NCBI GenBank assembly: GCA_040403315.1
Contig: JBBAKX010000004.1
Location: forward strand, 159,658-223,657
Reading direction: 5' to 3'
DNA from: Flavobacteriales bacterium
GTDB taxonomy: Bacteria; Bacteroidota; Bacteroidia; M30B66
DNA length: 64,000 nt
Shown here: piece by piece, positions 1 to 64,000 of the stretch
Numbering within the stretch: the first letter of the stretch is position 1
How the letters are laid out: every line of letters begins with the position of its first letter
The notes under the pieces: model-generated
Seen by the model: only the letters and a program-made list of their open reading frames with translations
What the model was told of the DNA's origin: nothing
Databases searched by the model: none
Made by a program: the position numbers and the translations under genes

Positions 1-254
1 TTCTTGGATTGTATATCGTTTAACGGTTTGGCCGCTAAGCTGCACGCAACCAGAAAGTGCGATAAATAATAGGAGGATTGTTTTCATTTATATAGAAGCA
101 AAGGTAAACTTATGCGAGTAGTTCAATCTTTCAGAATGAAAAAAATTGCACGAAAAGCAAGCGCATCACTTTCAACCATCGAAACAATCCGAAGATCTAT
201 TTAATTCACTGTAAATCAAATCCTTAACTTGATGAATTTAAGCTAGCTTCCAAC

Positions 255-1577
255 CTATTTCATCAACCACTTGTACAAGTCGTTTCCGTTGGCATACACA
301 AGCAAAGACAACAAAAGAACCATACCAACTAACTGTGCCCGCTCGAGTAATTTCTCGGACGGTTTACGGCCTGTAATCATTTCCCCGATAAGGAAAACCA
401 CGTGACCACCATCGAGTGCAGGAATGGGTAGAATGTTCATGAATGCCAACACGATCGACAAGAAAGCTGTGAAGCTCCAGAATTGACGCCAATCCCAGTC
501 TTTGTCGAACTGCTTAGCAATGGCAGCAAAACCACCCACTTGCTTGGCGCCTTCCTTGGTGAAAACGAGTTTAAACTGTTTCACATAGTTTTTAAGCGTT
601 GCTAAACCTTCGTTTATCCCCGCAGGGAAAGACGCGAAAAAGCCATACTTGATTGTTTCTACGTTGATGAATTTTTCTGGTCCGTAAGGAGCAAAACCGA
701 TTTTCCCTTCTGAACTAATACTTAGGTTAAGGCTCAGAGTATCTTTTCCGCGAAGCACTGTAACATCGGTAGTTTTGCCTTTCTGGATTTTCAATTCGTT
801 TTGTAAATCCGAGAAAAACTTCGTTGACACTCCCGCTACAGCAACAATTCGATCATCCTTGCGCAAGCCTGCTTTGAAATTTTCTGTTGAATCAGGAATT
901 TCGGCTACAACTGCTGGAAATGCAGGGAAAAACAATTTGGGTTCTTTTTGACCGATCACTTTTTCCGCGAAATCTTTGGCCATTGGGATCTTCACTTCTT
1001 CACCTCCACGATTTACCATCACAAAAGTTGGATTATCGAGCAACAAAGCCAGATTGGCTTCTTGGAAATGCTTTGGTTTGGTGCCATTCACTTCTAGTAG
1101 TACATCTCCTGTTCTAAAGCCTGCCGAAAGCGCTAAGCTATCGCTCACCATGATGCCGTCTTTCGCATTTTTGATAGGCAATATTTCCTTCCCCCAAACG
1201 AACAAAACGATGGCATAAAGGAGCATCCCAAGAATCAAATTCACGGTTACACCACCAATCATGATGATCAATCGTTGCCAAGCTGGCTTCGACCTGAACT
1301 CCCACGGTTGAGCTGGAAGTGACATCTGTTCTTTGTCCATCGATTCATCCACCATTCCCGAAATCTTCACATAACCTCCCAAAGGCAACCAGCCGATTCC
1401 ATACTCAGTATCTCCTTTTTTCACCTTGAAAAGTGAAAACCATGGATCGAAGAAGAGGTAGAATTTCTCTACTCGTGTTTTGAAAAGTCTTGCAGGAATA
1501 AAATGCCCCATTTCGTGAAGAACCACGAGAATCGAAAGGCTAAGAATCAATTGGGCAATAATGATGAGAACGTCCAT
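255..1577 (-). CDS. rseP: RIP (site-2) zinc metalloprotease RseP
   Basis: HEMGHF zinc-binding motif in the first TM helix at the N-terminus. PDZ-like middle region. C-terminal membrane segment with LDGG motif. 440 aa is typical for RseP. Confidence 0.85.
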   Translation of the reverse strand: MDVLIIIAQLILSLSILVVLHEMGHFIPARLFKTRVEKFYLFFDPWFSLFKVKKGDTEYGIGWLPLGGYVKISGMVDESMDKEQMSLPAQPWEFRSKPAWQRLIIMIGGVTVNLILGMLLYAIVLFVWGKEILPIKNAKDGIMVSDSLALSAGFRTGDVLLEVNGTKPKHFQEANLALLLDNPTFVMVNRGGEEVKIPMAKDFAEKVIGQKEPKLFFPAFPAVVAEIPDSTENFKAGLRKDDRIVAVAGVSTKFFSDLQNELKIQKGKTTDVTVLRGKDTLSLNLSISSEGKIGFAPYGPEKFINVETIKYGFFASFPAGINEGLATLKNYVKQFKLVFTKEGAKQVGGFAAIAKQFDKDWDWRQFWSFTAFLSIVLAFMNILPIPALDGGHVVFLIGEMITGRKPSEKLLERAQLVGMVLLLSLLVYANGNDLYKWLMK

Positions 1578-1633
1578 CAGGAATTAAATAAGGTTTGCAA
1601 AAGTAGGGAATTGATTGATGATCTTGGGGTAAA

Positions 1634-2812
1634 TCAACAAACCATTTGGGCTGCTTTCTCTTTGGCTATTTCGCGGGTTTCGCGGTCAGTATTCACATAC
1701 GTTTCATACGTTGGCTTTGCCACAAACGCGATGGTTTCCATACAATGTTGCACCAAATCGCTCATGTCAAGAAATCCAATTTGTCGGTTTAAAAAGGCTG
1801 CGACTGCAATTTCATTTGCCGCATTGAGGATGCAAGGCATGTTTCCGCCTTGGCGCATAGCGTCGAATGCCAAATCGAGATTTCTGAATGTATTTCGGTC
1901 TGGAGCTTCGAAAGTAAGTGATGGATAATTCATGAAATCGAACCTCGGAAAATCGGTCTGCAAACGCTTCGGATAAGTGAGTGCATATTGAATCGGAAGC
2001 TTCATATCAGGCAATCCCATTTGAGCTTTCATCGAACCATCGTTAAACTGCACTATACTATGTACAATGCTTTGTGGATGTACGATAACATCAATTTGGT
2101 CGGCTCGAAGATTAAACAACCATTTCGCTTCAATTACTTCAAGGCCTTTGTTCATCAACGATGCAGAGTCAATAGTGATTTTGGCTCCCATCTCCCAGTT
2201 GGGATGCTTCAAGGCTTGTTCGCGGGTCACGGCGCGCAAAAAATCAGTGTCTTTTCCTCTAAACGGACCGCCAGAAGCGGTGAGATAAATTTTCTCGATT
2301 TTATTTTCCCATTCTCCAGCAAGGCATTGAAAAATCGCCGAATGTTCAGAATCGACAGGATAGATATTTACACCTTTTTCCTTCGCCAAAACGGTGATTA
2401 GCTCACCTGCAACTACCAAGGTTTCTTTGTTCGCCAAAGCAATATGCTTTCCTGCGTTAATGGCTGCAACGGTAGGTCGTAAACCAGCATAGCCCATACA
2501 AGCGGTAAGTACAATCTGTGTAGATTCTTGTTCCATCATTTGTACGATGGCATCATCACCTGCAAAAACCTTAATTGGCAAGGCATTTAGCGCATCACGC
2601 ACCTCGGTGTACTTTTCTTCATTGCCAACAACGACTGTTCCGGGTAGAAACTCTTGTGCCTGTTGAATCAACAATTCGGCATTCGAATGACCAATCAAAC
2701 AATCAAGTTCGAAATAATCAGGATTTGCGCGCACTACATCAAGTGCCTGTGTTCCTATAGATCCAGTAGATCCAAGGATGGTAAGGTGTTTTTTCGGGGC
2801 AAGCTGACTCAT
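1634..2812 (-). CDS. dxr: 1-deoxy-D-xylulose 5-phosphate reductoisomerase
   Basis: LTILGSTGSIG NADPH-binding N-terminus, with conserved Dxr core motifs (LANKE, DSEHSAIFQ, LTASGGPF). The track ORF extends to 2899, but that extension (MYFILKTLYFILKT) is the translation of a 21-bp tandem DNA repeat. The likely true start is the Met of MSQLAPKK at 2812. Confidence 0.85.
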   Translation of the reverse strand: MSQLAPKKHLTILGSTGSIGTQALDVVRANPDYFELDCLIGHSNAELLIQQAQEFLPGTVVVGNEEKYTEVRDALNALPIKVFAGDDAIVQMMEQESTQIVLTACMGYAGLRPTVAAINAGKHIALANKETLVVAGELITVLAKEKGVNIYPVDSEHSAIFQCLAGEWENKIEKIYLTASGGPFRGKDTDFLRAVTREQALKHPNWEMGAKITIDSASLMNKGLEVIEAKWLFNLRADQIDVIVHPQSIVHSIVQFNDGSMKAQMGLPDMKLPIQYALTYPKRLQTDFPRFDFMNYPSLTFEAPDRNTFRNLDLAFDAMRQGGNMPCILNAANEIAVAAFLNRQIGFLDMSDLVQHCMETIAFVAKPTYETYVNTDRETREIAKEKAAQMVC

Positions 2813-2858
2813 TGTGCAAAGAACGCAAAAAAGAAGGCTAGCGCGAGAATAGATGTTA

Positions 2859-2925
2859 GTCTTGAGTATAAAGTACAAAGTCTTGAGTATAAAGTACAAA
2901 GTCTAAGGACTTCAGACTAAAGACT
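2859..2925. repeat. Tandem direct repeat: 21-bp unit GTCTTGAGTATAAAGTACAAA x2 plus partial copy, followed by AGACTAA x2
   Basis: Read directly: 2859-2879 and 2880-2900 are identical. A partial third copy starts at 2901. agactaaagactaa follows at 2914-2927. Confidence 0.8.
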
Positions 2926-3235
2926 AACCAGGGCGCGCCCCTGTGGGTCACGTGCTTGGCTATAGGCTGCTCCGTAAACTTCGCAGCGCTATTTGCCTCG
3001 TCCGTTCGCGCAGGACCTCGATTCAAATGAACCGATGATTTTATTGCAATACATCAAGGCAATTGAAGATTTTACAGGTATTCCAACAAGATATTGTTTC
3101 GATGATAAATCCTGAAAATTAAATACCAAACTAACTATCAAAGTTTTACAAGCAAAAACGGCAGATGGAAACTGAGGTTAAACACAATAAATAAAATAAT
3201 CATCGCATTGATTTTGTGAATATTAACCCCTTTTG

Positions 3236-3254
3236 AAACGGTTATAATCGTTTA
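3236..3254. promoter_or_regulatory. Palindromic motif AAACGGTTATAATCGTTTA (copy 1 of 2 in window)
   Basis: AAACG/CGTTT inverted arms around an 8-nt GTTATAAT spacer. A near-identical copy lies at 39506-39524. Both are intergenic. Confidence 0.35.
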
Positions 3255-3467
3255 TATCCGACTAGAATTTGTTGGATAAAAACTAGAATCTTAGATTGCC
3301 CCTTGGGAAGGGGATAGTTGGGTTTTCCCTAAAAAATAAAATTTATAAGTTAATAGAAAGTTATGAACGACACTTTTTCATAACCAATCTAATTGGCAAT
3401 AAATTAAACTTATTGATTTACTTGCAGAAATACCTAGAAAAGGCGAAAATTCCGAGTTTGATTGCCT

Positions 3468-3860
3468 TCAAATAAATAAATAGATAAGGACAGCATAGAC
3501 CAATATTGGCAGAGCTACGCAAATCCAAACAGATGTAGCGAAATAATTGCTTCCGAAGCGATTGAAATAGTTTAAGAATCGCACAGATCTTAAAAAGAGA
3601 GCATCGGAAAAAGTGACGGAATCCCGACAACCTAGCATAAACCCCAATGCAACAAATAAAAATGCAAATTTCAAATAATGAACGCCTAAGCCATAATCAA
3701 TAAGCGCAAGCCAGGAAAAGGGAATACATAAATAATATAGAACAATGTTGATTTCATTGTAAGTACGCCCTGTCTTTGAAGCAATATAATACAGGCTTCT
3801 AGCAACAATTGAAAAAATACGGTTGATCATAGATATCGAATTAATATAGATGAGAAACAA
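3468..3860 (-). CDS. hypothetical polytopic membrane protein (about 4 TM)
   Basis: Only ORF in a 1.1-kb AT-rich gap. The translation is strongly hydrophobic with about 4 predicted helices. No recognisable domain. Confidence 0.3.
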   Translation of the reverse strand: MFLIYINSISMINRIFSIVARSLYYIASKTGRTYNEINIVLYYLCIPFSWLALIDYGLGVHYLKFAFLFVALGFMLGCRDSVTFSDALFLRSVRFLNYFNRFGSNYFATSVWICVALPILVYAVLIYLFI

Positions 3861-4066
3861 AGTGGAGGAGTTAACTGCAACCTATTTGCATGTAAGTTAA
3901 AAATATGAGTGAAGAGTAATACTCATTTTGAAGTCTGGCTAAATTTTGGGACACACTAAAAGAGACAGTTACGGTATTTTTTAATTTTTTAATTCCTTAT
4001 TTTTGACAAAGAAAGAAATATTATCTATTTTTTGCGTTTGCAATCAACATGAGTTCAAACTAAAAT

Positions 4067-5956
4067 ATGAAATTTAACGATAGCCATAAAGCCGTCTTCC
4101 TTCCTGTTTGCGAAAAAGTACTTTGTCAATACAAAGGCTTTGTGATGAACAATGAAATGTGTCAAGAAATATCGGAAAATGATGTATTTTACATTAAAAA
4201 AGATTATACACACAATGAACCTTTGGGGAATCTAAAAAAAATAATTATAGTTTTTCTGATACTGCCGTTTCTTCCCTTCATCATTATAGGGGCAATAATT
4301 GATACAATAAATAACAATGAGAGATTCCTGAGCATACTCGGGAATATAATGATCACCATATTGGGATTATTTTTCAGAAATAGAATTACTATTACTTCTG
4401 AAAAATACAAGAAAGAACGTTACAAAGAAATCGTAGAAGAGGATATTCCTGGTTTTATAAAGCATTGCCACTCACACTTTGCAAAAGTTTATCTCTATTC
4501 CTATACCGAATTAACTTCAAGTGATCAACAAAGAGTAAATGAGTTGATTGGAAATGGTTCTGTGCAAGGGATACAAATCATTGAAAGCCTTTCAGACCTT
4601 TCTACGCTGATTCAAGAGCATAAAATATCTGTTCATAATTCTTTTCTTGTTTTACTTTCTGAAGATTTAATCGAAGTGAAAAACGCAAAGAAATTGGGTT
4701 TTAGCGATTTGTTTGTGTCAAATAAAATTGGAGTCTGGGGCAAAAGGAATTTCAATGGAAAAAGCTCGTTAAGTTGGAATAGCAGGGAAACATTAGTATC
4801 GATGAAAGAAAATGTCTTCCATTATATCCATGCAAAGAAGAATGTTTATTTCGATAACCAAACTGTCGTTTTTATTGAAGAAGAAAAGGATGACTTTCTC
4901 AATAAATATATATCTCAAAACTATGATAATCTTTGCACCAGATTCCATGAAAAAGGAATGCGATTTATTTATTTCCCTTCATTAAAGGATGGATTATCTG
5001 AACTTCCTGAAAATATATACTCCTACTTAAAAATAAAAATCCCATATCTATACAACTTACAAGACAATGAAATAAAAGAACTTATTACAGAATTCATAGC
5101 AAATATTGATGAGGAATCATTTGTTAAATATTGCATTGAACCACTTGAATTGCCTTATTTCAGAAGACCTTGCTTGTTAAGAAGCATGTCTAGTGGTTGG
5201 AAAAATACTGAGAATCGATTTACCTATAAACCACTAATCTATAGTTCAGAAGAAGATCTGGACAACCTTTTCGACCAGTATTTTTTACAGCTTGTAATAC
5301 CCGATGACGAAGATGGGGTTCGCTACAGAAGAGAATCACCGCCTCCAGAATACGAAAGTGATTACCACTTTTATAGAGATGCATTTAAAGATGAGCCAGA
5401 ACTTAAAGAGAAAATAGATCAGCTTAAAGCACAAGGCAATTACGGTGTTCTAGCCGAAGCAGTTATCTACATGATGGCGACACTAAAAAATGTTAAACCG
5501 GAAATACTTCAAAAAATTCAGCCATTAATTGAAGGTAGAGATTTAGAAAAAAAAGCGGAAGTATTAAGCCCAATCTATATCGACAAAGAAAATCGCATAT
5601 TTCTACCATCTTATGGAAACAGGGAAATAAAACTCCATGCCTTGCCCAAAACAGTCTACTTCCTTTTCCTGAAAAACCCTGGCGGAATTCGCTTTAAAGA
5701 AATTCACTTGCATAAGAAAGAATTAATGGAGATTTATGCCGATATAAGTCCTAAAAGCGACTTAGAAAGTATGAGAAAATCGATTGATGATTTAGTGGAT
5801 AGCACCAATCCTTCGTTGAATCAAAAATGCAGTCGAATTCGACAAGAAATCTTAAGCATTATTGATGAACCATTAGCAAAGTATTACTATATAGATGGGT
5901 ATAGGGGCGAAGAAAAGAAGATCAAAATTGATCCATCCTATATACATTTTGAGTAG
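4067..5956 (+). CDS. hypothetical protein, N-terminal 2-TM anchor plus ~530-aa soluble region of unknown function
   Basis: 629-aa ORF. Hydrophobic helices at about residues 58-77 and 88-103. No catalytic or known-domain motif recognised. Very AT-rich codon usage relative to the core genes. Confidence 0.6.
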   Translation: MKFNDSHKAVFLPVCEKVLCQYKGFVMNNEMCQEISENDVFYIKKDYTHNEPLGNLKKIIIVFLILPFLPFIIIGAIIDTINNNERFLSILGNIMITILGLFFRNRITITSEKYKKERYKEIVEEDIPGFIKHCHSHFAKVYLYSYTELTSSDQQRVNELIGNGSVQGIQIIESLSDLSTLIQEHKISVHNSFLVLLSEDLIEVKNAKKLGFSDLFVSNKIGVWGKRNFNGKSSLSWNSRETLVSMKENVFHYIHAKKNVYFDNQTVVFIEEEKDDFLNKYISQNYDNLCTRFHEKGMRFIYFPSLKDGLSELPENIYSYLKIKIPYLYNLQDNEIKELITEFIANIDEESFVKYCIEPLELPYFRRPCLLRSMSSGWKNTENRFTYKPLIYSSEEDLDNLFDQYFLQLVIPDDEDGVRYRRESPPPEYESDYHFYRDAFKDEPELKEKIDQLKAQGNYGVLAEAVIYMMATLKNVKPEILQKIQPLIEGRDLEKKAEVLSPIYIDKENRIFLPSYGNREIKLHALPKTVYFLFLKNPGGIRFKEIHLHKKELMEIYADISPKSDLESMRKSIDDLVDSTNPSLNQKCSRIRQEILSIIDEPLAKYYYIDGYRGEEKKIKIDPSYIHFE

Positions 5957-6206
5957 GCAATAAGTTTGAGTATAAATACCTATTCGACACTACAGTAGTC
6001 CATTCATTATCCAAGACCTTAATTTTATATTTATGATAATGTGATCGTTAAAGTAAAATTACTACACTGCAAGGTTGCAGAAATCAGGATAGCATTTTAA
6101 AGGAAAATACATTTGCTTTCGGTTTTAAACATTAAGACCTAAACCTATTATTCAATTTGCAAATACAATGCAAGCGCCTGCTGCATGTTTGCTTTCTAGA
6201 TGAAGT

Positions 6207-7199
6207 ATGCCAGTTAATAAAAGCGCCTTAATTAGATATATGGCTTTGGATCGATGTCTCCAGAGAAAATATCGTCCATATACGCTTGAAGGCTTACTGA
6301 GAGAAGTGAATAGATGCCTTGAAGAAGCCGGTTATAGTCAATCGGATAGTATTGCATTAAGAACTCTCTATGCAGATTTGAAATTCATGGAAAGTGAGGC
6401 AGGATTTGCGGCTCCAATCATTAGAGATAAAAAGAATGGACATAAATTGTATTACTACGATGATCCAGAATTTTCAGCCATTGGAGTGTATTCATCGCTT
6501 CACAATGAAGGCTTGGAGCTAATTGCCCACAGCAAAGGAATCCTTCCATTTGAATGGATTACGGAACGTTTATACAATACCAAGCATCCTTTAATTAAAA
6601 AAAGAACGCTCATTCGTTTTACGCACAATCCATTTGTTGCCGGACAAGCTTGGGTAAAGAAATTATATGATCTCATCCTTGAGCAAGTAGCTGTCAAAAT
6701 TGAGTTAACCGTTAACGACAAACCATCTAATTACGACCTACACCCTTGGCAAATTAGAGAGCACAAAGGGAGGTGGTTTTCACTGGGAAAAGCAATCAAT
6801 GCATCCATTACACCGGTTATTATTGCATTAGCAGACATACATTCCATAGAACCCAATACTGATATAATTTATCTCCCTCCTTTAGAAACCGATTGGGATG
6901 AATTATTTGAAGATTGCATTGGTCCAATTCCTCCCATAGGTGAAAAGCCAGAGTTAATAAAACTCATAGCCAATAACCATATAGATAAATTTCTCCAAAA
7001 TAAACCATTGCACCATTCACAAAAAAGAAGAAAACTAGAAGAAAACCAAGTTGAGTATCAATTCAAACTCATATTGGACAATGAGCTAGAAAGGCAATTA
7101 TTGATGCTTGGCCCTGGAATAAGTGTTGCAAAGCCAGAAAATCTGCGAAATCGAATGAAAGAGATCACAAAACAAATGCACACTATTTATTTAGAATAA
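6207..7199 (+). CDS. WYL-domain transcriptional regulator (YafY/BrxR/CapW-like)
   Basis: N-terminal wHTH carrying the family hallmark RTLYADLKFMES...GFAAPI...YYY. Central WYL-like segment HPWQIREHKGRWFSLGKA. 330 aa fits the HTH-WYL-WCX architecture. Confidence 0.7.
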   Translation: MPVNKSALIRYMALDRCLQRKYRPYTLEGLLREVNRCLEEAGYSQSDSIALRTLYADLKFMESEAGFAAPIIRDKKNGHKLYYYDDPEFSAIGVYSSLHNEGLELIAHSKGILPFEWITERLYNTKHPLIKKRTLIRFTHNPFVAGQAWVKKLYDLILEQVAVKIELTVNDKPSNYDLHPWQIREHKGRWFSLGKAINASITPVIIALADIHSIEPNTDIIYLPPLETDWDELFEDCIGPIPPIGEKPELIKLIANNHIDKFLQNKPLHHSQKRRKLEENQVEYQFKLILDNELERQLLMLGPGISVAKPENLRNRMKEITKQMHTIYLE

Positions 7200-7403
7200 A
7201 TGTCAATATGCAAAAAGAGCGCACACTCACTTTAGAAATTTGAAATCCTTATTAGACGGTAGAATAGTTATGCTCACCAAGGGCTATTGCTTTCTTTTCT
7301 ACTTCCTAAATGAAATTGAAAAGAGCTTTATGATTAAAGCGAATAGTTAAATCTATTAAGCAATAGCCTTTGGTTTAACTCCTAACACAAACAATAAAAT
7401 TCA

Positions 7404-7799
7404 ATGTGGAATAAAATTATGGTTGTAGCAGAATGGTTTGGCGAAATGGCCGAACGCTACAAATCAATACGTGATTTTAACAAAGCTGCTAAATACTCTT
7501 TTGTATCTGGAAATGCTCCTACTCTACTCGAAGTAAAGATAACAAAGGGTGACAGCAATTTTAAGCATGCATTTTCGAAATGGATGGGAGGAGGATTTAG
7601 AATAAAAGCATTAGCTGGAAGACCTATGAGCAATATAGAACTCCGCGAAATTGGAGGTATAGTCCTTGATAATGAAGAGCTTGTAAGAAAGCTTGTTTCT
7701 CTAGGATGGGACACGCTTGAAATTCATTCTAATGAAGGAACACAAGGGTTAAAGTGGCCATTAAAAGATTACGCAAGACTCGGAGGATTTTTAAAATAA
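7404..7799 (+). CDS. hypothetical protein (131 aa), first gene of a compact 5-gene operon
   Basis: ORF followed 7 nt later by the next gene. No recognisable motif. The start may instead be the internal Met of MVVAEWF. Confidence 0.45.
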   Translation: MWNKIMVVAEWFGEMAERYKSIRDFNKAAKYSFVSGNAPTLLEVKITKGDSNFKHAFSKWMGGGFRIKALAGRPMSNIELREIGGIVLDNEELVRKLVSLGWDTLEIHSNEGTQGLKWPLKDYARLGGFLK

Positions 7800-7805
7800 G
7801 CATTC

Positions 7806-8201
7806 ATGATATCAGAATTCATTCATAATCATTCCATTATACTTCTCAAAATATGCTCGATATTGGCATTTATCGAGTTGGTTATAATCTTAGCATTGAT
7901 TAGATATACTTTAAAAAATCGCAACAAATTAAGTGATGAAGAATTGTCACAACTTGAAAAATTAAAAGATGCCAAGCGTGCAGATATTGATATGAATGGC
8001 CTCCTAGACAGCATCAATAATTCGAAAGCAATACACAGAGAACTTATTACGAAATGCCACCCTGACAGATTTATAGATCAAGGCTTGAGAGAAAAGGCGA
8101 ATGCTATTATCCAGGAGATAAACCAAAATAAAAACAATTACTCAGTATTGGTTCAATTAAAAAGTAAAGCGGAACAAGAACTAAACATTCAATTCAACTA
8201 A
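7806..8201 (+). CDS. DjlA-like membrane-anchored J-domain (DnaJ-like) protein
   Basis: N-terminal TM helix (IILLKICSILAFIELVIILALI). C-terminal segment KAIHRELITKCHPDRFIDQGLREKANAIIQEINQNKNNYSVL aligns with the DjlA J-domain, including the HPD loop and helix III. Confidence 0.55.
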   Translation: MISEFIHNHSIILLKICSILAFIELVIILALIRYTLKNRNKLSDEELSQLEKLKDAKRADIDMNGLLDSINNSKAIHRELITKCHPDRFIDQGLREKANAIIQEINQNKNNYSVLVQLKSKAEQELNIQFN

Positions 8202-8203
8202 AG

Positions 8204-8416
8204 ATGCAATCACCAGGAATTTTATTTGTCCAGCTAGGACTCCGTATCGTAGGAGCTATAGTTTGCTCTTCAAAAGCCCGTTCATTAAACCGAAATTCAG
8301 GTGCTTGGGGATTATTTGGATTTATGATGCCGATAATAGCAATGATTTGGATTCAATTTATGAAGCCTATAGTAGATTGGAACAAAGGGTCGGATGAACA
8401 TGATACATACAATTAA
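8204..8416 (+). CDS. small membrane protein (70 aa, 2 TM)
   Basis: Starts 3 nt after the previous stop. Two hydrophobic helices. Confidence 0.4.
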   Translation: MQSPGILFVQLGLRIVGAIVCSSKARSLNRNSGAWGLFGFMMPIIAMIWIQFMKPIVDWNKGSDEHDTYN

Positions 8417-8428
8417 ATCAATAACGAA

Positions 8429-8635
8429 ATGAGTGATTCAAGCGAAGCTGGTTGTCTAAGCATAGCAATCATAATCATTACTGTAGCCATTTCAATTGGT
8501 TCTGGAATGATTGCATGGAATTGGATTGAACCTGAAGGTTTTTGGGGCGCTATTGTCTTCATCATTGCATGGGGAGTATTGAGCAAAATAGGGCATCTCG
8601 TAGCCATGGGAATTGCAGCACTACTTTTTAGTTAA
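8429..8635 (+). CDS. small membrane protein (68 aa, 2 TM)
   Basis: Tightly packed within the operon. Two hydrophobic helices. Confidence 0.4.
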   Translation: MSDSSEAGCLSIAIIIITVAISIGSGMIAWNWIEPEGFWGAIVFIIAWGVLSKIGHLVAMGIAALLFS

Positions 8636-8663
8636 ATGAACCTTTCAATTTTTAATCATCGAA

Positions 8664-10724
8664 ATGGCAATGAATAGAATTATTTTCCTTTTGTTTTTCG
8701 CATTTTCAATTAGCATTTGCAGCAGCCAAAGCTATAATTACGATCAGGGTGTTGAAGCATACAATGATGGAAATATCGAATCAGCAGTTGAATACTTCAA
8801 CAGAGAAATAACCGATAATCCGAAGTCATATTATGCTTTATATTATAGAGCAAACATTTTTAACTTTCAGGAAAACTATTCCAGCGCACTGAGGGATATT
8901 AGTAATGTAATTAAATATATCCCATCCAAAGAGAAGAAGTTACTAGCTGTTTCTCATAGTATGCGGGGCGACATCTATTTCAAAATAGAGAATATAGATA
9001 AGGCTTTTGAAGAATACGCTACAGCGCTAAATGTAAATCCCAATGATGCTGACTTATATATTACAAGAGCGCAAAAATACTTCGAACTAAAGAAATACAA
9101 TTTAGCGGAGGTTGATTACAAAAAAGCGCTCAAAATGGATGAAACCATGGAAATAGCATATGCTGGATTAGGAAGAAACTATATCGTACAGTATAAATAT
9201 GCAGAAGCAGAGAGCGTATTGAATAAACTTGTGAAGCTTGCGCCAACCTATTCGATGGCATATAAATTCCGAGCTCGTTGCTATTATGAACAAAAGAAAT
9301 ACACTGAAGCAATAGAAGAAATTTTTACAGCATTTTCGTTAGATGAAGAAGATAATTTTCTACGCGAAACACTGATTCTATACTCGGAAGAAAATGCTGT
9401 GCTTGCAATTTCTAAAGTAAATAGTAAAATTATTGAACAACCAGAGAAATCGACATGGTATTATCTACGTTCAAGAATTAATTACGATGCAAACGAATTC
9501 AAAAAGGCGATCGATGACATTAATAAACTACTTGAAATAGAAGACGAAAATTATAGATCTAGCTTTTTAACATACAAAGGGAAATGCTTGTTAAACATAG
9601 GGTTGTACGAACAAGCTATTGAAATTTATTCAGAAGCAATACTACTCGATTCAAGTGATGCAGAAAACCACAGCAAAAGAGGAGATGCAAAACGATTAAA
9701 AGGTGATTATGAAGGAGCTATAGCAGATTTTACAAATGCTATTCAACTTGATCCTACGTCCTCATTTTATTATTACAGAAGAGGGTGGGTATCTGAGGAA
9801 TTCATGAATAATACAGAAGCTGGACTCAACGATTACAATCAATCTATTCAGTTAGATAAAAATTATGCTTACACCTATTTACATCGAGGACGGTTATATG
9901 AAAAGAAATTAAACAATCGCGCTAAAGCCACGGAAGACTATTCTGCCATTTTAGGCATTGATACAACAGTAAGTAATGGTGGAAATTGCAAGCAATATGC
10001 ACTATTTCATCTAGGCAGAAACAATGAAGCTATAGAATGGATGAGCAAGATATTAGATGAATACCCTACAGATGGTAATTATTATGATGCTGCCTGTTTG
10101 TATTCATTACTTAATAAATCCGATGAATCAATAGCTTTTCTTAAAGAAGCATTTGAAAAAGGATATGTAGATCTCATCCACTTAAGTAAGGACGACGATT
10201 TAGACAATACTAGAAAATCAAGTGCATTTAATTCGCTCATTGAGGAATGGACGAAGAAAATTGAAGAAAAAAATAAAACGGAAAAAATTGAACAAAGCGG
10301 AATAAAGAATGTGAAAGAAGAAACCGTTTCTGTTCCGATGAAAGCGAGAGGAGCAAATACCTACGAAGTTTCATGCAAAATAAACGGACTTGGTTTAAAT
10401 CTAATTTTCGATACGGGAGCAAGTGACATCTCTATCTCGCAAACAGAAGTGCAGTTTATGCTAAAAAATGGGTACTTAAATTACAACGACATTACAGGAA
10501 CCCAAAAGTATATGGATGCCAATGGAGATATAGAAGTTGGAACAACACTCGTTTTCAAAAATGTAGACTTTGGAGGACTTGTTCTTAAGAATGTCAAAGC
10601 ATCTGTTGTAAACAATAAGAATGCGCCACTTCTATTTGGCCAAAGTGCACTCAGCAAATACGGTAAAATCACCATTGATAACGAGAAAAAGCTCATAACA
10701 ATAACAAAGAAAACCACATTTTAG
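8664..10724 (+). CDS. secreted TPR-repeat protein with C-terminal retropepsin-like (clan AA) aspartyl protease domain
   Basis: Signal peptide. Multiple TPR-like Y/A-rich repeats. C-terminal IFDTGASDISIS active-site motif plus a second ...LLFGQSAL... half, typical of bacterial retropepsin-like proteases. Confidence 0.7.
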   Translation: MAMNRIIFLLFFAFSISICSSQSYNYDQGVEAYNDGNIESAVEYFNREITDNPKSYYALYYRANIFNFQENYSSALRDISNVIKYIPSKEKKLLAVSHSMRGDIYFKIENIDKAFEEYATALNVNPNDADLYITRAQKYFELKKYNLAEVDYKKALKMDETMEIAYAGLGRNYIVQYKYAEAESVLNKLVKLAPTYSMAYKFRARCYYEQKKYTEAIEEIFTAFSLDEEDNFLRETLILYSEENAVLAISKVNSKIIEQPEKSTWYYLRSRINYDANEFKKAIDDINKLLEIEDENYRSSFLTYKGKCLLNIGLYEQAIEIYSEAILLDSSDAENHSKRGDAKRLKGDYEGAIADFTNAIQLDPTSSFYYYRRGWVSEEFMNNTEAGLNDYNQSIQLDKNYAYTYLHRGRLYEKKLNNRAKATEDYSAILGIDTTVSNGGNCKQYALFHLGRNNEAIEWMSKILDEYPTDGNYYDAACLYSLLNKSDESIAFLKEAFEKGYVDLIHLSKDDDLDNTRKSSAFNSLIEEWTKKIEEKNKTEKIEQSGIKNVKEETVSVPMKARGANTYEVSCKINGLGLNLIFDTGASDISISQTEVQFMLKNGYLNYNDITGTQKYMDANGDIEVGTTLVFKNVDFGGLVLKNVKASVVNNKNAPLLFGQSALSKYGKITIDNEKKLITITKKTTF

Positions 10725-10829
10725 GCTTACGCATCATCATGCAAATAAAGTGTAGAGTCCAGAAACTACAGTAATAAACGGGGCGGTTCTGAAAAGCCAA
10801 ACGAGTAAGAAACAAAAACACATTTTAAA

Positions 10830-11192
10830 ATGAAAAGAAATTTCTTAGTACTTATAGGGCTTGCCTTAATTTTATCAAGTTGCGGAATACACAATGGACT
10901 AACTAAAAACATTAATAATCACACAACAGAAGTTGTTTTATCAAAGAATAATTTCAAGGTGCTAGAAAGTGTTCAAGGAGAATCACAAGCGACATACATA
11001 TTGGGCATTGGCGGGCTTTCTAAAAATGCGCTGGTATCAGCAGCAAGGGCTAACATGCTTTCTAAAGCGAATATCGTAGGTGGATCTAAAGCAATCATTA
11101 ACGAAACAGTAGAAATTAAACATTCAATATTCCCTTTCTACCGCAAATACAAAGTCACAGTTTCAGGTCATGTTGTAGAATTCACGCAATAG
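10830..11192 (+). CDS. small lipoprotein (120 aa)
   Basis: Signal peptide ending in a lipobox (LSSCG). Confidence 0.55.
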   Translation: MKRNFLVLIGLALILSSCGIHNGLTKNINNHTTEVVLSKNNFKVLESVQGESQATYILGIGGLSKNALVSAARANMLSKANIVGGSKAIINETVEIKHSIFPFYRKYKVTVSGHVVEFTQ

Positions 11193-11238
11193 AATAGAGT
11201 CGTTTAATTTCTTTGTTAAAAATCATAAAATCAGTTTA

Positions 11239-11652
11239 ATGAAAAAGACATTCTTAATCCTATTTACAGCAGGTATTTCACTTACCTGCTATGGTCAAGT
11301 AACCTATTCAAAAGATATATTTGGCAATGTGGTAGCTTCTGATCCTGTTGGAAACCAGGCCACCTATTCTAGTGATATATTTGGAAATATTCAGTACCAA
11401 AATAATTCTGGAACAAACGGGACATTCTCGAAAGATATTTTTGGAAACACGACCTATCAAGACAATCAGGGCACAAGTGGCACATATTCGAAAGATATTT
11501 TCGGGAATACAAACTACCAGGACAACAATGGAACCAGAGGCACTTACACGAAAGATATTTTTGGCAATACAAATTATCAAGACATTAAAGGGAATAGTGG
11601 CACCTATTCAAAAGATATTTTTGGGAACACTGTTTTCACTCCACGAAAATAG
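11239..11652 (+). CDS. secreted tandem-repeat protein (about 6-7 copies of a 20-aa G-T-x-G-T-Y-S-K-D-I-F-G-N-T-x-Y-Q-D-N repeat)
   Basis: Signal peptide, then repeated YSKDIFGN units. The underlying DNA is a 60-bp tandem repeat. Confidence 0.6.
   Translation: MKKTFLILFTAGISLTCYGQVTYSKDIFGNVVASDPVGNQATYSSDIFGNIQYQNNSGTNGTFSKDIFGNTTYQDNQGTSGTYSKDIFGNTNYQDNNGTRGTYTKDIFGNTNYQDIKGNSGTYSKDIFGNTVFTPRK
11293..11630. repeat. Intragenic 60-bp tandem repeat array encoding the YSKDIFGN repeats
   Basis: Repeated aaagatatttttggnaa... units, each followed by a variable ~40-nt spacer. Confidence 0.6.
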
Positions 11653-11671
11653 CTCCAATTTATATTTGATT

Positions 11672-11718
11672 AAAACGGGTTTAGTTACGATTCAATGTAA
11701 CTAAACCCGTTTTTTTTA
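11672..11718 (+). terminator. Rho-independent terminator
   Basis: Perfect 17-bp inverted repeat (aaaacgggtttagttac / gtaactaaacccgtttt) with a 9-nt loop, followed by a T7 tract. Confidence 0.8.
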
Positions 11719-12041
11719 TTTCAAATTGTTTTCTTCGATTTGTTAAAATTGATCAAATTGGGATTCTGTTTTCTTTACTTCAAAATCTTGAAAAGATGAG
11801 CTTCATACTACAATAAATCTATGACCATATCGATATGATCTTTCGAGCTCATTGAAAAACAAAAGATCTAACTCAATAATCCAGAATAAAAAATTCGTGC
11901 GTCTGTAACTTTTTATCGGCATATCACACCCACTAACCATACATTCATTCCGTTTCAGCAAAATAAATTCGTCATTACCAAACTTTTCGATCATCTCCCA
12001 GAAATAATCCCGAGTTTTACTTCGCCATTTTAACTTTCAAT

Positions 12042-14366
12042 ATGCCAACAATAAAAAGGATACTTTTGCTAATCAGCTTTTTATCGCCTATCTGGTCGAT
12101 TGCTCAGCAAAAATTCAGTATCAACGGAACGATTAAAGATGCAACATCTGGAGAAGAGCTCATTGGAGCAGCAGTTCTTGTAAAAGAGATGCCCGGAACA
12201 GGCGTTGTTGCGAACGCATACGGTTTCTATTCAATAGAACTTCCAACGGGCGAATACACTATGAGATTTCAGTACACTGGATATGAACTGAAGGAGCAAA
12301 AAGTTAAACTAGATAAAAACTTCAAACTAAATATCGAGTTAAAGCCCCGGAATTCTGAGCTGAAGGAAGTAGAAATTACTGCAGAAAAACCAGATGCAAG
12401 TCTCTCAAGGGTAAGCATGGGTGTAGAAAAACTCACAGCCAAAGAGATTAAGATGATTCCAGTTTTGTTCGGGGAGACCGACTTGCTAAAAACATTGCAA
12501 CTACTTCCAGGTGTTAAAAGTGCAGGCGAAGGAAATACAGGTTTTTTCGTACGAGGTGGTAGTGCAGATCAGAACCTTATTCTACTTGACGAGGCGCCAG
12601 TTTACAATGCCTCTCACCTACTCGGATTTTTCTCAGTGTTCAATTCTGATGCAGTAAAGGAAGCCACATTATACAAAGGCACAATGCCCACAGAGTTCGG
12701 TGGCCGGATGTCGTCTGTGTTAGATGTTAAAATGAATGAGGGAAATCAGAAAAAACTCAATGTACTTGGCGGTGTAGGTTTAATTGCTTCAAGATTAACA
12801 GTAGAAGCACCAATTTTAAAAGACAAAAGCTCTTTTACTGTATCCGCAAGACGCACATATGCTGATGTATTCTTGAAATTGTCGGCAGATACCAACCTCA
12901 GAAAATCTACACTTTATTTCTACGATTTAAATGCAAAATTTAACTACAAAATCAGCGATAAAGACCGCATATTCGTAAGTGGATATTTTGGTCGCGATAA
13001 TTTCGGATTTTCAGACCAATTTAGGTTCGACTGGGGAAATGCAACTGGAACCGTAAGATGGAATCACCTTTTTTCTGAAAAATTATTTTCAAATACTTCA
13101 TTAATTTTTAGTGATTATAATTACAAAATTAAATTATCCGCATCCGATTTCGATATTTCTATTGGATCTACCATTAGAGACTGGAATGTAAAACAAGATT
13201 ACCAGTATTTCATGAACAACAAGAGCACACTGAAATTTGGTTGGAATTCGATATACCACACCTTTATGCCTGGTGAAGTGGATGGGGCAGACTTTATTGA
13301 AAATCTTACCAACGAAAAAAGATATGCCTTAGAAAATTCCATTTACATTTCTCACCAATACCAATTCAATAAAAAATTATCAATCGATTACGGCCTCCGC
13401 GTTGGCTCATTTAGCTACATCGGCCCAGTTACCGTTTATGAATTCGATAATGATGGCAATGTTTCCAGCGAAAGGAGTTCCCAAAAAGGAGAGTTCATTA
13501 AAACGTATATCAATCCTGAACCTCGCCTAAGCATTAATTACCGAATAGATAGTTTGCAATCCATCAAAGGTGGATACAGCAGAACCGTTCAGAATTTGCA
13601 TTTGCTCAGCAATACCACTTCTGGAAATCCTACAGATATTTGGATACCTAGTTCTAACAATGTAAAAGCAGAATTAGGAGATCAATATTCGGCAGGTTAT
13701 TTCAGAAATTTGAAGGACAATAAATTCGAAGTTTCAGCAGAAACATATTATAAGTGGATGAACAACCAAATCGACTACCGAAATGGTGCTGAATTGATCC
13801 TAAATCAAGAAGTAGAAGGTGAATTGGTTTACGGAACAGGAAGAGCGTATGGCTTGGAATTGTTGCTTCGTAAAAAAACTGGAAAACTTACCGGTTGGGT
13901 TGGTTACACCTTATCTCGCACGGAACGAAAATTCGAAGAAATTAACGACGAGAATTATTTTGCTGCCAAGCAAGACAGAACCCACGATTTAACCATCGTA
14001 GCCATGTATGAATTAAATAAAAAATGGGCTTTATCGGCAAATTTCGTGTATTACACTGGCAATGCTGTTACTTTCCCAAGTGGTAAATATGAAATAGATG
14101 GGCAAGTGGTAAACTATTATTCCGAAAGAAATGGTTACAGAATGCCTGCCTATCATCGATTAGACTTCGGTGCAACATACTACCGCAAAAGAACCGATAC
14201 TTATGAGTCAAGCTGGTCGTTCAGTTTATACAATGCATACGGACGAGAAAACGCGTACACAATCAGCTTCCGCGAAAGCGATACCAATTCGGGCAAATCA
14301 GAAGCTTATCAATTATCTCTTTTTAGATGGATCCCATCTATCACTTATAACTTCCATTTCAAATGA
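12042..14366 (+). CDS. TonB-dependent outer-membrane receptor (CarboxypepD_reg-like N-domain + plug + beta-barrel)
   Basis: Signal peptide. N-terminal FSINGTIKD...GAAVLVKE carboxypeptidase-regulatory-like domain. Plug motifs (TDLLKTLQLLPGV, FVRGG, ILLDEAPVYN). Terminal aromatic residue. Confidence 0.85.
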   Translation: MPTIKRILLLISFLSPIWSIAQQKFSINGTIKDATSGEELIGAAVLVKEMPGTGVVANAYGFYSIELPTGEYTMRFQYTGYELKEQKVKLDKNFKLNIELKPRNSELKEVEITAEKPDASLSRVSMGVEKLTAKEIKMIPVLFGETDLLKTLQLLPGVKSAGEGNTGFFVRGGSADQNLILLDEAPVYNASHLLGFFSVFNSDAVKEATLYKGTMPTEFGGRMSSVLDVKMNEGNQKKLNVLGGVGLIASRLTVEAPILKDKSSFTVSARRTYADVFLKLSADTNLRKSTLYFYDLNAKFNYKISDKDRIFVSGYFGRDNFGFSDQFRFDWGNATGTVRWNHLFSEKLFSNTSLIFSDYNYKIKLSASDFDISIGSTIRDWNVKQDYQYFMNNKSTLKFGWNSIYHTFMPGEVDGADFIENLTNEKRYALENSIYISHQYQFNKKLSIDYGLRVGSFSYIGPVTVYEFDNDGNVSSERSSQKGEFIKTYINPEPRLSINYRIDSLQSIKGGYSRTVQNLHLLSNTTSGNPTDIWIPSSNNVKAELGDQYSAGYFRNLKDNKFEVSAETYYKWMNNQIDYRNGAELILNQEVEGELVYGTGRAYGLELLLRKKTGKLTGWVGYTLSRTERKFEEINDENYFAAKQDRTHDLTIVAMYELNKKWALSANFVYYTGNAVTFPSGKYEIDGQVVNYYSERNGYRMPAYHRLDFGATYYRKRTDTYESSWSFSLYNAYGRENAYTISFRESDTNSGKSEAYQLSLFRWIPSITYNFHFK

Positions 14367-15211
14367 GAAATTCAATATTTGCAATTGTTTCCATATTGGG
14401 CCTGATTTCATTTTCTAGTTGCGAAAAAGTAATCGACATCGATCTTAAAGAAAGCGATAATAAACTCGTAATCGAAGGCAAATTAAACAATGACGGAGAA
14501 TGTACAGTTAAGCTTACGCAAGTAAAAAACTACGATCAAGACAATGAATTCCCTGGCGTTGACGATGCCATTGTAGTGATCTTCGACGATTTGGGCAACC
14601 TAGACACACTTGAACAAGGAATCGCAGGCATGTTTTACTCTGAAGAAATTATTGGCACTCCAGGAGTAACCTATTCGCTTAATGTATTTTGGAACAACAA
14701 TAACTACACTTCGGTTTGTAAAATGCCAGAATTGGTTGCAATTGATTCACTATCGTTAAGAAAAGAAGTGTTTTTTTTTGACACAACTACCATTGCGATC
14801 GTTCATTTCAACGACCCAGGTTCAGAAAATAATTATTACAGATATCTTTACACTATAAATGCTACACTCAACAAAGACTATAATGTTGAAAGTGATAGAT
14901 TCTATAATGGTTTAACCGTAGAAACAAGAATTCCAATATTTAATGGAGGACCGAATAGTGGGCCCGGAGGAGGAGGTCCTGGAGGCCCCGGTAATATAGG
15001 ACCTGGACCAATAAACCCAGATACTTTAAGATTAGAAATGTGGGGAATTGACCAATCAATGGAACTCTACTACCGAACATTATCAGCATCTATTGATGCC
15101 GGTTCCGGACAACAAGCTGCACCTGCAAATCCTGAAAGTAACATCACTGGAGGTGCGTTGGGGTATTTTTCTGCATATTCAATCAGTAAAGCGTCTATCC
15201 TCATCGAATAA
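14363..15211 (+). CDS. DUF4249-family lipoprotein (usual partner of this TonB-receptor class)
   Basis: Overlaps the receptor stop by 4 nt. Lipobox SSC. N-terminal IDIDL...VIEGKL pattern. Contains a Gly/Pro-rich low-complexity insert (GGPNSGPGGGGPGGPGNIGPGP). Confidence 0.6.
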   Translation: MRNSIFAIVSILGLISFSSCEKVIDIDLKESDNKLVIEGKLNNDGECTVKLTQVKNYDQDNEFPGVDDAIVVIFDDLGNLDTLEQGIAGMFYSEEIIGTPGVTYSLNVFWNNNNYTSVCKMPELVAIDSLSLRKEVFFFDTTTIAIVHFNDPGSENNYYRYLYTINATLNKDYNVESDRFYNGLTVETRIPIFNGGPNSGPGGGGPGGPGNIGPGPINPDTLRLEMWGIDQSMELYYRTLSASIDAGSGQQAAPANPESNITGGALGYFSAYSISKASILIE

Positions 15212-15288
15212 CCATGAATCGAAAGGAATAGAAACAAGCTATGCTTTGGGATAATAATTGCGGATGATAAATTTATATTATTAAATAG

Positions 15289-15325
15289 ATTAACATGGAT
15301 ATTTAACCACTAAATATCCATGTTA
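15289..15325. terminator. Bidirectional hairpin between convergent genes
   Basis: Perfect 16-bp inverted repeat ttaacatggatattta / taaatatccatgttaa with a 5-nt loop. It overlaps the stop of the minus-strand gene. Confidence 0.55.
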
Positions 15326-15801
15326 ATTTGGTTTCCCATCGACTCCATTAATACTGGGCGAATTAAACTAAAAAGCAATACATGCATAAATTCAGTTTGT
15401 ATAGGCATTGCTCCAAACTGTTGAATAGTTAATATCGACTTCATGCCTGAAATGCTGATTCCATAAGACAATAATTCGTCACCATCAACAGATAAAACAT
15501 ACTCAACAAGTGGTCTATTTACTACTTTAATTTCAATTTTCTGTTTACCCGAAGTTCCTTGCCATACCGACTTCCACCATCGAGTTGCAGAAAGACTTAA
15601 CAAAACAGTTTGCTTACTATCTTTCACTTGAATGGAACTCCGAAACATACCAGCAATGTTTAAGCTGAATATTTCATTGTTTTCAATATTAAACACTGAT
15701 ATTTTGTGCGCTAAATTTTCAAACTTTACCAGAAGGGAAACACCTTTCTCAGGCGCAAATTCATAATAATTAAATTTTATTCGTTTCCAAGAATTTTTCA
15801 T
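15310..15801 (-). CDS. hypothetical protein (163 aa), last gene of the minus-strand operon
   Basis: ORF starts 2 nt after the upstream stop. No known motif. Confidence 0.5.
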   Translation of the reverse strand: MKNSWKRIKFNYYEFAPEKGVSLLVKFENLAHKISVFNIENNEIFSLNIAGMFRSSIQVKDSKQTVLLSLSATRWWKSVWQGTSGKQKIEIKVVNRPLVEYVLSVDGDELLSYGISISGMKSILTIQQFGAMPIQTEFMHVLLFSLIRPVLMESMGNQINMDI

Positions 15802-15803
15802 AA

Positions 15804-16313
15804 TTATTCTGATTTTAAAAAACTGTTTCCAAGTCGTTGAATAGATAATTGCAATAATTTTTGCAACGGTTGTTCGAAATCAGCACGATAATCTTCGTCA
15901 ATTCTCTTCAAATTAGATTGAGCTTTATCTAAGCAGCGAAAAATCACTTTGGCCAATGCTTGATATTTAAATTCAGCTCTCCAATGCTCATGAAATTGCT
16001 CAACTAAGTAAAGCAACAATTCCGTTTCGCCTTGCTTGTTAGATGTGAATCGGTAATATTTAGATACAATTCTAAGCGATTTTCTGATCGACTTTGTTAG
16101 ATAATAAGGATGTTGAAAAGGCAGAGTAAATATATCAACCAATTCGGGTTTCAATTTTTGAGCATAAAACAAAGGGTCATCGGCATCAAAAATTAAATAG
16201 GCCAATAATTCTTTATTTTCCCGCTTTAATTTTGCAACCCTTAAACACAATTTTATTAAATCTGGTTTACTTAATTCGGAAAGTTCTTTTTTTAAATCAC
16301 TCAACTTTTCCAT
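15804..16313 (-). CDS. hypothetical helical protein (about 170 aa)
   Basis: ATG at 16313 lies 1 nt after the stop of the upstream mini-gene. The track shows a TTG-extended version ending at 16322. No known motif. Confidence 0.5.
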   Translation of the reverse strand: MEKLSDLKKELSELSKPDLIKLCLRVAKLKRENKELLAYLIFDADDPLFYAQKLKPELVDIFTLPFQHPYYLTKSIRKSLRIVSKYYRFTSNKQGETELLLYLVEQFHEHWRAEFKYQALAKVIFRCLDKAQSNLKRIDEDYRADFEQPLQKLLQLSIQRLGNSFLKSE

Positions 16314-16314
16314 C

Positions 16315-16485
16315 TTACTCAAGATTTTGATTCTTCTTAGGCAAACGTGCCGTCTTTTTTAAGGCTTCACGTAAAATCCATTCCAATTGTCCGTTGGTAC
16401 TTCGAAACTCATCAGAAGCCCATTTTTCAACAGCTTTAAGCATATCTTCATCGAGTCGTAAAACAAATGGTTTCTTCTTACTCAT
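16315..16485 (-). CDS. Arc/MetJ-type ribbon-helix-helix DNA-binding protein (56 aa; below the ORF-track length cutoff)
   Basis: Manual translation of the minus strand gives MSKKKPFVLRLDEDMLKAVEKWASDEFRSTNGQLEWILREALKKTARLPKKNQNLE. The pattern is basic N-terminus, beta-strand (PFVLRL), then two helices, typical of Arc-family RHH proteins. The ATG overlaps the upstream stop as TAATG. Confidence 0.55.
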   Translation of the reverse strand: MSKKKPFVLRLDEDMLKAVEKWASDEFRSTNGQLEWILREALKKTARLPKKNQNLE

Positions 16486-16967
16486 TACAAATTCATTTTT
16501 TCTCGAATTTCTAATAAGGCTAATTCTAATTTCTGAGGCTCTGCAGTTCCAATGAGCAATTTTTTACCCGATTTAAAGGTAATTTGTAAACCAATATCAC
16601 CCGATACATTAAAAGCCTTATTGTTTTTTGTACCCTTAATGCCCCAGCCTCCAAATTCTCTCAATGGTTTGTATTTTCTCAGTTCTAAACTTTCAATATC
16701 TGCCCATAAATAAACTTTGGGCTTTAAATGAAATGGGACAAATCGAACAATTATGCTCTCCTTTTCAATTCTCACATAAAGAAATGAAAGTATCAAAAGA
16801 AAAATGGAAAGGACAATGATCACTGAAATAACGATCAGCCCCATCCAATCACCTTTCCCTTTATTTAGATTTATCAATCCTAAAATAATAGCAACCACCA
16901 TTCCCGGAATACCCAGTAAAGCAATCGAATTGCTTCTTAACATTTGCTTTTCCTCAAAAAACAGCAT
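16485..16967 (-). CDS. bacterial PH-domain (bPH_2/YdbS-YdbT-like) membrane protein
   Basis: Two N-terminal TM helices followed by a ~100-aa domain with the pattern of membrane-tethered bacterial PH domains. Confidence 0.45.
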   Translation of the reverse strand: MLFFEEKQMLRSNSIALLGIPGMVVAIILGLINLNKGKGDWMGLIVISVIIVLSIFLLILSFLYVRIEKESIIVRFVPFHLKPKVYLWADIESLELRKYKPLREFGGWGIKGTKNNKAFNVSGDIGLQITFKSGKKLLIGTAEPQKLELALLEIREKMNL

Positions 16968-16978
16968 AGAATTCGAAT

Positions 16979-17830
16979 TTAATTATTCAATGTGCCTGCA
17001 TTGATCACAGGACTTGCAGAGCGTTCGGAGCATAAAACCACCAATAAATTGCTCACCATTGCAGCTTTTCGTTCTTCATCTAATTCGATAATCTGTTTTT
17101 GCGACAGTTTTTCTAGCGCCAATTCTACCATACCTACAGCACCCTCAACGATTTTTGTTCGGGCAGCAACAACTGCAGTTGCTTGTTGACGCTGAAGCAT
17201 TGCTTGTGCAATTTCTGGCGAATAAGCTAAATTCGAAATCCTTGCTTCAATTACCTTAATCCCAGCAATGATTAGCCTTTCAGATAGCTCATGCTCAAGT
17301 TGAAGATTTATTTCATCTCCACCTGATCTCAAACTTAATTCGGTATGCGCGTCATCAAAAGTGTCGTACGGATAAGTTCCTGCCAGCTTTCGAATGGCCG
17401 ATTCACTCTGCATTTTGACAAACATTTCATAGCTATCAACTTCGAAGGCTGCCGAATAAGTGTCTTGCACTTTCCAAACCAACACTACACCAATCATCAC
17501 AGGGTTTCCGAGCTTGTCATTCACTTTAATTGGTTGCGATTCGTTGTTTCTGGCTCTAAGCGAAATTCTCTTCTTTACATAAAACGGATTCACCCAGAAA
17601 AAACCATTGTCTTTCACAGTCCCAGTGTATGACCCGAAAAGAACCATCACCATCGATTCGTTTGGATTCACAACCGTTAATCCGATTAGCAAAAAGCACC
17701 CTAGAATCGGAAGCACAATTGCTGGAACCATAGAAAAAGCTGCCAGCAAGTAAATACCTACACCTAATAATATTAAAGCTAAACTCATCATTAGCGCACC
17801 TTTTGTGGGCTTCATTTCTTTCTCTTTCAT
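16979..17830 (-). CDS. SPFH/band-7 (stomatin/flotillin-like) membrane protein
   Basis: N-terminal TM. SPFH core (GFFWVNPF...IGVVLVWKV). C-terminal coiled-coil region with QAMLQRQQA. Confidence 0.75.
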   Translation of the reverse strand: MKEKEMKPTKGALMMSLALILLGVGIYLLAAFSMVPAIVLPILGCFLLIGLTVVNPNESMVMVLFGSYTGTVKDNGFFWVNPFYVKKRISLRARNNESQPIKVNDKLGNPVMIGVVLVWKVQDTYSAAFEVDSYEMFVKMQSESAIRKLAGTYPYDTFDDAHTELSLRSGGDEINLQLEHELSERLIIAGIKVIEARISNLAYSPEIAQAMLQRQQATAVVAARTKIVEGAVGMVELALEKLSQKQIIELDEERKAAMVSNLLVVLCSERSASPVINAGTLNN

Positions 17831-17952
17831 TTGATATTATTTTGATATTACAAATGTATCACAATAAATCGCAATCCTGCAAGAAAATTCTTCATCAAAG
17901 CTTTAGATTAAGAATAGACGACTTTCAACCATGAATTCCTATCTTCGCCGAC

Positions 17953-18747
17953 ATGCCGCTATATTTTCACGGAAATGCTCCTCTAAAGTTCCAGCACCAG
18001 TATCTGGTTACACTCAATTACATCATTCCATACATCGAAAAACAGCAAGCTTTTCGCGAGAATATGGATGTTTTAGAGGTTGGTTGTGGAGAAGGTGGCG
18101 TGTTGAAAGCTTTCGCTGAAAAAAATTGCCGATGTACGGGGATGGACTTATCGGTGTCGAAAATTGAACATGGGAAGGAGCTGTTAGCCGAAGAAATTGC
18201 AGCTGGAAAAATGGAGTTGTTTTCAGCAGATATCTACGACCAGAAAACAATGGATGCGTTCCGCGGAAAGTTCGATCTTATCATTTTAAAAGATACCATC
18301 GAGCATATCCCGGAGCAGGAAAAAGTAATGGCTCAGTTGGAAGTATATCTTAAAAAAGGTGGTCGATTATTTTTTGCCTTCCCTCCGTGGAGGATGCCCT
18401 TTGGAGGACATCAACAAACTGCCACAACAAAAATCGGGAAACTCCCTTGGATGCACCTACTCCCAAGAGGATTGTATCAAGCTTGGCTTCGAAAGATTGG
18501 AGAACCAGAACCTACTGTAATTTCGTTGATGGAAATTTACGATACACGAATTTCAATAGATCGCTTCGAGCGCATTTGCCGAAATACTGGATATACCATT
18601 CAAAACCGAAGATTGTATTTAATTAATCCAATTTATCGATATAAATTCGGAAGATCTCCAAGAATACAATTTGGCATTTTATCAGTGATTCCGTGGTTCA
18701 GAGACTTTATAAGCACCACAGCTTATTACATATTGAAACGCGATTAA
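17953..18747 (+). CDS. class I SAM-dependent methyltransferase
   Basis: Motif I (VLEVGCGEGG) and motif II (DLIILKDTIEHI) are present. Confidence 0.7.
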   Translation: MPLYFHGNAPLKFQHQYLVTLNYIIPYIEKQQAFRENMDVLEVGCGEGGVLKAFAEKNCRCTGMDLSVSKIEHGKELLAEEIAAGKMELFSADIYDQKTMDAFRGKFDLIILKDTIEHIPEQEKVMAQLEVYLKKGGRLFFAFPPWRMPFGGHQQTATTKIGKLPWMHLLPRGLYQAWLRKIGEPEPTVISLMEIYDTRISIDRFERICRNTGYTIQNRRLYLINPIYRYKFGRSPRIQFGILSVIPWFRDFISTTAYYILKRD

Positions 18748-18972
18748 CGAGATAGATACCTTATTAGCATTACGACTACAGCAAAAAGAAACATAAAGAT
18801 ACTGATGCGGTTCATCCCGTTCATAAACCGAACACTAGAATTCCGCTTGTTCTTATCTGCACGAAAAAGTGTTCGTACATCCATGTAGTAAAGTAGTTTC
18901 TTGAAAATCATCTAAAAGGGTATTTAAGCAAATGTAACAAGGAACACTTCAAATGGTTCTTTTCAATGCATT

Positions 18973-21900
18973 TCAATCTTCAAGCAACTTTGGTAATTCA
19001 ACAAAAAAGGTAGTGCCTTCTCCAACTGCGGTTTCAAACCAAATTTTACCGTTCGAACTCTCTACAATATTCTTCACCAACGCCAAACCGAGACCCATAC
19101 CACCATTTTTTGTTGTGAAATTAGGATTGAAAATCTTATCCCTTAATTCTTCTGAAATACCTGTTCCATTGTCGGAAATTAACACTACATAATTGCTCTC
19201 TTTTATATCTAATGTAAGATCGATCCGTTTAGTCTCTTTGTCATGCATTGCCTGAACTGCATTGCGGATAAGGTTATTGAAAACACGAATCATCTGTTCT
19301 TTATCGGTTAAAACAAAACAAGAACGGTTAATGCTTGATTGAAAACTAATTTCCACGTCTTCTTCACCTTGATGGAAATCTCTTGCGCTAAGAATCAATT
19401 CGGCTAAATCGATTTTTTCTTTAACCATCTTAGGCATTTTCGCAAAATTCCCGAACTCTGTCGCAATGTGACTTAATGTATCGATTTGCTCGATTAAATT
19501 TTTAGTAAACCTGTCTATCCGTTGATCAAACCCTGGCGCCTGATCGTCCCATGCACGCTTCAACATTTGGGCACCTAACTTCATGGGCGTTAGCGGATTC
19601 TTGATTTCGTGCGCTACTTGTTTTGCCATTTCACGCCAAGCACTTTCTCGCTCCGACCTTGCTAATTTATCGGCACTCTCAGCCAATTCGCCCAACATTC
19701 GATTATACTCTCCAATGAGCTCTCCAATTTCATCTTTGCCTTTCCATTCAATGGCTTCGTTTTTCCTTCCCAAACGGAGATTCCCCAAACGTTCTTGAAT
19801 AATTCGTAGTGGTTCGGTTACCGAATTAGACAGGAAAATTGCAGCAATTACAACGAGAACAATCAATAAAACGTAAATATTGATAATGGCTACAACGAAG
19901 GTTGCAATCTCGCGTCGAAGCTCGCTTTGCCTTGCAAAATATGGAAGATTCAAATATCCAATTACTCGATTTTCGGAGTTCCTTAATGGGACATATGCTG
20001 ACAAATAATCTAACTTTCCGATACGTTCTTGGTGCACAAATTCGGTTGATTTTTCAACCAATAAATGGTGATATGCATCCGAATTCATCTTACGAGAAAC
20101 GAGCCCTTCATCAAATACTTTTGTTCTGGATGAGGCGAATAAAAAACCCGACGGGGTAAAAATGTTAATATCTGCAAAGAACACATTTGATTGCCGTGTT
20201 AATGCATAAGCAATATCTTCCGCTTTGGAGGGATCTAAATAAGAATCCTTATTCAATAAATAATCTGTTTCAACCAAAATCGAATGAATCTTCTCGCTAA
20301 TTGATCGATAATTCTTTTGATTGTTATTTGAAATGATATATGAAATTGTACCACCTCCAATGAGGAAAAGCGATAAGAATAGAATTAATATAATCGACAA
20401 TTGAATTCTTCTTTTAAAGCTAAACGTTACATTTTTCTTGGTGAGCCAAAACTCCCTAATTAAAAAAGGAATTAAAACCATCAACCCAAAAAACAACATT
20501 AAATACGAAAAAGGTGTAAGAACTTGAAGCACTCCAGAAGAAGGAAGGCTCAGTACCACCAGTGATTGTGCGCCTGATCTTGAAGCCAAGTGACTAAAAC
20601 CTCCAAATTGCAATTGAATTGGATTATCAAATCCTGCCTTTTTAAAAAGTGTATCACTTAAGCTATAAGGAAATTGTCCAAAATGAGACACCAATTTGCC
20701 TGCATTGTAGCGTGCATAACTGTATTTAGTCATGTCAGTTTTGGTACTCACCATTTTATCGAGCAGCAATTCAGGATACCCAATTTCTTCGGGGGTGTAA
20801 CGTGAATTTAACTCGATGTATAAATTCCCAAGCGGAATTGAGTCTCTTGGCGTATCGTAAACTGCCAATCGCGCCAAATAGCTAATTCTTCCTGAATTGT
20901 TATCGAGGAAAAAGAAATTCTCGCTTAATGTTGGAATTCCGATTGAATCAATTAAATGATCAAAGACCAATGGATCATTACCTGAATTTGTATACAGTGT
21001 TGTTAATGGACATTCATCTGCACCAAAAACTTGCACGTTAATTTTATATTTTTCCCAGTAGCCATTAAAAAACAATTGTGCTAAATCTCGAACCTGTCCT
21101 GTTATCGTAGTTCCTGGTCGCAAGTAACTTTTTAAAAGTGTATCAGAAAGAATTCTCTTTTCTGTTTCAAGAAATAAACTCTCTGCAATTGGATCTCGCT
21201 CAGCTGCAATTTTCCCCGCTAACAATTGGCGTTTCTCAATTTCTCGAGAATTGGTATATCTTAAAATAAAAGATGTTCCTACCAAAGAAAAAAGTGCAAT
21301 TAACCCAATAATAGAACCGTAACGATAAGGCTTAGCACCGTATGATGAAAGCCATATTCCACTCAACAATAAACCTACAGAAGGCAATAATGTGAAATCC
21401 AAATCTCCCCAATAAACATCTAATAAGGTTAATATGATAACCAAAAATCCAAGAGTCGCAAAAAATGATTTATGACCAACTGCTGAAGGCTTCAGTATAC
21501 TAAGCCCTTTGTCGGCCAGTAAAAAAAAGGATGCAAAAAGTATCCCTGTAATTAAATAGGAAATATAACTGCTTAGTGTTAGGGATAGAAAATCGTTTAT
21601 ATCTAAAGAAATACTTGAATTAATAATTAATCCTCGAAGCAAATCGAAACAAAACCAGCCCAAAAAAAGCAAGACCAATAAAACAGCAAATGTAATTAGC
21701 GTTTTTCTTTGGACTTTAACAATAAAATTGGATTGGTAAATAAGTAAAACAGAATAAAAAAGAAAAATACTATTTAAAAATAAATCACCTAAACTTGGTA
21801 ACCAATTAGATGCCCCATATTCGCTTGGATTAAACAAATCTGAAGCATAGAGAATTTCAGGTATTTTAAAATAAAATGAAACCGCTCTGAGCAATAATAA

Positions 21901-22674
21901 ACTTAACCACCACAGGAAAATCAATTTCTTTCCACGTGTTTTTGAAATTACTTTAACAGTCCAATGGCCCGAAACCAAGAACATAGCCAATCCTAGATAA
22001 ATGAGCCAATTCAAGTTGCTATTGCGGTGGTTTTCACCCAATGGATCATCAATAGCCTTAAACCAAACTGCAATTTTTCCACGTTTATCGAGCACTGGCT
22101 GACTTCCAATAACAGGATCGTTGTACAATTCAGCATCGCCGGAGATTGTCTTGTTTCCTGGAAAATGATCATGCAGATAATCGTTCTGGTATGAATATTC
22201 TCGCTTAATCAGCGCCATTGCTGTAATCCCACAATTGCCTGTTTTAATTCTGCGAACGAGGTACCAACCGTTCTTTAGTTTCCAAAGTTGCTTATCGGGA
22301 TATTCTCTGATGACATCTAATCCTATCGGAACGGTATTGTCGCTCCAAAAATGAAAAATTTCATCGTCATAACGGAACAATGCTATCTGCTGTTCCTCTG
22401 ATGCTTTCTTCCACTTTTCGGGATAATTTCGGTAATCCCCAAAATCTAAACATGAATCAGCCGAAAACGCTTCAGCAACTTTTAACAATTGCGTCTCTCG
22501 CTCAATAAGGTAATTCCTGAATTCAATTAACTGCTGAGCCGAATCTTCCTTTTTGTGCAAAACCTCATGCCAGTAATATGTCGATCCCAAAGTGAGCAAC
22601 GACAAAATCAAAAGCAGAATAGGCAGTTTCTTCACGAGAATGGTTGATGTACAAATTAACAACAATAAGCACAA
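18973..22674 (-). CDS. 7TMR-DISM-type sensor histidine kinase (periplasmic sensor + 7TM + HisKA + HATPase); no receiver domain
   Basis: Signal/TM at the N-terminus. Large extracytoplasmic domain. Seven-helix membrane block. H-box (AHEIKNPLTPM). C-terminal HATPase N/G1/G2 boxes (NLIRNAVQA, DNGTGI, GGMGLGL). Confidence 0.8.
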   Translation of the reverse strand: MCLLLLICTSTILVKKLPILLLILSLLTLGSTYYWHEVLHKKEDSAQQLIEFRNYLIERETQLLKVAEAFSADSCLDFGDYRNYPEKWKKASEEQQIALFRYDDEIFHFWSDNTVPIGLDVIREYPDKQLWKLKNGWYLVRRIKTGNCGITAMALIKREYSYQNDYLHDHFPGNKTISGDAELYNDPVIGSQPVLDKRGKIAVWFKAIDDPLGENHRNSNLNWLIYLGLAMFLVSGHWTVKVISKTRGKKLIFLWWLSLLLLRAVSFYFKIPEILYASDLFNPSEYGASNWLPSLGDLFLNSIFLFYSVLLIYQSNFIVKVQRKTLITFAVLLVLLFLGWFCFDLLRGLIINSSISLDINDFLSLTLSSYISYLITGILFASFFLLADKGLSILKPSAVGHKSFFATLGFLVIILTLLDVYWGDLDFTLLPSVGLLLSGIWLSSYGAKPYRYGSIIGLIALFSLVGTSFILRYTNSREIEKRQLLAGKIAAERDPIAESLFLETEKRILSDTLLKSYLRPGTTITGQVRDLAQLFFNGYWEKYKINVQVFGADECPLTTLYTNSGNDPLVFDHLIDSIGIPTLSENFFFLDNNSGRISYLARLAVYDTPRDSIPLGNLYIELNSRYTPEEIGYPELLLDKMVSTKTDMTKYSYARYNAGKLVSHFGQFPYSLSDTLFKKAGFDNPIQLQFGGFSHLASRSGAQSLVVLSLPSSGVLQVLTPFSYLMLFFGLMVLIPFLIREFWLTKKNVTFSFKRRIQLSIILILFLSLFLIGGGTISYIISNNNQKNYRSISEKIHSILVETDYLLNKDSYLDPSKAEDIAYALTRQSNVFFADINIFTPSGFLFASSRTKVFDEGLVSRKMNSDAYHHLLVEKSTEFVHQERIGKLDYLSAYVPLRNSENRVIGYLNLPYFARQSELRREIATFVVAIINIYVLLIVLVVIAAIFLSNSVTEPLRIIQERLGNLRLGRKNEAIEWKGKDEIGELIGEYNRMLGELAESADKLARSERESAWREMAKQVAHEIKNPLTPMKLGAQMLKRAWDDQAPGFDQRIDRFTKNLIEQIDTLSHIATEFGNFAKMPKMVKEKIDLAELILSARDFHQGEEDVEISFQSSINRSCFVLTDKEQMIRVFNNLIRNAVQAMHDKETKRIDLTLDIKESNYVVLISDNGTGISEELRDKIFNPNFTTKNGGMGLGLALVKNIVESSNGKIWFETAVGEGTTFFVELPKLLED

Positions 22675-22783
22675 TACTCAAATATCGAAAGGCTGAGTTA
22701 GATTGGAGAAAAGCTGTTACATTATTTTATCCCTAAAACATAGAATATCCTTTAATTTGCAGCGTTGATTGCCATTGTAAGAA

Positions 22784-24172
22784 ATGAAAAGGATTCAATT
22801 TCTCACGTGGGAAAAATTATTAAGAATAGTGTTGAACATATTTTCAAACTTCAGCTTTAGATTGCTAACCGTTCTCTTGATTTATTGCGGAAACCTTCAC
22901 GGACAAGCACTTACCATCGAGCCGAAAAAGCTAGATTTCGGGGTTACTGAAAAAGCAGGATCTGTTAAAACAAGAGTAATTGTAAAAAACACAAGCTCAA
23001 AAACACTTGTATTGCTGAAAGCCGATGCGCCCAAGAATTTCATCGTAAAAGCAGGGCGAAAAATCATTCCTGCAAACGATACCACTCAATTAATCGTTGA
23101 ATACCATCCAATCGAAGCTGGGAAATTTTCAGGTGAAATTCAATTGTTTCATAACCAAGGAAACAACGCACAAACGCTAAAGGTTTCAGGAGAAATCAAG
23201 CAGCTTCTCGCAGATCAACTTAATAACTGCGTCGATTTTTCACCTAAAATGAATTCAGGAAATTCTTCAAGCATTCCAACATTTACAAACCACATAGCCT
23301 ATTTCACCGATTCGAAGTCTGGAGATCAAATCAAAGAAGCTTCAATTTTATATGTATCGCAAAGCGGTAGAGACAAAATGGAGAGAACCACCACCACTGG
23401 AATGCTGAAAACGCAAATCCCAGTTGGCCCTTATGCTTTAGTGGTATCGGCGCCCGGTTACGAATCGTTGATGACAGAACAATACATCAAGTTTAACGCA
23501 GGGTCGCAAAGTTTTGTGCTATCGCCTTCCAAAGACAAACCAAAGGAAATAAAGCCAGAACCTCAACCTGTTGTTTCCACTCCAGCACCTGATAAATCTG
23601 ATCTTTTCGATAATTCCTTCAAACCAAACAACATTGTTTTCTTGATCGATATTTCAGGTTCAATGAAGGATCCTAATAAACTTCCTCTCTTAAAAAAATC
23701 AATTGCAACCCTGCTCAAGCCTGTTCGTGAAACCGACAAAATAACCATTATCGCTTACGCGGAAGAAGTGAAAACCATTGTCCCTACAAGCAATGGGGAC
23801 CAAAAATCGAAAATTCTGCAACAGTTGGATTCGCTAAAAGCAGGCGGTGTTACTGCTGGAAGTGCTGGTATAAAAAAGGCCTATGAATTGGCTGAAAGTG
23901 CCTTTTTGACTTATGGGAACAACCAAGTCATTCTTGCCACTGATGGCGTTTTCAGGATTTCGGCGAAAGACAAAAAGATGATCGAAAAATTCGCAACTAC
24001 ACCCGAAAAGAAAATCATCCTTTCGGTTACTGGCTTTGGAGACCAAGAAGATGCTCTCAATATGTTGAAAGGGCTAAGTGATTTAGGAAAGGGCAGCTTC
24101 ATTCACATCCAGAATGAAAAAGAATCCTTAAACGCTCTGCTGGAGGAAATAAAAAGCAGATCGAAAAGATAG
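22784..24172 (+). CDS. secreted DUF1573 (ASH-like beta-sandwich) + von Willebrand factor A domain protein
   Basis: N-terminal DUF1573-like segment (LTIEPKKLDFGVT...). vWA MIDAS region (IVFLIDISGSM). Confidence 0.65.
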   Translation: MKRIQFLTWEKLLRIVLNIFSNFSFRLLTVLLIYCGNLHGQALTIEPKKLDFGVTEKAGSVKTRVIVKNTSSKTLVLLKADAPKNFIVKAGRKIIPANDTTQLIVEYHPIEAGKFSGEIQLFHNQGNNAQTLKVSGEIKQLLADQLNNCVDFSPKMNSGNSSSIPTFTNHIAYFTDSKSGDQIKEASILYVSQSGRDKMERTTTTGMLKTQIPVGPYALVVSAPGYESLMTEQYIKFNAGSQSFVLSPSKDKPKEIKPEPQPVVSTPAPDKSDLFDNSFKPNNIVFLIDISGSMKDPNKLPLLKKSIATLLKPVRETDKITIIAYAEEVKTIVPTSNGDQKSKILQQLDSLKAGGVTAGSAGIKKAYELAESAFLTYGNNQVILATDGVFRISAKDKKMIEKFATTPEKKIILSVTGFGDQEDALNMLKGLSDLGKGSFIHIQNEKESLNALLEEIKSRSKR

Positions 24173-24174
24173 GC

Positions 24175-24939
24175 TTAGTTGGATTGAAATCTGCTCGAAC
24201 GTGTCGAAAGATGCGCATGGAAACGATGAAGCAATTCGGGATCTTTTTCTAACGCATTTCCAACGACAACCAAATTGGCTCCTGCATCCAGCGCAAGCGA
24301 TAGCTTTTCAACACTATCGATTCCTCCGCCAACAACCAATGGAATGCCGAGTTCAAGTTTCACTGCGTGGATCATTTCAGGCGGAACAGGCCATTTGGCG
24401 CCACTTCCAGCTTCGAGGTAAACCAATTTCATCCCGAGCAATTCGGCCGACAAGGCTGTTTTAGCGGCTATGTCGGATTTGTCGCGCGGTATAGGCTGCG
24501 TTTGACTCATGTAAGCCACCGATGTTACCTTTCCACTTTCGATTAAAATGTATCCTGTTGGAATGATTTCCAAACCGCTTCGTTTGAGTTTTCGTGCAGC
24601 TTCAACATGCTTTCCGATGAGCAAGTCTGGATTCCTCCCAGAGATTAAACTCAACAGCAACAATGCATCGGCTTGATCATCCATTTGCGTCTCGTTTCCA
24701 GGAAAAATAACTATTGGAATTCCTGGTCGCATATTGCGAATTTCAGCTACACACGATTTTACATCAATCGCCTCCGAAGTTGAACCCCCTACCAGAAAAA
24801 GATCAGGTGGAGACGATTCTGCTACTGTAAGCAAATGCCTGAGTTTATTCAAACTTAATTTTCCTGGATCAACCAAAACTGCAAGCAGAGCGCGGCCTTG
24901 GCGTGATGCATCCTCAATAAATGTGAGCACATTCAACAT
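24175..24939 (-). CDS. geranylgeranylglyceryl-phosphate synthase family (PcrB/GGGPS) protein
   Basis: TIM-barrel PcrB/GGGPS family signature across the protein (LFLVGGS, VYLEAGSG, PLVVGGGI). Confidence 0.7.
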   Translation of the reverse strand: MLNVLTFIEDASRQGRALLAVLVDPGKLSLNKLRHLLTVAESSPPDLFLVGGSTSEAIDVKSCVAEIRNMRPGIPIVIFPGNETQMDDQADALLLLSLISGRNPDLLIGKHVEAARKLKRSGLEIIPTGYILIESGKVTSVAYMSQTQPIPRDKSDIAAKTALSAELLGMKLVYLEAGSGAKWPVPPEMIHAVKLELGIPLVVGGGIDSVEKLSLALDAGANLVVVGNALEKDPELLHRFHAHLSTRSSRFQSN

Positions 24940-25318
24940 TTCGCAAAAGTAAACTTTTGAGCCTCCGAAACAAGGATTTCAAATCGGCAAAATAATTCTT
25001 CCAAAGGTAAATCCCTCTGCAAACGATTACCATGCAGGTTGATGCTTGCATGTTTGAAATTGGAAGCTCTTCTAAATTTCTTACATCCTTTTGAGGCTTC
25101 ATTAAAATTACAGCACAAGAAAACTTCTTGAGTAAAATCAGGCATTCCCGAAGAATTTAGGATTTGAATCTCTGCATCAAGTATAATGATCTTACACCTG
25201 ACAGTTAGGCTGTAAAGCCTGAAAAATCAGGCCGTTGAGCCAAGGTAGCTTTGTAGCGGGTCAAATTGTGCCCAGTCGACAACATGAAACAGATCTACAT
25301 CAAAAATACCAAAAGCAT

Positions 25319-28300
25319 ATGAGCCGCATTGGGAAATGGTTGTGTACGGTCGCCCTAATTTTGTTAGGGATGCATACATCGTGGGCGCAGCTTACAACAA
25401 CCGGAAACACTACAGTATCAGCAAATGCACTGGTAAATAATATCATCGGTACTGGGGTTACATTTTCGAATGCAACATACACCGGACGAGTTGTTGCAGT
25501 AGGTACTTTCAATGGTGTGTCCTCAAACATCGGACTTCCATCGGGCGTTATTATCACCTCAGGACATATAAATGTAGCACCCGGACCAAATAGCAATGGA
25601 GGTGCAACTTTTTCAAACAACGGTCCCAATATCCCAGAACTCGAAACGCTTGCTCAATCCACCACTTTCGATGGAGCGATCCTCGAATTCGACTTCATCC
25701 CACAAAGTAACTTTGTAAGTTTTAGATATGTGTTCGCATCCGAAGAATACAATGAATATGTGTGTTCAGAATTCAACGATGCCTTCGCCTTTTTTATCAA
25801 TGGTCCGGGTATAACTGGAACAGAAAATCTGGCCGTAGTGCCTTCAACCACAACGCCTGTTACCATCAATACGATTAACAATGGTTCTGTAGGCTCTTTA
25901 GGATCGATTACCAATTCACCCTGTGTTCTAACGAATTCAGGGTATTTTGTTGGAAATGCTTCCAATACGGTTCAATATGACGGTTTCACAACAGTGCTCA
26001 CTGCTCAAAGAACTGTTATTCCTTGTCAGACTTACCACATCCGAATGATGATTGCAGATGGTGCAGATGACATTTTCGACTCAGCAGTATTTTTGGAGGA
26101 GAACTCCTTTTCGTCGGATGTATTCGCAGTGGATGTAAGCACATTCTTCAACGATTCAACTATTTACGAAGGATGTACATCTGCCGACATCACCTTCAGT
26201 CGCCCCGATCCAGATCCAAATCCATTAACAATTATTTACTCTGTTAATGGAAGTGCGACGATGGGAACAGATTATACACCCCTATCGGGATCTGCAACTA
26301 TTCCCGCAGGACAAACCTCTACAACAGTTACAGTAAACGGTTTTGCTGATGGCGTTAATGAAGGTACAGAAACAATTATCCTCAATGCCAATACGCCTTG
26401 CGGAACGATTCCACAAATCATCTTCTTACGCGAAAAACCGCCACTCACAGTAATTGCACCCAACAATGCGATTTGTTCGGGACAAGGACCTGTAACCCTA
26501 ACCGCTACTCCTCAAGGTGGAATTCCGCCATACAGTTATTCTTGGGACAATGGATCAACCAGCAACACGATCAGCGTTAACCCATCAACTACAACAGCTT
26601 ATACAGTTATTGTAACAGATTTCTGCGGAACAACGTCGATGGCACAGCCTATTGTGAACATTGCCGACATTCCAACAGCTTCTATTTCTGCACCTCCATT
26701 TATATGCAGTGGAGTTCAAATACCAGTATCTTACACAGGTACTGCTTCTCCATCGGCTACTTACAATTGGGATTTCGACAATCCTTCAACAGTTTCTAGT
26801 GGATCCGACCAAGGTCCATATCAGGTAAGTTGGGATTCTGCAGGTATAAAAACCATCTCACTTCAAGTAATTGAAAACGGGTGTGCCTCCAATACCGTTA
26901 CAACGCAAGTCTTAGTAAATCCAACGCCTACAGCCGATTTTGTGATTGATCCAATTGCCTGCGCAGGGCAAAATACAACTGTTACTTATACAGGAACAGG
27001 AACAGATGCAGGTGGCTATGGCTGGGGATTTCCTGGCGGTGTGATCATCACTGGAGGTCGTCGTGGACCATTTGAAATTCGATGGGATTCGGTTGGTGTG
27101 TATGGTGTTACACTTACAGTAACTGAAAATGGCTGTACCTCTCCGGGCAATGAAGTTTTCGTGAACGTTCAACCAACACCAACATCCGATTTTTCGGTTG
27201 AAACACCGGTTTGTATCGGCGAAGCATCTACGATCAGTTACGATGGTACAGCTTCATCAACTGCCACCTACAATTGGAACTTCGCAGGAGGAACCATCCA
27301 AAGTGGAAGCGGCGTTGGACCTTATGAAATCGTCTGGAGTACTTCTGGAACAAAAACCATTTTCCTGTCTGTTACTGAAGCAGGATGCACCAGCAATATC
27401 ACTTCACATCAAGTTGTGGTGAACAACATTCCACAAGCGAACTTTAATGTGGCATCACCCGTTTGTGCCGGTCAACCAACCACAGCAACCTATTCTGGAA
27501 GCGCGAATAGCAATGCGACTTACAATTGGAACTTCGATTCTGCCACAGTTCAAGCTGGGTCAGGACAAGGGCCTTACACTTTGCAATGGAACAATCCAGG
27601 AAATTATAACGTTACGCTCACCGTTTCTAGAAATGGATGTACTTCACTTCCTTTCAGCTCACCAGTAACCGTTTATGCCATTCCAACAGCGCCTTTCACG
27701 GTTGAATCTCCAGTTTGTGTTGGAGAAGGATCAACCATCGGATACACCGGAACTTTAGGAAGTGGTAGCACTTTTACTTGGGATTTCAGCGGAGGATTAT
27801 TGCTTTCAGGCAGTGGATCTGGACCTTACGAAGTGTATTGGACTACCCCAGGCACCAAGCAGATCACCTTCAGCTTAACATCGCCGGAAGGCTGCCCATC
27901 GCCACCGAACACGATTCCAGTGATCGTAAATCCAACACCAAGTTCAACCTTCATCGCCGAAACGCCGATTTGCTTAAACGAAACATCCACCATCAATTAT
28001 ACTGGTAGCGGAAATCCAGGTGCTCAATATGCTTGGAACTTCAATGGCGGTATCGTTATGAGTGGCGGCGGACAAGGGCCATACGAAATTCTTTGGCAAA
28101 CACCGGGCATCAAAACCATCACTGTTCAGGTGGAAGAAAATGGTTGCGTGTCGCCTCCAACCCAACAACAAGTTAACGTAAAACCTTTACCAACAGGATA
28201 TTTCACAGCTGTGACGCCTGTTTGTGCATTCAATACAACCACCATCGTATATTCTGGAAACGCGCAAGCAAATGCGTTCTTCACTTGGGATTTTGACAAT

Positions 28301-30487
28301 GGTGTAATCGTTTCGGGCAGCGGACCAGGACCAATTCAGGTTTACTGGGAAACGCCTGGACCAAAAAACATCCGTTTGATCGTTGAAGAGGATGGTTGCG
28401 AATCGATTGAAGAGGTAAATATTGTTAACGTAAATCCTATTCCGCAAAACTCATTCACGGCCACCAGTCCAGTGTGCATCGGCGAACCATCTATTGTTTC
28501 GTACACTGGAAATGCACTTCCAAATGCCAATTACACATGGAATTTCGGCGATGGAATTGTGCAATCGGGCGCTGGTGATGGACCATTTGAGATCATCTGG
28601 CAAACCGAAGGCTTAAAAACCATCACCCTCGACTTGAGTCAGTTTGGATGCCCTGCTCCACAAACAACACAAACGGTTCAAGTAAATCCAATCCCAGATT
28701 CACCGTTTACGGTAGATGACAGGGTTTGCGTTGGAAGTCCATCTTCAATAACCTACACAGGAACGGCATCTTTACTTGGAACTTACAATTGGAATTTCGA
28801 CGGTGGAATCATCGTTTCTGGCTCAGGCGCTGGACCATTCGAAGTGATGTGGAACACACCCGGCATGAAAAACATCACACTATCAGTGGTCGAAAACGGC
28901 TGTCCATCACCACCATCAGTTCAACAAATTGAAGTAATTCCATATCCAACTTCCGATTTTATAGCCAATCCACTCACGTGTGAAGGATATACTACCACGG
29001 TAACATTCACCGGCACAGCCATGAATGAGGCTACATACGATTGGAATTTCGATGGAGCTACCGTACTGGCTGGAACTGGCGCAGGACCTTACTCAGTTAC
29101 TTGGCCTGTGGAAGGAACCAAAACACTCACATTAACGGTGAATCAATTCGGTTGTCAATCGCCCGAAAGTCAAGTGGTATTAGATGTTTCACCAACTCCA
29201 GAATCTTTTGCCGGCGACGACAGAATTATCTGCCCTGGCGAAACCATTCAAATTGGAGGTATCTCGGTAAACGGCTACGATTATTTATGGACTCCTTCAA
29301 CAGGTTTATCAAATCCTACGCTGTCCAATCCGAACCTAGTGCTCGAAAACATGAGCAATGAGCTTCAAGCTTTTGAATACATCCTAGCTACAACCTTGGG
29401 CAATTGCACAGCTTACGACACCATGAATGTGATGGTACAACCGATGCCACAAATTGCTTGGGATGCACCAGATGGCCAATGTTTCAGCGGCAATTCCTTC
29501 GACTTCAACATTACAGGAAATTACTCCTCTAGTGCAGCATTCACTTGGGATTTCGGACAGTTTGCGAACCCTCAAAATTCAAACAACGAAAACCCATCTG
29601 GAATTGAGTTTTTGACCACCGGCGTTCATGTGATTACTGTTTCTGCTAGCGATTGGGGCTGTAGCAGCCCGACATATACCGATTCAATAGAAATTTTCGA
29701 AATGCCGGTTGCGAATTTCTCCGGTTCAAACTTGGAAGGTTGTCCGCCGTTAACAGGCGAATTCATCAATCTATCAGCCGACTTAGGAAATCAAACCTAC
29801 AATTGGAACATGGGCGATGGTTTCAATTACAGCGACTATGTGCCGAACCACAGTTATGAAACATCAGGAAATTACTCAGTTACCTTAACAGTAACAACCG
29901 AAAATGGCTGTTCGGCACAATACGAAGCGCACTCAATAGTGAATATTTATCCCGTGCCACAAGCAGGTTTCGATGTAAATCCAGATGTTTTAACAACAGC
30001 GCAACCATTGGCAACCTTCCTCGATAGATCGGCAGGTTCGATCACTTGGGAGTATGATCTTGGAGATGGAAACGTTTCTTACGAGCGGAATTTCCAGCAC
30101 AACTATTATGTTCCTGGAGAATACTCACTCCGCCAGAAAGTTACCAATCAATACGGTTGTGTAGATTACGCTTTCAAAACACTGAAAGTGGAGCCAGTGA
30201 TGACCTTTTATATTCCGAATGCCTTTACACCAGATGGGGATGGGACAAACGAAATATTCAAATGTTCTGGTTTGAATATCCAAGAATTCCGCATGGAAAT
30301 TTACAACCGCTGGGGAGAACTTGTTTTTGAATCGAACGACATCGACTTGGGTTGGAATGGAAAACTTTTCAACGAAGGAGATCGTCCAGTTTCACAAATG
30401 GATGTTTATGCGGTTGTGGTGTATGTGCGCGACAATCTTGAATTACCTCCACGACGAATTGATCACCGTGTTACCTTGGTGAGATAA
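25319..30487 (+). CDS. giant T9SS type-B CTD surface protein (conserved N-terminal domain, about 18 Ig/PKD-like repeats, gliding-motility-associated C-terminal domain)
   Basis: The signal peptide starts at the internal Met of MSRIGKWLCTVALILLGMHTSWAQ; the track ORF begins at 25235. The N-domain is shared with the 31181 paralog. The C-terminus (YIPNAFTPDGDGTNEIF...IYNRWGELVFES...GWNG...LVR) is a type-B CTD. Confidence 0.8.
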   Translation: MSRIGKWLCTVALILLGMHTSWAQLTTTGNTTVSANALVNNIIGTGVTFSNATYTGRVVAVGTFNGVSSNIGLPSGVIITSGHINVAPGPNSNGGATFSNNGPNIPELETLAQSTTFDGAILEFDFIPQSNFVSFRYVFASEEYNEYVCSEFNDAFAFFINGPGITGTENLAVVPSTTTPVTINTINNGSVGSLGSITNSPCVLTNSGYFVGNASNTVQYDGFTTVLTAQRTVIPCQTYHIRMMIADGADDIFDSAVFLEENSFSSDVFAVDVSTFFNDSTIYEGCTSADITFSRPDPDPNPLTIIYSVNGSATMGTDYTPLSGSATIPAGQTSTTVTVNGFADGVNEGTETIILNANTPCGTIPQIIFLREKPPLTVIAPNNAICSGQGPVTLTATPQGGIPPYSYSWDNGSTSNTISVNPSTTTAYTVIVTDFCGTTSMAQPIVNIADIPTASISAPPFICSGVQIPVSYTGTASPSATYNWDFDNPSTVSSGSDQGPYQVSWDSAGIKTISLQVIENGCASNTVTTQVLVNPTPTADFVIDPIACAGQNTTVTYTGTGTDAGGYGWGFPGGVIITGGRRGPFEIRWDSVGVYGVTLTVTENGCTSPGNEVFVNVQPTPTSDFSVETPVCIGEASTISYDGTASSTATYNWNFAGGTIQSGSGVGPYEIVWSTSGTKTIFLSVTEAGCTSNITSHQVVVNNIPQANFNVASPVCAGQPTTATYSGSANSNATYNWNFDSATVQAGSGQGPYTLQWNNPGNYNVTLTVSRNGCTSLPFSSPVTVYAIPTAPFTVESPVCVGEGSTIGYTGTLGSGSTFTWDFSGGLLLSGSGSGPYEVYWTTPGTKQITFSLTSPEGCPSPPNTIPVIVNPTPSSTFIAETPICLNETSTINYTGSGNPGAQYAWNFNGGIVMSGGGQGPYEILWQTPGIKTITVQVEENGCVSPPTQQQVNVKPLPTGYFTAVTPVCAFNTTTIVYSGNAQANAFFTWDFDNGVIVSGSGPGPIQVYWETPGPKNIRLIVEEDGCESIEEVNIVNVNPIPQNSFTATSPVCIGEPSIVSYTGNALPNANYTWNFGDGIVQSGAGDGPFEIIWQTEGLKTITLDLSQFGCPAPQTTQTVQVNPIPDSPFTVDDRVCVGSPSSITYTGTASLLGTYNWNFDGGIIVSGSGAGPFEVMWNTPGMKNITLSVVENGCPSPPSVQQIEVIPYPTSDFIANPLTCEGYTTTVTFTGTAMNEATYDWNFDGATVLAGTGAGPYSVTWPVEGTKTLTLTVNQFGCQSPESQVVLDVSPTPESFAGDDRIICPGETIQIGGISVNGYDYLWTPSTGLSNPTLSNPNLVLENMSNELQAFEYILATTLGNCTAYDTMNVMVQPMPQIAWDAPDGQCFSGNSFDFNITGNYSSSAAFTWDFGQFANPQNSNNENPSGIEFLTTGVHVITVSASDWGCSSPTYTDSIEIFEMPVANFSGSNLEGCPPLTGEFINLSADLGNQTYNWNMGDGFNYSDYVPNHSYETSGNYSVTLTVTTENGCSAQYEAHSIVNIYPVPQAGFDVNPDVLTTAQPLATFLDRSAGSITWEYDLGDGNVSYERNFQHNYYVPGEYSLRQKVTNQYGCVDYAFKTLKVEPVMTFYIPNAFTPDGDGTNEIFKCSGLNIQEFRMEIYNRWGELVFESNDIDLGWNGKLFNEGDRPVSQMDVYAVVVYVRDNLELPPRRIDHRVTLVR
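26660..29200. repeat. Intragenic tandem array of about 10 copies of an ~86-aa (~258-bp) Ig-like repeat
   Basis: Each unit carries P-T-P-T-x-x-F...PVC.G....YTG.A...ATYNWNF.GG.I.SGSG.GPYE..W.T.G.K.ITL.V.E.GC.S. Confidence 0.7.
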
Positions 30488-30493
30488 CGAAAA

Positions 30494-31114
30494 TCAATAG
30501 GCATTGTGGTCGCTTACAGAAGTAGTAACGACCAGATAATTTCCAAGGAATGCGATGGCCTGCAAGGTGAAAATCCAGTGCAGGCCATCTTTTTTTAAAT
30601 GGCAGGTCAGTGTATCATTTCCGGTTGTTTGAAAAGGTTCGAGCACCATTTCATCAGCGAAGTTCAGTCCGCGTTTGCCCCAGCTTTTGTAAACGGCTTC
30701 TTTGGCTCCCCAAATAAATTGCAAAGCCATTTGGCGGTCGGAACAATCATCCAAAAACTTTTGCTCTGATGGATGCAATAATCTAGGGACGGTCTTTTCG
30801 AGTGTAGGTCGGATTGTTTCTACATCGATGCCCGGTTCGTAATTTTTTGAGAGTACGATGGCCAAATATTCACGCGAGTGACTCAATGAAAACCCTATAG
30901 AACGATCTGCAAGCCAAGGCTTTCCAAATTGGTCGTACTGTATTTCACATGGGCTGTTCAAGCAAAATTCCAACATTTCGAGAATGAGCCTAGTGGTCTG
31001 AACCTTAATATCCGCAGCAGTTCCAGTGAATTTATCGAGCGATGCAACATAAACCTTGTTGGCTTCATCTTCGAAAAAGGTTTCAGGAAAAAACGTAGGC
31101 TTTTTTGCGTGCAT
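30494..31114 (-). CDS. Sfp-type 4'-phosphopantetheinyl transferase
   Basis: PPTase motifs IDVE and FIWGAKEAVYKSWG (W..KEA..K). Confidence 0.7.
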   Translation of the reverse strand: MHAKKPTFFPETFFEDEANKVYVASLDKFTGTAADIKVQTTRLILEMLEFCLNSPCEIQYDQFGKPWLADRSIGFSLSHSREYLAIVLSKNYEPGIDVETIRPTLEKTVPRLLHPSEQKFLDDCSDRQMALQFIWGAKEAVYKSWGKRGLNFADEMVLEPFQTTGNDTLTCHLKKDGLHWIFTLQAIAFLGNYLVVTTSVSDHNAY

Positions 31115-31155
31115 TGCGCTGCAAACTTAATTCCTGTTTTTGATTAATTTTTTAT

Positions 31156-31163
31156 TAAGTTTG
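31156..31163 (+). promoter_or_regulatory. Candidate Bacteroidetes -7 promoter element (TAAGTTTG)
   Basis: Matches the TAnnTTTG consensus, 18 nt upstream of the ATG at 31181. The upstream TTTG is spaced too closely for a canonical -33 element. Confidence 0.3.
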
Positions 31164-31180
31164 ACGGTTATTCTTCGATT

Positions 31181-34100
31181 ATGGGTAAAACATTTACCAG
31201 TTTCAGACGCTTTGCATCAATCCTCACAGGAATCGTGACTTTTTCAACGGTTGCTGTAGGTCAAACTATTGACAGCACGCTCACTCCAAATCAATATATC
31301 AATAACCTTGTAGGCTTAGGTGTTTCTTATGGAAGTGTTAACTTTCAAGGAGATGGTCAGTCGATTGGTTTTTTCTCCGGAGCTAGTGCAAATCTAGGAT
31401 TTGGCAGTGGTATTATCATGGCTACAGGCCCAGTTGCTGAGGCTGTTGATCCAGCTTTCTTTGGTCAATTAGATCAAACACAGGTACTCACCAATATGCC
31501 AGAACTCACTACATTGGTTCCTCCTACTTGCGGCTTTGGAGGTGCAAACGATGGCAGTATCTTAGAATTTACTTTCGTTCCGCAATCAACGCCTGTTTCA
31601 TTCAGATACATTTTCGCTTCCGATGAATACCCAAATTGGGTTTGTTCTCAATTTAACGATGCGTTTGCATTTTTGATTTCTGGGCCAGGCATTGTCGGCT
31701 CTCAAAACCTAGCACTTGTTCCTGGAACAAACGACCCTATCACCATTAGCACAATCAACAATGGAAATGTAGGTGGATCTGGAAGTGCTGCAAACGACCC
31801 TTGCATCTTAACCAATTCACAATACTTTAATAGTGCTCCTCCAGGCGATATCTACTACAATGGCTTTACGGAAGTGTTGACAGCAGTAGCGGATGTAATT
31901 CCTTGTTCAACCTATACGCTTAAACTTTTCCTTGCAGATTACTGCGATACAGGCTTATCTTCTGCTGTATTTTTGGAAGCCAATTCTTTTGGAGCTGCGC
32001 CAATTTCAATCTCACAAACCACACTCAATGGAGATTCAACTACCTACGAAGGCTGCGCTCCTGCTACTTTGATTTTTACCCGTTTGAATCCAGATCCATT
32101 TGATTACGTTTTCCCTTTCACTTTAACTGGAACAGCAATTCAGGGCGTAGATTACTTAGGCGTTCCGCCATTTGTAACCATTCCAGCTGGTCAAACTTCT
32201 GTGCAACTTACCTTACAAGCTGTTACAGATGCGATTGTTGAGGGTGAGGAAACCATCGAATTGAGCTACGAAACTATTTGTGGTACGATTTCAACCACCG
32301 TTTTTATTACCGAACCGCCAACAGTTGCAGTAACTCCAGTGGCAACGCCTTCAATCTGCGAAGGTCTTGGTCCTGTAACGATTTCAGGAATTGCCACAAC
32401 TGGTGTTTCACCTTTCACTTACACTTGGTCTAACGGTTTACCCAATGGCAGCAGTGCTAGTGTAAATCCGCTAGTAACAACTACCTATACACTTACAGCG
32501 ACCGATTTTTGCGGAAACACTGCCAGTACTAACCTAACGGTAAATGTTGCCAATACGCCTGACGTTCCAACTGTACTTCCTACAAATCCAATTTGTGAGA
32601 ACGAAGACTTCACACTTACTGCAACTACTTCATCAACAACTGCTTTGTTGAACTGGAGTGGTCCAAATGGGTTTACCCAAATTGATGGAATCGGATTGGT
32701 AAATCTTACAAATGCTACAATTGCCAATAGTGGCGCCTACAGTGTTTTTGCATCTGAATTTGGATGCAACTCAGCGCCTGTTGTTGTAAACCAATTGGTT
32801 AACCCTAGACCAGTATTGAGTAATCCTACAGCAACCACACCTGCTTGTGAAGGCAGTCCGCTCAACATTTCAACCTTGGTTACACCGCTAACCGCAACAG
32901 TTACTTGGACATTCCCCGACAATACCACAGCTACAGGTGCTTCATTAAACTATGCAGCTGCTGCTCTGAGTCAATCAGGCACATATGGAGCCACCGCAAC
33001 CCTGAACGGATGCAATGCATTGGTTCCAGTAGGTGTTGTAGTTCAGGTGAACGATACGCCTGATGCACCAACGGTTACATTCAATTCGCCGGTTTGTGCA
33101 GGATTCGACCTCAACTTATCTACCACCGTAACTGCTGACAGTTACGAATGGACTGGCCCAGGCTTTTGGACCTCAACTTTACAAAATCCAGTAAGAGCCT
33201 CCATGACCGCTGCAGGTGCAGGAGCTTACAGTCTTACAGTTACAACGAACAACTGCGAAAGTCCAGCAACAGCAGTAACTGTTCAAGTGATTGATGCATC
33301 TTTCCTTCCACAAATTGTTTCAAACTCGCCAGTTTGTCAAGGAACCGAACTTGATTTTAGTACCCCAATTGTTAATGGTGCTCAATATTTCTGGTCAGGT
33401 CCAGGTGGTTTTACGAGCAACTCAATCGACTTCTCTCAAGACAATGTAGATCTCACAGAAGAAGGGAATTATAGTTTGTATTTAGTAATTGGTCAGTGTA
33501 CGACTGCAACGAATACTTTCAGTGCTGAGGTAGTTCCAATTCCGCTTACCAATGCAGGTCTCGACAATGCAACCTGTTCGATGCAACCTTTGCAAATTGG
33601 ATCGCCAGCATTGCCGGGTCACACTTACAGTTGGACACCAACTTTGGGATTGAATTTTAGTACAGTTTCAAACCCAATCATAACGATTTCGAATATCGGC
33701 GACGGTCCGGTAACTTATCCGTTCATCTTAACAACCACTTCCGATGGATGCTCGGGCTTAGACACCATTTTTGTTGAAGTGAATCCTCAGCCAGTTGCAT
33801 CTTTTGAAACACCAGCTCCACAATGTTTCGAAGGCCATTCATTTAATTTTGTAGCTCAAGGTATTTACAACAGTCCAAATCCTAGAATCATTTGGGATTT
33901 CGGCCCAGGCGCATTGCCTGATTCATCTTCAGAAATGAATCCACAAAATGTTATCTTCCCATCTACAGGATTGCACATGGTTAGGCTTTCAATCATCGAC
34001 AATGGCTGCGTGAGTAACACCTACATGTCGCCCGTAAATGTTTGGAACATGCCAGTGGCAAACTTCACCCCTGATTTGGTGGAAACATGCGAGCCTAGTT

Positions 34101-34825
34101 TGGTTAATTTCACTGATTTATCAGAAGACGAATCTCCGTATAGTTGGAGTTGGGATTTTGGAAACGGACGTTTTAGCAACGAACAAAATCCTACGGTTTT
34201 GTACCGCGAAGCTGGCATGTATACAGTTTCGTTACTGGTTACCAACTTAAATGGTTGTTCAAATACCTACACCGTTAATTCGTTGATCACTGTAAATCCT
34301 TCGCCACAGTCAGCCTTTAATCTTTATCCGGGCAACATCCTCACAATTTCGGATCCGACTGTAGAGATTTCCGATCTATCGAACAATGCAAGTGAGTGTC
34401 TCTATACCGTTGGTACAGATTCGCTTTTCTTGTTTAACACATATTATACGTTCCCCGATTCGGGCAATTATGAAATCGTTCAATTCCTTTCGAATGAATT
34501 TGGATGCACCGATACTTCTTTACAATTGGTTCGGGTAGACATTGGGTACAAAGTATACATCCCAGGAGCATTTACGCCTAACGAAGATGGGAACAATGAT
34601 GTTTTCAAAATTTACGGTGAAGACATTGCAACAGCTGAAATCAAGATTTTCAACCGTTGGGGAGAATTACTTTACACGTCATTCGACCCAGAAAATGGTT
34701 GGGATGGAAAAACCAAACTAGGCGACAAAGTTGTTCCTGGAGGCGTTTACCTTTACTCAATTGATTTGTTCGACCGATTCGGCAATAAATATGATTACGA
34801 CGGAACCATTCAGGTTCTGAGATAA
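31181..34825 (+). CDS. giant T9SS type-B CTD surface protein, paralog of 25319..30487
   Basis: Signal peptide. Shared N-domain (ILEFTFVPQS.PVSFRYIFASDEY...CSQFNDAFAF). About 5 SprB/Ig-like repeats (GPNGFT...NP). C-terminal type-B CTD ending in LR. Confidence 0.8.
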   Translation: MGKTFTSFRRFASILTGIVTFSTVAVGQTIDSTLTPNQYINNLVGLGVSYGSVNFQGDGQSIGFFSGASANLGFGSGIIMATGPVAEAVDPAFFGQLDQTQVLTNMPELTTLVPPTCGFGGANDGSILEFTFVPQSTPVSFRYIFASDEYPNWVCSQFNDAFAFLISGPGIVGSQNLALVPGTNDPITISTINNGNVGGSGSAANDPCILTNSQYFNSAPPGDIYYNGFTEVLTAVADVIPCSTYTLKLFLADYCDTGLSSAVFLEANSFGAAPISISQTTLNGDSTTYEGCAPATLIFTRLNPDPFDYVFPFTLTGTAIQGVDYLGVPPFVTIPAGQTSVQLTLQAVTDAIVEGEETIELSYETICGTISTTVFITEPPTVAVTPVATPSICEGLGPVTISGIATTGVSPFTYTWSNGLPNGSSASVNPLVTTTYTLTATDFCGNTASTNLTVNVANTPDVPTVLPTNPICENEDFTLTATTSSTTALLNWSGPNGFTQIDGIGLVNLTNATIANSGAYSVFASEFGCNSAPVVVNQLVNPRPVLSNPTATTPACEGSPLNISTLVTPLTATVTWTFPDNTTATGASLNYAAAALSQSGTYGATATLNGCNALVPVGVVVQVNDTPDAPTVTFNSPVCAGFDLNLSTTVTADSYEWTGPGFWTSTLQNPVRASMTAAGAGAYSLTVTTNNCESPATAVTVQVIDASFLPQIVSNSPVCQGTELDFSTPIVNGAQYFWSGPGGFTSNSIDFSQDNVDLTEEGNYSLYLVIGQCTTATNTFSAEVVPIPLTNAGLDNATCSMQPLQIGSPALPGHTYSWTPTLGLNFSTVSNPIITISNIGDGPVTYPFILTTTSDGCSGLDTIFVEVNPQPVASFETPAPQCFEGHSFNFVAQGIYNSPNPRIIWDFGPGALPDSSSEMNPQNVIFPSTGLHMVRLSIIDNGCVSNTYMSPVNVWNMPVANFTPDLVETCEPSLVNFTDLSEDESPYSWSWDFGNGRFSNEQNPTVLYREAGMYTVSLLVTNLNGCSNTYTVNSLITVNPSPQSAFNLYPGNILTISDPTVEISDLSNNASECLYTVGTDSLFLFNTYYTFPDSGNYEIVQFLSNEFGCTDTSLQLVRVDIGYKVYIPGAFTPNEDGNNDVFKIYGEDIATAEIKIFNRWGELLYTSFDPENGWDGKTKLGDKVVPGGVYLYSIDLFDRFGNKYDYDGTIQVLR

Positions 34826-34833
34826 GTGTTCAA

Positions 34834-35604
34834 CTACAATTCTCCTTCTTTGGGAGAAGTCGTTGATTGATGATTGTTAACAAACGCCTTCAGATTGCTG
34901 AGGGCGTTTTCTTTTTGGAATAAATAAGCCGAAACAATTCCTGATACGCCGGTTTCATTTAACAAACGCAAATAATCTTCATCTTCTGTAAAACCAGCCG
35001 AGGCAAGCACAGGCAAATATGTTGAAGCAGTTAGCTTACTGAAAATATCAAAAATCATTTCATGATCACCACGGGTAATCGCAGAAACAAGCACTTCGCT
35101 TCCGCCCCGATTTTCAATCATATTCATCCAATTCACTAAATCAATTTCAGTGCGCGATTTTCCACCGCTGAGATACACCTTCCAAGTTCCAAAAGTATGG
35201 CGTGTATCCACTGCTACAAGAAGCGATTGCTTACCGTAATTGGTAGTAATTTTATTAATCAATTCTGGATTTCGAACCGCTGCCGAATTCACATAAACCC
35301 TCGGCGCACCATATTTTAAAAGATCCTCAACGTCGTTTACTGTGTGTACACCGCCGCCAAAAATAAATGGAACTTTGAGGTTTTTTTTCAAGTCCTTTAT
35401 AAAGCGTGGGAGATTTCTTCTTCTTTCAGAAATTGAAGTTACATCCATCAAAATAATCTCATCGGCACCTTGAGATTCGTAAATCAAGGCCAGCTCCATC
35501 GCTTGGTTGTAATCCTTTACATGTCGAGTATCGGCTGTAGTAGCTTGACCATCAGCTGTATAAATACTAGGGATAATTTTCTTGATGCCTGTCGTTTCCA
35601 TCAT
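34834..35604 (-). CDS. HisF-family (beta/alpha)8-barrel protein, orphan (no his operon or hisH nearby)
   Basis: Aligns with the HisF cyclase subunit: KKIIPSIY / GADEIILMDVTS / PFIFGGGV / LLVAVDT / LASAGF. The start was chosen at MMETTG; the track ORF extends to 35637. Confidence 0.55.
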   Translation of the reverse strand: MMETTGIKKIIPSIYTADGQATTADTRHVKDYNQAMELALIYESQGADEIILMDVTSISERRRNLPRFIKDLKKNLKVPFIFGGGVHTVNDVEDLLKYGAPRVYVNSAAVRNPELINKITTNYGKQSLLVAVDTRHTFGTWKVYLSGGKSRTEIDLVNWMNMIENRGGSEVLVSAITRGDHEMIFDIFSKLTASTYLPVLASAGFTEDEDYLRLLNETGVSGIVSAYLFQKENALSNLKAFVNNHQSTTSPKEGEL

Positions 35605-35716
35605 AGGTTTCCAAAAATAACGTATTTGTTGCCTCAATGCACTTTTAGAGTCAGTTCATGTGAATTCCTGTATTGAAATCAATTGTATTACTTTAGCGAA
35701 ATCAACCTTTTCATTC

Positions 35717-37423
35717 ATGGCCCAATCTGGCAAACACCCTAAAGGACTACCGTATTTATTCTTCACCGAGATGTGGGAACGATTTGGATACTATCTCATG
35801 TTGGGCATTTTCGTGCTTTACATGATTGATGTTGAAAAGGGTGGGCTTTCGATTGCCGATAAGGTTTCATACGACATCTTTGGTACTTTCATCGCCATAA
35901 CCTATTTAACACCGTTTTTGGGAGGTTTCCTGGCGGATAAAAAACTGGGTTATATTTCTAGTGTGTACATTGGAGGCAGCTTGATGGGACTTGGTTACAT
36001 GGGCTTAGGCATCCCAGGATTGGAAGCTTTTGGGATAAATCTCAGTGAAGAATTCATCATGACATCCTTTTGGATTTCGATGTTTTTGATTGTAGTAGGA
36101 AACGGATTCTTCAAGCCGAGTATTTCAACTATTCTAGGTAATCTTTATTCAACACCTGAATTCAAAGAGAAGAAAGATTGGGGCTACAACTTATTCTATA
36201 TGGGCATCAACATCGGAGCCTTCCTCGGACCGATCTTCGCTGCTTTCATGCGAAACAAATACAATTGGTCGGCATCCTTCCTCACTGCAGGAATCGGGAT
36301 GTTTGTTGGATTGATTGTTTTCACTATTGGTCTTAAACACATCCGCCCCGGCGAAAGGAAACCCGAAGAAGCTACAGCTGGAGATAACAAAGACAGCAGT
36401 CTCGCCCAAGTACTTACCTATGTTTTCCTCCCTGCAATTGGGGCTGGTTTGTTAGGCTGGTTCTTACCTACATCTCTTTTGGGTGGCACATTGATGGATT
36501 CAAAAAGTACAGATGCATTTCTATTCGCGTCAGTTCCTGTGATAATCTTCTATGTTTCACTTTGGGTGCGTGCAAGAGAAGGAGAAAAGCGTCCGATTGC
36601 AGCATTGCTCGCCATTTTCGCGGTAAGTGTAGTGTTCTGGGCAGTATTCAAACAAAATGGAACAGCCCTCACCAATTGGGGAAAATACTACACCGATCGT
36701 GAAGTTCCGGCCGCAGTTGAAGGCCTTTCTAGGTCGCTTTATCAAGTGGAAACCATGAAAACCAAGCCCGATTCAGTTACCAAATTTGATGATCAATATA
36801 GAGCGATCAAAGAAAATGGCAGTCCGGTGAAGATCTTTGGTCAAAACGCATATTTCAGAAACTTGCCTCCTGAGAAAATCCCACAAGATGGAAAGCCAGT
36901 GTATTTGATTAGTACTGAGCTATTTCAGTCGATCAATCCACTTTGGGTGGTGTTCCTTACCCCTTTAGTGATTGCTGCTTTTGCGTGGTTGCGACGAAGA
37001 AAAAAAGAGCCAACTACTCCAGGAAAAATCGCGATTGGTTTAGTGATTTCGGCACTTTCGACCTTGGTGATGGTTTGGGGTGTTTACGCAAGCAGCAACG
37101 GAGAGATGAAAGTTTCACCTCTTTGGCTTGTAGGCTGTTATGGCGTAATCACGGTTGGTGAGCTCTGTCTGAGTCCGATGGGCCTCTCGTTGGTGAGCAA
37201 ATTGAGTCCGCCGCGATTTACCGCCCTTATGATGGGAGGTTTCTTTCTGAGTACTTCGATTGGAAACAAAATGAGTGGCGTACTTGCTGGTATGTGGTAC
37301 GGTTACGAAAACAAGGCGAACTTCTTTTTAGTCAATTGCCTTCTACTTTTAGCTGCTGGCTTCGCAGCATTTCTGATGCTCAAGTGGCTAAACAAAGTGA
37401 TGGAAGAGAAAGGATTGCGGTAA
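35717..37423 (+). CDS. POT/PTR2-family proton-dependent di/tripeptide transporter
   Basis: FTEMWERFGYY and PTR2 signature FKPSISTILGNLY. 12-14 TM. Start taken at the ATG of MAQSGKHP; the track uses an upstream GTG. Confidence 0.8.
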   Translation: MAQSGKHPKGLPYLFFTEMWERFGYYLMLGIFVLYMIDVEKGGLSIADKVSYDIFGTFIAITYLTPFLGGFLADKKLGYISSVYIGGSLMGLGYMGLGIPGLEAFGINLSEEFIMTSFWISMFLIVVGNGFFKPSISTILGNLYSTPEFKEKKDWGYNLFYMGINIGAFLGPIFAAFMRNKYNWSASFLTAGIGMFVGLIVFTIGLKHIRPGERKPEEATAGDNKDSSLAQVLTYVFLPAIGAGLLGWFLPTSLLGGTLMDSKSTDAFLFASVPVIIFYVSLWVRAREGEKRPIAALLAIFAVSVVFWAVFKQNGTALTNWGKYYTDREVPAAVEGLSRSLYQVETMKTKPDSVTKFDDQYRAIKENGSPVKIFGQNAYFRNLPPEKIPQDGKPVYLISTELFQSINPLWVVFLTPLVIAAFAWLRRRKKEPTTPGKIAIGLVISALSTLVMVWGVYASSNGEMKVSPLWLVGCYGVITVGELCLSPMGLSLVSKLSPPRFTALMMGGFFLSTSIGNKMSGVLAGMWYGYENKANFFLVNCLLLLAAGFAAFLMLKWLNKVMEEKGLR

Positions 37424-37519
37424 GCCCTCAAATTTCTTGCTTCTGTATAAATATTCAATTGGTTGATTGAATGGAGAGCTGCCTGCTAATTCTTACTTTT
37501 ACGGGCTAAAATCCAATTC

Positions 37520-39157
37520 ATGATCACCGTCGACAGCCTTGCAGTGGAATACAGTGGAAAAACACTTTTCAGTGGAATTTCCTTTGCCATCAATCCTACC
37601 GATAAAATTGCCCTGATGGGGAAAAACGGCGCTGGCAAGTCGACCATCATGAAGATAATTGCGGGTGAACAAAAAGCTACGAGAGGCGCAGTTCGTGCTC
37701 CGAAAGAAGCTGTAATCGCCTATTTGCCTCAGCATTTACTTACCGAAGACAATGCAACTGTTTTTGATGAAGCAGCAAAAGCATTCAAGCAAGTATTCGA
37801 GATGCGTGACGAAATGGAAAAGCTCAACAAAGAGCTTGAAACGCGCACCGATTATGAAAGCAAAGAATACATGAACATCATCGAGCGGGTTTCTGACTTG
37901 TCGGAAAAATATTATGCGCTCGAGGATATCAACTACGATGCAGAAGTTGAGAAAGCTCTGAAAGGATTAGGATTTAAACAAGAAGACCTTTATCGACCAA
38001 CCAGTGAGTTTAGTGGTGGTTGGAGAATGCGCATCGAATTGGCGAAAATTTTATTGCAAAAACCTGATCTCATTCTGCTCGATGAGCCAACCAACCACAT
38101 CGATATTGAATCGGTTATGTGGCTGGAAGATTTTTTGGTAAACAAAGCCAATGCAGTTTTAGTGATTTCGCACGATAAAGCATTTATTGATAACATCACC
38201 AACCGAACCATCGAAATCACCATGGGGCGGATGTACGACTACAAAGCCAACTATTCGCATTACATACAATTGCGTGAGGAGCGACGATCGCACCAGATAA
38301 AAGCTTGGCAAGAGCAGCAGCGTGAGATTGCCGATCATATGACATTCATTGAACGATTTAGAGGCACTTATTCTAAAACAAACCAAGTGAATTCGCGCGA
38401 AAGGATGTTGGAGAAAATTGTTCCCATCGAAATTGATGAAGTTGATTCTTCTGCCCTTCGCCTTCGCTTCCCTCCTGCTCCTCGCTCTGGCGAACATCCA
38501 GTTATGGTTCGTGAATTGACAAAAAATTATGGAGAGCTTTCGGTTTTTCAAAAAGCGAATATGTCGATCATCAGAGGTGAGAAAATAGCTTTCGTAGGCC
38601 GAAATGGTGAAGGGAAATCAACAATGATTAAAGCCCTACTCGGGGAAATTGAGATTGAAGGCGAAGTTCAACTTGGTCACAACGTAAAAGTGGGCTACTT
38701 TGCTCAAAATCAGGCTTCGCTGCTCGATTCAAGCCTCACTGTTTTCGAAACTGTTGATCAAGTAGCTGAAGGTGATATCCGCACCCAAGTAAAAAATATA
38801 CTCGGGCGATTTATGTTCAGTGGCGACGATATCAATAAGAAAGTGAGTGTACTTTCTGGTGGTGAAAAAACACGATTGGCGATGGTGAAGCTTCTGCTCG
38901 AGCCAGTGAACTTATTGATCCTCGATGAGCCTACCAATCACTTAGATTTGAAATCGAAGGATGTATTAAAAGAAGCCTTAATGGATTTCGAAGGCACTTT
39001 AATTTTGGTTTCCCACGACCGTGCTTTTTTAATGGGATTGGCGCAAAAAGTTTTTGAATTCAAAGACAAGCGTGTGATCGAACACCTTGAAACAATTGAT
39101 GAATTTCTGGAGAAAAATAGGATCAAGAATATTGCAGAACTTAATTTGAACAAATAG
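37520..39157 (+). CDS. ABC-F family ATPase (two NBDs, no TMD)
   Basis: Two Walker A sites (GKNGAGKST, GRNGEGKST), two ABC signatures (FSGGWRMR, LSGGEKTR), and an inter-domain linker. Confidence 0.85.
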   Translation: MITVDSLAVEYSGKTLFSGISFAINPTDKIALMGKNGAGKSTIMKIIAGEQKATRGAVRAPKEAVIAYLPQHLLTEDNATVFDEAAKAFKQVFEMRDEMEKLNKELETRTDYESKEYMNIIERVSDLSEKYYALEDINYDAEVEKALKGLGFKQEDLYRPTSEFSGGWRMRIELAKILLQKPDLILLDEPTNHIDIESVMWLEDFLVNKANAVLVISHDKAFIDNITNRTIEITMGRMYDYKANYSHYIQLREERRSHQIKAWQEQQREIADHMTFIERFRGTYSKTNQVNSRERMLEKIVPIEIDEVDSSALRLRFPPAPRSGEHPVMVRELTKNYGELSVFQKANMSIIRGEKIAFVGRNGEGKSTMIKALLGEIEIEGEVQLGHNVKVGYFAQNQASLLDSSLTVFETVDQVAEGDIRTQVKNILGRFMFSGDDINKKVSVLSGGEKTRLAMVKLLLEPVNLLILDEPTNHLDLKSKDVLKEALMDFEGTLILVSHDRAFLMGLAQKVFEFKDKRVIEHLETIDEFLEKNRIKNIAELNLNK

Positions 39158-39505
39158 ATCGAGCTACATTTTCTGATGTTTTTAATCAATAAAACATTTT
39201 TGTATTGCTTTACAATTAAATTGAAAACACCTCGGTTTAAAGCTGAGTGTTCTTTTATGCAATACTTAGGACTCCCTCTTTGAATTTGTAAAGTATTCAG
39301 CTTCAATAAGTTTCCTACACATCAGCTGACACACAAAAACAAGTTTGCAAGTACCTGGCTATCAAATTCTTACGACGCTATTTTACAAACTTGTTTTTAA
39401 ATGTGCACTTTAGTGAATAAATCTACAATTGCATTAAGGGCTTAAATATTTCATTATGTGATATTTAACATAGAATTTTTTCATTTTAAAAAGTTTTCCG
39501 ATTTA

Positions 39506-39524
39506 AAACGGTTATAAACGTTTA
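39506..39524. promoter_or_regulatory. Palindromic motif AAACGGTTATAAACGTTTA (copy 2 of 2)
   Basis: Near-identical to the 3236-3254 copy. Lies about 250 nt upstream of the second POT gene. Confidence 0.35.
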
Positions 39525-39774
39525 ACAGCCGAATCATGTGAACCACATCCACTAATTTTGCCAATGGAGGGAGGCTAGCGGCTGGCCCCTGATTTGGATA
39601 TTTTCTTATAGAAATCAATATAGTTAGAGTTTTTGATAGTCATGCAACTTTCATCATAAATCGTATATTCGCCCAAATCACTTATCCAAAATCACTCAAT
39701 GTGCATTTTAGCCATCATTCTAAGGCCATAAAGTGCATTGATTCTGTTAATTGAATTCTTCAAAACCATCCATA

Positions 39775-41274
39775 ATGAGCAGAGAAAACGTACTCGACGC
39801 AAACTCATCTACACCAACCAAAGGCCATCCTCCAGGATTATACTGGCTATTTTTCGCAGAAATGTGGGAACGCTTCTGTTATTATGGGATGCGCGGATTG
39901 TTGATTTTGTATCTCACCAAAACGCTCATGAAAACAGACGATGAATCTTATGCAACCTATGGGGCATACACAGCGTTGGTTTATGCAGTAACTGTATTGG
40001 GCGGTAAAATTGCCGATCAAATTTTGGGCTATCGAATTGCCATTATCATGGGTGGTATTTTAATGGCCATTGGCGAATTCCTCATTTTAGGTGGTGGAGA
40101 ATTTTGGCTCCTCCTAGGGATGGCTGTTATTATTAGCGGAAACGGTTATTTCAAAGCAAATATTTCAAGTATCGTAGGTAAGCTTTATAAAGAGGGAGAT
40201 TCTCGCCGAGACTCAGGATTTACCATTTTCTACATTGGAGTGAACCTCGGAGCCTTCCTAGCCACAACAGTTGTTGCTGAAGTTGGCAGCAGATACGGCT
40301 ACGACAAAGGCTTCCTTTTGGCAGGAATCGGGATGATCTTAGGATCTATAGTATTTGTATTTGGACAAAAGCACTATGAAGGTCAAGGATTGCCTCCAAA
40401 CCCAGAAACCCTTCACAAGCCGCTGGTTGGCCCACTATCGAGATTCCATTTAACAATTTTAGGCACTCTTGCCGCCGTTCCAGTATTCTACCTTTTGCTG
40501 AATAACTCAGAAATTGTAGGTTATTTATTGGCAGTAACAGCAATTTTCGTTATTTACAATTTACTTTCTGCAGGCTTCGCCGGAGGAAAAATACTTCGCG
40601 ACCGCATGATTGTTCTCATCCTGTTGATGCTCTTCAATATTGTGTTTTGGGCATGTTTTGAACAAGCTGGATCATCACTCACTTTGTTTGCAGATCGAAA
40701 TGTAGATCGAAATTTCCTCGGCTTTGAAATTGGAGCAGCAACTACGCAATTCTTCAATCCATTCTTCATTTTAATCTTCGGATCCATTTTCTCTGTGATG
40801 TGGGTATGGTTGTCAAGAATCGGCAAGAATCCGAATATTCCGATGAAATTCGGGCTAGGTTTGCTTCAACTTGGATTAGGTTATTTGGTAATTCAATTAG
40901 GAATTCAGTTCGTTTCAGATGATTTTCGAGTGCCACTTTTTACATTGGCTTTGCTTTACATGTTGCATACAACAGGTGAACTTTTCATCTCCCCAATTGG
41001 ATTATCGATGGTAACCAAACTGGCACCGGCTAACATGACCGGAACTGTAATGGGGGCTTGGTTTCTTTCCATTGCTGGTGCCAACTATGTTGCTGCATTG
41101 TTAGCGAAACTTACTGGTGTGGAAGAAAATGGTGGTGTTCCAGCAACTGCTGGGGAAAGTTTCACCAACTACGTTGATATTTACACCCAAATGGGATTGA
41201 TCACAGTCGGTATCGGGCTCTTGTTGGTACTCATCTCGAAACCACTCAATAAATTGATGCACGGAGTCGTGTAA
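39775..41274 (+). CDS. POT/PTR2-family peptide transporter (paralog 2)
   Basis: FAEMWERFCYYGMRG motif. Start taken at the ATG of MSRENVL; the track uses an upstream TTG. Confidence 0.8.
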   Translation: MSRENVLDANSSTPTKGHPPGLYWLFFAEMWERFCYYGMRGLLILYLTKTLMKTDDESYATYGAYTALVYAVTVLGGKIADQILGYRIAIIMGGILMAIGEFLILGGGEFWLLLGMAVIISGNGYFKANISSIVGKLYKEGDSRRDSGFTIFYIGVNLGAFLATTVVAEVGSRYGYDKGFLLAGIGMILGSIVFVFGQKHYEGQGLPPNPETLHKPLVGPLSRFHLTILGTLAAVPVFYLLLNNSEIVGYLLAVTAIFVIYNLLSAGFAGGKILRDRMIVLILLMLFNIVFWACFEQAGSSLTLFADRNVDRNFLGFEIGAATTQFFNPFFILIFGSIFSVMWVWLSRIGKNPNIPMKFGLGLLQLGLGYLVIQLGIQFVSDDFRVPLFTLALLYMLHTTGELFISPIGLSMVTKLAPANMTGTVMGAWFLSIAGANYVAALLAKLTGVEENGGVPATAGESFTNYVDIYTQMGLITVGIGLLLVLISKPLNKLMHGVV

Positions 41275-41308
41275 TTATCTTTTCAAATCGATTATACCCA
41301 ACCCAAAT

Positions 41309-42835
41309 ATGAGTAATTCGCTTGATGAAAATGAGTTAACGCAAGGAAATGCTGCTGCAATCGACTCTGAATTGAACACCATCCGCAATTTCAAAGGCCA
41401 ATATCCAAAACAACTTTGGTATTTGTTCTTCTCTGAAATGTGGGAACGCTTCTGTTTTTATGGAATGCGTGGCATGCTTACAGTTTTCATGATCGACAAA
41501 ATTGTTGGTCTTGGAATGGCAGAAGACACCGCCAATTTGCAATATGGGGCAACTCAAGCATTCGTTTATGCGTTCACATTTATTGGTGGTCTCTTTGCCG
41601 ATAAGATCTTAGGTTTCAGAAAATCGCTGTTTTGGGGCGGCTTACTCATGATCGCTGGAAGTTTAATTCTAGCGGTTGATCCTAAAGAGTTGTTTTTTAT
41701 CGGCATCAGTTTTACCATTGTAGGAACTGGTTTCTTCAAGCCCAATATTTCAACCATGGTTGGAGCACTTTACCACCAAAATGATTCAAGACGAGATGCC
41801 GGTTTCTCGCTGTTTTATGCGGGTATAAACGTTGGTGCATTGCTCGGTGGTTATGCTTGCGTAGCTATTGCAAAATCATATTCGTGGAACTTGGCATTTG
41901 GACTCGCTGCCATTGTAATGACGATTTCGCTTCTTACGTTCATATTCACCCAGAAAAGCCTCGGCCCAATTGGTCTTTCACCAATCAAAAACGCTGGTAA
42001 AAAATGGTATGAATATGCAACATATGCAGGTTCATTGTTGGCTATTCCGATCATCATGACCATGGTAGCCAAAACAGAATACACCGACTGGTTTATGTAC
42101 ATCATCGGACCAGCAACATTGGTTTATCTGTTCATTGAAATGGCAAAATATAACCGCGAGGAACAACGGAAACTCTTGGCAGCTCTCGTTTTCATTGTGT
42201 TTTCGGTATTGTTTTGGGCATTCTTCGAACAAAGTGGTGGATCGCTCAACATCTTTGCTACCAACAATCTGCATGGATCACTTTTCGGCGTTAAAGTTGA
42301 TCCGAACGGTATAAACAATTCTGCAAATTCATTCTTCGTGATTGCCTTTGCAGCATTAGTTGGACTCTTTTGGGTATGGCTCGCAAAGCGGAAAAAAGAA
42401 CCCAATACTGTTGTGAAATTCGGTCTTGGATTCATCTTTCTTTCATTGGCTTTCTACACATTTTATGCAACACGCTTCTTTGCTGATAGCAACGGGATGA
42501 CTTCGCTAGAAATGTTTACCCTCGCCTATTTCATCATCACTTTTGGCGAATTGTGTCTTTCTCCAATAGGTCTATCGATTATGACAAAATTATCGCCCCA
42601 ACCACTTCAAGGGGTAATGATGGGAATGTGGTTCTTAGCTAGTGCATACGGCCAATATGTAGCAGGCTTACTCGGAGCTGGAATGACGGTTCCTGGCGAG
42701 AATGCAACAGCATCCGAAAAATTGATTTCCTATACCGATGGCTACCAACAACTAGCTATTTATGCTGTTGTTTGTGGCGTTGTTTTGATACTTATCGCTC
42801 CTCAAGTGAAGAAACTGATGGGCAACGTGAAATAA
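41309..42835 (+). CDS. POT/PTR2-family peptide transporter (paralog 3)
   Basis: FSEMWERFCFYGMRG and FKPNISTMVGALY motifs. Confidence 0.8.
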   Translation: MSNSLDENELTQGNAAAIDSELNTIRNFKGQYPKQLWYLFFSEMWERFCFYGMRGMLTVFMIDKIVGLGMAEDTANLQYGATQAFVYAFTFIGGLFADKILGFRKSLFWGGLLMIAGSLILAVDPKELFFIGISFTIVGTGFFKPNISTMVGALYHQNDSRRDAGFSLFYAGINVGALLGGYACVAIAKSYSWNLAFGLAAIVMTISLLTFIFTQKSLGPIGLSPIKNAGKKWYEYATYAGSLLAIPIIMTMVAKTEYTDWFMYIIGPATLVYLFIEMAKYNREEQRKLLAALVFIVFSVLFWAFFEQSGGSLNIFATNNLHGSLFGVKVDPNGINNSANSFFVIAFAALVGLFWVWLAKRKKEPNTVVKFGLGFIFLSLAFYTFYATRFFADSNGMTSLEMFTLAYFIITFGELCLSPIGLSIMTKLSPQPLQGVMMGMWFLASAYGQYVAGLLGAGMTVPGENATASEKLISYTDGYQQLAIYAVVCGVVLILIAPQVKKLMGNVK

Positions 42836-42917
42836 TTATAAATCACACATTATTTCTACCGGATTGTAGTTTATTTCAGCTGTAATCCGGTATTTTTATC
42901 TTCTATAAAACCCAATT

Positions 42918-43859
42918 ATGACTCTAGTTAACCCATTATTGATTTTGCTCCTTATAGGAGTTATCTTTCTTTTTTTCTCCTTTAAAACCGTCCAACAAGG
43001 CACTATCGGCGTTGTGACTATTTTCGGGAAGTACCGAAGAATTTTACACCCAGGCCTGAACTTCGTTATCCCATTTATCGAGAATCTTTTCAAAAGGGTT
43101 TCTACTCAAAATCGATCAGTTGAACTCGAATTCCAAGCAGTTACAATCGATCAAGCAAATGTGTATTTCAAAACCATGGTTCTTTTCTCGGTGATGGATG
43201 CAGAAGAAGAAACCATCAAGAAAGTTGCCTTCAAATTCATCGATGAACGCAATCTCATGCAAGCTTTGATCAGAACCATCGAAGGATCAATCAGGTCGTT
43301 TGTTGCTACCAAAAAACAAGCTGAAGTGCTTTCTCTAAGAAGAGAAATCGTTGAACACGTGAAAGACCAGATCGACGCCAACCTAGAAGCTTGGGGTTAC
43401 CATCTTCAAGATTTACAAGTGAATGATATCACTTTCGATGAGGCGGTAATGCGCTCAATGAGTCAGGTCGTGGCTTCCAATAACCTGAAGGCTGCAGCCG
43501 AAAATGAAGGTCAAGCACTGTTGATCACAAAAACAAAAGCCGCTGAAGCTGAAGGAAATGCGATTAAAATTGCCGCCGCCGCTGAAAGAGAAGCTGCACA
43601 ATTACGCGGACAAGGCGTTGCACTCTTCCGCCAAGAAGTAGCTAAAGGTTTGAACAATGCAGCAAACGAGCTCAAACAAGCAAACCTCGATACCTCAATG
43701 ATCATGTTCAGTATGTGGACTGAGGCCATCAAGAACTTTGCTGAATATGGAAAAGGGAATGTCATCTTCCTTGACGGTTCAACCGACGGCATGCAAACCA
43801 CCATGAAACAAATGATGGGCATGAACAAGGTGATGGACGTCGATAAATCGGAAAAATGA
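42918..43859 (+). CDS. SPFH/band-7 family protein
   Basis: N-terminal TM. SPFH core. Ala/Glu-rich coiled-coil C-terminus. Confidence 0.75.
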   Translation: MTLVNPLLILLLIGVIFLFFSFKTVQQGTIGVVTIFGKYRRILHPGLNFVIPFIENLFKRVSTQNRSVELEFQAVTIDQANVYFKTMVLFSVMDAEEETIKKVAFKFIDERNLMQALIRTIEGSIRSFVATKKQAEVLSLRREIVEHVKDQIDANLEAWGYHLQDLQVNDITFDEAVMRSMSQVVASNNLKAAAENEGQALLITKTKAAEAEGNAIKIAAAAEREAAQLRGQGVALFRQEVAKGLNNAANELKQANLDTSMIMFSMWTEAIKNFAEYGKGNVIFLDGSTDGMQTTMKQMMGMNKVMDVDKSEK

Positions 43860-44380
43860 TGAGGAAACTTGTGTTGATTTTATTTTTCCTCCCGAGTTTA
43901 TTGGCAGCTCAAACTGAAGAAATTCGATGGATGAGTTTCACCGATGCAATGGAAGCATCAAAGAAATCGAAAAAGAAAATTCTGATCGACTTCTACACCG
44001 ATTGGTGCGGATGGTGCAAGAAAATGGATGCCTCAACTTTCAAGGATCCTGCTGTTGTGAAATATGTTAACGAGCATTATTATGCCGTAAAATTCAATGC
44101 AGAAAAGGAAATGCCCATCACCATCAACGATACTACATTCAGCATAGTTCCGGGAGCTGGCAGAAATGGAACACATGGGTTAGCCATTACTTTACTCAAT
44201 AACCGATTAGCATATCCAAGCTTAGTTTTTCTAGATGAAAGTTTTAACATCTTGAGTCCGTTAGCAGGATTTCAAACCAAAGAACAAATCGAAGCCCCGC
44301 TGCGTTACTTTGGTGAGAATCATTTCCGAAATCAATCTTGGGCGGATTACTCAAAGACTTACAAAAATAGCTTCCCGTAA
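43856..44380 (+). CDS. secreted thioredoxin-fold protein (WCGWCK motif)
   Basis: Signal peptide. The CxxC motif sits in a typical thioredoxin context (FYTDWCGWCKKM). Confidence 0.65.
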   Translation: MMRKLVLILFFLPSLLAAQTEEIRWMSFTDAMEASKKSKKKILIDFYTDWCGWCKKMDASTFKDPAVVKYVNEHYYAVKFNAEKEMPITINDTTFSIVPGAGRNGTHGLAITLLNNRLAYPSLVFLDESFNILSPLAGFQTKEQIEAPLRYFGENHFRNQSWADYSKTYKNSFP

Positions 44381-44389
44381 AAAGATCGG

Positions 44390-45379
44390 ATGTCGAAACA
44401 CAACCAACCAAAGTTTTTCAAAGAAACTCCCAGACCTTTACTGGTTTTCTATGTATTGGTTATTTATGTGTTTCTTCAGTTTTTGTGGTGGTCGTATTTG
44501 TTATTCGACCTCAACCAACAAATTTTCGAACTTCGAAACGAGTTAAGTTCATTAAAAACCAAAGGGTTCGAAGTTGCTGAGAGCCTACTTCAGGAGAAAC
44601 TCACTCAAAAACGTCTCATGATTTTCGGAGAAGGGATGGTGTTCATTCTTTTCCTTTCGTTAGGAATCCTCCAAATTCGAAAATCCTTCCGCCGTGAAAA
44701 TCAGGTGTCGAGACAACAAAAGAACTTTCTAATGTCGGTCACACATGAGCTCAAATCGCCTGTTGCAGCTGTGAAACTCTTCCTTCAGACATTAGGAAAA
44801 CATGAACTCGATCGAACCCGTCAACAAGAAATCATCCGCCGCGCTGTTGATGAAACAAATCGGCTCGATCATTTGATTGGCAACATTCTAATGGCTTCAC
44901 AATTAGAGAACCATGCGTTTTCTATTCGAAAGGAAAATGTCCATTTGAGTGAGCTTTGCGCTCAATTTGCTGCGGGATTCAATGCACGGTTCAACTTGGA
45001 GATTTTGAATTCGAAAATTGAAGACGAGATCTTTGTAAATGCCGACCAAGAAGCAATCCATTCGATCTTGCTAAATCTTACCGAAAATGCTTGCAAATAT
45101 GGACCTGAGAATGAAAAAGTCACGCTCCATTTATTCAGAGAAAAGGATTGCGCAGTTATTCAAGTGAAAGACCAAGGATCAGGGATTTCATCGGACGACA
45201 AAAAACGGATTTTCGAAAAATTCTTCCGCGCCGGAAACGAGGAAACCCGTCAAACAAAAGGCACCGGATTAGGACTTTATATCGTTAGAATTCTTGCTGA
45301 ACTTCATCAGGCTCAGATTAAGGTGACAAATAATCAACCTGAAGGGAGTATTTTTGAGCTCCGATTGAAATCTATATAA
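44390..45379 (+). CDS. sensor histidine kinase (2 TM + HisKA + HATPase), orphan
   Basis: H-box (SVTHELKSPVAAV). N, G1 and G2 boxes (NLTENACKYG, DQGSGI, GTGLGL). Confidence 0.8.
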   Translation: MSKHNQPKFFKETPRPLLVFYVLVIYVFLQFLWWSYLLFDLNQQIFELRNELSSLKTKGFEVAESLLQEKLTQKRLMIFGEGMVFILFLSLGILQIRKSFRRENQVSRQQKNFLMSVTHELKSPVAAVKLFLQTLGKHELDRTRQQEIIRRAVDETNRLDHLIGNILMASQLENHAFSIRKENVHLSELCAQFAAGFNARFNLEILNSKIEDEIFVNADQEAIHSILLNLTENACKYGPENEKVTLHLFREKDCAVIQVKDQGSGISSDDKKRIFEKFFRAGNEETRQTKGTGLGLYIVRILAELHQAQIKVTNNQPEGSIFELRLKSI

Positions 45380-45381
45380 TT

Positions 45382-46890
45382 ATGTCTAATAAAAAAGTAG
45401 CCCTTCTCATCTTAGATGGCTGGGGAATTGGCGATGGAACACATTCTGACGCTATCTCGAATGCCAATACACCTGTGATGGATAAGTTGATGAAAGAAAG
45501 ACCTTGGTCGACTTTACAAACTTCAGGTTTAGCCGTTGGACTTCCAAAAGGGCAAATGGGAAATTCTGAAGTGGGTCATCTAAATATTGGAGCTGGACGT
45601 GTTGTTTACCAAGAGCTGGTAAAAATCAACAACTCAACCGAAAATGGCGAAATGGCTTTAAATCCAACGCTTCAAGCAGCTTTCGCACATGCACGTGAAA
45701 ACAACAAACCTGTCCACTTTTTCGGATTATTATCGAACGGCTGCATCCACTCTTTTGATAAGCATTTGCATCATCTGATCCAGCTCGCAGAAGCTGCTCA
45801 AGTGCAAAGATTTTATGTTCATGCAATCACTGATGGACGAGATACTGATCCAAAAAGTGGCGCTGGTTTTATCGAAACTTTGGAAGAAAAACTCCTCCAC
45901 ACCCGTGGAAAACTAGCAAGCATTGTAGGAAGATATTACGCCATGGATCGCGACAAACGCTGGGAAAGAGTAAAAATCGCTTACGATGTATTTGTGCATG
46001 GAATTGGCGAACAAAGCAATAATCTGCTCGAAACGCTCAAAAGCCGATACGATGCTGGTGAAACAGACGAATTCATAAAGCCAATTGTTGCTTCAGACAT
46101 TCATGGTAAAATTCAGAATGGTGATGTAGTCATTAGCTTCAATTACCGAACAGACCGGTGTAGAGAAATTACAGAAGTGCTTACTCAGCAAGCGTTTCCA
46201 GACTTGAATATGAAGCCCTTGTCATTGTATTACGTCACCATGACAAACTATGATGCCAGCTTCAAAGATGTGAAGGTAATTTTCTCTAAAGACGACATGG
46301 AATTCACTCTGGGTGAAGTGATTTCAACAGCAGGAAGGACTCAACTGAGAATTGCAGAAACTGAGAAATATCCACACGTTACTTTTTTCTTTTCTGGTGG
46401 AAGAGAAAGTGAATTTCTGGGCGAACATCGCATTATGATACCATCACCGAAGGTTCCAACCTATGACCTTCAGCCCGAAATGAGTGCAGCAGGAATAAGC
46501 AAAGCAGTGATCGGGGATATTGAAAAATGCCAACCCGATTTTATTTGTTTGAATTTTGCCAACCCCGATATGGTGGGGCACACAGGCATTTACGATGCTA
46601 TTATAAAGGCTGTAGAAACGGTAGACAATTGTCTAGGTTCTGTTTTAGAAACACTAAGCAAATTCCAATATTCAGTAATCATCATTGCAGATCATGGAAA
46701 CGCAGATAATGTGGAGAATCCCGACGGTAGTCCAAATACAGCGCACACGACCAATCCTGTGCCTTGTATTCTAATCGACAATGAGTTCAAGCACATTAGA
46801 AATGGAAAGCTTGCTGATATTGCTCCAACCATTTTACATCTGATGCATTTGAATGTTCCAATGCAGATGAACGGCGACATTCTGGTTTAG
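45382..46890 (+). CDS. gpmI: 2,3-bisphosphoglycerate-independent phosphoglycerate mutase
   Basis: Alignable to iPGM along the full 502 aa (LLILDGWG, NSEVGHLN, ITDGRD, ADHGNA). Confidence 0.9.
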   Translation: MSNKKVALLILDGWGIGDGTHSDAISNANTPVMDKLMKERPWSTLQTSGLAVGLPKGQMGNSEVGHLNIGAGRVVYQELVKINNSTENGEMALNPTLQAAFAHARENNKPVHFFGLLSNGCIHSFDKHLHHLIQLAEAAQVQRFYVHAITDGRDTDPKSGAGFIETLEEKLLHTRGKLASIVGRYYAMDRDKRWERVKIAYDVFVHGIGEQSNNLLETLKSRYDAGETDEFIKPIVASDIHGKIQNGDVVISFNYRTDRCREITEVLTQQAFPDLNMKPLSLYYVTMTNYDASFKDVKVIFSKDDMEFTLGEVISTAGRTQLRIAETEKYPHVTFFFSGGRESEFLGEHRIMIPSPKVPTYDLQPEMSAAGISKAVIGDIEKCQPDFICLNFANPDMVGHTGIYDAIIKAVETVDNCLGSVLETLSKFQYSVIIIADHGNADNVENPDGSPNTAHTTNPVPCILIDNEFKHIRNGKLADIAPTILHLMHLNVPMQMNGDILV

Positions 46891-46953
46891 CCCATTAAAG
46901 CAAAAATCCCCGTGAGGATCGAACCTCACGGGGATTTTTGCTTTAATGTATTC

Positions 46954-49900
46954 TTATCGAAGCAAAGTCAAGGTGCCTTCGTAGCTGTTCTTCAAACCGT
47001 TTCTATCAATCGCCTGGATCTTATAAATGTAAATCCCTCCTGGCAACGTTCTTTCATTAAGTCGGGTTTTACCATCCCAACCATTTTCGATATCGAAAGT
47101 GCTGTAAAGCAATTCTCCCCAACGGTCGTAAATACGCATCGAGAATTCTTCTACGTCTTCGCCAAATGCACGGAATACATCATTGTAACCATCTTCGTTT
47201 GGAGTGAACGCCGTTGGAACATAAAGCTTATATCCAATTTGGACATACACCGATTTAGTTGTTGAATCTAAGCACCCAAACTCATTGATCGCTAATTGAG
47301 TAATCGTGTACGAGCCTGAATCAGGGAACATTGGGCGGGCATTGTTCGTGAAAATGGTATCAACCCCAGGAATTTGATAAATGATCTCCGATGCACCATT
47401 CGAAATATCCAAAATGTCTGTGTAAGGATTGATGATATCAATCAACTCGGGACTCACACTGAAAGCTGCTATCGGCGTTGGATTAATGGTGATCATGTTC
47501 TCCATTCTGTAAGTGTTGGAGCAACCGTATTCTGAAGTAACTTGAAGTGAAACTGTATAATTTCCAGCTGTATTGTAGAGTACAGTTGGATTGTTTTCTT
47601 CAGAATATTTATCATTTCCGAACGCCCAGCCAATGTTACTGATCGGATCGTCAGACTCAGATAAATTACTGAAAGTGATGAGTGATGGCTCACAAGCAGT
47701 ATAAGCACTTGCATCAAAGTTCGCCACCGGCATGCGCCAAACCTGAACAGGGAATTGGAACACATTACTCTCACATCCTTGGTCAGTGATTGTTAATGTT
47801 ACATTGTTCAAGCCAGTAGCAGTAAAATTGATGTCTTGTGGATTTCTATCGGTTGAGAATGGAATATTTGCTGATGGGCCAAACTGCCAATCGAAGCTTG
47901 CCAAAGGTCCAAATTGACCACCCGCAATAAAGTCGAATGAATTCACATCATAACACATTGGATTAGGACCTGCGAAATTTGCAACAGGTTGCGGTAGCAC
48001 AGTCACCAATATTGTATCGGTTGTTACACATCCCAAATCTGTAGTCGTTACGATAAACTCTCTAACATATGAATCGCTAGAAACATTCGATAACGTGGCT
48101 AAAGGATTTGAGATAGTAGTGAAGTTCAACCCTTCAATTGGTGCCCAAGAATAGGTGTAACCTGCCGTTGGCGTGGTTCCTAGCTGCGCAGGGATCAATG
48201 AACAAACCGATAGATCAATTCCAGCATTGGAAATAGGTAAAGGCGTTACAACCAAATTAACAGAACCAATAGGGGATGAACAGCCATTTTCAGTAGTTAC
48301 AAGTGTGTAAGTTCCTGATAACGCAGGCTGTGCATCAGTAAATGATGGATTCCGAACTGTTGAAGTAAAACTATTCGGACCATTCCAGTTGTAAATCGTT
48401 CCAACTATAGGAAGCGGAGCCGGACCGCTGATATTCAATGTTTCATCTTGACAAACTGGTGAATTGGACGTTATGGCAGGAAGTACAGGAATTGGGAAAA
48501 TCGATACCGCAGTTATTGCAGGTAAACTCCAACATCCATTTACTTGCACTCTAACGGAATAATTGCCCGACATTACAGGAGTTGAGTTGGCAATCTGCGG
48601 ACTAAACAATGCTGAGAAAATTACTCCGCCAGGATTTGTCCATTCAAATGTTCCACCAACTACATCTGGTGTGTTTAATTGAAGCAAATCGCCAGCACAC
48701 AATGGTCCATTGTTAGTTGGAGTTGGCGTAGTTGGATATGGGTTGATTACTACATCTAACAAAGCAGGTGGAGAAGGGCAACCATTTACTGAAACTACAC
48801 AATTATATTGACCCTCGGCAGCAGCAGATGCGGCAGCAATAGATGGATTCTGTACAGCAGATGTGAAACCATTTTCACCGGTCCATGAGAAAGTTCCCGA
48901 GTTCACATTTTGTGCAGAAAAGTTAAGCGCAGTTCCCTCGCAAATCGGGCTGTTACTTGAAGGTACTGGAGGCGGTGGAGTTGGGAATACAAACACATTG
49001 GTGGTTGCAATACTCTGGCAGCCACTTGCAGCAACTGAAGCGGTTACAGTGTAAACACCTTGATCGGCGGCTGTAACATTTGGGAAAACTGGATTCTGAT
49101 CTGTTGATGTAAAACCATTTGGACCAGTCCAAGAATATGTAGCATCAACAATATCAGTTGCATCTAATGAAACGCTCTGACCTATACAAGCAGGGCCTGA
49201 AGTAGAAGCGCCTACCGGACAAACTGAACAAGATTCTGGTGCATTATAGGTTTGAATGTAAGCACAAGTGTTGTCGTCGGAAAATACAACGCTGATTTCT
49301 CCAATAGCTCCGTTAGAAGCCATATTGGTAAAGTTGTAATTTACTGTAGGATCAAAAGGTGCATTAAATTGAACGAAACCTCCGAGTGAATTGGCAATTG
49401 TTAATGTTCCAGTTTCTGGTGGATTAACAAGTTCAATATCACCAGTCATAGTGAAAGTATTTGTGGCAGGATCGCAAGCGGATGGATTTACTGGCACATC
49501 GAGTTCACAAAAAATACTGCAATCGGTTGAGCCAGCACCGCCATTTTGTTGGAAGTTGATATTGGTTTGCTGATTGGAGAAGTTTGTGAGAAGTAACATA
49601 TAGTATTCACCCGCTGTGGCATTAGGAATATTACAGTTTTCGATAGCTGCTCCCGAATAGCTGCAATCAATAAAGTAAGAACCTGCTCCTGCGGCACAAT
49701 CTTGGTTTGGATCAGTTGCCTCTCCGCAGATACCATTTTGCCACTGCAACTCAGTGAATGGTCCCCAACAAATAAAATCAACATCGAATCCAGAGGTAAT
49801 TAAAATATCAATTGGCCCTGTTTCTTCTATTCGCATGTAGTACCATGCTGGGTTAGGTGTTGAACCTAAGCAGCAGATTCCGCCTCCAAATTCAGAATTT

Positions 49901-51564
49901 GTACCAGTTGCTGCAGGGAAAGTGATCCCTCCTTCAACTTCAGTACAGAAAGGCTGGGCGTCGTCACAGTAACCTGTTGGTGCATCCACTGGATCTTGGC
50001 AAGTTACACACTGCACTGTGGCTTCGAAACCAATATTGGTAACACTGCTGCTTGATGTAAACACCAAAGTCATGCATCCGCCCGAAGCGGTAGAACTACT
50101 TATTGGTGGAGGCATCGTAAATCCTGAGAAAATACCAAGAAGTTCAGCTGTATTATCGGGACCATCGTAAACGGTTAGCCTATCAAATGTAGCTTCAGTG
50201 GTGAATTCAGTAAAAGTAATATTGATACATTCTGCTGTTCCTGAACAGATAGTTTGTGATACACTTAAATCGTTGGCATATTGGCCTGGCCCACCTGGAT
50301 CTTGAAGAATCGCATTACAAGTGGTAACCACTGGACCTCCCTGACCAAGAATCAAAATATCTGGTGGCGGAGGACAAGGTACACAGGTTAAAGTGGCGTT
50401 GAAACCAGCACCGTTAGAAAATGCATTTGATATAAACTGAACTGTCATACATCCACCAGAATTCGTTGTACTGGTAACTGCAGGCGGAATATTAAAACCA
50501 GAAACTTCATCAATTAATGCTGAACCAATCGTAGCACCATCATAAAAACGAATTACATCGATGGTATTTTCAGTTTGTACTTGATTAAAGGTTAAACGAA
50601 CACAATTGCCTGCATCTGAGCAGAAAGTTTGAATAACATTGAGGTTGTTTGGATAATCACCTGATCCACCTGGATCAACAACCGTTCCTCCACATGCGTT
50701 AATTGTTGCTGGGCCTTGGCCGAGGATGAAGACATCTTGAGGTGGCGCACATGGAACACAATCCATCGTGGCTTTAAAACCTTCGAAATTGGTAAAAGCG
50801 TTAGAAGTGAATTCTATGGTTAAGCAACCACCTGATTGGTCGGATGAAACAATTGCTGGTGGCAAATTGAATCCTGAAGCCATATCAAGAAGAGGTGCTG
50901 CAACGCTGTTTCCATCAAAGAAACGAACAAAGTCGACTCCAGATTCCATTTCAAATTCGGAGAATGTTAGGCGAACACAATCGCCAGTTCCTGAGCAAAA
51001 TGTTTGTACAACGTTAGCATTGTCCGGGTAATTCAAGGTTGCTCCTGGATCGCGAAGTAATCCTCCACAGCCTGTAATGGTTGCGCCTCCTTGTCCTAAA
51101 ATGTAAATAATTGGATCTGGAGGGCACGGTACGCAGGTTACATTAATTGAGAATCCTGCAGGCGTTACAGAACCATCTGAAACGAATGCGATTGTTATAC
51201 TCCCTGCTGATCCAGCTGTTCCAGTAAGAACCATTGGTAATGCCAAAGCAGCACCAGCGTATTCTAACAAAGGTTCTCCCGTTGCAGTTGGTCCATTGTA
51301 AATTCTAACAAAATCGAAGTTTGCTTCAGTAGCAAAACTGGTAATTGTTAACTGTAAACACTGCCCGGGAGTCGCCGAAGTAAAGGTCTGGGAAACGTTC
51401 AAGCTATTAGCATAATTCCCAGTTCCACCTGGATCGAGAATGGTTCCTCCACAGGTAACTATATTAGCTCCACCCTGTCCGAGAGTATAGGTTTGGGCCG
51501 TTAGATTGATCCCCGATAAAAGCACAGTGATCATCAGAATTAGTTGGTAGAATCTGATTTTCAT
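46954..51564 (-). CDS. giant T9SS type-B CTD surface protein (4 N-terminal ~125-aa CUB-like repeats + Ig-like repeats + CTD)
   Basis: Signal peptide. Four repeats ILGQGG.TI..CGG.L.DPG...NY.....V.QTF.......C..LTF. GPNGFTS-type Ig repeats. C-terminal YVPTAFTPNEDGYNDVF...IYDRWGELLY...GWDG...LLR. Confidence 0.8.
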   Translation of the reverse strand: MKIRFYQLILMITVLLSGINLTAQTYTLGQGGANIVTCGGTILDPGGTGNYANSLNVSQTFTSATPGQCLQLTITSFATEANFDFVRIYNGPTATGEPLLEYAGAALALPMVLTGTAGSAGSITIAFVSDGSVTPAGFSINVTCVPCPPDPIIYILGQGGATITGCGGLLRDPGATLNYPDNANVVQTFCSGTGDCVRLTFSEFEMESGVDFVRFFDGNSVAAPLLDMASGFNLPPAIVSSDQSGGCLTIEFTSNAFTNFEGFKATMDCVPCAPPQDVFILGQGPATINACGGTVVDPGGSGDYPNNLNVIQTFCSDAGNCVRLTFNQVQTENTIDVIRFYDGATIGSALIDEVSGFNIPPAVTSTTNSGGCMTVQFISNAFSNGAGFNATLTCVPCPPPPDILILGQGGPVVTTCNAILQDPGGPGQYANDLSVSQTICSGTAECINITFTEFTTEATFDRLTVYDGPDNTAELLGIFSGFTMPPPISSSTASGGCMTLVFTSSSSVTNIGFEATVQCVTCQDPVDAPTGYCDDAQPFCTEVEGGITFPAATGTNSEFGGGICCLGSTPNPAWYYMRIEETGPIDILITSGFDVDFICWGPFTELQWQNGICGEATDPNQDCAAGAGSYFIDCSYSGAAIENCNIPNATAGEYYMLLLTNFSNQQTNINFQQNGGAGSTDCSIFCELDVPVNPSACDPATNTFTMTGDIELVNPPETGTLTIANSLGGFVQFNAPFDPTVNYNFTNMASNGAIGEISVVFSDDNTCAYIQTYNAPESCSVCPVGASTSGPACIGQSVSLDATDIVDATYSWTGPNGFTSTDQNPVFPNVTAADQGVYTVTASVAASGCQSIATTNVFVFPTPPPPVPSSNSPICEGTALNFSAQNVNSGTFSWTGENGFTSAVQNPSIAAASAAAEGQYNCVVSVNGCPSPPALLDVVINPYPTTPTPTNNGPLCAGDLLQLNTPDVVGGTFEWTNPGGVIFSALFSPQIANSTPVMSGNYSVRVQVNGCWSLPAITAVSIFPIPVLPAITSNSPVCQDETLNISGPAPLPIVGTIYNWNGPNSFTSTVRNPSFTDAQPALSGTYTLVTTENGCSSPIGSVNLVVTPLPISNAGIDLSVCSLIPAQLGTTPTAGYTYSWAPIEGLNFTTISNPLATLSNVSSDSYVREFIVTTTDLGCVTTDTILVTVLPQPVANFAGPNPMCYDVNSFDFIAGGQFGPLASFDWQFGPSANIPFSTDRNPQDINFTATGLNNVTLTITDQGCESNVFQFPVQVWRMPVANFDASAYTACEPSLITFSNLSESDDPISNIGWAFGNDKYSEENNPTVLYNTAGNYTVSLQVTSEYGCSNTYRMENMITINPTPIAAFSVSPELIDIINPYTDILDISNGASEIIYQIPGVDTIFTNNARPMFPDSGSYTITQLAINEFGCLDSTTKSVYVQIGYKLYVPTAFTPNEDGYNDVFRAFGEDVEEFSMRIYDRWGELLYSTFDIENGWDGKTRLNERTLPGGIYIYKIQAIDRNGLKNSYEGTLTLLR

Positions 51565-51567
51565 GCC

Positions 51568-51954
51568 TTAATTGGAGTTTGTATTGTTGCTAAATTCTTG
51601 TTCGATGCGAAGCAGTTCTGCATCCAATTCATTCAATGAAAGTAGATCGATTGGTTGCCCTGGAACCGATTGATAGGTGCGCTGTCTTTTATCAATTTGC
51701 CTTTGCATAATGCCTACGTCGATTTTACTTAGATCAACTGCCGGGCACTCTGGACAAGGTTTGTCGTGATTAACAACGAATGAACGCTGAAAAATGAAGT
51801 TCACCTGAGCCAGTTTAACTGGTGTCATGTTGATGATATCGGTATCGGAATAATACTTTCGAGCACGGGCATCAATCAACTGTAGGTTATCGTTGCTCTG
51901 TGCAGACAGAAAGGCTGAAACCATAAGTGTGGCGAAGAAAAATAGTGTTTTCAC
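51568..51954 (-). CDS. small secreted protein immediately upstream of the giant T9SS gene
   Basis: A GTG start gives the signal peptide MKTLFFFATLMVSAFLSAQS. The track ORF (to 52023) starts upstream at an ATG that has no signal peptide. Confidence 0.4.
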   Translation of the reverse strand: MKTLFFFATLMVSAFLSAQSNDNLQLIDARARKYYSDTDIINMTPVKLAQVNFIFQRSFVVNHDKPCPECPAVDLSKIDVGIMQRQIDKRQRTYQSVPGQPIDLLSLNELDAELLRIEQEFSNNTNSN

Positions 51955-52218
51955 GATTTTACAAAATAGGCTAACAAATATAGAAAAATCTGCTTTGGTT
52001 CGAAAGTTAAAACCTAAAGTCAAACGACTTGATAATCAGTTATTATAAACAATCATCAAGTAGATGCAATCAAATAGCTGTTCGCTGCACGGCAAACGAT
52101 AATTTATCAGATCGACAAAAAATGGAGCCTGTTTCCCTGAAAAATTACAACTTTGATTTGTGTATCAAATTAGCAACATGCATTTTTTCATCCAAACGCA
52201 AATTGCCATCTCTAAAAT

Positions 52219-54402
52219 TTAAAGATTTTCGATGATGAAATTCGTCATCATGTTATACAAATGCAGCCTTGTATTTCCTCCATAAATGCCATGATTCTTG
52301 TCGGGGTAAAAGAACAAATCGAATTGCTTGTTGGCTTTCACCAAGGCATTTACCATCTCCACTGAATTCTGGAAATGCACATTGTCGTCGGCAGTGCCAT
52401 GAATTAATAAATATTTGCCCTTCATTCGAGAAACATGGTTAATTGGAGAATTATCGTCGTAACCAGAACCATTTTCTTGGGGCGTTTGCATGAATCTTTC
52501 TGTGTAAATAGAATCATAGTAGCGCCAATTGGTTACTGGTGCTACTGCAATTGCCATTTTGAAAACATCTGCACCTTTGGTGATACACAATGAACTCATG
52601 TATCCGCCATAACTCCATCCTTGAATTCCAATCCGAGCAGCATCTACGTAAGATAGCGTTGCCATGTATTTTGCAGCTGCAATCTGATCTTCAGTTTCTA
52701 ATTTTCCAAGTTGCTTATAGGTTGATTTTTTAAACTCCTCCCCACGGAATTGCGTACCACGATTATCTACAGAAACCACGATGTAGCCTTTCTGCGCCAA
52801 CATTTGATACCACAAATAGTTACTACCTTCCCATTGGTTCTCAACAGTATTGTGCCCTGGACCGCCATAAACCGTCATGAAAACTGGGTACTTTTTGGTT
52901 GGATTGAAATCTGGTGGACGAATAATCCAAGCTTCCAACTCAGTGCCTTGTCCGTTCGGGATTTTTAAAAACGTTTTCGATGTTAAACGATATTCTTTCA
53001 GTTTGTCTTTTAAACCTTGGTTATTTTCAAGCATTCTAACCTGAACACCCTTGTTGTTGTATAGTGCAAATGAAGTTGGCTCATTAGCGTTGCTCTGTTG
53101 AAGGATAAAATAACTGAAAGAATTGCTGAATTCTGCATTCTGATGACCACCTAGTGGCAGAATATTTTTTTGTCCTTTTCCATTCAATTTCACACTAAAG
53201 ATAGTTCTGTCGGATGGCGTCGGAGCTGCAGCTTGGAACCAAATGGTTGAACTTTTCTCATCCAATCCAAATACTTCTGTAATATCCATTTCACCAGTAG
53301 AGATGGCATTCAATCGCTTACCATCCATGCCGTATAAGTAAAGATGGTTTCTTCCACCTAGCTCACTCGACCAAATGAAACGCTTTCCATCCTCCAAAAA
53401 AATCAAATTATCATGAATATCAATATAGGTCGAATTCTTTTCTTCTAACAACAACCTGAATTCACCTGAAATAGGGTTTGCCAACAAGAGCTCCAAATGG
53501 TTCTGCAAGCGGTTCATCCTTGTGATGCACAATTCTTTTGAATTGGAAGTCCATTTTACACGTGGAATGTATTGCTCAGGAGAGTCACCGCAATTCATTT
53601 TAGTGGTTGTTTTGATCGCCAAATCGTAAACCATAACGGCCACCGAAGAATTTTTCTCGCCAGCTTTTGGGTATTTGTACTTGTATTCGCTAGGATAAAG
53701 GCTTCCATACATAGCCATGTTGAACTCCTTCACTTCCGATTCATCGAACCTTAAAAAAGCAACTTTGATTCCATCGGGCGACCAGAAAAATGCTTGAGCC
53801 AATGCAAATTCCTCTTCATATACCCAATCTGTGGCGCCGTTAATAACAGTGTTCTGCTTACCATCATTGGTTACAGTTAATTCGTTTCCAGAAAGTAAAT
53901 CCTTAATGAACAAATTGTTGTCGCGCACGAAGGCAACTTTTTTCCCGTCTGGGGAAAACTCTGCATACTGCTGCTTTCCAGCTGTACGACTTAAAAAATC
54001 TGCCTTTCCTGTAGCGAGATCGATTACAATAAAATCAGATTTAAAGGAATGGCGATAAATGGGCTCAGCTTCAGTTGGAACCAAAAGCTTGGTTTCGTCT
54101 GCACTAAAAACGTATTCATCAAAATTAATTGGAGAACCATCAGGAAGCTTAAATTTTGTACCATCGTAAATGATAGACACCTTTTCTCCTTTGGCATAGC
54201 TGAATTTTTCTATAAAGATCACATCATCTTCAAATCTCAAAGCTGAATAATGCTGCCCATCGTTCATGCTTTCCATGCCCATAACAAATTGTGGAGCGAA
54301 TTGACGAGATGCCCATATTTCTTGTAGTGTAAAGTCCTTCAAGTCTTGCGCTTGCAGAAAATACGATGACAAAAGCAATAAAATAGAAAATAACTGTTTC
54401 AT
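52219..54402 (-). CDS. dipeptidyl-peptidase IV (S9B family serine peptidase)
   Basis: Signal peptide. N-terminal beta-propeller region. C-terminal alpha/beta-hydrolase domain with the catalytic GWSYGG motif. Confidence 0.85.
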   Translation of the reverse strand: MKQLFSILLLLSSYFLQAQDLKDFTLQEIWASRQFAPQFVMGMESMNDGQHYSALRFEDDVIFIEKFSYAKGEKVSIIYDGTKFKLPDGSPINFDEYVFSADETKLLVPTEAEPIYRHSFKSDFIVIDLATGKADFLSRTAGKQQYAEFSPDGKKVAFVRDNNLFIKDLLSGNELTVTNDGKQNTVINGATDWVYEEEFALAQAFFWSPDGIKVAFLRFDESEVKEFNMAMYGSLYPSEYKYKYPKAGEKNSSVAVMVYDLAIKTTTKMNCGDSPEQYIPRVKWTSNSKELCITRMNRLQNHLELLLANPISGEFRLLLEEKNSTYIDIHDNLIFLEDGKRFIWSSELGGRNHLYLYGMDGKRLNAISTGEMDITEVFGLDEKSSTIWFQAAAPTPSDRTIFSVKLNGKGQKNILPLGGHQNAEFSNSFSYFILQQSNANEPTSFALYNNKGVQVRMLENNQGLKDKLKEYRLTSKTFLKIPNGQGTELEAWIIRPPDFNPTKKYPVFMTVYGGPGHNTVENQWEGSNYLWYQMLAQKGYIVVSVDNRGTQFRGEEFKKSTYKQLGKLETEDQIAAAKYMATLSYVDAARIGIQGWSYGGYMSSLCITKGADVFKMAIAVAPVTNWRYYDSIYTERFMQTPQENGSGYDDNSPINHVSRMKGKYLLIHGTADDNVHFQNSVEMVNALVKANKQFDLFFYPDKNHGIYGGNTRLHLYNMMTNFIIENL

Positions 54403-54819
54403 GAATTTAGAGAGATTGAATGGTCGGTAAAAATAGCAATATCAATCAAGCATGTGATTTGGCTGATAAAATTATTATGAAAATCCATTATGCTAGAATA
54501 CAAAACCAATCAATCAGTGCTAAAAAGCCCATATTACTTATCACACCCTTACTGAAGAACCTTTCAGATGAATAGAAAACTCAATAAAAACCTAACCACA
54601 AGAACTCAATGCCCGATGAAACAAAAATAATAGAGAACCAATGCCAAACTTTAGAAATCTTTTGAATTAAATAATTAAAACTTGCAGCAGAATATTATAC
54701 TTATCAATCTAAATTTTCAAATATTGCAAATGAAATTAGGAGTAAATTTTTCGATTACACATATCCATTTCATGAATATGTTTAAAATAATTATTAGTTA
54801 AAAGAATTTAATTATAGAA

Positions 54820-55716
54820 TTAAATGCTTAGTTCGCCTTCAAGTTCTGATTTAACATTTTTCATGTAATGAATTTCTTCGTTGCTTTTAACAGGAAATTT
54901 AGGATTCATATGCACTAGCTTTTCTAAAATAATTTTGCAAATAATTGCTCGTGCTGTTGATTTATCATCTGCAGGAACAACAAACCACGGTGCTGATTTT
55001 GTGCTAGTTTTTCTAACTAAATCCTGATAGGCATCTTGATATTCTAACCAATATTTACGTTCTTTAATATCTGCTTTTGAAAATTTCCAATTCTTATTTT
55101 CATTTTTTATACGATCTAAGAATCTTTCACATTGCTCATTTTTTGATAAGTGCATAAATAATTTAAGAATATGAGTTCCAGATTCAATTATTCTTTCTTC
55201 AAAAAGATTGATTTGACGATAACGAAGTTCCCAAAATTCATTATCTAATTTTGCCAATGTATTGTAATTAAGAAGACGTTCGAACAAAACCAATTCAGGA
55301 TGCACTTTCGAAATAAGTACATTTTCATAGTGAGAACGATTAAATATCGCAATTTGCCCACGCTCTGGAAGTTTAACTGCATGTCTCCAAAGATAATCGT
55401 GTTCTAATTCCAATTCAGATGGGTGCTTGAAACTCGTTACAGCAACTCCCTGAGGGTTAGGCACTTTCAAAATGTGCTTAATCGCACTATCTTTTCCGGC
55501 ACTATCCATTCCTTGGAAAATTATCAATAATGATTGCCTATCCTCTGCATATAATTTATTCTGAAGTTTAGATATTTCTTCTAAATCAGAATCTTCATCG
55601 GTGATGTTTCGCTTTCGAATATCCTTAGAAATTCTTGTTTCATATTCTGATAAAGTGAAATGAATATTGGAAATTCGAATAGAATCAACAAGCTTAAGTG
55701 TTTTATTTTTCGTCAT
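54820..55716 (-). CDS. polyphosphate kinase 2 family (PPK2) protein
   Basis: PPK2 P-loop/Walker A (FQGMDSAGKDS) and lid-region motifs. Confidence 0.75.
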   Translation of the reverse strand: MTKNKTLKLVDSIRISNIHFTLSEYETRISKDIRKRNITDEDSDLEEISKLQNKLYAEDRQSLLIIFQGMDSAGKDSAIKHILKVPNPQGVAVTSFKHPSELELEHDYLWRHAVKLPERGQIAIFNRSHYENVLISKVHPELVLFERLLNYNTLAKLDNEFWELRYRQINLFEERIIESGTHILKLFMHLSKNEQCERFLDRIKNENKNWKFSKADIKERKYWLEYQDAYQDLVRKTSTKSAPWFVVPADDKSTARAIICKIILEKLVHMNPKFPVKSNEEIHYMKNVKSELEGELSI

Positions 55717-55722
55717 AATAGA

Positions 55723-56445
55723 TCAAATATTATAATAAACTTCATCAAATGGGATTCTCATTCTATCACCCCAAACACCCGTTTCACTTCTAATTCCACA
55801 AGAAACGACCATATTGATCTCTGCACCATATGGCAAATTCAGAATACTTTTAACTCTCCTGCTATCAAAACCCTCCATCGGACAAGTATCGTAATGTTCA
55901 TTTGCCATTGCGAGCATGAAAGTTTGAGCTGCTAATGCGCATGTTTTATGCACCACAACTCTACTATCATTTTCCGAAACTTGGTAAACGATTGGCCTAA
56001 AAATCCCAATGATATTTACAAATATCTTTCTTAAAAAACCAATTAACCCGAAAAAACGAGCATATAGAAAAGGCATTATATTGCCATAATAAAGTTTCCA
56101 TTTTTTCATTCTAATTGCCTGCTTTTCTTTAGGACTATTTTTTAAAACATTAAGCATTTCCGTACCCATTATTTTTTTTGCTCGGCTTCTGAACAAATCC
56201 TGTCTCGTTACAAACAAAACCATTTGTTGGGCAGTAATGGCAGATTTTTGATTCAAACATGCAACAGAAAGCTTTTTTAATACTTCCAAGTCTGTAATAT
56301 GATAAAACTCCCAAAGCTGCATATTAGAGCTATTGGGAGCCAGTGTTGCTAATTCTAGGCAATCTCTAACTTTACTTGGATTAATTTTAGAAGTACTATA
56401 ATGCCTAATCGAGCGCCTGTAATTTATAATTTCTGAAAAAGTCAT
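55723..56445 (-). CDS. nitroreductase-family (NAD(P)H-flavin oxidoreductase-like) protein
   Basis: RRSIRHY N-terminal motif and an overall nitroreductase-fold pattern. Confidence 0.6.
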   Translation of the reverse strand: MTFSEIINYRRSIRHYSTSKINPSKVRDCLELATLAPNSSNMQLWEFYHITDLEVLKKLSVACLNQKSAITAQQMVLFVTRQDLFRSRAKKIMGTEMLNVLKNSPKEKQAIRMKKWKLYYGNIMPFLYARFFGLIGFLRKIFVNIIGIFRPIVYQVSENDSRVVVHKTCALAAQTFMLAMANEHYDTCPMEGFDSRRVKSILNLPYGAEINMVVSCGIRSETGVWGDRMRIPFDEVYYNI

Positions 56446-56529
56446 TGTGATGTATTTAATTTAGTTACTTTAATCTATTTCATAAATATTCGAAATTCTA
56501 TTTTTTATTGAGGATATGAATCGATAAAA

Positions 56530-57933
56530 TTACTGCCAAAGCAAAGAAAGATGACCTGAAGCATTAAGATAGTTTAACCAATAAGTCCATAGCTGCATCT
56601 CTAGGTTTAAATAATCAGCCTTCAACACTTTATGCTTCAATTCTTCAATCTTTACATTGAATATGGATTCTTGACCTTCAAGAAATCTTGCGTCAAAAAT
56701 ACTTAATGATTCTGAACTTAAATTAATGATTTTATTTAGTGTAATCAATCTAGTTCTAAAATTATCAATCATTAGTTTAGCAATTAATCGATCTTTTGAA
56801 TAATTCTGGGATAGATCATCTTTTTGAAATTGATATTGATTTGATTGCAATTTCATTTGTTTTATTTTATTGCGGGTATTCTCGTTAATCATTAAAGGAA
56901 TTTTTACATCTAAACCAATATAACTGCTTCCAAACCATGAATTAGATTCAACAGGATTAAATGCATTTAAAAATTGATTAGCTCCGAGAAAACCTTTGAA
57001 TGCAACTGTTGGAGATTGCTTGTATCTCTCTAACATTGCTTGTAAATCGGTTAATTGACTTTTAACATCAAGTTCATTAAGGTAGCTTAATTGCTTGGGA
57101 TCTAGTAAAAGTAAATCATCGAATTTAATAGCAGACACATTTGAATCAACTTGAAAATCACAAGAATCGATACTTTTCTCTCCCATTAAATAAAGTAAGT
57201 AAACTTTATCTTCAATCAGCAAGGAAATAGCGTTTGACAATAACTGCAATGTTTCAAAATGCAAAATTTCAGATTTGATTACCTCTGTTTTTAGCAATCT
57301 TTCTTCATCGAAAATGTTTTTGAAGTTCTGAAATTGAATAAAAGTTCGAGAAGTATCTGATTTAAGTGATTCAATTTTAGAATTATCTATACAAATTGCT
57401 ATATAAGCTTGTGCAATTGTGTAAGCCAAATCGTTTTCAGATTGTTCAAAAGATAAAGCTAAAATCCTTTCTTGAAGTTTTGATTCATTAACACGGGCAC
57501 TAAGAGAACGATCAAATATTGGTTGGATGGCATAAATCCCAGCAGACTGATTCCACTTGGTGCCAAATTGAACGCTTTTTGTTGCATCAATTGGAAAGGA
57601 AGGATTAAAAACACCGATTGGTAAAATTGAAGTTTGTAAAATCGGATTATATAAATAGGAATATTCAAGTGATAATTGAGGCCTAAATTTCCTGAACAAA
57701 GCTTCTGTTTGTAACGAACCAACTGCCAAATCTATTTTGTTTGCTAGAATACTGTTTCGATTAGATAGTCCGCTTTTTATTGACTGCGAAAGGGTAATGA
57801 TTCTCTGAGCGTTACAATTTATAGAGATCAAAAAAATAGTAAAAATAAGTAATATTCGAAAATTTAAAGTTGAGCCTCTATAAATAATAAGCGCTTTCAA
57901 TTTAAATGGTGAGTATATTTGTAAATTGAACAT
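56530..57933 (-). CDS. TolC-family outer-membrane efflux protein
   Basis: Signal peptide. Two-repeat coiled-coil/beta architecture. Last gene of the exporter operon. Confidence 0.65.
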   Translation of the reverse strand: MFNLQIYSPFKLKALIIYRGSTLNFRILLIFTIFLISINCNAQRIITLSQSIKSGLSNRNSILANKIDLAVGSLQTEALFRKFRPQLSLEYSYLYNPILQTSILPIGVFNPSFPIDATKSVQFGTKWNQSAGIYAIQPIFDRSLSARVNESKLQERILALSFEQSENDLAYTIAQAYIAICIDNSKIESLKSDTSRTFIQFQNFKNIFDEERLLKTEVIKSEILHFETLQLLSNAISLLIEDKVYLLYLMGEKSIDSCDFQVDSNVSAIKFDDLLLLDPKQLSYLNELDVKSQLTDLQAMLERYKQSPTVAFKGFLGANQFLNAFNPVESNSWFGSSYIGLDVKIPLMINENTRNKIKQMKLQSNQYQFQKDDLSQNYSKDRLIAKLMIDNFRTRLITLNKIINLSSESLSIFDARFLEGQESIFNVKIEELKHKVLKADYLNLEMQLWTYWLNYLNASGHLSLLWQ

Positions 57934-57951
57934 AATTAAATTATTTAAATA

Positions 57952-59079
57952 TCATCTAAACACAGCACTTGGCTCTACACTCCTAATTCGGACCAAAGCG
58001 AATGAAGCACCACTTAAAGAAATTAAACCAATAATGCTAAACATAATCAGCAAAACAAAAGGAGAAAATGAAAATATTAAACCCGACTTTTGCACACCAA
58101 ATCTGAACCCTTCAAGAAGAAGCATACCAGCTATAAATCCAACTATGGTAAATAACATAGCTTGTGTGAGTATGAGCTTACTGATATACTTATTGCTCGC
58201 ACCAATAGCTTTTAATGTTCCATAATCCTTCAAACGATCTAGTGCAGAAGAATACATTGTTAAACCAATAATAAAAAAGCCTGCGATTAATGCAAAAACA
58301 ATGAGTGTTCCGGTGCTCAATGCTATACCACTACTTGCAAGTATCTTCTTGACTGAAGATGATGCTAATTCTTTTGACTGCCATGCGCGAACACCAACAA
58401 CATTCTTATTTATTCGTGAAATAATTAGATCGATGTTCTCTATGTTTTTAACATTTACCAATACTGCACTAATTGAATTGATCGATTGATTTGAAAAATA
58501 TCGAGCTCTTTCAATAGTGGTTACACTAAAACTACTGCCAAAGCCTCTAAATCCTTTTGTTTTCAATGCAAAAAATGCACGTTTCCCATTAATTTCAAGA
58601 TTGGTACCTTGATCGATATTTCCACCTAAATTCTTCTTTTCATAAAATTCCGCACTCACAGCACCATCAAGATGTAAATCTGAAAATTTGCCATCAATAA
58701 CTTTATCATTTTTCAATAAAGCGGCAACATGATTATCATCTACACCTAATAAAGTAATTGCTCCACTTGTACCATTTTCAAAATTACAGGATGCGCCGGC
58801 TATAAACAATGGGAATGCTTCTTTTACACCTTCAATTCCTTGCACTGCACGAAGATTCCTAATATCAAGTTTTCCCAATTGATTAACATCATTGATCTTA
58901 CTGTCCACAACCCAGATATCGGCATTTACATCAGTAGCCAAAGCTCCCATAAGGCCTGAAAGAAAAAAGAAAATACCTAATTGCTGTCTAATTAAAAAAG
59001 TACTAATTAGTATTCCAACAATCACGCCTATACTTTTGGCCTTATCGAACTTAATAAATTTCCAAGCAACCTTTAACAT
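57952..59079 (-). CDS. FtsX/MacB-type ABC transporter permease (DevC-like)
   Basis: N-terminal TM (MLKVAWKF...), large periplasmic domain, then three C-terminal TM helices. Start chosen at MLKVAWK; the track ORF extends to 59124 and overlaps the adaptor gene. Confidence 0.75.
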   Translation of the reverse strand: MLKVAWKFIKFDKAKSIGVIVGILISTFLIRQQLGIFFFLSGLMGALATDVNADIWVVDSKINDVNQLGKLDIRNLRAVQGIEGVKEAFPLFIAGASCNFENGTSGAITLLGVDDNHVAALLKNDKVIDGKFSDLHLDGAVSAEFYEKKNLGGNIDQGTNLEINGKRAFFALKTKGFRGFGSSFSVTTIERARYFSNQSINSISAVLVNVKNIENIDLIISRINKNVVGVRAWQSKELASSSVKKILASSGIALSTGTLIVFALIAGFFIIGLTMYSSALDRLKDYGTLKAIGASNKYISKLILTQAMLFTIVGFIAGMLLLEGFRFGVQKSGLIFSFSPFVLLIMFSIIGLISLSGASFALVRIRSVEPSAVFR

Positions 59080-59083
59080 AATG

Positions 59084-60037
59084 CTATTTAATAATATTAC
59101 TTGATGGATCAATAACACATTCAATTCTAGAATTCAACAGTAATTTGCCAGGACTGTCAAGCTTCATTTTAATTTTAAGAACTCGCCGATCTTCTTTTTC
59201 GCCAGATTGCTCTATGAATAATGATTTCTTACTGAGGTATGAAGATATAAAAACAATTTTCCCGCTTGATAATGTGCCAGAAAAACCAACATTACGAATC
59301 CAACCAAACTGTCCAACTTTAATTTTTGTAGCATTTAATTCATCAATTTCGCAAATAGCGATTGTTTTTCCTTCTGGTTCGATCTGCGCAAATGATTGTT
59401 GAATAGATACAATTCCACCTATCAGTGAGGTTATTTCTAGAAGTCTCCCATTAACCGGAGATTTAATTATTTTTTGATCCCGTTCAATTTTGAATGATTG
59501 CAGCGTAGATTCTGACTCATTCAACTTACTTTTATCAAAATTAACAACAGCTATAAATTTATCTAAGCTTGTATTAAGCGATTGAAGATTCGAAGAAGCA
59601 TTATCTACTGTTTGTTGTGTTTCAGAGCCTTTCAATAGTAAATTTTTCAGGCGTTTAAGCTCAACTTTTGCGTACTTAACTTTTACTGTATATTCTTCAA
59701 TACTGGCAAAATCAGCTCTTAATTGTGCTTTCAGCGAATGTATTTCAATCATCGACTTATTTACCTTTTCATCTTCTAAAGCATGATCTAATTCCAAAAC
59801 AACCTCGCCTATAGCTACTGAGTCATTCTCTTTTTTAAGGATTAACTTTACTATGCCATTAACCGAAGATGACAATTGAATAATGTCATTTTCAGGACTA
59901 ATTTTACCAATGCCAACAACAAGATCTTTTGAGTTAGCTTGTTTCGCATTTTCTGCAATTAACGACTCATCTTCTTCAGAATTTTTGCACGAAGCACCAT
60001 ACAAAACGATCAATAGATACAATAAATAATTTTTCAT
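59084..60037 (-). CDS. HlyD/MacA-family periplasmic adaptor (membrane fusion protein)
   Basis: Lipoprotein-like signal (GASCK). Coiled-coil hairpin. Beta-barrel tail. Confidence 0.7.
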   Translation of the reverse strand: MKNYLLYLLIVLYGASCKNSEEDESLIAENAKQANSKDLVVGIGKISPENDIIQLSSSVNGIVKLILKKENDSVAIGEVVLELDHALEDEKVNKSMIEIHSLKAQLRADFASIEEYTVKVKYAKVELKRLKNLLLKGSETQQTVDNASSNLQSLNTSLDKFIAVVNFDKSKLNESESTLQSFKIERDQKIIKSPVNGRLLEITSLIGGIVSIQQSFAQIEPEGKTIAICEIDELNATKIKVGQFGWIRNVGFSGTLSSGKIVFISSYLSKKSLFIEQSGEKEDRRVLKIKMKLDSPGKLLLNSRIECVIDPSSNIIK

Positions 60038-60044
60038 GTCTAAG

Positions 60045-60776
60045 TTAATTTAAGGCTATTTCTTCTTCAACTGGTTTGTCAGAAATTCCACCATCTAAGA
60101 CATAAACTATTCTGTCAGCAAACGGCCGAAGGCGGTTATCGTGGGTAACAACTGCAACTGCCTTTCCTTGTTTGGCTAATTCTTTCAATTCCCTCATAAC
60201 TATTCCTGCGCTATCTAAATCAAGTGAAGCTGTGGGCTCATCACAAAGCATCATTTCAGGATTGGTAACCAAGGCCCTTGCGATGGCAACACGCTGCTTT
60301 TGACCACCACTGAGATTGTTTGATAGATTTTTCATCCTATCGCCCATCCCAACTTTAGTTAAAGCCAGTATAGATCTTTTTTTTGCTTCCTGATCTGAAA
60401 CCCCTTGAAGAATAAGTGGCATCATCACATTCTCCAATGAAGTAAAGGGAGAAATTAGATTAAACTGTTGAAAAATAAACCCAATTTTCAATAAGCGCAA
60501 TTCAGCCAATTTACTTTCTGACAAATCATTAACCTTAACATCATCAATCCAAACTTCACCAAAGCTTGGGTAAACAACGCAGCCGAACAAGGACAGCAAT
60601 GTTGTCTTTCCTGATCCTGAAGGCCCTATAATAAGTAAGAGTTCATTTGCCTTTAATTCAACATTGCTGGCTTTAAGGGCAATTATTTTTGCATCTCCTA
60701 CACTGTAATCTTTTCCAGCGTTTACAACTTTAGCAACAATTTTATTAGAGCTATTCATTTTTGCAATAGTTTCCAT
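60045..60776 (-). CDS. ABC transporter ATP-binding protein (MacB/LolD/DevA-like)
   Basis: Walker A (GPSGSGKTT), ABC signature (LSGGQKQR), Walker B (MLCDEPT). Confidence 0.9.
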   Translation of the reverse strand: METIAKMNSSNKIVAKVVNAGKDYSVGDAKIIALKASNVELKANELLLIIGPSGSGKTTLLSLFGCVVYPSFGEVWIDDVKVNDLSESKLAELRLLKIGFIFQQFNLISPFTSLENVMMPLILQGVSDQEAKKRSILALTKVGMGDRMKNLSNNLSGGQKQRVAIARALVTNPEMMLCDEPTASLDLDSAGIVMRELKELAKQGKAVAVVTHDNRLRPFADRIVYVLDGGISDKPVEEEIALN

Positions 60777-60871
60777 CGATTCAAATTTAACTTCACATTT
60801 ACAAATCGATTTAACAACTCAACCAATTTCTATCTAAATAACTCGTATTTAAAACTGAAAAAAATATTCAC

Positions 60872-61420
60872 TCACCCCTTCAATTCGTTTGCTTCAGAAT
60901 TTGTTTGCCTTTCTCTTAACAGCGCTACATAGAGTATAATGTTAATTCCGACAATAATAAAGAGCAACCCATAACTCACCAAATTAGCTTCTGCATAGCC
61001 CATAACTGTTATGGCTCCGAATCCGATCAATAAACCAAGAATTAATCGAATAATGATAATTTTATAGTCAAGTTTTAAAGCTAAATTGAAAAGCCAAATG
61101 CAAAATATTATTTCTGAAAATGCATAAAATATAAACAGGAATAGAGAAAAAAATTGAAGTTCTTCGAAAGTTTTACAATAAAAAAGAATAAATAAGCCGT
61201 AAACCAACATTGCAAGGGCATGCATTTCATGGTATGCGATTTGAATTTGCTTTCTGCGACGCGAAAATGCAGCTACAAATGCTAGAACGGCAGCAAATGT
61301 TAACGCGCCACCCAATAATAACTTAGATATTTTAAACGAAGTGTACTCTGAAAACAGAAGAAATATCCCTTCAAGTATTATGACAAGACCATAAAAATAT
61401 ATTGGCAAATATTTTTTCAT
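60872..61420 (-). CDS. polytopic membrane protein (6 TM, HdeD/DUF308-like)
   Basis: 182 aa with six hydrophobic helices. It is the first gene upstream of the exporter, in the same orientation. Confidence 0.45.
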   Translation of the reverse strand: MKKYLPIYFYGLVIILEGIFLLFSEYTSFKISKLLLGGALTFAAVLAFVAAFSRRRKQIQIAYHEMHALAMLVYGLFILFYCKTFEELQFFSLFLFIFYAFSEIIFCIWLFNLALKLDYKIIIIRLILGLLIGFGAITVMGYAEANLVSYGLLFIIVGINIILYVALLRERQTNSEANELKG

Positions 61421-61917
61421 ATATAAAATTAGGCTTAAGTATTATTTTTAGTAACAATGAAATCATATTTAATACTATAACATTATTTTGATCTGCAAAA
61501 TTGAATGTTTATCTATCTATAATTTTATATATCTATCCATAAAAATTACATAAATACCACAATAATGAAACTTTAAGTATATGATAAATGATTTTAAAGT
61601 GTATTTTCTTATTCCACTCATCAGTATATAAATGAGAATACAAAACACGGTTTAAAAATCATAATAAATATGTATCTAAACATGAAATAAAATGTTACAT
61701 CATAATACTAATTCATTGCATTATTCACTCATTATTATCTTACAAGACTTGTTAACGGACTTCAAAATTTTTAATTACTTAATTTAAAGATTCCATTGAT
61801 AATAATAGGTTGATTTGATTGATTATTAAATAAATCATCCATCTCAAACATTGTTTTGTTAATGAAAAAATTGAAAACATGGAGATTTTATTCCAGATTC
61901 TCTCAAATTGCAGATCT

Positions 61918-62955
61918 ATGGCCATCAAAATAAATTATACAGTTACCACGCTTCCTTTCGAGTATCCATTCACGATTTCAGGAGGAAGAACAAAATCAGT
62001 ACAAAAAGCTTTGATCATAAAACTCAGTATTGGAGAATTTATTGGGTATGGAGAAGCACCAGCTATTTCATACTATAATATCCCCATCGAAAAAATGATT
62101 GAGGATCTTCAACTCGAACTTCATATTATTGAGGATGCTGAAGCTAGTCACCCTGAAGATTTCTACCAGCTTATTAATCAATTATTTCCTAGTAATTCAT
62201 TCTTGAGATGTGCGCTCGACATGGCGTTTTGGGATGCCTATGGAAAAATGAAAAATCTTCCTTTGTTTGCTATTTGGGGATGCGATTGGAATAACCATCT
62301 CCCACAAACTGATTACACTTTGGGCATCGACTCAATTGAAAATTTAATTCAGAAAATTGAAGACCATCCATGGCCTGTATATAAAATTAAAGTAGGAAAT
62401 GAAAATGACCTAAACAACCTAACCACTTTAAGAAATCATTGTCATAAACCATTTCGCATTGATGCAAATGCGGGCTGGAACCTGGAAGAATCAATCGAGA
62501 AAATAGGGCAATTTGAACAATTGAACATCGAATTGATTGAACAACCTTTACCTGTGAGCGAAATCAATAAAATGCCACAATTAAAAAAAATGAGCAAAAT
62601 CCCGCTTTTCGCAGATGAAAGTTGCGTTCATGAAACCGATGTAGAATTATGCGCGTCTGGATTTCACGGCATTAACATCAAATTAACTAAATGCGGAGGA
62701 ATTACTCCGGCGCTCCGTATGATTGAAAATGCACGAAAATATAATCTCCAAGTGATGATCGGAAGCATGAATGAAAGTTCAATTGGCTCTGCGGCTATTG
62801 CTCATTTTTTACCCTTAATCGATTTTGTTGATATGGATGGACCATTACTTTTAACAGAAGACTTGGCTTCGGGATTAAAAATTGATTATGGGAAAATTTG
62901 CCTTTCAGGAAATGCAGGCCTTGGAATCGAATTAATTCGCGATATCTTCAATTAA
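61918..62955 (+). CDS. enolase-superfamily dipeptide epimerase (L-Ala-D/L-Glu epimerase-like)
   Basis: MR/MLE-family pattern (KIKVG, FRIDANAGW, IEQPL, FADES, KLTKCGGIT). Start chosen at MAIKINYTV. Confidence 0.75.
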   Translation: MAIKINYTVTTLPFEYPFTISGGRTKSVQKALIIKLSIGEFIGYGEAPAISYYNIPIEKMIEDLQLELHIIEDAEASHPEDFYQLINQLFPSNSFLRCALDMAFWDAYGKMKNLPLFAIWGCDWNNHLPQTDYTLGIDSIENLIQKIEDHPWPVYKIKVGNENDLNNLTTLRNHCHKPFRIDANAGWNLEESIEKIGQFEQLNIELIEQPLPVSEINKMPQLKKMSKIPLFADESCVHETDVELCASGFHGINIKLTKCGGITPALRMIENARKYNLQVMIGSMNESSIGSAAIAHFLPLIDFVDMDGPLLLTEDLASGLKIDYGKICLSGNAGLGIELIRDIFN

Positions 62956-62958
62956 ATG

Positions 62959-63249
62959 TTATCGATCGGATGGATCAATACCTTTATTTCTGTCGCGAAT
63001 AAATGTGAAAACTTGAAAATCTACAGGTTTTGTAAGTGTATCAGTGGAGGCTGGATACTTCTCTAACAAAGCACTCGGTCGAATAGGCATATTCACAAAA
63101 CCGCCACCACAATTAGGGCAAACATTTTCCAGCACTGCTGTAACACAATCTTTGCAAAACGTACACTCAAAACTACAAATCATTGCCGATAAATCATTTG
63201 GAGGCAAGTCTTTACCACAATGTTCGCAAAGAGGGCGCAATGCTAACAT
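62959..63249 (-). CDS. Cys-rich DUF1272-like small protein
   Basis: CEHCGK...CSFECTFC..C...CPNCGG cysteine pattern. Confidence 0.5.
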   Translation of the reverse strand: MLALRPLCEHCGKDLPPNDLSAMICSFECTFCKDCVTAVLENVCPNCGGGFVNMPIRPSALLEKYPASTDTLTKPVDFQVFTFIRDRNKGIDPSDR

Positions 63250-63555
63250 TTATGCAATATGAAGTTTCTTAACCAATTCATTGTCTATCGGATCGGCATA
63301 AATACCATAAGCATTTACCAAAACACCCTTCAAATTATGTTTGATCGATGAAATGGCATATACAATCGATTGATCCGCTGGATCAGTGTCGTTTTCAAAA
63401 CGGTAATACTTATCAATTTCAAAATCATCAGGATACAATCGAATCTCATCCATTTTGCAAAACAAACTAGTGGGAAGTAAATTAAAATCTTTTGTGTATC
63501 CTTCTTTCTTTAATCCATTCAGCGCATCTAAAAGCGAATCAAATCCATTTTCCAT
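63250..63555 (-). CDS. hypothetical protein (101 aa)
   Basis: Its stop codon directly abuts the DUF1272 gene start (no intergenic gap). No known motif. Confidence 0.45.
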   Translation of the reverse strand: MENGFDSLLDALNGLKKEGYTKDFNLLPTSLFCKMDEIRLYPDDFEIDKYYRFENDTDPADQSIVYAISSIKHNLKGVLVNAYGIYADPIDNELVKKLHIA

Positions 63556-63729
63556 GATTATATAATTGATTAATATAAACTACTTTAATCTGTTTATCAA
63601 ATGTAGTAAAATAGAAATGAAGCACTTGGAAAATAAATTATATCTGCTAGCTCTACATTAAATAATTTATCGATTTGGTATTCAAACCAACCAATTGTGA
63701 TTTACATTTGATTAAGATTTAATTTGATC

Positions 63730-64000
63730 ATGTTTTCCAACGATAGCCAAAATTCGCATCTACATTTTTTCTCAAATATTATTGGAGATGAGCATGTATT
63801 CGTCGATCAAGAAACTCTACATACGCATGCCTCAGATGAGACTGAAGACCTGAAGTTTTTACCTGATTGTGTTCTAAAACCAGGTACTACTCTAGAAATC
63901 AGCAAAATTCTTCAGTACTGTAATACAAATAAAATTCCTGTAACAACCAGAGGTGGAGGAACGGGCCTTAGTGGTGCTGCACTTCCAATCCATGGTGGTG
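63730..64000 (+). CDS. FAD-linked oxidase (GlcD/D-lactate dehydrogenase-like), N-terminal fragment running off the window
   Basis: FAD_binding_4 N-terminal motif PVTTRGGGTGLSGAA. Confidence 0.7.
   Translation, partial: MFSNDSQNSHLHFFSNIIGDEHVFVDQETLHTHASDETEDLKFLPDCVLKPGTTLEISKILQYCNTNKIPVTTRGGGTGLSGAALPIHGG

Follow-up and report, generated by a model that had tools for sequence, protein, structure and literature searches.

In DjlA of Escherichia coli and in mitochondrial Pam18/Tim14, an N-terminal transmembrane (TM) anchor is joined to a C-terminal J domain whose HPD motif faces the cytoplasm or matrix, and these proteins localise Hsp70 activity to a membrane. DjlA comprises ~270 amino acids with a central domain and is encoded by a stand-alone core gene. 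The AtcJABC operon of Shewanella oneidensis encodes a dedicated class C J-domain protein together with small partners (PMC6715715). This protein recruits the housekeeping DnaK to specific partners, and the toxicity of one conditionally toxic partner is thereby relieved (PMC6715715; bioRxiv 10.64898/2026.09.07.749886). Rki, a small accessory J-domain protein borne on the mobile genome of the T4-like phage RB43, likewise acts through host DnaK (PMC3486835). Among WYL regulators, the R-boxes of BrxR are inverted repeats with a 5-bp spacer that occur twice per island, as R-BOX1 and R-BOX2 (PMC9122601).

The locus described here lies in a 64,000-nucleotide stretch of a Flavobacteriales genome (the window), within a low-GC accessory island bounded by dxr and a TonB-dependent receptor gene. 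The GC content of positions 3001-11720 is 0.341 versus 0.394 in the remaining window, which confirms the AT-richness reported in the initial annotation, and the block ranks within the bottom 7 of 111 sliding windows. Downstream of genes for a 629-amino-acid protein (p629) and a WYL regulator (6207-7199), the island carries ORF1 (7404-7799), a J-domain protein gene (7806-8201), two small genes, sm1 (8204-8416) and sm2 (8429-8635), and a gene for a TPR-containing protease (8664-10724). All six ORFs from the WYL gene onward lie on the plus strand exactly where they had been placed. The successive intergenic gaps are 204, 6, 2, 12 and 28 nt, so that the tight same-strand packing claimed for the downstream genes is indeed seen after ORF1 (2-28 nt). 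At the left edge of the island, the minus strand carries an ORF of 130 codons (3468-3860) with about four predicted hydrophobic segments, which is kept beside the p629 gene in two other loci (L003 and L005).

The five genes had been proposed as a candidate WYL-controlled system. A comparison of 77 related Bacteroidota loci (L001-L077) showed that the five genes and the WYL gene are not co-conserved: across the set, ORF1 stays with the J protein and usually with a small two-TM protein, and with no other gene of the block. Of these loci, 71 have ORF1 clusters and 70 have the J protein; for small two-TM genes the count is at least 40 plus 6 plus 6. The order ORF1, J protein, small two-TM protein is invariant, with median gaps of 5 and 7 nt, and ORF1 is likewise paired with the J protein on IMG/VR contigs and on a Parabacteroides replicon. 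Judged by this comparison, the conserved unit is a three-gene cassette consisting of these genes. A WYL gene adjoins the cassette in 3 of the 77 loci (L003, L004 and L005, representing about three lineages), and among the 77 loci the TPR-protease gene was never found beside the cassette outside the window's clade.

Natural deletions separate the same components. A 902-bp segment (7486-8387) is absent from three close relatives with 88-92% nucleotide identity (L078, L079 and L080) and is bounded by imperfect direct repeats, GATTTTAACAAAG at 7473-7485 and GATTGGAACAAAG at 8375-8387. The deletion takes ORF1 codons 28-131, the entire J gene and most of sm1, while the WYL, sm2 and protease genes are retained. 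L003 exhibits the reciprocal deletion, in which most of sm2 and the protease gene is gone and the cassette is kept. Remnants of sm2 and of the 3′ end of the protease gene persist in L003, suggesting that the WYL-cassette-sm2-protease arrangement is older than the window's clade. Because the cassette and the clade-restricted protease have been lost separately, the connection between J domain and envelope protease drawn in the initial annotation is left without comparative support. Taken together, the comparisons portray a cassette that is compact, horizontally mobile and dispensable.

A different reading of the locus is that the WYL gene and all five genes, including the TPR-retropepsin protease, constitute one defence or abortive-infection system in which J domain and envelope protease cooperate. 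In favour of this reading, the genes follow one another closely on a single strand, no terminator is predicted before 11672, the complete WYL-to-protease set recurs in L081, the L003 remnants give the arrangement some age, and sm2 is fused to sm1 in L030. We nevertheless regard a single system as very improbable, given that the protease is confined to this clade, that WYL genes are so seldom adjacent, and that cassette and protease each persist without the other (L003 and L078-L080, respectively). In addition, PADLOC matched the WYL protein alone, with no cassette gene matched and no system called, in agreement with the earlier remark that these genes correspond to no named defence system. As a conserved unit, the WYL five-gene set is contradicted by both the 77-locus comparison and the natural variants. 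A gene-neighbourhood check had been proposed at the outset, with lack of co-conservation named as speaking against the proposal, and the check found that the block is not co-conserved.

By their distribution, sm2, the TPR-aspartyl protease and the elements that follow are lineage-specific neighbours of the cassette. A DUF805 RNA motif (10747-10815, plus strand; Rfam RF03081, 71.3 bits against a gathering score of 51.1) precedes a DUF6567 lipoprotein gene (10830-11192) and a gene for a 137-amino-acid secreted repeat protein (11239-11652), both on the plus strand. These two genes are the last before the sole strong plus-strand terminator, a hairpin resembling an intrinsic terminator (11672-11713; 18-bp stem, T run) that probably marks the end of both the transcription unit and the island. 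The short gaps and the lack of an earlier predicted terminator suggest that these neighbours are probably co-transcribed with the cassette.

The protease itself matches its first description, being a secreted protein that contains TPRs and ends in a clan-AA (retropepsin-like) aspartic protease domain. It scores 50.4 bits with Pfam gag-asp_proteas (cutoff 28.2), carries an FDTGAS motif and has a signal-like hydrophobic segment at its N terminus as judged by hydropathy. The DTG active-site motif and the above-threshold Pfam score liken it to ordinary TPR-bearing retropepsin-like proteases of the TIGR02281/gag-asp_proteas kind, whereas its score with TIGR02281 (E 3.7e-11, 43.3 bits) falls under the cutoff of 57.95. 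Its 90% identity cluster is annotated by sources as 'clan AA aspartic protease (TIGR02281 family)'. Its restricted occurrence marks it as a passenger of this clade, outside the conserved cassette.

The J protein has a single TM segment by hydropathy, with the TM helix at about residues 8-37, followed by a J domain at about residues 60-125, with HPD at residues 85-87. The window's own sequence has no match to Pfam DnaJ above threshold and yields weak NCBIfam matches to the J regions of HscB, AtcJ ('ActJ') and DjlA (E 7e-4 to 0.04). Evidence at the level of the family substantiates the membrane-anchored J domain with an intact HPD loop that had been recognized earlier: HPD is retained in 66 of 66 homologues, 28 of 36 homologues reach E≤1 with Pfam DnaJ (5e-5 for the best), and the best PDB matches of the family profile are nearly all J domains. 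In an AF2 model a TM helix spans residues 2-39 and the HPD residues occupy a loop joining helices 63-83 and 92-107; fold searches with this model returned generic helical bundles and nothing more specific. An Hsp70 gene lies near the cassette in one locus only, and thus the partner of the J protein is presumably host DnaK.

ORF1 encodes a soluble protein of 131 amino acids that belongs to a new family, with no match in Pfam, PDB, fold or NCBIfam searches. In a set of 1.84 billion representative proteins, the family accounts for only 155 clusters at 50% identity. ORF1 is the best-conserved gene of the cassette, with a mean pairwise identity of 0.65 compared with 0.48 (sm1) and 0.40 (J protein), and is under strong constraint. 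The third cassette gene product, sm1 (70 amino acids), has a conserved loop motif (K-A-x-x-L-N-R...G-W) and weakly matches phrog_8436, a phage protein family of unknown function (E 5e-6). Hydropathy gives two TM segments each for sm1 and for the lineage-restricted accessory protein sm2 (68 amino acids), as the initial annotation had it.

In pairing a short J-domain protein with small proteins of unknown fold in one operon, the cassette resembles AtcJABC. The match of the window's J protein to NCBIfam AtcJ over the J region (E 8e-4, 19.8 bits) is far under the 150-bit cutoff, the gene order is different and ORF1 matches no NCBIfam model. Moreover, the J protein and sm1 are membrane proteins, whereas the Atc proteins lack TM segments. 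The N-terminal TM anchor and C-terminal J domain seen by hydropathy and in the AF2 model recall DjlA and Pam18/Tim14. Unlike DjlA, the J protein has no central domain and belongs to a mobile three-gene cassette, and it scores 13.4 bits with the NCBIfam DjlA model (cutoff 162). Rki is soluble and phage-encoded, in contrast to the membrane-anchored J protein, and the cassette occurs in none of 50,697 phage genomes and is rare in IMG/VR, where 5 loci were found.

The first gene of the block (6207-7199, plus strand) had been assigned to the WYL regulators, and this identity holds. Pfam scores are just below threshold for WCX (23.4 bits, cutoff 23.9) and sub-threshold for WYL (13.7 bits), the PADLOC WYL model matches with E 1.2e-15, and a profile of nine homologues matches solved WYL regulators (PafBC-type and other WYL domain-containing proteins) with E 3.7e-13 to 2e-6. 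A single-sequence PDB search gave no match and no profile picked up a winged helix-turn-helix, although we infer that the N-terminal helix-turn-helix is present and that the protein is a wHTH-WYL-WCX-type regulator. It is akin to BrxR, CapW and PafBC-type regulators in its match to solved WYL and WCX members and in its position upstream of presumed targets; it differs in its divergence, which is evident from the sub-threshold and single-sequence results, and in having downstream cargo that is no recognised defence system.

A 15-nt palindromic box, TGCAAATAnnnTGCA, is found ahead of both the WYL gene and ORF1. The copy TGCAAATACAATGCA (6158-6172, plus strand) lies 35 nt 5′ of the WYL start codon, in a block shared without change by five WYL-type loci, and is a candidate autoregulatory operator. 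A degenerate copy with two mismatches, TGCAAAAAGAGCGCA (7209-7223, plus strand), begins 10 nt past the WYL stop codon and is followed by a TTTG-containing -7-like box (7235-7242) at the spacing found in the WYL promoter; the two are a candidate operator and promoter of the cassette. The promoters are predicted from a Bacteroidetes consensus. A further copy, TGCAAATAGGTTGCA (3876-3890, minus strand), precedes the 130-codon minus-strand ORF in the region divergent from p629. Like BrxR R-boxes, these boxes are palindromic with a 5-nt spacer and are placed at the regulator's own promoter and at a second one, with half-sites of ~5-6 bp versus 10-11 bp for BrxR.

Both the WYL gene and ORF1 are preceded by a box in the window and in L003, L005, L078, L081, L088 and L089, and no box precedes ORF1 in the WYL-less loci among L001-L077. 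This confinement to WYL-bearing loci supports local control by WYL. The control suggested in the initial annotation is therefore plausible in this lineage, but does not extend to the cassette at large, which adjoins WYL so rarely. Elsewhere a TPR-histidine kinase and LuxR-type response regulator lie upstream of the cassette (12 loci), an XRE regulator precedes it in several loci, and a DUF805 gene does so in 11.

Our preferred reading, held with moderate confidence, is that the cassette is a mobile accessory module whose dedicated J protein recruits DnaK to the membrane under stress or genetic conflict. The WYL protein would bind the boxes ahead of its own gene, ORF1 and the minus-strand ORF (3468-3860), and would repress these genes until its WYL domain senses a signal. 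On induction, the J protein would enter the inner membrane and expose its J domain to the cytoplasm, where the invariant HPD loop could recruit housekeeping DnaK and stimulate its ATPase. DnaK might then act on, or be controlled by, ORF1 and the sm1 membrane protein, in a dedicated J protein-client circuit that would be a membrane-tethered counterpart of AtcJ-AtcC-AtcB. The output would most likely be a response to stress or to genetic conflict with phages or mobile elements, and the cassette may be wired to interchangeable sensors (WYL, the two-component pair or XRE).

The surroundings of the cassette have a conflict-like character. Flanking genes vary in nearly every genus, and the variable regions include type I restriction-modification (RM) genes, SNase genes and occasional integrases, with a tyrosine integrase no more than 10 kb away in 5 loci. 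HsdM adjoins the cassette in 8 loci and HsdS in 6, and GmrSD and pVip are among its neighbours. Against a conflict role, a sample of 150 neighbour proteins is a mixture of housekeeping and defence genes. The membrane-anchored p629, of unknown function (4067-5956, plus strand), is encoded upstream of the WYL gene in every WYL-type locus that covers that side (all except L080, L081 and L089), and its distant homologues adjoin Shedu SduA, a PLD-J fusion with HEPN_AbiU2 and a PLD-SNF2 helicase.

These surroundings bear on whether the cassette instead serves abiotic-stress proteostasis, delivering DnaK to membrane clients in cold, osmotic stress or membrane-protein quality control with no relation to phages or mobile elements. 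DjlA of E. coli provides a physiological analogue for such a role. The only experimentally understood analogues are physiological, with AtcJ acting in cold adaptation (PMC6715715), and the cassette is frequent among aquatic and marine Flavobacteriia, follows two-component sensors in 12 loci, and lacks both a PADLOC match and phage-genome carriers. We consider this reading possible but unlikely, because the distribution across Bacteroidota is patchy and horizontal-looking, with strain-level loss and variable islands, whereas Atc is reported to be vertically inherited (bioRxiv 10.64898/2026.09.07.749886). Repeated RM neighbours, an integrase-headed island in P. distasonis that holds one cassette copy, and the links to DNA damage and defence seen in such WYL regulators as have been characterised (PMC9122601, PMC11662680) also argue against it.

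The same island raises the prospect that the cassette is a selfish module of integrative elements, which would either stabilise its island (maintenance) or keep competitors out (exclusion). One such arrangement would have sm1 as a conditional membrane toxin that is restrained via ORF1, the J protein and DnaK. As a small two-TM protein, sm1 is typical of membrane toxins and has its weak phage-family match, DnaK recruitment relieves partner toxicity in Atc, and two cassette copies occur within single loci (L033 and L042). We judge such a module quite improbable, since integrase, transposase and conjugation genes are missing from the 7-10 kb around most loci, a clean natural deletion striking all three genes argues against strong addiction, and conservation peaks in ORF1 rather than sm1.

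Finally, between the candidate cassette promoter and ORF1 lies a leader element of ~100 nt (7276-7374, plus strand) with no match in Rfam. It is predicted to form a three-way junction (-40.7 kcal/mol, z -7.6) and is restricted to the window's clade.

The initial annotation proposed a WYL regulator and the five genes downstream of it as one WYL-controlled system. All six open reading frames are indeed present on the plus strand: the WYL gene (6207-7199), ORF1 (131 aa), a gene for a J-domain protein with one transmembrane segment (J protein), genes for two small two-transmembrane proteins (sm1 and sm2), and the gene for a secreted TPR protein with a clan-AA protease domain (TPR-protease, 8664-10724). 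The WYL gene is separated from ORF1 by 204 nt, and the gaps that follow are 6, 2, 12 and 28 nt. The block was also correctly described as AT-rich, with a GC content of 0.341 for positions 3001-11720 versus 0.394 in the remaining window, which places it in the 7 lowest among 111 sliding windows. This low-GC stretch is bordered on the left by the core genes rseP and dxr (minus strand, 255-2899) and on the right by a TonB-dependent receptor gene and a DUF4249 gene (12042-15211). The 64-kb window carries no tRNA genes.

These genes do not form one conserved set, since only ORF1, the J gene and usually a small two-transmembrane gene stay together. A profile scan of one genome per species gave 73 ORF1 loci in Flavobacteriia, Cytophagia, Chitinophagia and Bacteroidia. 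When the window proteins were searched against 77 related cassette loci (L001-L077) and all neighbouring ORFs were clustered, ORF1 had members in 71 loci, against 70 for the J protein, and in every case the J gene lies directly downstream of ORF1. A small two-transmembrane gene comes third in most loci (clusters of 40, 6 and 6 loci), and the median gaps within the cassette are 5 and 7 nt. Within this same comparison, a WYL gene adjoins the cassette only in L003, L004 and L005, sm2 is limited to L003, L004 and L030 (in the last as a fusion to sm1), and the TPR-protease is never found beside the cassette. Judged by these gene neighbourhoods, the WYL gene and the protease gene are local neighbours of the cassette and not components of it.

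Natural deletions in related genomes divide the block along the same lines. Contigs from close relatives share the rseP-dxr to TonB synteny at 88-92% nucleotide identity, where contig ends permit, and differ in their contents. The full gene set is present in L081, while L078, L079 and L080 keep the WYL gene, sm2 and the protease gene and lack ORF1, the J gene and sm1; the intact type seen in L081 and the deleted type seen in L078 both come from a lake metagenome series. Upstream of the WYL gene, the gene for a 629-aa membrane-anchored protein (p629; 4067-5956 in the window, plus strand) is intact in L078 and L079 and cut by the contig end in L080. The deletion in these three loci is 902 bp long and leaves a 22-codon ORF1 stub, and its breakpoint falls between the imperfect direct repeats GATTTTAACAAAG (7473-7485) and GATTGGAACAAAG (8375-8387). 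The opposite loss is seen in L003 (70-78% identity, wholly different flanks), which keeps p629, WYL, ORF1, J and sm1 and is missing the equivalent of window positions 8546-10675, comprising most of sm2 and nearly the whole protease gene. Because these losses are reciprocal, natural variants show that the cassette and the protease can each occur without the other. L003 also carries a nucleotidyltransferase/HepT-like toxin-antitoxin pair (7953-8580 of that contig) inserted between p629 and the WYL gene. Past the cassette, the same contig encodes a reverse transcriptase, a Fic protein and a DnaB-like ATPase.

The ORF1-J pair is also present in five IMG/VR contigs and in a Parabacteroides distasonis replicon, where the cassette resides in a ~9-kb insertion that starts with a tyrosine integrase gene and an HTH gene. 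A phage origin was considered and rejected: tblastn gave no match in 50,697 phage genomes, the IMG/VR occurrences are limited to those five contigs, and neither ORF1 nor the J protein matches any PHROG family. Two loci carry additional copies, with two ORF1-J pairs within ~5 kb in L033, and one pair plus a second ORF1-like gene (215 aa, without a called J gene beside it) within ~3 kb in L042. Four cassette contigs (L029, L047, L048 and L070) were assigned to MAGs of Candidatus Falkowbacteria, Planktophila (Actinomycetota) and Akkermansia. They are probably mis-binned Bacteroidota contigs, the alternative being horizontal transfer beyond the phylum.

ORF1 has no match in Pfam, NCBIfam, PADLOC or PHROG, and its 479 database homologues all lack names. 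The family is small: at 50% identity, the 1.84 billion representatives searched contain 155 clusters, whose members are, with few exceptions, stand-alone proteins of 120-140 aa. In one representative, P0230 (413 aa), a DUF927 domain (E 6.8e-31) is combined with an ORF1-like C-terminus, which could be a real fusion or a gene-calling artefact. Kinship with BTRD1 repeat proteins was dismissed, as the weak matches are due to a short GFR[IL][KR]A motif repeated five times. ORF1 identity across Flavobacteriaceae genera is 66-89%, and the alignment holds 49 invariant columns. Mean pairwise identity is highest in ORF1 (0.65), against 0.48 in sm1 and 0.40 in the J protein, so ORF1 is the slowest-evolving of the three. 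Hydropathy gives two transmembrane segments each for sm1 and sm2. Neither of these matches PADLOC-DB v2, and NCBIfam returned no meaningful match for ORF1, sm1 or sm2.

The assignment of a J domain to the second cassette protein is better supported at the level of the family than for the window protein itself. The HPD tripeptide (residues 85-87) is intact and kept in 66/66 homologues, and 28/36 family members match Pfam DnaJ at E<=1 (best 5.3e-5), whereas the window protein has no match to this model (PF00226) at E<=1 and does not reach its curated threshold. A family profile searched against the PDB returned J domains as its 11 best matches and as most of the 44 in total, at E values of only 0.0026 to 1. 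In an AF2 model (pLDDT 84), a transmembrane helix spans residues 2-39 and HPD lies in a loop between helices 63-83 and 92-107; hydropathy likewise gives one transmembrane segment. Conservation is concentrated in the J-domain part, with a mean pairwise identity of 0.50 versus 0.27 in the N-terminal part. The NCBIfam models for HscB, AtcJ (listed there as ‘ActJ’) and DjlA match weakly, over their J regions. The equivalog scores are 13.4 bits for DjlA (NF006948, cutoff 162), with the alignment confined to the J region, and 19.8 bits for AtcJ (NF050028, cutoff 150). A dedicated Hsp70 partner was also sought and set aside, since an Hsp70-like gene lies close to the cassette in just one locus (L032).

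Dedicated J-domain proteins set where and on which clients Hsp70 works, and to our knowledge very few bacterial examples have known clients. We infer that the cassette is a dedicated class C J-domain protein circuit. In such a circuit the J protein would recruit the housekeeping DnaK to the inner membrane face, and DnaK would there act on ORF1 and sm1. This proposal draws on the fixed order of three near-abutting genes, the invariant HPD, the membrane anchoring, the strongly conserved soluble partner, the lack of a dedicated Hsp70 gene nearby save in L032, the interchangeable upstream regulators and the strain-level gain and loss. The closest worked example is the cold-adaptation system AtcJABC, in which a short J-domain protein binds AtcC and recruits DnaK, relieving the inhibition of RNA polymerase by AtcB (PMC6715715; bioRxiv 10.64898/2026.09.07.749886). 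The Atc proteins have no transmembrane segments (PMC6715715), whereas the J protein and sm1 of the cassette, and also sm2, are membrane proteins.

The domain types and the regulator type are already known, and the cassette belongs to the dedicated J-domain protein operon kind. As far as the libraries and literature searched show, neither the ORF1 family nor the cassette, with its wiring to varying sensors, has been described, and we found no description of this gene set in the literature on J-domain defence cassettes. The cassette is a real, widespread and testable case, yet a different one from the five-gene WYL system proposed initially. It is a compact natural system of three genes, one of which encodes a strongly conserved protein of a new family, and it recurs across Bacteroidota from marine Flavobacteriia to gut Bacteroidales. 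Because it is compact and recurrent, and has been gained, lost and rewired to different sensors, it should be easy to test, and it may reveal whether membrane Hsp70 recruitment serves as an accessory stress or immunity device.

The regulator next to the cassette in the window does carry a WYL domain, as claimed. The PADLOC WYL model matches residues 148-324 (E 1.2e-15), and a nine-homologue profile matches solved WYL regulators in the PDB, including PafBC-type proteins, over residues 76-326 (E 3.7e-13 to 2e-6). The Pfam WYL score is sub-threshold (13.7 bits). For the C-terminal WCX dimerisation domain, Pfam gives 23.4 bits against a cutoff of 23.9, and the PDB profile alignment extends as far as residue 326. 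A PDB search with the single sequence gave no match, so the protein is a divergent WYL regulator, compared here with the wHTH-WYL-WCX proteins of BrxR/CapW/PafBC type. Residues 1-75 are covered by no Pfam, NCBIfam or PDB family profile, and a putative winged HTH is placed there only by the position and look of the sequence.

Control of the cassette by this regulator gains in-silico support, for this lineage, from a 15-nt palindromic candidate operator shared by WYL-type loci. A computational search places the box, TGCAAATAnnnTGCA, in front of both the WYL gene and ORF1 in each of these loci. Among L001-L077, the three WYL-bearing loci are the only ones with a copy (<=1 mismatch) in the 400 nt preceding ORF1, and the same box pair flanks the WYL gene in L078, L081, L088 and L089. 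The last two are further metagenomic loci, taken for operator analysis from six recovered by a metagenome scan with the WYL protein. In five loci, a block holding TGCAAATACAATGCA upstream of the WYL gene is invariant even where the sequence around it has diverged. The copy before ORF1 in the window (7209-7223, just past the WYL stop codon) has two mismatches to TGCAAATAnnnTGCA. Other copies lie at 3876-3890, upstream of a minus-strand ORF, and, in weaker form, at 10740-10754. The WYL-gene box (6158-6172) and three related copies make up four of the seven box matches in the 64-kb window, where 2.3 are expected by chance. In both the WYL and the ORF1 copies, TTTG follows exactly 15 nt past the box, which we take to be the Bacteroidetes -7 element on the basis of the general consensus and not of mapped start sites. 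A similar arrangement is known from BrxR, whose two R-boxes are inverted repeats with a 5-bp spacer (PMC9122601). These observations support a predicted WYL regulation of the cassette in this lineage, and the distribution of the regulator indicates that the link was acquired locally.

The ORF1 leader also contains an element of ~100 nt (7276-7374, plus strand) whose predicted fold is a very stable three-way junction (-40.7 kcal/mol, z -7.6) and for which Rfam has no match. L078-L081 share it, and the intergenic region of L003 is shorter and lacks it. Where the stems of the window and L081 differ, the changes are G.U or compensatory on the plus strand. The element is not a multi-copy repeat: the window has a single copy, and the fetched loci carry it at the orthologous site in L078-L081 and nowhere else.

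Elsewhere the cassette keeps other company. After the cassette genes themselves, the proteins seen most often are a TPR-histidine kinase and its accompanying response regulator (12 loci each), followed by a DUF805 membrane protein (11), a VWA block (9), HsdM (8), the p629 family (7), HsdS (6) and SNase (5); the response regulator has an inferred LuxR-type C-terminus. In eight marine Flavobacteriaceae loci (L001, L002, L007, L010, L011, L019, L020 and L036), a recurrent gene set lies ~1-4 kb upstream of ORF1 and consists of a 230-aa minus-strand gene, a gene for a ~55-aa secreted Cys-rich peptide, the TPR-histidine kinase gene and the gene for a response regulator whose C-terminus is probably of LuxR type. 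This set looks like a peptide-sensing two-component module.

The view that the block matches no named defence system is upheld, as no cassette protein has a true match in PADLOC-DB v2, the sole match of the J protein being a spurious one to Cas8a (E 2.5e-4). In a random sample of 150 de-duplicated cassette neighbours, a raw tally includes type I methyltransferases, GmrSD, pVip and PADLOC candidate families (PDC/HEC), and also many housekeeping genes (PGK, a tRNA synthetase, ATP synthase, T9SS cargo proteins). By raw count, type I restriction-modification genes adjoin the cassette in 6-8 loci.

In every WYL-type locus whose contig reaches far enough upstream, the p629 gene is found with the WYL gene; in L080, L081 and L089 the contig ends in or before it. 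It is also near the cassette in several Bacteroidales loci that have no WYL gene. The family has no recognisable domain. In L096, the C-terminal ~150 residues recur in a separate paralogous gene (8764-9843 of that locus, 34% identity) right after a p629 homologue, which suggests that this region is a mobile domain, with no function assigned. Among neighbourhoods of 40%-identical p629 homologues, one adjoins a Shedu SduA gene (PADLOC E 2.8e-96), another encodes a PLDc_2 (DrmC-like)-J-domain fusion, HEPN_AbiU2 and a trypsin-MORN protein, and a third holds a DUF4407 gene and a PLD-SNF2 helicase. These few neighbourhoods are of conflict type. The fusion (454 aa; 10809-12173 in L098, and also in L099) combines a PLD-like nuclease domain (PLDc_2 E 1e-22; PADLOC DrmC E 5.6e-11) with a coiled coil and, at its C-terminus, a J domain that carries the motif CHPDK and scores 26.6 bits with Pfam DnaJ, just under threshold. 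It represents a second J domain in a conflict-like neighbourhood, here a p629-type island.

Because of the mobility of the cassette, its WYL wiring and the content of neighbouring genes, we favour a stress or conflict role as its output, with moderate confidence at best. Candidate outputs are physical-stress tolerance, immunity or mobile-element maintenance, among which sequence alone cannot decide. A more specific version, which we consider improbable, is that ORF1, the membrane-anchored J protein and sm1 constitute a novel type of anti-phage or anti-mobile-element effector module working by chaperone capture. Derepression would occur through interchangeable sensors (WYL here, two-component systems elsewhere), and the membrane J domain would relocate and activate host DnaK at the inner membrane. 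DnaK would then either arm ORF1 and sm1 (a membrane lesion being one conceivable result) or be withheld from DnaK-dependent invaders. If this were true, the nuclease-J fusion of L098 would put the same principle to a second use.

The TPR-protease is a clan-AA aspartyl protease, as first annotated. It has a signal-like N-terminus, many TPR matches and the active-site motif FDTGAS, a form of the D-T/S-G signature, and exceeds the cutoffs of PF13975 (gag-asp_proteas; 50.4 bits, cutoff 28.2) and PF13650 (35.8 bits, cutoff 24.3). Its TIGR02281 score of 43.3 bits is under the cutoff of 57.95, and its 90% identity cluster is annotated by the sources as a TIGR02281-type clan AA protease. In PADLOC it matches only a generic TPR model.

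A DUF805 RNA motif (Rfam RF03081) lies at 10747-10815 on the plus strand, where the covariance model matches over its full length with 71.3 bits (gathering threshold 51.1). It is located between the TPR-protease gene and a DUF6567 lipoprotein gene, with no DUF805 gene behind it. This RNA was rejected as the reason for the DUF805 genes directly upstream of the cassette in 11 other loci, since 10 such loci gave no Rfam match. Farther downstream, at 11239-11652 on the plus strand, is a gene for a 137-aa secreted protein with about six tandem copies of the 20-aa unit SKDIFGNTxYQDNxGTxGTY, and similar repeat proteins are encoded near the cassette in L030 and L041.

What the first reader, a model, noticed from the sequence alone, without database searches (positions are those of the whole stretch)
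15310..17830. Five-gene minus-strand operon SPFH - bPH_2 membrane protein - Arc-like RHH mini-gene (missing from ORF track) - two unknown proteins, with stop/start overlaps
Hand translation reveals a 56-aa Arc-family ribbon-helix-helix gene at 16315-16485. Its ATG overlaps the stop of the bPH_2 gene as TAATG, and its stop lies 1 nt before the ATG of the next unknown gene. The final unknown gene follows after 2 nt. RHH proteins are classic antitoxins or autoregulators. Finding one translationally coupled between a band-7/PH-domain membrane pair and two uncharacterised soluble proteins (170 and 163 aa) is an unusual architecture. It could be a TA-like or membrane-stress module.
Basis: partly seen in the sequence, partly recalled or inferred. 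Interest (0 to 1): 0.55.

Follow-up and report, generated by a model that had tools for sequence, protein, structure and literature searches.

The report
Self-repressed membrane-scaffold operon of Bacteroidota
The five genes are real, but the small DNA-binding gene is not an antitoxin: it is most likely the dedicated repressor of a membrane-scaffold (SPFH) gene, a pairing with its DNA target site kept across the phylum Bacteroidota, and the two unknown genes are recent local additions.

Summary
There are five tightly packed minus-strand genes at 15310-17830: SPFH, a 2-TM protein, a 56-aa Arc-type RHH, and two unknowns. The junctions are exactly as described. The toxin-antitoxin interpretation does not hold.

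In 80 loci from different genomes, the RHH gene lies downstream of the SPFH gene on the same strand in 78. The two exceptions are a contig that ends inside SPFH and a 2.8-kb contig. The 2-TM gene is present in about a third of loci, unknown 1 in two, and unknown 2 in two.

All 81 promoters (the 80 loci plus the window) carry the same site: two 8-mers, TGATATCA-N3-TAATATCA, with centres 11 bp apart, directly after a Bacteroidota-type -7 box. That spacing matches the Arc operator of phage P22.

The RHH aligns end to end with Arc. It keeps the residues that align with Arc's DNA-contact residues and has no toxin-binding tail.

Unknown 2 belongs to a small family that elsewhere occurs without SPFH or RHH. 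Neither unknown matches a toxin or defence family.

Most likely this is an SPFH operon repressed by its own Arc-like product, with lineage-specific accessory genes attached. I found no published description of this pairing or this operator. DNA binding, the inducing signal and the accessory functions are inferred, not shown.

The parts
17851..17858 (-). Bacteroidota-type -7 promoter box (TACATTTG, matching TAnnTTTG)
   Evidence: Read from the sequence. The same TAnnTTTG-like element sits directly 5' of the operator in the position table built from 81 loci. That this is the Bacteroidota -7 consensus comes from my own knowledge. The transcription start site is not mapped.
17832..17850 (-). Candidate RHH operator: two 8-mers, TAATATCA (17843-17850) and TAATATCA (17832-17839), centres 11 bp apart, ending 1 nt before the SPFH ATG
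   Evidence: It is the only match in the 64-kb window (exact). The same site lies upstream of SPFH in 81 of 81 loci, with 0 mismatches in 50, 1 in 27 and 2 in 4. Background is 6 hits at <=1 mismatch in 859 kb searched on both strands. No base-pair covariation, so an RNA hairpin reading is not supported.
16979..17830 (-). SPFH/Band 7 membrane-scaffold protein, 283 aa; one long hydrophobic stretch at residues 8-57 followed by the SPFH domain
   Evidence: Pfam Band_7 at E=1.5e-22. Hydropathy. At least 588 relatives in species-representative genomes, and the best 80 are 56-85% identical. dN/dS about 0.05. Only distantly related to solved SPFH proteins: QmcA E=5e-4, PH stomatin E=1.3e-3.
16485..16967 (-). 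Optional accessory: 2-TM protein with a C-terminal domain carrying an EYGGWG-type motif
   Evidence: Two hydrophobic segments. Present between SPFH and RHH in about 26-30 of 80 loci, sometimes duplicated. No bPH_2 match. Family members give sub-threshold matches to DUF6141 (13 of 18) and one to bPH_7.
16315..16485 (-). Arc-type ribbon-helix-helix protein, 56 aa; proposed autorepressor
   Evidence: Pfam Arc 28.2 bits against a 20.4 cut-off. PHROG repressor families match. Aligns from residue 1 to 48 with P22 Arc. Downstream of SPFH in 78 of 80 loci, and next to SPFH plus operator in the two viral-collection contigs that could be tested. In a 62-sequence alignment K4, K5, R10, E20, W22, F27, R28, S29, Q33 and E35 are invariant, and F7, N31, G32 and R47 differ in one sequence each. 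dN/dS about 0.03.
15804..16313 (-). Unknown 1: all-helical, basic (pI 9.2) 169-aa protein; lineage-specific accessory that always follows the RHH gene
   Evidence: Only 36 homologue clusters, all >=48% identical. In every context examined it starts at or inside the 3' end of the RHH gene, with or without the 2-TM gene and unknown 2. AF2 model pLDDT 80, seven helices. No match by fold or profile.
15310..15801 (-). Unknown 2: 163-aa protein predicted as 12 beta-strands plus a hydrophobic C-terminal helix; recently attached to the operon's 3' end
   Evidence: AF2 model pLDDT 81, pTM 0.80. The family has 86 representative clusters, all about 160-170 aa. Fifteen distant members have no SPFH, RHH, 2-TM or unknown 1 gene nearby. 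Weak hints of a Tubby-like fold: Foldseek hit to 1zxu at E=0.1, TM 0.33, and 1 of 72 members matches Pfam Tubby_C_like at E=0.003.
15289..15327 (-). Stem-loop overlapping the unknown 2 stop codon; likely transcript end, facing the convergent DUF4249 gene
   Evidence: Terminator scan reports 18 pairs. RNAfold gives a 17-bp stem at -21.6 kcal/mol. It is not conserved in this form in L003 or L087.

Best explanation
This is an SPFH (Band 7) membrane-scaffold operon that carries its own Arc-type RHH repressor.

Proposed mechanism:
- RHH dimers bind two adjacent 8-bp boxes (TGATATCA-N3-TAATATCA, centres one helical turn apart).
- The boxes start right after the -7 promoter element and cover the expected transcription start.
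- The operon therefore represses itself and holds the level of the scaffold protein.

Gene-content pattern:
- SPFH, RHH and operator form a core kept across Bacteroidota.
- The 2-TM protein is a frequent optional insert.
- Unknown 1 was added after the RHH gene in one narrow clade.
- Unknown 2 is a gene family that stands alone elsewhere and joined the 3' end in an even narrower group.
- None of the five genes is a toxin-antitoxin pair.

What is shown: the gene order, its conservation, the conserved DNA site, and the Arc-like sequence features. What is inferred: that this RHH binds this site, that binding represses, and that the accessory proteins act at the membrane together with SPFH.
For: (1) Linkage. 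The RHH gene lies downstream of SPFH on the same strand in 78 of 80 loci. The exceptions are a contig that ends inside SPFH and a 2.8-kb contig. A reverse search starting from the RHH in viral contigs gave 4 loci. The 2 with upstream sequence both have operator, SPFH and RHH.

(2) Operator. It is present in 81 of 81 promoters with at most 2 mismatches in 12 specified bases, and in 77 of 81 with at most 1. Elsewhere there are only 6 such hits in 859 kb searched on both strands. It directly abuts a TAnnTTTG-like box. In the window it is the only match and is exact.

(3) Arc-like features. The 11-bp spacing of the two subsites equals that of the P22 Arc operator (my own knowledge). The RHH passes Pfam Arc's cut-off. 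It aligns with Arc residues 4-51, with invariant R10 opposite Arc R13 and R28-S29-x-N31 opposite Arc R31-S32-x-N34.

(4) The site is not an RNA hairpin. The would-be pair (4,10) is a C-A mismatch in 50 of 81 loci, no compensatory changes are seen, and the mean fold energy is -2.1 kcal/mol.

(5) It is not a toxin-antitoxin pair.
- The RHH is 56 aa with about 8 residues beyond the fold.
- Unknown 1 and unknown 2 are each in 2 of 80 loci.
- The unknown 2 family occurs without RHH in all 15 of the distant loci examined.
- There are no toxin or defence matches.
- A genuine RHH_1 plus PemK/MazF pair next to the operon in L010 shows what a real one looks like: a 90-aa antitoxin and a recognisable toxin.

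(6) Single transcription unit. Gaps are 11, -1, 1 and 2 nt, with a promoter at one end and a hairpin at the other.
Against: - No binding, transcript or expression data exist. The link between the RHH and the site rests on co-occurrence and on analogy with Arc.
- Another factor could bind the palindromic boxes.
- The transcription start is predicted, not mapped.
- A 56-aa RHH has no sensor domain, so how repression would be relieved is unknown.
- Several invariant residues (E20, W22, E35) are not explained by DNA binding alone and may indicate a protein partner.
- All comparisons are within one phylum, so conservation of the site and the genes share ancestry.
- Several genome records carry non-Bacteroidota names that I could not check.
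- dS is near saturation, so the dN/dS values are rough.
- The functions of the 2-TM protein, unknown 1 and unknown 2 remain guesses.
Confidence: 0.68

Rival explanations
1. Type II toxin-antitoxin (or similar addiction) module: the RHH is an antitoxin that neutralises unknown 1 or unknown 2 and represses the operon.
For: RHH proteins are common antitoxins. The RHH and unknown 1 genes are translationally coupled in every context seen. Both unknowns are orphan proteins with no assigned function.
Against: - The RHH is linked across the phylum to SPFH, not to the unknowns.
- Its length of 56 aa leaves no toxin-binding tail.
- Neither unknown matches a toxin or defence profile or fold.
- The unknown 2 family occurs alone next to panB and a sigma-54 response regulator.
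- The module is syntenic and vertically conserved, not patchy or mobile.
Confidence: 0.04
2. Membrane-coupled switch: the RHH represses the operon, and its activity is controlled by sequestration or release at the SPFH assembly, possibly through the 2-TM protein or unknown 1. The operon would then report and correct membrane state, by analogy with PspA-PspF partner switching.
For: The pairing of a sensor-less repressor with a membrane scaffold is strictly conserved. Invariant surface-type residues in the RHH are not obviously needed for DNA contact, and it has a basic C-terminal tail. Genes inserted into the operon in other lineages are mostly membrane-associated or small proteins: DUF4177, Zn_ribbon_13, SdpI/DUF1648, GPP34, PAP2, DUF3784 and a predicted alpha/beta hydrolase with a hydrophobic N-terminus. 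SPFH proteins take part in envelope-stress systems in Bacillus (PMC8581546; PMC11237479).
Against: There is no evidence of any RHH-SPFH contact. Simple constitutive autorepression explains the same data. The orientation of the SPFH domain is only inferred from charge and hydropathy.
Confidence: 0.18
3. The conserved boxes are not the RHH's target. They are bound by another regulator or act within the 5' leader RNA, and the RHH has a different target or a non-DNA role as a small partner of SPFH.
For: The boxes are palindromic and could suit many dimeric regulators. They also lie in the transcribed leader and can draw a weak hairpin. Binding has not been tested.
Against: The RHH keeps the residues that align with Arc's DNA-contact and phosphate-contact residues. 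The 11-bp phasing is typical of RHH operators (my own knowledge). The hairpin shows no covariation and is very weak. No other regulator gene is conserved at the locus.
Confidence: 0.08
4. Anti-phage defence or mobile-element cargo built around an SPFH protein.
For: Some defence systems contain membrane proteins. A PADLOC model (PycTM) gives a weak hit to the 2-TM protein at E=0.0027. Four relatives were found in the viral contig collection.
Against: No PADLOC family is matched convincingly by any of the five proteins. The locus is stable across the phylum, its flanks are ordinary chromosomal genes, and no integrase or other mobility gene was seen beside it. The viral-collection contigs simply carry the same operator-SPFH-RHH unit.
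Confidence: 0.02

Closest known systems
Phage P22 Arc repressor and its operator (Arc/MetJ ribbon-helix-helix superfamily, Pfam PF03869)
   Same: Similar size (56 aa here, 53 aa for Arc). End-to-end alignment. The Pfam Arc cut-off is passed. R10 is conserved opposite Arc R13, and the RSxN motif opposite Arc R31-S32-x-N34. The candidate operator has two subsites with centres 11 bp apart overlapping the promoter, as in the Arc operator (spacing from my own knowledge).
   Different: It is chromosomal and conserved across a phylum rather than phage-borne. The box sequence differs (TGATATCA-like, each box itself palindromic). It controls a membrane-scaffold operon in which it is a distal gene. Binding is not demonstrated.
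Prokaryotic SPFH operons with an NfeD partner (stomatin/NfeD, FloT/YuaF; Hinderhofer et al. 2009, PMC2636767)
   Same: An SPFH protein with an N-terminal membrane anchor is co-transcribed with a small membrane protein that has a soluble C-terminal domain.
   Different: The partner here gives no NfeD match and is optional. The constant partner is a DNA-binding RHH, which that survey does not report for any subfamily. It states that subfamilies 6-12 have no documented members or partners. I could not assign this protein to one of the twelve subfamilies.
Bacillus subtilis pspA-ydjGHI (samGHI) envelope-stress operon with the SPFH protein YdjI (PMC8581546; bioRxiv 10.64898/2026.02.06.704340)
   Same: An SPFH protein is encoded with small membrane or zinc-ribbon proteins and linked to membrane stress. 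In some Bacteroidota loci a Zn_ribbon_13 gene follows the RHH.
   Different: There is no PspA, PspC or Toastrack homologue here. The regulator type and gene set differ. The resemblance is thematic only.
Type II toxin-antitoxin systems with RHH antitoxins (ParD, CcdA, RelB, and the CopG/PemK pair seen in L010)
   Same: A small RHH gene translationally coupled to the next gene.
   Different: There is no toxin-binding extension, no recognisable toxin, and no co-conservation with the downstream gene. Inheritance with SPFH is vertical.
Tubby C-terminal-like / LURP-one (DUF567) fold, for unknown 2 only
   Same: The predicted order of 12 beta-strands followed by a hydrophobic C-terminal helix in about 160 aa. 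The best full-length Foldseek hit is the LURP-one protein 1zxu. One family member matches Pfam Tubby_C_like.

Membership tests
Arc family RHH (Pfam PF03869) | Profile match above the curated cut-off | tested here: met
   28.2 bits against a 20.4 cut-off, residues 1-48 on profile positions 1-48 of 50. PHROG 'transcriptional repressor' and 'Arc-like repressor' families match at E=6e-5 and 1e-4.
Arc family RHH (Pfam PF03869) | N-terminal beta-strand with DNA-facing residues, and a phosphate-contact motif at the start of helix B | tested here: met
   Alignment with P22 Arc (1arq, residues 4-51). In 62 sequences K4, K5, R10, R28, S29 and Q33 are invariant, and F7, N31 and G32 differ in one sequence each. 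The fold itself was not modelled.
Arc family RHH (Pfam PF03869) | Binds repeated subsites about one helical turn apart at its own promoter | tested here: inconclusive
   A candidate site with exactly this layout is conserved in 81 of 81 promoters. Binding itself cannot be tested with these tools.
Type II toxin-antitoxin module | Antitoxin carries a toxin-neutralising extension beyond the DNA-binding fold | tested here: not met
   The protein is 56 aa and the Arc alignment covers residues 1-48, leaving a short basic tail. The genuine RHH antitoxin in L010 is 90 aa.
Type II toxin-antitoxin module | Neighbouring gene belongs to a toxin family or fold | tested here: not met
   No Pfam, NCBIfam, PADLOC or PHROG match for unknown 1 or unknown 2. 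No significant PDB fold or profile match.
Type II toxin-antitoxin module | Antitoxin and toxin genes are co-conserved as a pair | tested here: not met
   RHH is in 78 of 80 loci, unknown 1 in 2 of 80, and unknown 2 in 2 of 80. Fifteen loci with members of the unknown 2 family lack the RHH.
Type II toxin-antitoxin module | Toxicity relieved by the antitoxin | not testable with these tools
   Needs expression experiments.
SPFH / Band 7 (Pfam PF01145) | SPFH domain plus an N-terminal membrane anchor | tested here: met
   Band_7 at E=1.5e-22, residues 53-225. Hydrophobic stretch at residues 8-57.
SPFH-NfeD operon type (SPFH1/2/5) | Adjacent NfeD-family partner | tested here: not met
   No NfeD match for the 2-TM protein or its relatives. 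The partner is absent from about two thirds of loci.
bPH_2 (Pfam PF03703) | Profile match to bPH_2 | tested here: not met
   No match at E<=1 for the window protein. Among 18 family members, 13 give sub-threshold DUF6141 matches (best E=3e-6) and 1 matches bPH_7 at E=0.02; none matches bPH_2. A PH-like fold is possible but was not modelled.
Tubby C-terminal-like / LURP-one fold (unknown 2) | 12-stranded barrel around a C-terminal hydrophobic helix, with significant structural or profile similarity | tested here: inconclusive
Psp-type envelope stress system | PspA/IM30, PspC or Toastrack component | tested here: not met
   No such Pfam or NCBIfam match in the five proteins or in the accessory genes examined.
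Known anti-phage defence systems (PADLOC-DB) | Match to a defence-system protein model | tested here: not met
   Only a weak PycTM hit (E=0.0027) to the transmembrane part of the 2-TM protein and a Cas3 hit at E=0.04 to the RHH.

The most novel reading that the evidence does not exclude
The SPFH scaffold and its Arc-like repressor form a membrane-state feedback circuit conserved across the phylum. The sensor-less RHH would be held or released by the SPFH assembly, helped in some lineages by the 2-TM protein, unknown 1 or other inserted membrane proteins. Damage or remodelling of the membrane would then directly derepress the operon, and possibly other genes carrying TGATATCA-N3-TAATATCA sites. 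This would be an envelope-homeostasis system for Bacteroidota, which lack the classical Psp regulators at this locus, and would give this uncharacterised SPFH subfamily a defined regulatory partner.
Probability: 0.18. Interest if true: 0.7.

Novelty: new member of a known kind. Interest (0 to 1): 0.4.

Why it matters
SPFH/Band 7 scaffolds are near-universal, yet outside HflK/C and the flotillins their regulation and partners in bacteria are poorly known. Here a strongly conserved SPFH subfamily (56-85% identity among the 80 closest loci, dN/dS about 0.05) gets three concrete handles: a dedicated Arc-type regulator, an exact candidate operator, and a list of optional partner genes. All of this is testable in cultured Chryseobacterium, Runella, Maribellus or Roseivirga strains with standard gel-shift, deletion and reporter experiments.

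The work also corrects a tempting misreading. A small RHH gene coupled to orphan genes looks like an antitoxin but is not one here. The operator could also be useful as a compact, portable repressor-operator pair for genetic tools in Bacteroidota. If the repressor proves to be controlled by the scaffold itself, it would be a new route for sensing membrane state.

Tried and rejected
(1) Toxin-antitoxin reading: rejected on synteny, RHH length and the absence of toxin signatures.

(2) RNA hairpin or leader element instead of an operator: rejected, because there is no covariation, mismatches are frequent and the mean energy is -2.1 kcal/mol. Rfam found nothing relevant in 14800-18400.

(3) bPH_2 membership of the 2-TM protein: not supported. 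A profile search against PDB sequences gave only noise.

(4) Unknown 1 as a divergent GPP34/GOLPH3 protein, the family found after the RHH gene in L015 and L020: hhalign probability 0.1%, rejected.

(5) Fold assignment for unknown 1: Foldseek against PDB, a profile against PDB sequences, and a bulk Pfam scan all came back empty.

(7) Context search with the broad unknown 2 alignments failed for lack of a conserved stretch. A narrower alignment worked.

(8) Literature searches for SPFH with RHH or Arc, 'Arc-like DNA binding' with 'band 7', and the box sequence found nothing relevant. The PSP comparative-genomics paper and the SPFH survey do not describe this pair.

(9) Covariation between RHH strand residue 6 and the outer bases of box 1: all 7 sequences with V6 have A at position -1 of box 1 (6 read CA, one TA), and none reads TG. 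This is confounded by phylogeny and is not used as evidence.

(10) The sigma-70 promoter scan gave no more hits than shuffled sequence and is not informative for Bacteroidota.


Full report
1. WHAT IS IN THE WINDOW

Five ORFs lie head to tail on the minus strand:
- SPFH, 16979-17830, 283 aa
- a 2-TM protein, 16485-16967, 160 aa
- an RHH protein, 16315-16485, 56 aa
- unknown 1, 15804-16313, 169 aa from the ATG that its homologues share
- unknown 2, 15310-15801, 163 aa

Pfam confirms Band_7 for the first protein (E=1.5e-22). For the 56-aa protein it confirms Arc (PF03869) at 28.2 bits against a cut-off of 20.4, while RHH_1 stays below its cut-off. The second protein has two hydrophobic segments but no bPH_2 match. 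Its relatives give sub-threshold matches to DUF6141 in 13 of 18 members, and one matches bPH_7 at E=0.02. A membrane-anchored PH-like protein is therefore possible, but the family label is not supported.

Gene calls on a public assembly already include the 56-aa gene.

2. WHICH GENES BELONG TOGETHER

I aligned SPFH homologues and scanned one genome per species. At least 588 stretches encode a relative, and the best 80 loci were kept, at 56-85% identity. Most records are named as Bacteroidota of several orders. A few MAG records carry other names that I could not verify.

tblastn of the five window proteins against these loci gave the following:
- The RHH gene lies downstream of SPFH on the same strand in 78 of 80 loci, at 44-92% identity. 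One exception is a contig that ends inside SPFH, the other a 2.8-kb contig.
- The 2-TM gene is present in roughly a third of loci.
- Unknown 1 is present in only L003 and L004.
- Unknown 2 is present in only L003. A diverged copy in L004 was found by profile comparison (hhalign 80%, E=1.5e-5).

Clustering the ORFs of all loci gives this general layout:
SPFH -> [DUF4177, about 50 aa] -> [2-TM protein, one to three copies] -> [predicted alpha/beta hydrolase with a hydrophobic N-terminus] -> RHH -> [Zn_ribbon_13, SdpI/DUF1648, GPP34 and others] -> unrelated genes.
The accessory genes were identified by Pfam.

The reverse test started from an RHH alignment and searched the viral contig collection. 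It gave four loci. The two with upstream sequence again show operator, SPFH and RHH.

Unknown 1 has only 36 homologue clusters, all at least 48% identical. In every context I could read, it starts at or inside the end of the RHH gene: SPFH-RHH-unknown 1, SPFH-2TM-RHH-unknown 1, and the full five genes.

Unknown 2 has 6 close clusters and 86 representative clusters in an exhaustive profile search. Fifteen metagenome loci with distant members contain none of the other four genes. In two of them the gene lies between panB and a sigma-54 response regulator, and in L088 kdpA follows.

The nesting is therefore:
- a core of SPFH plus RHH, conserved across the phylum;
- a patchy 2-TM insert;
- unknown 1, confined to one clade;
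- unknown 2, added in a still narrower group.

3. THE CONSERVED DNA SITE

Printing the 130 nt upstream of SPFH in all loci shows one motif almost everywhere. It consists of two 8-mers, consensus TGATATCA and TAATATCA, separated by three A/T bases, so their centres are 11 bp apart.

Using the 12 specified bases ATATCA-N5-ATATCA, the best upstream site has 0 mismatches in 50 loci, 1 in 27 and 2 in 4, out of 81 including the window. Outside the promoter regions there are 6 hits with at most 1 mismatch in 859 kb searched on both strands. In the window the site is exact, unique in 64 kb, and ends 1 nt before the SPFH ATG (17832-17848 for the 17-nt pattern, 17832-17850 for the two 8-mers).

Directly 5' of box 1, the position table shows T-A-T-n-W-T-T-G. 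This matches the Bacteroidota -7 promoter element TAnnTTTG (my own knowledge). In the window it is TACATTTG at 17851-17858. The expected transcription start therefore falls inside box 1.

A weaker third repeat (T-n-A-T-A-T), 11 bp further upstream, overlaps the -7 element in many loci.

Because each box is a palindrome, the two boxes could also pair as a hairpin. However, substitutions break the pairs rather than compensate: there is a C-A mismatch at pair (4,10) in 50 of 81 loci and an A-C mismatch at (-1,15) in 16. The mean fold energy of the site as RNA is only -2.1 kcal/mol. A protein-binding site is the better reading.

4. THE RHH PROTEIN

In an alignment of 62 sequences, K4, K5, R10, E20, W22, F27, R28, S29, Q33 and E35 are invariant. 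F7, N31, G32 and R47 differ in one sequence each.

The protein aligns from residue 1 to 48 with residues 4-51 of P22 Arc. F7-V-L-R10 lies opposite Arc F10-N-L-R13, and R28-S29-T-N31 lies opposite Arc R31-S32-V-N34. In Arc these include the strand residues that read bases and the residues that contact phosphates (my own knowledge).

After the fold only a short basic tail remains. Against L003, dN/dS is about 0.03, the lowest of the five genes.

An Arc tetramer binds two subsites 11 bp apart (my own knowledge), the same layout as the site found here. The simplest model is that the RHH represses its own operon by occupying the start-site region. This is an inference from co-occurrence and analogy. 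No binding data exist.

5. THE OTHER PROTEINS

SPFH. It has one 50-residue hydrophobic stretch (residues 8-57) after a lysine-rich N-terminus. This suggests a hairpin or two helices with the SPFH domain in the cytoplasm (inference). It is only distantly similar to solved SPFH proteins: QmcA at E=5e-4 and PH stomatin at E=1.3e-3. The 2009 survey of prokaryotic SPFH proteins reports NfeD partners for subfamilies 1, 2 and 5 and none for the small subfamilies 6-12. It mentions no DNA-binding partner. I could not assign this protein to a numbered subfamily.

Unknown 1. The model is all-helical (pLDDT 80, pTM 0.65) and the protein is basic (pI 9.2). It has no fold or profile match and is not related to GPP34.

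Unknown 2. The model has 12 strands plus a hydrophobic C-terminal helix (pLDDT 81, pTM 0.80). This order of elements recalls Tubby-like/LURP-one proteins. The only support is a Foldseek hit to 1zxu at E=0.1 and TM 0.33, and one of 72 family members matching Pfam Tubby_C_like at E=0.003. I treat this as a lead, not an assignment.

No PADLOC defence model fits any of the five proteins.

6. WHY IT IS NOT A TOXIN-ANTITOXIN MODULE

- The RHH stays with SPFH, not with the unknowns.
- It lacks a toxin-binding extension.
- The unknowns have no toxin features.
- The unknown 2 family lives alone elsewhere.
- The module is inherited vertically with stable flanks.

For contrast, locus L010 carries a textbook pair just downstream of its SPFH-RHH genes: a 90-aa RHH_1/RHH_3 protein and a PemK/MazF toxin.

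7. BOUNDARIES OF THE UNIT

The promoter and operator lie at 17832-17858. A 17-18 bp stem-loop at 15289-15327 overlaps the stop codon of unknown 2 and faces the convergent DUF4249 gene. This hairpin is strong in the window (-21.6 kcal/mol) but is not conserved in that form in L003 or L087.

8. COMPARISON WITH KNOWN SYSTEMS, AND NOVELTY

In mechanism this is a classical Arc-type autorepressed operon, and the proteins belong to known superfamilies. What I could not find described is the following:
- the constant pairing of this SPFH subfamily with an Arc-like gene;
- the conserved operator;
- the set of optional inserted genes.

Six full-text searches and two papers read found no such description. 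The library searched is incomplete, so this is absence of evidence only.

I file it as a new member of a known kind, of moderate interest. The more novel possibility is that the scaffold itself controls the repressor, making a membrane-state feedback loop. The data do not exclude this, and I give it about 0.18.

9. LIMITS

- All evidence is comparative.
- Only the 80 closest of at least 588 loci were examined.
- dS is near saturation.
- My ORF calling in the loci was simple (ATG starts, longest first), so the exact counts of accessory genes are approximate.
- Two fold libraries were unavailable.
- The functions proposed for the 2-TM protein, unknown 1 and unknown 2 are guesses.

Noticed in passing
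L087 3119-3601 compared with window 16485-16967: The 2-TM gene of L087 is far closer to the window's copy (pS 0.24, pN 0.05) than its four neighbours are (pS about 0.7-0.8). This suggests a recent recombination or gene replacement confined to this one gene of the operon.
   Followed up: no
L010 7058-7656: A genuine toxin-antitoxin pair (a 90-aa RHH_1/RHH_3 protein plus a PemK/MazF toxin) sits directly downstream of that genome's SPFH-RHH pair. It is a useful contrast to the Arc-like gene.
   Followed up: partly
L088 4989-5492 and L096 4989-5495: Distant members of the unknown 2 family lie between a divergently transcribed panB and a sigma-54-dependent response regulator. In L088 kdpA follows. 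This conserved context is unrelated to SPFH.
   Followed up: partly
L018, L033, L036, L041, L045, L047, L048, L068, L070 (downstream of RHH); L028, L030, L051, L062, L063 and others (after SPFH): Other lineages insert different small genes into the same operon: Zn_ribbon_13 (70 aa) after the RHH gene, DUF4177 (about 50 aa) right after SPFH, a predicted alpha/beta hydrolase with a hydrophobic N-terminus before the RHH gene, and SdpI/DUF1648, GPP34, PAP2 or DUF3784 proteins after it. Most of these are membrane-associated.
   Followed up: partly
L013, L014, L016, L021, L022, L023, L037: All 7 RHH sequences with valine at strand position 6 have A rather than the usual G at position -1 of box 1 (6 read CA, one TA), and none reads TG. 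This could be protein-DNA co-variation, but it is confounded by shared ancestry.
   Followed up: partly
window 15289-15327: An unusually long, perfect 17-18 bp inverted repeat overlaps the stop codon of unknown 2, between convergent genes. It is not conserved in this form in the two closest loci.
   Followed up: partly
window 12042-15211 (+): A TonB-dependent-receptor-like gene (CarboxypepD_reg plus Plug, 774 aa) overlaps by 4 nt with a DUF4249 gene (282 aa) that carries a glycine/proline-rich stretch. Together they form a separate outer-membrane gene pair convergent with the operon.
   Followed up: no
window 17953-18747 (+) and 18973-22674 (-): Upstream neighbours are a divergently transcribed class I SAM methyltransferase, which shares the 122-bp intergenic region with the SPFH promoter, and a 1233-aa multi-pass histidine kinase. 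Upstream neighbours differ among the 80 loci, so co-regulation with the methyltransferase is unlikely but was not tested.
   Followed up: no
L003, L004, L006, L008, L012, L046, L049 (record titles): Several MAG records carrying this operon are named Chitinophaga pinensis, Comamonas, Clostridia, Bifidobacterium, Chloroflexia or Syntrophothermus. Yet their SPFH genes are 59-85% identical to the window's, in the same range as the records named Bacteroidota. The names are probably binning or labelling errors, so the true taxonomic reach is uncertain.
   Followed up: no
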